A DNA stretch of 13,223 nucleotides from an uncultured archaeon (GCA_964508365.1 CAZDTP010000083.1:1-13223), one strand, 5' to 3'. Shown: positions 1 to 13,223, numbered from the stretch's first letter. Translations and numbers: made by a program. Notes: generated by a model from the letters alone, not told the origin.

Positions 1-156
1 TTATTGGGATTTACGGTAATAAGTATGGATTAAATTTATTATTTAATATATTAAATTTTTTGCATGTTGTGTCTAAAAAAGACTATCGATATATGAGTGT
101 TATTTATCGATACCTAACTAAGAAGGGATAGACAAAAATAAGATATTTTTTTGGAT

Positions 157-732
157 TTACTCTACTTTTTGAAATATATAGGCATCGTAATACGAGGTTT
201 TCTTAATTTTTAGAGATAACTTATGAATATAGTTAAAATCTCTTGGATCAACAGGATCTGGATGATCTGGGTATTTTCTTCCCCTTATAGTTCCGATCGC
301 ACGAAGATTTGGTTCAAAAATACAAATTTTACCATTTGTTTTAATCACTCGCACGCTTTCGTTGAAAGCTGCTTGACCGTCTTTAATGTGATGAAGAGCT
401 CCAGAAATAAAAACGATATCAAACGATCCATCTTCAAATGGCATTTTCTCAGCATTAAAAGGAGTAAAAGTAATTAAGTGATCGACTTCAACTTTTTTAG
501 CTGATTCCAACCAATTTCTTTTAGCATATTGGGACTCATCATTCTCCAATTCTCCAGTTAGCACGCGATAGTCTTTTAATGCGAGAGTTATCGCCATTTT
601 ACCTTCTCCTGTACCGACATCTAAAATTTTCGCGTTTTTCTCCAATTTTAATTCTTGAATAACAGGATCAATATTATCATAAAAAAAGCTAAACTCACCG
701 CCTAATAGCTTTTTAGCATCACTTTTATCCAT
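157..732 (-). CDS. Class I SAM-dependent methyltransferase (Methyltransf_11/25-like), substrate unknown
   Basis: Motif I ILDVGTGEG, post-II/III MPFEDGSFDIVF, ALHHI, and IKTNGKICIFE. AGGAG ribosome site about 10 nt upstream of the ATG. Confidence 0.9.
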   Translation of the reverse strand: MDKSDAKKLLGGEFSFFYDNIDPVIQELKLEKNAKILDVGTGEGKMAITLALKDYRVLTGELENDESQYAKRNWLESAKKVEVDHLITFTPFNAEKMPFEDGSFDIVFISGALHHIKDGQAAFNESVRVIKTNGKICIFEPNLRAIGTIRGRKYPDHPDPVDPRDFNYIHKLSLKIKKTSYYDAYIFQKVE

Positions 733-742
733 TTTAATCTGG

Positions 743-747
743 CTCCT
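743..747 (-). promoter_or_regulatory. Shine-Dalgarno site (AGGAG) of the methyltransferase
   Basis: The minus strand reads AAAAAGGAGCCAGATTAAAATG into the start at 732. Confidence 0.55.
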
Positions 748-872
748 TTTTTAAAATTAAGAATATAATTTTCACATTAGATAATAAAAGAGGTTAATAA
801 TAATTTACTCCAATAAATTGTAAATTTAAGGTAGTCCTATCTTTTATCTTAAAAGAGCCCATATTCTTAATT

Positions 873-1043
873 ATGGAAAAACCATCAACAAATTTTAACT
901 GGGAACAAGATTTCAAAATAAACATAGATGTTGATAAAAATGAACCAATTAATACAAAAATTTTACACTCAATCAAAGTTCCCGATTTAATTCTTAGAGA
1001 TTCCCTTAGAATCTTAAAGTCTAAGCATGTGAAGATCGATTAA
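873..1043 (+). CDS. Possible 56-aa small protein, not in the ORF track (MEKPSTNFNWEQDFKINIDVDKNEPINTKILHSIKVPDLILRDSLRILKSKHVKID)
   Basis: ATG at 873 to TAA at 1041-1043, translated by hand. Protein-like composition, fills the gap between the methyltransferase and the longin gene, and has TTTTATCT about 23 nt upstream. No family recognised. Confidence 0.35.
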   Translation: MEKPSTNFNWEQDFKINIDVDKNEPINTKILHSIKVPDLILRDSLRILKSKHVKID

Positions 1044-1222
1044 AAAGAGAGTTTGTAAGAATTAATACTTTAATTTCTATTTTTTTAAACATAAGGTTTT
1101 TATCTGAAAGCTAAAATTTCACAAAAACAACTTCATTTATTAAATATATATTAGCGTTATATTCCCGCATTCTATTGATATTACATCATTTTATATTCGC
1201 AAAAAATCCGGATAAACTTGTC

Positions 1223-1621
1223 ATGACCGAATTTTTGCTTGATTTTTTTGTCCTTTCTCCTGGTGGGAAGGTAATTTTTAGCCACTTTTCTATATTAAAA
1301 TGCGATGATCAGCTTGTTGGAGCATATTTTCACGCGATAAATTCGCTTTATAACGTTTGTTTCGAAAGGGATATGCAAAAAATTTCGATGAATGAATATC
1401 GACTCCATTTCACTAAAATCGAACCCTTTTTCTTTATAGGTATATCACCTGCGAGCCTTAAAACGAAAATTGCAAACGAAAATTTTGAAATGTTAGCCCA
1501 TTCTTTTTACGATGAATACTGCAATAACCTACCTCAACACTGGGAGAGTAATGTAGCCCTATTTAATGGTTTTAACTCGAATGTTGACAAACACAAAAAA
1601 GAAATTACTTTACAAAGTTAA
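1223..1621 (+). CDS. Longin/roadblock-like small domain protein of the type common in Asgard archaea
   Basis: About 132 aa from ATG 1223 (the track extends it to TTG 1175). Pattern: LLDFFVLSPGGKVIFSHF (b1-b2), DDQLVGAYFHAINSL (a1), MQKISMNEYRLHF (b3-b4), FFFIGIS (b5), FEMLAHSFYDEY (a2), WESNVALFNGF (a3). Confidence 0.65.
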   Translation: MTEFLLDFFVLSPGGKVIFSHFSILKCDDQLVGAYFHAINSLYNVCFERDMQKISMNEYRLHFTKIEPFFFIGISPASLKTKIANENFEMLAHSFYDEYCNNLPQHWESNVALFNGFNSNVDKHKKEITLQS

Positions 1622-1624
1622 CAC

Positions 1625-1643
1625 TGGCAAAGTGCCATTTTTT
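1625..1643 (+). terminator. Short hairpin plus T6 directly after the longin-like gene
   Basis: TGGCA-AAG-TGCCA followed by TTTTTT, starting 3 nt after the stop codon at 1621. Confidence 0.45.
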
Positions 1644-1759
1644 CGACAAAATAACCTTTTTAATTCATTATATCCTGCCAACCATAATTGACAGAAATGT
1701 TAATTGGTTCGCTCGCTAATAGAATAAAAACTTTTTATGAGTTTTTTCTCTTTGTTATC

Positions 1760-1776
1760 ATTTTTTCTTTTATAAA
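1760..1776 (+). promoter_or_regulatory. T-tract plus TTTATAAA promoter-like motif upstream of the ThiF gene
   Basis: ATTTTTTCTTTTATAAA, 68 nt before ATG 1845. Near-identical to the minus-strand motifs at 9176-9192 and 11158-11174. Confidence 0.4.
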
Positions 1777-1844
1777 GCTTCTTGGATTGAACATTATGAA
1801 GTAATTAAATCTCGATAAAAAACAACAAAAATTGATGATGGCTA

Positions 1845-2711
1845 ATGTTTGTCAATAAAAAGCTAGAAACATGGTCATATATATATTGGGAACACGTTAT
1901 TAGGAACATCGGACCAATTACATTCGAAGAACAAGAATTAATCAGAACTTCACGCATAGCAATACTCGGAGTAGGTGGTTTAGGCGGTCCACTAGCAGAG
2001 AATCTAGTGAGAGCAGGCTGTCAGAACTTAGTTATTTGTGACTTTGATGTTTTCGACGAATCAAACCTGAACAGGCAAATTTGCACCACTGACGACCTCG
2101 GTAAGAGAAAAATCGATGTGGTAGAAGCATTTTTACAGAAGATCGATCCTGAAATAGAAGTCAGAAAATTTTTTAAGATAACTCAGCAAAACATTGATGA
2201 GGTTCTTAAAGGTGTAAAAATAATCGCGCTTACTTTGGACGATCCTGCTACCTCAATCTTTATCGCCCGAGAAGCTCGAAAGAGAGAAATCCCCATGATC
2301 GAGTCCTGGGGCGTGCCGTTTTTGTTTACATGGTGGTTTACTCCCGACAGCGTAGATTACGAGAGATGTTATGGCCTCGAGACAAAGAAGTTCAATTACT
2401 TCGAATTGTCCAACCTTAAAAAGGAGATAAACCTCTCCACCTATCAAGCGTTGTTACCAAAAGTATTTACGATGCCAGGAGTCAGAGAAAAATACGATAG
2501 AGAACCTGGAGCATTCGAAGAAATGATGAATGGTTCGATTGGCGCACGATCTTTCGCACCTTTCGTGAGGATCACTTCGGATTTACTTTCGGTAGATGTG
2601 ATTTTTTCTGGTATTCTCGGAATAAAGCCAAAGAACTTAGCCCCTCACTTAAAAGGGTTTGATTACATCAATATGGAAGTCCAGGAAACTAATCTGATAA
2701 CTAAGAACTAA
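1845..2711 (+). CDS. ThiF/MoeB/E1-like adenylyltransferase
   Basis: RNIG...EEQELIRTSRIAILGVGGLGG nucleotide-binding loop, ICDFDVFDESNLNRQ signature, GKRKIDVV, and REIPMIE. No paired CxxC zinc motifs. Confidence 0.9.
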   Translation: MFVNKKLETWSYIYWEHVIRNIGPITFEEQELIRTSRIAILGVGGLGGPLAENLVRAGCQNLVICDFDVFDESNLNRQICTTDDLGKRKIDVVEAFLQKIDPEIEVRKFFKITQQNIDEVLKGVKIIALTLDDPATSIFIAREARKREIPMIESWGVPFLFTWWFTPDSVDYERCYGLETKKFNYFELSNLKKEINLSTYQALLPKVFTMPGVREKYDREPGAFEEMMNGSIGARSFAPFVRITSDLLSVDVIFSGILGIKPKNLAPHLKGFDYINMEVQETNLITKN

Positions 2712-2720
2712 TGTTTTATC

Positions 2721-2781
2721 TTTTTTTAGTCTCTTATTCAACTAAAAAATCTCGTAATTCTAAAAAAAGAGAAGAAAAAAA
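2721..2781. terminator. Oligo-T terminator zone between the convergent ThiF and HEPN-like genes
   Basis: T7 at 2721-2727 on + after the ThiF stop. A7 runs at 2762-2768 and 2775-2781 read as T7 on - after the stop at 2816. Confidence 0.5.
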
Positions 2782-2815
2782 TGTTTATAATGATATAGAA
2801 AACAACTTTCTAAAC

Positions 2816-3706
2816 TTAAAAAACGGTTTTTAGCCTTTCCAATATTCTTTTGCGAAAAAGATGATTATCTGTGAGCCGTTCAGAAAAAAAATCTTTTAAA
2901 CAAGAGTAAAAACTTTCCCTATTGTTGGAAAGAAGCTTGGAATCTAGGTTGCTTATTATTAAATATACAAAAAGTTTAACGAACGCCTTGTGAGCCAGCT
3001 CAAGGTTGGACGGAGATATGTCGACCATGCTGTGGTTGAAATTATTGCGAAAAGAGATGTATTTTATCACATCCGTCTCAATATCATTTGGAAATCCGAG
3101 CCTTACCATTTTGTTAGCCATAATTTTTTTTCCGTCTCTGGTGTCATTGCTGCTTTTTTCGCTCTCGCCAAATCGTTCTTGATAGAGTGCTTCTAACTTA
3201 GGATATAACTTAACGAAAAACCTGTAGTCGTCATAATCGCACATCTCAATCCATTCGCTCGCGCCAATTTGGCTTAAACATCTTTCTATTTCTTCTTTAG
3301 CCTCGTCAATCGAGATTGGCTTTTGTTCTTCGCTCGAATCTTCGTTGTTAAACTTAAATACTAATCTATTTACTCGATTTGCCACAATCTCCAAAAGATC
3401 GTTCTTTTCTTTTATCTCTTCCCTTAGTTGAGATTCTACTTTGGTTGGTGAAGGAAGTTGATCTTTATTTATTACGGTTTTTAACAAGTCTTGAGTCTTT
3501 TGTTCCACAAAGAGAGAAGTAAAATACGTTATATCTTCCGTCATGCGACCTCGACATTGAAGTAGCAAATGTTTTAACTCCTTAGCGCTGGTTTTACCGT
3601 CGATAAAGTTTTTTATCGCAATTTTGAGCTCCTCTAACTCGTTTTCCTCAAAGATAATTTTTTCTATTATCTGTCCAAAATCCTCTAAATCTTGACTCTT
3701 TGCCAT
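2816..3706 (-). CDS. Soluble helical protein with a C-terminal HEPN-like domain (intact RxxxxH)
   Basis: N-terminal helical/coiled-coil region. Then YRFFVKLYPKLEALYQERF, resembling the first HEPN helix, and YISFRNNFNHS (R220-H225, nt 3032-3049). Start overlaps the upstream stop (TAATG at 3704-3708). Confidence 0.6.
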   Translation of the reverse strand: MAKSQDLEDFGQIIEKIIFEENELEELKIAIKNFIDGKTSAKELKHLLLQCRGRMTEDITYFTSLFVEQKTQDLLKTVINKDQLPSPTKVESQLREEIKEKNDLLEIVANRVNRLVFKFNNEDSSEEQKPISIDEAKEEIERCLSQIGASEWIEMCDYDDYRFFVKLYPKLEALYQERFGESEKSSNDTRDGKKIMANKMVRLGFPNDIETDVIKYISFRNNFNHSMVDISPSNLELAHKAFVKLFVYLIISNLDSKLLSNNRESFYSCLKDFFSERLTDNHLFRKRILERLKTVF

Positions 3707-6700
3707 TATAACGCCCCCAGCCTGCCTTCAACGTATTGTCTAAAACTATCAAATATCTTGGAATACGCATCAAAAGTATTTGTGCAAACTTCGGCTACTA
3801 TAGTTTCATCGGTTACCTCTATGTTTTCGATTAGTAATAAAAATTGTCGTAAATCGTCTCCTGTAAGCGGAAACTCCTCAATATTCCCGAATTTACCAAT
3901 GAATGTGTCTATATCTTCTGAAGTTATTGCGTAGTTCACGCTGTAATATTCTCGGTAAACGCTGTGAAGAAATTTTGGGAATAATTCTCGAGCTGTTTTA
4001 AGCACCTTCTCGTATTTTTTGTAGTTCATGTTTTTATGCATAGTAAAGTATTCGTAATATAAAATAGGAGCAAAATGTTTTGTCAAGGCGCTTCTTATCT
4101 TCATCGGATCTAAAACCTCTTCATCTGGCGTTTCTTCAGAAGTATAAGCCTGTCTTAAATCAGACGTATGCTCGGATTCCAACTCCACAGGTTCGTAAGT
4201 AATGTTCGAACTATCACGGGAATCGTAATAATCCTTCAAAACTCTTTGGTAGTGAGGTCCGACTGCAAAAGAAGTTTGCATTGACTCTGAACCACTTGCT
4301 CTTCGGGGGTGATTTTCTACTAAATATTGTTTGCTCACTAAAATACCAAAAACATTATCAATAATTTCTTTTTCTCTCTGCTTATCTTTAGTAATTCTCG
4401 CAATGTAAGGTCGCAAGATGTTTCGGAGTTCTTCTCTTACTTTGTTTTTGTAGAGATTTCCGACCTTATCAACCGCTTGGATATTGTTTAAAAATTTTAC
4501 AATACCCTCAATTAAGTCGCTATAACCGGAAAAATCGCTTTCGAATAGAGTGGTTTGAGCTCTTTTCATAATTTTTTTCTCTGTTTTTTCTAAGTCGAAA
4601 CCTTGCTCTCCCATATAACTCACGATTTCTTGCCACGATAGAGGTTTAGCTTCTTGTAATTCCTTAAAATCCAATTTTACGGGGAAGGATTGGTAGATAT
4701 CCTCTCGCTTAACCACCGCTTCGTCTTGTTTCATCGCTGCGATATACCTCATCTGATATCCTTCGTTCCTCCGATTGCTGTAGTAACCAACCCCGTGCAA
4801 GTTCTCTAAGTTCATCTGTCCGTTGAGAACTGCTAAATCCCGTTTATCGGATGCTCGAAAAGTTACGATGTTGTCGAAGTAATTAAACACATTAGGGTGT
4901 AAATATCTTATTTGGGAGGCAGAAAACACGGTGCCGAAGCCGTTATCTACGAAGGGAACAAAAAATTTGTCTATTTTACCGTACTGGATTTTCTTATCCA
5001 GGAAAAACCCATCAAAAATTACGTCTATGTGAGGCAGGACAATAAATTTAGGGATATACGGTTCTCCAGTTTTTAAATAATGAATAAACTTTGATAAAAT
5101 CACAAAAGCAAAATAGCATTGTTTGTCGTAATCTCTTACGTCTGAAAGATCTATGATTATGGTTTTATCGTTAGTTATGAATTCGTGTTCTCGGGGAGTG
5201 TCTTGCGTTTGAGGCTGCTGATGTTGGATAAAGGAAGACTCTTGGGGAGTAAATTCCTTAAAAAAGGAAAGCAAAGTTTCCGTAACTGAAGACTTCTCCC
5301 AGTCGCGTTGCGTGGTTAAGTCTAACACTAATGTAGATACATCAATATCAGGATTTCTAAGTATAGTGTTCTTAAAAGTCTCAATAGTCCGTTCGTCTTT
5401 TTTAAAGCACATTGCGTAAGCGTCAAACATGTAATCCAAGTAATCGGGGTTTTTTTTGTCGTAGGGAATCCCTGAGCGAAGAGGGTTGATCACAATAGTT
5501 TTCCCTAGTTTGTGGTAGATAAATTGATTCTCGTAAATAGTGCCTTGGAAAATTCGTACGATCTTAGACCAATTACCCGTAAAATCGAACACCACCGAAG
5601 GATAGCCCGCTTTAACCAATTCTAGAACTATTTTTTGAGTAAGGAGTTCTCGGCTAGAGTTCGTACCGTTGGTGACGAATAGGTTACGCACTTGCTCGAT
5701 CAAAAACCCAGCGGGCACTTCGTTTTCCAAATATTCCGTGTTAATGGTGGAGCCAATCATAATAGCGTTGATAAGCTGTAAAGGAGTGTTAAACTCTGCA
5801 GCTAACCGCGTTTCTACTCCTTTCTTAAATTGATTGGAAATAATGGTCAGAAAAGCTAAAATTTTACCTTGAAACAGCAAATAGTTAAGATGAGTACCGT
5901 TCCTTCTGAAAAACTTGTTTTTAAGCGCTTCGAACACAAAAGCTGATTGCAACAAATTGTGCCTTAACGGTTTAATCTTGAAATTCATGAAATGGCTCCC
6001 AAAAGCAGTTTTTAAGACATTGAACTGATGTATTAACCGCGTTTCAATCTCATCCATAGCCTCATAAGTAAGCGACGGTGAATTAGAAACGACTGAAGTG
6101 GAATAGGTAGCAATTACGCTCCAGATACCCGCCCTATCTCTAAGCCATTTGTCTCTTAGTTCTTTATTGTTTCGATAATTGAACAAGTAATACTTTTCTT
6201 TTTCGTTTAAGTATTTAAACCCTTCCGCATCGAATTTTTTAAAGTTTAATGGTCCAAGCTGAAAAGAAACGGTGAAAGGCATCCCTTCTTTGTTTAACGC
6301 TTCGTAAAATTTAGAGGCGTTGCTATAAGGCGGCGGGCTACAGAAATAAAGGTTTGCCATCTTAATCCCTCCAGTTGTTTTTCCTTCGATCTGATAAAAA
6401 ATTGTCTCAGAAGTTCTTCTCGATTTGTAAAAATCTATTTTGGCAAAGGGATCGATCACTTTTATCTCTTTAGACTTAAATAGCTTACCTTTTGACAACT
6501 GAAAAAACAATTCTTGCCACCACACGAGTAAGAGCGACGCTACGATACCAATGTCAAGCAAAAATCGGTATAACAAAGGTAGATCAAAAATTAATAGAGA
6601 CACGTCAAGTAATACTATTAACGCAACGACATATCCCGCTTTTACGATAGAAGCTCCTAAATTGGGGCGTATGGTTTCGCAAGTAATTCTCTTCGAATCG

Positions 6701-7518
6701 GGTTCTAACGGAACGTCTCGTTTTAAAACGGTGCTCCTAAACACTTCAATTAACTCTTGTCCGATCAACAGCGATATTTTAAAGTGGTGAAAGTTAGACG
6801 GAATACCCGTTTCTAACGCAGTAACGCTTAATCGGAGCTCCTTTACTAACTTAGCTAGCTTTGACTTTGTAATGTTCCCGCTCACTTTATAATATGTAGA
6901 AAACAAAATCATCGTCTCAAAAGTCGAACTTTTATCGTACGCTATAGCGTCGGTTATCTGGAGCGGTTTGTGAACAACTTGGTAAGTATAAGGAGTTCGA
7001 TTTTTGTACAACCCTTTAATATAGGTAAGAAGAGAAGGTCCCACATTCTCGGCCATAACTCTAATTTTCAGAGTACTAACGCCCGTAGTTATTAAATCTA
7101 CATTATTGGTATAATAGAGCACCGATTTATCGTAGTCCGTTTGCCAGAAAATTAGATTTTGGAAAGGGTCAAACGCTCCATACTCTAGTAAGTGATGCAA
7201 ACTAAAGAAACTTTTGCGGAACACCAGCACGAAACTTATTCCGATTATAATAGTTGCGCTAATTGAGAACACAATATCTACCGTTGAAAGCAATAAAGAA
7301 GCAAAAAACGCAAATTCGATAGCCACTAATGAGATCGCTTTTTTTAGAGTGTCGGTATTATCTATATCTTTGTAAGAGGGAAAGAAATCCCAAATACTAT
7401 AATAAGGGTCTTCGCCACTTTCCATATCGCCTCCTTTCCCACTTTTTTTATTTTCTTTTAATTTCCTATTCTGAATATTATTATCTTCGTTTAGAAATTC
7501 TCCATACGATTTTACCAT
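3706..7518 (-). CDS. Membrane-anchored VirB4/HerA/FtsK-fold protein with degenerate Walker motifs (probable pseudo-ATPase)
   Basis: Two TM hairpins (aa about 61-100 and 290-335). Family-ordered elements follow: NLFVTNGTNSSRELLTQKI at the Walker A position, SVVFDFTGNW (hhDxxGEY-like), INPL, TIIIDLSDV, KFIVLPHID at the Walker B position, and GFGTVFSASQ...LHPNVFNYFDNIVTFR. The CDS is secure; the family call is from motif order. Confidence 0.7.
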   Translation of the reverse strand: MVKSYGEFLNEDNNIQNRKLKENKKSGKGGDMESGEDPYYSIWDFFPSYKDIDNTDTLKKAISLVAIEFAFFASLLLSTVDIVFSISATIIIGISFVLVFRKSFFSLHHLLEYGAFDPFQNLIFWQTDYDKSVLYYTNNVDLITTGVSTLKIRVMAENVGPSLLTYIKGLYKNRTPYTYQVVHKPLQITDAIAYDKSSTFETMILFSTYYKVSGNITKSKLAKLVKELRLSVTALETGIPSNFHHFKISLLIGQELIEVFRSTVLKRDVPLEPDSKRITCETIRPNLGASIVKAGYVVALIVLLDVSLLIFDLPLLYRFLLDIGIVASLLLVWWQELFFQLSKGKLFKSKEIKVIDPFAKIDFYKSRRTSETIFYQIEGKTTGGIKMANLYFCSPPPYSNASKFYEALNKEGMPFTVSFQLGPLNFKKFDAEGFKYLNEKEKYYLFNYRNNKELRDKWLRDRAGIWSVIATYSTSVVSNSPSLTYEAMDEIETRLIHQFNVLKTAFGSHFMNFKIKPLRHNLLQSAFVFEALKNKFFRRNGTHLNYLLFQGKILAFLTIISNQFKKGVETRLAAEFNTPLQLINAIMIGSTINTEYLENEVPAGFLIEQVRNLFVTNGTNSSRELLTQKIVLELVKAGYPSVVFDFTGNWSKIVRIFQGTIYENQFIYHKLGKTIVINPLRSGIPYDKKNPDYLDYMFDAYAMCFKKDERTIETFKNTILRNPDIDVSTLVLDLTTQRDWEKSSVTETLLSFFKEFTPQESSFIQHQQPQTQDTPREHEFITNDKTIIIDLSDVRDYDKQCYFAFVILSKFIHYLKTGEPYIPKFIVLPHIDVIFDGFFLDKKIQYGKIDKFFVPFVDNGFGTVFSASQIRYLHPNVFNYFDNIVTFRASDKRDLAVLNGQMNLENLHGVGYYSNRRNEGYQMRYIAAMKQDEAVVKREDIYQSFPVKLDFKELQEAKPLSWQEIVSYMGEQGFDLEKTEKKIMKRAQTTLFESDFSGYSDLIEGIVKFLNNIQAVDKVGNLYKNKVREELRNILRPYIARITKDKQREKEIIDNVFGILVSKQYLVENHPRRASGSESMQTSFAVGPHYQRVLKDYYDSRDSSNITYEPVELESEHTSDLRQAYTSEETPDEEVLDPMKIRSALTKHFAPILYYEYFTMHKNMNYKKYEKVLKTARELFPKFLHSVYREYYSVNYAITSEDIDTFIGKFGNIEEFPLTGDDLRQFLLLIENIEVTDETIVAEVCTNTFDAYSKIFDSFRQYVEGRLGAL

Positions 7519-7526
7519 TCTTTATT

Positions 7527-7532
7527 TCACCT
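7527..7532 (-). promoter_or_regulatory. AGGTGA ribosome site built into the upstream stop codon
   Basis: The minus strand reads AAAAGG-TGA(stop)-AATAAAGA-ATG(7518). GGTGA is the usual archaeal SD core. Confidence 0.6.
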
Positions 7533-8381
7533 TTTTCCATAATAGAATTTATTAATAAAAATTAAAACTACTACTACTCCAACACAAATGAGGGTTATAT
7601 TGCTAATTGACACCGATAAAACACCATACGTGAAAGATTCTACTAGAACTATAACACCAATCATACCGAATAAAGCGATTAGCCCGACTATCATGAACTG
7701 ACCGATGGTCTCTTTTGATTGACGATAGGATATATTGTCTTTTAAAGGACCCGAAATCACGATCTTTTTTCTCGACTTTTGCTCTAAATTCTTCCTTACG
7801 GTCTTTAAGTGCAAAATCTTTTCGAACGCGTCTTTATCAAATTGGTTTTCGATTTTTAATTGAAGGGCTTTTTCCTCGTCTTTAAACCTTTGCATCAATA
7901 TTGGGTTAAACACACTTTCGTTTTTTCGTCTTCTGGATTGGCCACCGGAAAGAAAAGAAAACATAGATACTGTACGGTTATTGTTCAAAAATTCAGAATT
8001 AATATTCTCGTGTAAATTGGGGACTTCTAATTTACGAAGCTCGTAATACGCTTCAATTACGCCTTTCACATTCTCAAGATTAATATCCCCTTGTCGTTTC
8101 TGAAACAAAAGCTCTCTCTCAGACAAATATTCTATCAATTCAGGCTTGAAGACGGAAATGTTGAAATTAAGAGAGAATATTTTATTTACAAGTTTCATGT
8201 ACTCAAAAATTTTTTCGCCCGAATCTTTCTCTCTCGATCGAAAGCCTAATCTGATTCCAATCTCGTCTACTGCGTTGCTTACGAGCAAAAAGCTCACAAC
8301 TGCTAGCTTTTTATAGTTGCCTGTTTCCTTACAGAGTTGTATTAACCGCTTTAACTTTAAATCTAATACTTGTTCGCTCAT
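7527..8381 (-). CDS. Membrane protein: helical (degenerate HEPN-like) N-terminal domain, coiled coil, two C-terminal TM helices
   Basis: Hydrophobic stretches at aa about 229-250 and 259-277. ATGA overlap with the upstream gene at 8378-8381. The N-terminal pattern YKKLAVVSFLLVSNAVDEIGIRLG...IFEYMKLVNKIF resembles HEPN helices but has no RxxxxH. Confidence 0.75.
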   Translation of the reverse strand: MSEQVLDLKLKRLIQLCKETGNYKKLAVVSFLLVSNAVDEIGIRLGFRSREKDSGEKIFEYMKLVNKIFSLNFNISVFKPELIEYLSERELLFQKRQGDINLENVKGVIEAYYELRKLEVPNLHENINSEFLNNNRTVSMFSFLSGGQSRRRKNESVFNPILMQRFKDEEKALQLKIENQFDKDAFEKILHLKTVRKNLEQKSRKKIVISGPLKDNISYRQSKETIGQFMIVGLIALFGMIGVIVLVESFTYGVLSVSISNITLICVGVVVVLIFINKFYYGKR

Positions 8382-9127
8382 TTTCTACCCCTCGTAGCTA
8401 AAAAATCTTCGTAAACTTGCTCTACTTCGTTTTTAGGCTCTTTTTTCAGCTTTAATTGAGAGGTTTCAATTGCTAGTTCTTCTTGAGCGATTAACTTGTC
8501 TAGATCGAAAATTTCTTTCGCGCTTGTAATGTACGCGTTTACAACTTTTTCAGGAGTAGATTGTTCCTTCTCGAAAGTGCTAACTACAGACTGATTGAAC
8601 AACGCATAAGGAAATGTGCATCCGAAGGAGATAACCTGAAACCAATATCCAGGACCAATCGAATAATAAAGCGTGAGACCTAATTCGCTATCGTAATAGA
8701 CCATAAAAGGATAATATAGATCGTTTGGTAATAAAAAAAACAATGGGAATATCAACACAAAAAATCCGATTAAGACAATTAACGAAAGGGTTATAAAACT
8801 AAACCTTTTTACTTTCAATATGTTATCGCCTTGTTCCACATCATGAAAAAGTGCTGAATACGATGATAAAAAAACCGCCACGATAAAAAACAGAACAATA
8901 ATAATAGGCATTGTAGCGTTTTGTGGTCTGTAAGATTCGTTAAACAAATTCCCTTCTCCAAATGGAGTGCTCCAACCGAATAAAGCATTGTAAACCCAGG
9001 ACATAATAGGTGTTCCACTATCAAGCACTCCCTCGAGGTAATACCAATCTAAAAACACTGACGCAAAGCATAAGACAAGACCTATCACAAAAATAACTTT
9101 ATATCCTGATTTAAAATTTATCGACAT
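8378..9127 (-). CDS. Four-TM membrane protein with a charged C-terminal tail
   Basis: TM segments at aa about 11-27, 74-94, 109-133 and 158-178. LDWYY and LFGW after TM1, YSIGPGYW before TM4, and an acidic/basic helical tail at aa 180-249. Confidence 0.8.
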   Translation of the reverse strand: MSINFKSGYKVIFVIGLVLCFASVFLDWYYLEGVLDSGTPIMSWVYNALFGWSTPFGEGNLFNESYRPQNATMPIIIVLFFIVAVFLSSYSALFHDVEQGDNILKVKRFSFITLSLIVLIGFFVLIFPLFFLLPNDLYYPFMVYYDSELGLTLYYSIGPGYWFQVISFGCTFPYALFNQSVVSTFEKEQSTPEKVVNAYITSAKEIFDLDKLIAQEELAIETSQLKLKKEPKNEVEQVYEDFLATRGRK

Positions 9128-9169
9128 GTCACTTTAAACTCTCTTTATTTCCTTAAAACCCAAACTCGA

Positions 9170-9192
9170 CGAGAATTTATAAAGAAAAAAAT
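9170..9192 (-). promoter_or_regulatory. Shared upstream motif, copy 1 (ATTTTTTTCTTTATAAAnnCTCG)
   Basis: 21 of 23 nt identical to 11152-11174. The TATA lies 48 nt before ATG 9127. Its T7 could also terminate the gene ending at 9225. Confidence 0.5.
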
Positions 9193-9224
9193 TACATACA
9201 GATAGAATAATAACGATTTTTAAA

Positions 9225-11129
9225 TTATGGATCCTCTAAAAATGAGATGTATTTATTACCGTAATTATTAGGAGTAATTCTCTTCGTGTTTTCTTTGGAA
9301 TCCTCAGATTCGTACATAGTAGGGAAGTGTGACTCCTTCTTTTTCATGTCCAAGCTATTTTTTAAAGTGTTTGCTTCACTTTGCTCAATAACTCCGAACT
9401 TAGCGTGTTTTCCTAAACATTCGTACCCAAACTGAGTCAATAACTCGTCTGTGAACTCATATTTAAAATCGAGAAGATCTATCTCGCTAAATTCCAAATT
9501 TTGCATATAGTAAGGGGTTTCGAACTTATCTAAGAAGTTCTTTTTAGTTTTATGAGCTCTAAAATATAAAATTATTAATAAAAAAGCGTAAATCCCCATA
9601 ACGGCATACCCGATGGTATTAAATAGCCGTAATAAGTAATACAACTCTGTGAAGTAAATAACTGCGAGCGTAACCGCGTACCCGAAGACAAGAAAGGACG
9701 CCACCCTCACTTTGGAGCAAAATTTTTCGTTTACACTTTGATATTCTTTAATCGGATTTGATCTTTTCGTCCGACTCTCAATTATTTGATATTTCTTCTC
9801 TAAGAACCTAATCAAAGAGGATAAGTTTGGATAATCGATTGCGTGGAGATTTGTGCTTCTTTGATACGGAAAAGCGATGGATTTTTCCATACTTCTGGGA
9901 GGGTTGTTGCAAAGTAGAATAGGTTCGATAACGACTTTGTATTGAGTAGCTCCGGAAGGAAAAACCCCTTTTTTGCTTCCTACGCCTTTTTCTGAATATA
10001 ATTCTACGTGTAAGTATTTTTGAAAGAATTCGCTAATATTTTGGTGATGTACTAAATCTTCGTCCACCGAATCCCTAACTTGTAATAAGTTTTGGATGGC
10101 TTGCTCTAGGTTGTTGTAAGCTCTAAGATCATTTGTATTTGCGTGCGATTTTAATTCTAATTTGGTCTCCTCAACTAACACCGTTCCTTCTTGGTCAAAC
10201 ATTTTTACAGGAAATAGTAGCAGAATCCTAAGGTCGTCCGAAACTTTCACTAACTTATACCCCAGAAAATCAAGACCAGTAGTAAATTGTTTTAATGTTT
10301 TTAATGAGCAGGGGATTTCATAGCACCCTACTGCTTTGAAAGTCTTGCTAATTTGATGGTGAATATTACGCTCAGAAAAACCTTCTTTGGAATTTTCGAA
10401 ATCGATACTTTTTGGTTCTTGGTTAGTGTAATCGACCTCCTCTCCTTGCACAGCCTCTTCTATCTCCGGTTGAGCCTCTTTTACTAGAATTTCAGGAACA
10501 ATTTCTTGCGTGGATTCTTCTTCGTATTCGATTACTTGCTCCATTTCTGGTTTCGTATCGAACTCATTATCGCCAGTAAATTGTGCTTTTTCCGACTCAA
10601 GCGCAATTTCTTCTTCTTCTTTTTCGGTTATATCGTCATAATTTTTAACTCGTTCTGATATCGGAGGATAAGACGCTGTTAATCTCGAATAATTGTACTT
10701 ATCGGAAAACCATTTTTGCTCGGTTTGCGACGGTTCAAAATCTTCCTCAACTTCCTTTTGGGATTCCTCGCTAATTTCTTCGGTTTCGTCTACGATTACT
10801 TCTGCAACTTCGTAGTTTTCAATAGAATATGGTTTGGATTCTACTTTTGTCGAATCTTGAATCCGACCATTCTCGCCTACATTGTCTTCTTTTTGAGAAG
10901 CTTCTAAACGATTTTTGGCTGCGGCAATAAATTTCGTTGCAGAAACCAACCCAATTCCGGGAGTCTCAGACAACCTTTCGGGCGTCATCTCGGCAATTTG
11001 TTGTATCGTTTCGATTTTAGCGTTGTATAATTTTTCGGCAGTGGTCGCGCCAATACCTTTGATTTTGGTTAGATCGTCTCTGGAAGGTTCACTAACCATA
11101 TTTTCATGGGTTCCGTATACATCTGTCAT
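9225..11129 (-). CDS. Tandem helix-hairpin-helix protein with acidic linker, restriction-endonuclease-like domain and two TM helices
   Basis: DLTKIKGIGATTAEKL...LSETPGIGLVSATKFIAAAK (two HhH GIG motifs, aa 18-75). Glu-rich low-complexity region at aa 76-250. Alpha/beta domain with GLDFLGYK...ILLLFPVK. TM segments at aa about 476-498 and 503-524. Confidence 0.8.
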   Translation of the reverse strand: MTDVYGTHENMVSEPSRDDLTKIKGIGATTAEKLYNAKIETIQQIAEMTPERLSETPGIGLVSATKFIAAAKNRLEASQKEDNVGENGRIQDSTKVESKPYSIENYEVAEVIVDETEEISEESQKEVEEDFEPSQTEQKWFSDKYNYSRLTASYPPISERVKNYDDITEKEEEEIALESEKAQFTGDNEFDTKPEMEQVIEYEEESTQEIVPEILVKEAQPEIEEAVQGEEVDYTNQEPKSIDFENSKEGFSERNIHHQISKTFKAVGCYEIPCSLKTLKQFTTGLDFLGYKLVKVSDDLRILLLFPVKMFDQEGTVLVEETKLELKSHANTNDLRAYNNLEQAIQNLLQVRDSVDEDLVHHQNISEFFQKYLHVELYSEKGVGSKKGVFPSGATQYKVVIEPILLCNNPPRSMEKSIAFPYQRSTNLHAIDYPNLSSLIRFLEKKYQIIESRTKRSNPIKEYQSVNEKFCSKVRVASFLVFGYAVTLAVIYFTELYYLLRLFNTIGYAVMGIYAFLLIILYFRAHKTKKNFLDKFETPYYMQNLEFSEIDLLDFKYEFTDELLTQFGYECLGKHAKFGVIEQSEANTLKNSLDMKKKESHFPTMYESEDSKENTKRITPNNYGNKYISFLEDP

Positions 11130-11151
11130 AAGAATCTCTTCTATGAAAAAT

Positions 11152-11174
11152 CGAGCGTTTATAAAGAAAAAAAT
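11152..11174 (-). promoter_or_regulatory. Shared upstream motif, copy 2; probable TATA promoter of the HhH gene
   Basis: TTTATAAA lies 28 nt before ATG 11129, a distance that fits a nearly leaderless archaeal transcript. Same flanks as the copy at 9170-9192. Confidence 0.55.
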
Positions 11175-11245
11175 GTAGGTGGATGCAAAATTCAGTGATT
11201 AGAAGAACCAAATTATTGGGGGGTTTTTGTAAAAAAAATTTTCCT

Positions 11246-11259
11246 AAAAAGTTTATAAC
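11246..11259 (+). promoter_or_regulatory. BRE-TATA promoter of the wHTH gene
   Basis: AAAAAG-TTTATAAC, 21-24 nt before the TTG/GTG starts at 11281 and 11284, which fits a leaderless mRNA. Confidence 0.55.
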
Positions 11260-11280
11260 TATTTATTTTCTTTTGATTAT

Positions 11281-11901
11281 TTGGTGATTATAACAATAAT
11301 AGAAAATAAACAACTTTCAGAAAAGGAACTTACGCAAATCTTTAACTTGTTAAAACATCCTTTACGGAGAGCAATTCTAAAACAATTATCTAAAAGTCCA
11401 CGAGCTTACTCACAAATTTTGAAGAATCTTAACATTCAAGAAAGTAGTATTTTAAATTATCATTTAAGAGAAATGGACGATTTAATGATTAAAAAAGATG
11501 TTAATGGAAAATATGAGTTAAATGAAGTTGGTGAAATTTGTTTGCAGCTTGTACTTAAAGTCAAGGAAAAGGATGATATTAATAGGTTCAATAAACTTCA
11601 ATTAGTGGTAGCCCAATTAAAAAGAGCAATAAATTTTATTCAAATAACATTCTCGGTACTTGTAATTATTCTAGTATTAGAGCTTTACTTGTTAAATATT
11701 ATTGATTTTTCTTCTTTTCTTTTTATGTTTGCTTTAGGGGCGGTTTTTAGTATCGTACTTTCAAACGGTGTTTTCAAGGTCATTGAAAAATCTGAGAGCA
11801 ATGAGATCAATAAGTTAGAAAAGAAGGAGAAATTAGGAATGTATTTTAGAAGTTTTACCATTAATATACTTGTTTTTACAATAGTCACACTATTATGGTA
11901 G
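11281..11901 (+). CDS. ArsR-like winged-helix regulator with C-terminal TM helices
   Basis: IFNLLKHPLRRAILKQL...YSQILKNLNIQESSILNYHLREM...KYELNEVG is a typical archaeal wHTH. Hydrophobic segments at aa about 117-138, 143-165 and 189-206. The exact start (TTG or GTG) is uncertain. Confidence 0.8.
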   Translation: MVIITIIENKQLSEKELTQIFNLLKHPLRRAILKQLSKSPRAYSQILKNLNIQESSILNYHLREMDDLMIKKDVNGKYELNEVGEICLQLVLKVKEKDDINRFNKLQLVVAQLKRAINFIQITFSVLVIILVLELYLLNIIDFSSFLFMFALGAVFSIVLSNGVFKVIEKSESNEINKLEKKEKLGMYFRSFTINILVFTIVTLLW

Positions 11902-11911
11902 TTAGTTATTA

Positions 11912-11925
11912 TTTTTTTAAAAAAA
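11912..11925. terminator. T7A7 palindromic, possibly bidirectional, oligo-T terminator
   Basis: TTTTTTTAAAAAAA, 10 nt after the wHTH stop codon. Confidence 0.5.
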
Positions 11926-12335
11926 GGGGACATAGACATGTTATTATACTTGAGTAGTAAATTTAAAACTTAATCTAAATAATAATGAATTTTGGAACCA
12001 CCCAAAAATGTTTGTTGTTAGTTTCGAATAACCTATACACTAATCTCGAATAGAAAAAGAAAAATTTTCGACTTAGCCATCGGTTTTTGTTTATATAGAT
12101 TCCTACTCTATCGGTACTATGGTTCTTACCAACATACTGCCAAGACATCTCTAGATTTACATTTTCCTCTGGATTTTAATATGGTCATATTCCTCTTTTT
12201 ACTTTTTAAGGTAGTTAAGCCGGTAGGAACTTTCTTTTTTTGGATTTATAATTTCCTAAGGTTTTTCCTTTATATTTGATCGAGTGTATAAGCTATTAAT
12301 CAATAACACGGCTATTTATAGAAATACCACGAGAT

Positions 12336-13223
12336 ATGTCTCTTACTAATTACACCCACTCTAAAAATACGCAAGAAGAAGAAGGAATGAAGGAAGAAAT
12401 ATTTCAATACATCCATGACGAGCGTGTCCTTCGAGTATTGTTCGAGCAAAAAATATTTAAGCTCCGGCAAATTCAGAAAGAAGCTATTCAAAATGGTTTA
12501 TTCTTTCGAAAGTCGTTCCTCGTATGTGCGCCGTCTGGGAGTGGTAAAACATTGATAGGAGAAATCAGCGCTGTAAACAATGTATTCCAGAAGTTTGGCA
12601 AGTCTATTTATTTAGTTCCCTATAAGGCTCTCGCAACCGAAAAATATGTCCACTTCAAAAAAAGCTACGAGCGGTTTGGAATTACGACCGAGTTGTCTAT
12701 AGGAGACTATGATGTGGACGATTCCCGTTTAGCAAAAGCAGATATAATTGTTACAACATACGAGAAAATTGACTCAATCCTGCGGAATTTTAGCGATAAA
12801 GAATGGATCTTCGATATTTCGACGATCATCATAGACGAGATACACATCATCGGCGAGTCAAGTCGCGGACCGAGGTTGGAATCGCTTATCGTGAGGTTAA
12901 ATGAGTTTTTACAGCAACCGCAGATAATAGGGCTTTCAGCTACCATAAAAAATCCTGAATTTTTTAACTCTTGGCTTTCTTCTCTTGGAAACGATACTAA
13001 GCTAATAATATCCAATGCACGACCGGTTCCTTTACACTATAGAATAGAAGTTACCCAGAACAAAGACTCTACTATCAAAAAACTTGTAAAGGCTACTATA
13101 GAAAACAACGGACAAATATTAGTATTCCTCAACAAAAGAAAATCGACCCAGCAGGTTGCCCAAAACCTAAAAAATCTGGTTAAAGCACAAATTTCTGAGG
13201 CTGAGTTGAAGTCGTGCAAGAAA
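12336..13223 (+). CDS. hel308: Hel308/Ski2-like SF2 helicase, N-terminal 296 aa, truncated by the window edge
   Basis: Open frame from ATG 12336 (alternative ATG 12387 with GAAGGA upstream) to the window end. Q motif LRQIQKEAI, Walker A APSGSGKT (from 12528), YLVPYKALATEKY, IGDYD, IIVTTYEKIDS, DEIH (from 12834), RGPRLE, GLSAT, RPVPL, GQILVF. Could be a paralogue rather than the orthologue. Confidence 0.9.
   Translation, partial: MSLTNYTHSKNTQEEEGMKEEIFQYIHDERVLRVLFEQKIFKLRQIQKEAIQNGLFFRKSFLVCAPSGSGKTLIGEISAVNNVFQKFGKSIYLVPYKALATEKYVHFKKSYERFGITTELSIGDYDVDDSRLAKADIIVTTYEKIDSILRNFSDKEWIFDISTIIIDEIHIIGESSRGPRLESLIVRLNEFLQQPQIIGLSATIKNPEFFNSWLSSLGNDTKLIISNARPVPLHYRIEVTQNKDSTIKKLVKATIENNGQILVFLNKRKSTQQVAQNLKNLVKAQISEAELKSCKK

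Follow-up and report, generated by a model that had tools for sequence, protein, structure and literature searches.

Introduction

The described systems closest to the locus reported here come largely from the superfamily of ring-forming, DNA-translocating FtsK/HerA/VirB4 ATPases. In VirB4/TrwK, the type IV secretion ATPase of the inner membrane (4ag5, 7o42 and 8rtd, VirB3-VirB4 fusions included), an N-terminal alpha/beta module lies ahead of the P-loop domain, and a two-helix hairpin anchor is obtained from VirB3. HerA is found in the archaeal resection helicase HerA-NurA and in the bacterial HerA-SIR2 and HerA-DUF4297 complexes of defence (4d2i, 9x1l, 8j4u, 9c1m). The C-terminal domain of DndH (7es4) belongs to phosphorothioation-dependent restriction, and FtsK, a DNA translocase anchored in the membrane, has N-terminal TM helices, a long linker, a RecA-like domain and a C-terminal winged-helix gamma domain. 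The Ced system, which imports DNA in Crenarchaeota, is composed of the membrane proteins CedA, CedA1 and CedA2 and the VirB4/HerA-like ATPase CedB; CedB is an active ATPase, and Ced has a pilus-forming subunit. Another group of interest is the HEPN RNases (HepS 9oij; RnlA/LsoA, Csm6 and Swt1-type), which carry an R-N-x3-H motif.

The five genes described here (genes 1–5, the names being used also for their products) lie in a window of 13,223 nucleotides, the whole stretch of archaeal DNA that was analysed. By description they resemble Ced, likewise a chromosomal cluster in archaea in which small TM proteins are combined with a VirB4/HerA-fold protein and which has a recombination-repair link. 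However, gene 4 has lost the motifs of an active ATPase. No described system in PADLOC, Pfam, NCBIfam or the literature searched corresponds to the set. Scans of genes 2–5 against Pfam, NCBIfam, PADLOC and PHROGs gave nothing beyond noise, PADLOC-DB 2.0 gave no family for any of the five proteins at E<=1, and a full-text literature search found no description of the operon or family. An earlier note on this DNA, which had called the set a candidate undescribed system, is borne out on this point. We consider that there is about an even chance (probability roughly 0.5) that the five genes encode a cytoplasm-facing, Asgard-specific, non-catalytic membrane complex for DNA handling, tied to recombination/repair.

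Organization of the locus

The five open reading frames, taken from the ORF list, are all on the minus strand (Table 1). Genes 2 and 3 overlap by ATGA (8378–8381), and genes 4 and 5 overlap by TAATG (3704–3708). An 8-nt gap separates the stop codon of gene 3 from the ATG of gene 4, and a GGTGA sequence spans the stop. All the junctions and the common orientation read as the earlier note had claimed. Its figure of about 12 TM helices across four products agrees with the Kyte-Doolittle prediction, which gives two helices in gene 1, three or four in gene 2, two in gene 3 and four (two hairpins) in gene 4, that is, 11–12 over genes 1–4. According to the sequences, signal peptides are absent, and the Lys/Arg-rich flanks are located on the same side as all the large domains. 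All the large soluble domains of the operon products are predicted to be cytoplasmic. Therefore, a cell-contact structure, which had been raised as an option, and an external DNA receptor are disfavoured.

Table 1. Positions of the features in the window
Feature	Position	Strand	Basis or remark
Gene 1	9225..11129	-	634 aa; ORF list, translation, alignment A5
Gene 1 HhH, aa 18-72	10914..11078	-	PF14520 HHH_5, E 2.7e-12
Gene 1 conserved alpha/beta domain, aa 250-455	9765..10382	-	AF2 model m3f8a733b2bbc, pLDDT 80
Gene 1 TM hairpin, aa 476-523	9561..9704	-	Hydropathy scan; two long helices in model
Gene 2	8378..9127	-	249 aa; syntenic in 21 loci
Gene 3	7527..8381	-	284 aa
Gene 4	3706..7518	-	1270 aa
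Gene 4 module 1 (TM hairpin + soluble domain), aa 57-285	6664..7350	-	hhalign A9 vs A10
Gene 4 module 2 (TM hairpin + soluble domain), aa 286-565	5824..6663	-	Duplicate of module 1
Gene 4 P-loop-like domain, aa 575-960	4639..5796	-	VIA and Foldseek
Gene 4 degenerate Walker A position, NGTNSSRE, aa 617-624	5647..5670	-	Between strand 612-616 and helix 620-636 of model
Gene 4 Walker B position, FIVLPHID, aa 825-832	5023..5046	-	Strand 481-484 of model; no hhhhDE
Gene 4 C-terminal helical region, aa 1000-1270	3709..4518	-	Conserved in A4
Gene 5	2816..3706	-	296 aa
Gene 5 conserved N-terminal part, aa 1-125	3332..3706	-	Alignment A1 with 119-130-aa orthologues; synteny table
Gene 5 probable HEPN-type domain, C-terminal, aa 130-296	2819..3319	-	Lineage-specific addition
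Gene 5 catalytic-type motif R220-N221-x3-H225	3032-3049	-	Alignment A8
Promoter box (BRE/TATA-like), 5' of gene 1	11158..11172	-	TTTTTTCTTTATAAA
Promoter box identical to that of gene 1, 5' of gene 2	9176..9190	-	TTTTTTCTTTATAAA
Related promoter box, 5' of helicase gene	12264..12282	+	TTTCCTTTATATTTGATCG
Hel308-type SF2 helicase, 5' part, cut by contig end	12336..13223	+	PF00270, E 1.5e-31

Fold and motif loss of gene 4

Gene 4 consists of two successive units of a TM hairpin and an alpha/beta module, a degenerate FtsK/HerA/VirB4-type P-loop domain and a C-terminal helical region. The two modules were aligned by hhalign over 219 columns with a probability of 99% and an E value of 2.7e-18. In the AF2 model (m42f38accf9e7, pLDDT 83), module 2 is modelled at high pLDDT, and the modelled module ahead of the P-loop domain is mixed alpha/beta. 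According to the VIA search, the P-loop-like domain is closest to DndH-C (7es4, Z 24.3, 326 residues, rmsd 4.0), VirB4 (4ag5, Z 24.0, 332 residues, rmsd 4.1) and HerA (4d2i, Z 23.5), followed by TrwB (Z 20.0) and FtsK (Z 14.0); the alignments to DndH-C, VirB4, HerA and TrwB span 314–347 residues. The EssC/EccC chains gave Z 13–15 and the RecA/Rad51 rows Z 10–12. Foldseek gave 152 matches at E<=0.001 with VirB4 and HerA leading, the top ones being TrwK/VirB4 (E 3e-14) and HerA (E 5e-14). When whole chains are aligned, TrwK matches over model residues 1–628 (Z 15.7, rmsd 14.4), and the whole-chain TrwK/VirB4 alignments begin in module 2. By its modelled structure, gene 4 belongs to the FtsK/HerA/VirB4 superfamily (ASCE P-loop fold).

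For gene 4, Pfam and NCBIfam, including the VirB4 models (CagE_TrbE_VirB and related), gave only noise at E<=1, and searches against PDB sequences (phmmer and profile) gave only the defence HerA 8j4u with an E value of 0.29. The nearest sequence relatives of gene 4 in its own genome include DUF87/HerA-like proteins (E 0.008–0.02). A stand-alone 173-aa copy of gene 4 residues 1035–1200, 86% identical, is present on another contig (C87).

At the Walker A position of gene 4, the Walker Lys is replaced by Arg, and Ser/Thr is replaced by Glu. The family has (N/G)G(T)xxxR(E/D) instead of GxxGxGK[ST], with N, G and R near-invariant (alignment A4), and GK[ST] is absent from all the 29 members compared. 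At the Walker B position, the Loki-type proteins have hhhP(H/N)hD, and distant relatives keep hhhDD/DG. An active ATPase would have GxxxxGK[ST] as Walker A and hhhhD[DE] as Walker B, and gene 4 has neither. This motif loss indicates that gene 4 is most likely a pseudo-ATPase. The earlier description as a VirB4/HerA pseudo-ATPase agrees with the modelled fold and with the degenerate motifs. The invariant Arg, and the Walker B acids that distant relatives keep, may still permit nucleotide binding or unusual catalysis.

Gene 4 shares with VirB4 the fold of the C-terminal domain and perhaps the alpha/beta module ahead of it, and the resemblance of its hairpins to the VirB3 anchor is architectural only. 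Unlike VirB4, gene 4 has neither Walker A GK[ST] nor Walker B DE, its unit of hairpin and module is duplicated, and an extra helical extension of 270 aa is present at the C-terminus. Moreover, it is a chromosomal core gene, and Pfam searches of the window and the syntenic loci revealed none of the parts that accompany VirB4 in T4SS or conjugation (VirB3/6/8-like, coupling protein, relaxase). The P-loop domain fold and a recombination/repair gene context are common to HerA and gene 4. However, a PF01935 search of the genome, which found seven other loci with at least six canonical DUF87 proteins, missed gene 4. Its preceding module is alpha/beta and the HAS barrel is not evident; gene 4 is membrane-anchored and has lost the catalytic motifs, and NurA, Mre11 and Rad50 do not adjoin it. 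No domain of NurA or of the defence effectors SIR2 and DUF4297 is present in the window or the syntenic loci. DndH-C is the best single VIA match, but there are no Dnd genes near gene 4, and the Z score is tied with those of VirB4 and HerA. Therefore, no specific relationship between gene 4 and DndH is suggested. The layout of FtsK is like that of gene 4, and its gamma domain has a counterpart in short Asgard relatives of gene 4, which carry a C-terminal winged helix. The fold match to FtsK is, however, far below those to VirB4 and HerA, and gene 4 shows neither the catalytic motifs nor detectable sequence kinship.

The match to the VirB4/TrwK fold raises the possibility of a Ced- or type-IV-secretion-like conduit for DNA import or export, in which gene 4 would be a VirB4-like hub and genes 1–3 the channel or receptor. 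The layout of VirB3-like hairpin, N-terminal module and C-terminal domain fits such a conduit, as do the polytopic gene 2 with two outer loops and the nearby recombination genes, which would follow a logic of DNA import for repair. As GK[ST] is absent from the gene 4 family, the conduit would be without its own motor. In addition, searches of the window and the syntenic loci yielded no pilin, VirB6/VirB8-like protein, coupling protein, relaxase or integrase, the earlier note having already reported the absence of relaxase and integrase. The HhH head of gene 1, like every large domain, is predicted to be cytoplasmic, and the locus is a fixed chromosomal block and no element. We regard a DNA conduit as unlikely.

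Genes 1–3

Gene 1 has an N-terminal RadA-type HhH, followed by a long acidic linker, an alpha/beta domain and a TM hairpin; its conserved tail, predicted to be cytoplasmic, ends in KYxSFLED. The HhH, already recognized in the earlier note, matches PF14520 with 47.4 bits against a Pfam cut-off of 27, and in NCBIfam it is matched best by the N-terminus of RadA (TIGR02236, positions 1–60). The clean profile of gene 1 matches Asgard RadA solely at aa 2–68 (E 1.5e-12). As this profile reaches RadA through the HhH alone, a reading of gene 1 as a degenerate RadA was rejected. An apparent match between the gene 1 core and the RadA ATPase domain was an artefact, because RadA was included in the profile. 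The homologues of gene 1 (n=119) are all from Asgard archaea, and at least one orthologue (L003) has no HhH.

The alpha/beta domain of gene 1 has no confident fold match in Foldseek searches of the PDB and viral libraries or in VIA (wide search and second look). In match lists filled by the TM hairpin, the top Foldseek E value for the domain was 0.12, with weak rows of PD-(D/E)xK nucleases (Shedu, MspJI), and VIA gave Upx (9wuf) with Z 8.1. The Shedu, MspJI and Upx rows are too weak for a nuclease identity. ESM Atlas gave nothing useful for gene 1.

Gene 2 probably has four TM helices, with two aromatic-rich outer loops, and its cytoplasmic tail carries the conserved motif DLDKLIA; no family match was found in Pfam, NCBIfam, PADLOC or PHROGs. 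In gene 3, a cytoplasmic helical domain is followed by a C-terminal TM hairpin. Gene 3 had been described as HEPN-like, and this assignment was rejected, since alignment A11 contains no conserved Rx4-6H or R..H pair, the hhalign probability against the gene 5 HEPN profile is 0.3%, and the profile search gave no PDB match.

Gene 5

Most orthologues of gene 5 are 112–133 aa in length and are without the HEPN domain. Judging from the alignment with these short proteins, the N-terminal part of about 125 aa represents the small helical protein that the operon had ancestrally. In the C-terminal part, alignment A8 has an invariant R220 together with N221 and H225 at 90% conservation or more, and these residues form the motif shared with the HEPN RNases. 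The profile of this part was aligned to HepS (9oij) with an E value of 0.019, IRNkyaH being placed on the motif. All the named ESM hits belong to the HEPN clan (score 0.86, a lead only), and one orthologue gave weak matches to HEPN_Swt1 and DUF4145 (E 0.1–0.2). The C-terminus is very probably HEPN. The HEPN assignment of the earlier note thus stands for this domain, but the domain is not a core part of the operon. In contrast to the described HEPN RNases, it is fused to a small helical operon protein, and only in some lineages. In one other genus (L031, L034), HEPN is swapped for a PF11977 NYN RNase.

These RNase domains fit an RNA-directed or a conflict role just as well as they fit a role in DNA handling. 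In a conflict or antiphage system, the HerA-like scaffold would sense an invader and activate the gene 5 RNase (HEPN or NYN), as in HerA-SIR2 and HerA-DUF4297. The intact RNxxxH, the alignment to the antiphage protein HepS and the fold matches of gene 4 to the defence HerA complexes 8j4u, 8wod and 9c1m are consistent with such a role. So is the exchange of the effector domain in another genus, as effector-domain swapping is a common pattern in conflict systems. However, the gene 5 protein of most orthologous operons has no nuclease domain, and none of the five proteins is matched by PADLOC models. To our knowledge, the known HerA defence partners require an active ATPase. Defence systems are usually patchy and island-borne, whereas 52 of the 68 genomes in the same family carry the gene 4 domain, with the operon at a single conserved place in the chromosome. 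A fixed chromosomal block with no island weakens the antiphage sensing that had been offered as an option, and we judge it unlikely.

Conservation and gene neighbourhood

A survey of the gene neighbourhoods of the homologues, as proposed in the earlier note, revealed conserved synteny. The order of genes 1–5 is kept in about 20 of the 24 Loki-type loci, counts that are inflated by the kinship of the sampled genomes, the strong synteny coming entirely from one family. The genes overlap or nearly overlap in these loci, and the recurring order supports the view that the five genes are one unit. The operon is part of a stable chromosomal block, Hel308 – operon – ThiF – 411-aa gene. A mobile element was rejected on the absence of integrase and relaxase, the even composition and the conserved flanks (ThiF and the 411-aa gene).

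The helicase in the window matches PRK02362 (E 2e-61) and helicase_Hel308 (E 3.5e-55) in NCBIfam, and its motifs are intact. Hel308-type orthologues are located divergently to the operon in 13 other loci, at 35–1436 bp from gene 1, and a Hef-like helicase is found further upstream in the loci of relatives. In three other Asgard families, short or split relatives of gene 4 adjoin Hel308, RadA and XPD in varying arrangements. The earlier claim that no active motor is present is incomplete, the divergent Hel308-type helicase being a conserved neighbour.

The helicase neighbourhood could also be an inherited gene order around a membrane complex unrelated to nucleic acids, serving membrane organisation or a protein export like that of EssC/EccC, with degenerate domains. 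The FtsK-like EssC/EccC chains are indeed among the fold matches of gene 4, genes 2 and 3 and the core domain of gene 1 are without a nucleic-acid-related signature, and the strong synteny is confined to related genomes. On the other hand, gene 1 carries the RadA-type HhH, and the short relatives of gene 4 carry the winged helix. The association with Hel308, RadA and XPD recurs with different gene orders in the three other families, and the closest folds of gene 4 are DNA-acting (DndH, VirB4 and HerA, Z 24 against 13–15 for EssC/EccC). A role apart from nucleic acids is, in our estimate, improbable.

Possible role of the complex

The preferred reading, a cytoplasm-facing membrane complex for DNA handling, is built on what was observed at the locus: the structure of the genes, the conserved operon and its neighbours, the folds and the lost motifs. 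Its core would be gene 4, which may have descended from the ring-forming translocases with loss of the Walker A Lys and Ser/Thr and, in the Loki-type forms, also of the Walker B acidic pair. Gene 4 would be anchored by its pair of VirB3-like TM hairpins, with one copy of the same N-terminal-type module after each, and would most likely be a non-hydrolysing ring or scaffold, not a motor. Genes 1–3 would be the membrane partners of gene 4, and the putative DNA-binding head of gene 1, the RadA-type HhH, would be carried at the inner membrane face by a long acidic arm. Gene 5 may be a small soluble adaptor, to which some lineages add an RNase domain (HEPN here, NYN elsewhere). With DNA as the presumed substrate, the assembled complex would hold or hand over DNA at the membrane, in cooperation with the Hel308-type helicase and other recombination/repair enzymes, which would supply the motor and enzymatic activities. 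We infer the link to DNA from the neighbourhood and from the one HhH domain, which at least one orthologue does not have.

A more specific proposal, which we make tentatively and hold to be doubtful as a whole, is that a gene 4 ring at the inner membrane face, with the RadA-type HhH as a tether and with Hel308, Hef and RadA, couples the chromosome or incoming DNA to the membrane for recombination or DNA exchange. Such coupling would represent a new membrane-coupled recombination machine, and possibly a chromatin-membrane tether.

If the preferred reading is correct, the operon would encode an Asgard-specific, vertically inherited housekeeping membrane machine around a dead member of the VirB4/HerA DNA-translocase superfamily, a machine whose tie to Hel308, Hef, RadA and XPD comes from gene neighbourhood. 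It would offer a testable entry to Asgard DNA handling at the membrane (repair, exchange or tethering). This subject is relevant to models of eukaryogenesis, and cultured Loki-type strains now make it approachable. The operon also adds a large unannotated protein family of 554 clusters at 50% identity, for which Pfam has no model, and gene 4 would be a clear case of ATPase-to-scaffold conversion within the FtsK/HerA/VirB4 superfamily.

Promoter boxes

The promoter motifs preceding genes 1 and 2, described earlier as near-identical, are in fact identical. The 15-nt box TTTTTTCTTTATAAA occurs exactly twice in the window, 20–50 nt upstream of the two genes. The chance expectation is 0.09, and two copies were reached in one of 200 shuffles. 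The strict box motif has four hits genome-wide, at gene 1, gene 2, the helicase gene and the syntenic 411-aa gene. In the relatives, this box takes the form of a generic BRE/TATA, tttttt(c)tttaaata, without conservation of the TCG part; therefore, a dedicated regulon defined by the box is suggested only as a weak lead. Further carriers of the box are an RPA-like OB-fold gene and a prenyltransferase.

Organization of the operon

The genome that holds the window comprises 4.07 Mb in 149 contigs, and the window is one complete contig of 13.2 kb (C83). It is AT-rich (GC 0.28–0.38), and the composition is unbroken across the operon region. According to the ORF list, the span 2816–11129 is occupied by five minus-strand ORFs, g1 to g5. 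The junctions were confirmed in the sequence: g2 and g3 overlap by ATGA, g3 and g4 are spaced by 8 nt with GGTGA across the g3 stop, and g4 and g5 overlap by TAATG. The 15-mer TTTTTTCTTTATAAA is present in exactly two copies in the window, 20–50 nt upstream of g1 and g2 (chance expectation 0.09). As the box copies, the junctions and the hydropathy scan are all as described in the earlier note, its observation of a five-gene set with coupled junctions, TM helices and a repeated promoter box is confirmed. The coordinates are collected in the table.

Coordinates of the genes and related features. TM helices are from the hydropathy scan; G000 is the genome that holds the window, and L numbers are loci fetched for comparison.
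Feature	Location	Strand	Description
g1	window 9225–11129	-	634 aa; 2 TM helices
KYxSFLED	window 9225–9260		extreme C-terminus of g1
g2	window 8378–9127	-	249 aa; 3–4 TM helices
g3	window 7527–8381	-	284 aa; 2 TM helices
g4	window 3706–7518	-	1270 aa; two TM hairpins
g5	window 2816–3706	-	296 aa; no TM helix
Winged-helix gene	window 11281–11901	+	206 aa; DUF7347/ArsR-like, E 2e-10
Longin-like ORF	window 1175–1621	+	148 aa; weak longin-domain match (Fuz_longin_1, E 0.012)
ThiF-family E1-like gene	window 1845–2711	+	
Hel308-type helicase	window 12336–13223	+	same gene as the divergent ~840-aa helicase of relatives
Stand-alone 173-aa ORF	G000 contig C87, 10035–10556 (L024)		86% identical to g4 aa 1035–1200 (C-terminal helical region)
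411-aa gene and 390-aa gene region	G000 contig C12, 843–2124 and 2870–4042 (L045)		strict promoter-motif match (411-aa gene); related box (390-aa gene)
RPA-like gene	G000 contig C51, 23546–24472 (L047)		extended T-rich promoter box
g5 orthologue with NYN RNase	L031:12065–12937		PF11977, E 2e-10
g5 orthologue with NYN RNase	L034:7376–8302		PF11977, E 2e-13
Helicase orthologue	L006:3238–5757		Hel308-type; about 120 aa longer than usual
143-aa protein	L003:15040–15471		weak Snf7 (ESCRT-III) match

The promoter box probably does not mark a regulon but represents a generic, strong BRE/TATA element. The sole remaining genome match of the strict motif is located upstream of the 411-aa gene (weak GNAT match) on contig C12, and the 390-aa gene that follows is preceded by a related TTTTTTCTTTAAATA box. 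In relatives, the 411-aa gene adjoins the ThiF gene beside the operon, and C12 is probably the continuation of the operon's chromosomal block. The RPA-like protein of contig C51 contains several OB folds and matches CDC24_OB3, MEIOB, SHLD2 and POT1.

Fold and motifs of g4

g4 was not recognized by Pfam, NCBIfam, PADLOC or PDB-sequence searches. Its 137 close to moderate homologues of the same length are all from Asgard archaea (MAGs labelled Loki/Promethearchaeota, Hermod-, Thor- and Hod-), and all are annotated 'hypothetical'. The profile of the central domain matched 554 clusters (50% identity clustering) among 1.8 billion proteins, and these fall into three size classes of about 1250–1330, 770–850 and 510–550 aa.

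The AF2 model of g4 covers residues 345–1000 with a pLDDT of 83, and the predicted structure firmly places residues 575–960 in the FtsK/HerA/VirB4 superfamily. In the VIA structure comparison, the Z-scores are 24.3 for DndH-C (7es4), 24.0 for VirB4 (4ag5) and 23.5 for HerA (4d2i), followed by TrwB (20.0), FtsK (14.0) and RecA/Rad51 (10–12). The best Foldseek matches are TrwK/VirB4 (E 3e-14) and HerA (E 5e-14). Since the three highest Z-scores are tied, the fold alone cannot favour VirB4 over HerA. The fold itself is not new, and the superfamily includes degenerate domains. The PF01935 matches in the genome do not include g4, and at least six canonical DUF87/HerA-like ATPases are encoded there. 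g4 therefore does not stand in for HerA.

At the P-loop position (strand-loop-helix), g4 has NGTNSSRE, in which the Walker lysine is replaced by Arg and the Ser/Thr by Glu. N, G and R hardly vary in the family alignment, and GK[ST] is absent from all 29 aligned members, including paralogues and distant short forms. In Loki-type g4, P-H-I-D closes the Walker B strand; hhhDD or hhhDG is kept in distant forms. The pseudo-ATPase assignment of the earlier note is therefore borne out at the motif level, with the caution, given the invariant Arg, that g4 may still bind phosphate or nucleotide.

Within g4, residues 55–290 share homology with residues 286–565 (hhalign probability 99%, E 2.7e-18, 219 columns), and each unit consists of a TM hairpin and an alpha/beta module. 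This layout, in which hairpin and N-terminal module precede the P-loop domain, resembles that of VirB3–VirB4 fusions, and the whole-chain alignment of the g4 model with TrwK reaches, loosely, into the second module. This likeness would suit a true transmembrane DNA conduit, a reading that we regard as unlikely given the degenerate Walker motifs.

Two or three full-length g4 paralogues with the dead P-loop are present in some genomes (L032, L033, L037, L044; G008, G144, G168). These paralogues are found among other genes, such as one for a 231-aa 5-TM protein, without g1–g3 and g5. The 173-aa ORF of contig C87 has no Pfam match and adjoins a 1572-aa beta-propeller/FG-GAP protein.

Proposed partner proteins

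The N-terminus of g1 is an HhH_5 domain (E 2.7e-12), the closest named relative of which is the N-terminal domain of RadA; the match of a clean g1 profile to an Asgard RadA is confined to residues 2–68. The HhH domain is followed by a long acidic linker, a conserved alpha/beta domain (residues 250–455), for which structure searches gave no confident relative, a TM hairpin and a conserved tail. The KYxSFLED sequence at the end of the tail is kept in nearly all orthologues and looks like a short docking motif. g2 is a 4-TM protein with two outer loops, and no other sizeable part of the five-protein set is extracytoplasmic. g3 consists of a helical cytoplasmic domain and a C-terminal hairpin. It had been labelled 'HEPN-like', and this label is unsupported: g3 has no conserved Rx4-6H, an hhalign probability of 0.3% to the g5 HEPN profile and no PDB match. 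Signal peptides are absent from all four membrane proteins, and their hairpins are bordered by Lys/Arg-rich segments on the large-domain side. From these features we infer that all soluble domains of the set face the cytoplasm.

g5 is composite. Its first ~125 residues correspond to a conserved small protein that is located behind g4 everywhere (112–133 aa in most genomes), and its last ~170 residues are an addition present in the window's lineage and in a few others. The addition contains an RNxxxH motif, in which R is invariant and N and H are nearly invariant. This region aligns with antiphage HepS at the HEPN motif (E 0.019), its ESM leads all belong to the HEPN clan (score 0.86), and weak HEPN_Swt1/DUF4145 matches were obtained on a g5 orthologue. 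The motif and these weak profile matches point to HEPN membership, as had been proposed for g5, but the domain is not a constant part of the protein. In another genus of the same family, an NYN RNase (Zc3h12a-type, above the Pfam cut-off) replaces it. With a HEPN-type domain here, NYN there and the small form in most genomes, the sequences indicate that the RNase is real but optional. A conflict system, in which such RNases would be the effectors, is a doubtful reading of the set.

Conservation, neighbourhood and proposed function

The order g1-g2-g3-g4-g5 is kept in about 20 of 24 Loki-type loci, and in about half of them g2 lies directly 3' of g1 without its own promoter; these loci were drawn from metagenomes and species-representative genomes that are related, and the counts are not independent. 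The g4 domain was found in 52 of the 68 genomes of the window's family, some of which are incomplete MAGs. The operon block is flanked by ThiF and the 411-aa gene on one side and by the divergent ~840-aa helicase on the other. The full-length orthologue of the window helicase matches PRK02362 (E 5e-118) and helicase_Hel308 (E 4e-97), both below the equivalog cut-offs. At 13 other loci the distance between g1 and the orthologue of the window helicase is 35–1436 bp, and relatives have a Hef-like helicase some genes beyond it. The longer L006 orthologue carries, behind the helicase core, an inserted CxC...CxH stretch resembling a SWIM-type zinc finger. A mobile element and a typical defence island are both countered by the stable position, the even composition and the absence of integrase and relaxase.

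In three other Asgard families, g4-domain relatives are weak but significant matches; they are short or split (halves g4N and g4C), have the same dead P-loop and in some cases carry a C-terminal winged helix. Three arrangements were found: Hel308 - x - x - g4N - g4C, RadA - peptidase - x - g4N - g4C, and RadA - x - x - XPD - x - x - g4-like - Hel308. The main reason to think that the g4 family works on DNA is that repair and recombination genes recur beside it in different orders. Against this reading stands a function unrelated to nucleic acids, the least probable of the readings considered. At loci L022 and L023 (another Asgard family), and also at L020 and L021, the short or split g4 relatives cluster with RadA, XPD and Hel308; small TM proteins are present upstream, and a 550-aa 3-TM protein downstream of Hel308.

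We give a probability of about 0.5 to the five-gene set being a DNA-handling membrane scaffold. In the most economical model, g4 would form a ring or scaffold at the inner membrane face; by analogy with hexameric VirB4, HerA and FtsK, six copies would contribute 24 TM helices. g2 and g3 would be its integral membrane partners, g1 would use a flexible acidic arm to display its DNA-binding HhH, and g5 would be an adaptor able to carry an RNase. Since such a complex would have no ATPase of its own, any work on DNA would fall to the adjacent Hel308-type helicase or to other enzymes.

PADLOC gave no match to the five-gene set, and full-text literature searches found no paper on the operon, consistent with the earlier view that it matches no described system. 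We found none combining a membrane-anchored, duplicated-module, motif-dead VirB4/HerA relative (g4), an HhH membrane protein (g1), two further TM partners (g2, g3), an adaptor with swappable RNase domains (g5) and a fixed position beside Hel308.

Several small neighbours were also observed. The winged-helix gene lies between g1 and the helicase, and its position is occupied by unrelated small genes, or none, in other genomes. The ThiF-family gene, which is kept beside the operon, adjoins the longin-like ORF. In one distant Loki-type genome, the 143-aa protein with the Snf7 match is encoded after the operon.
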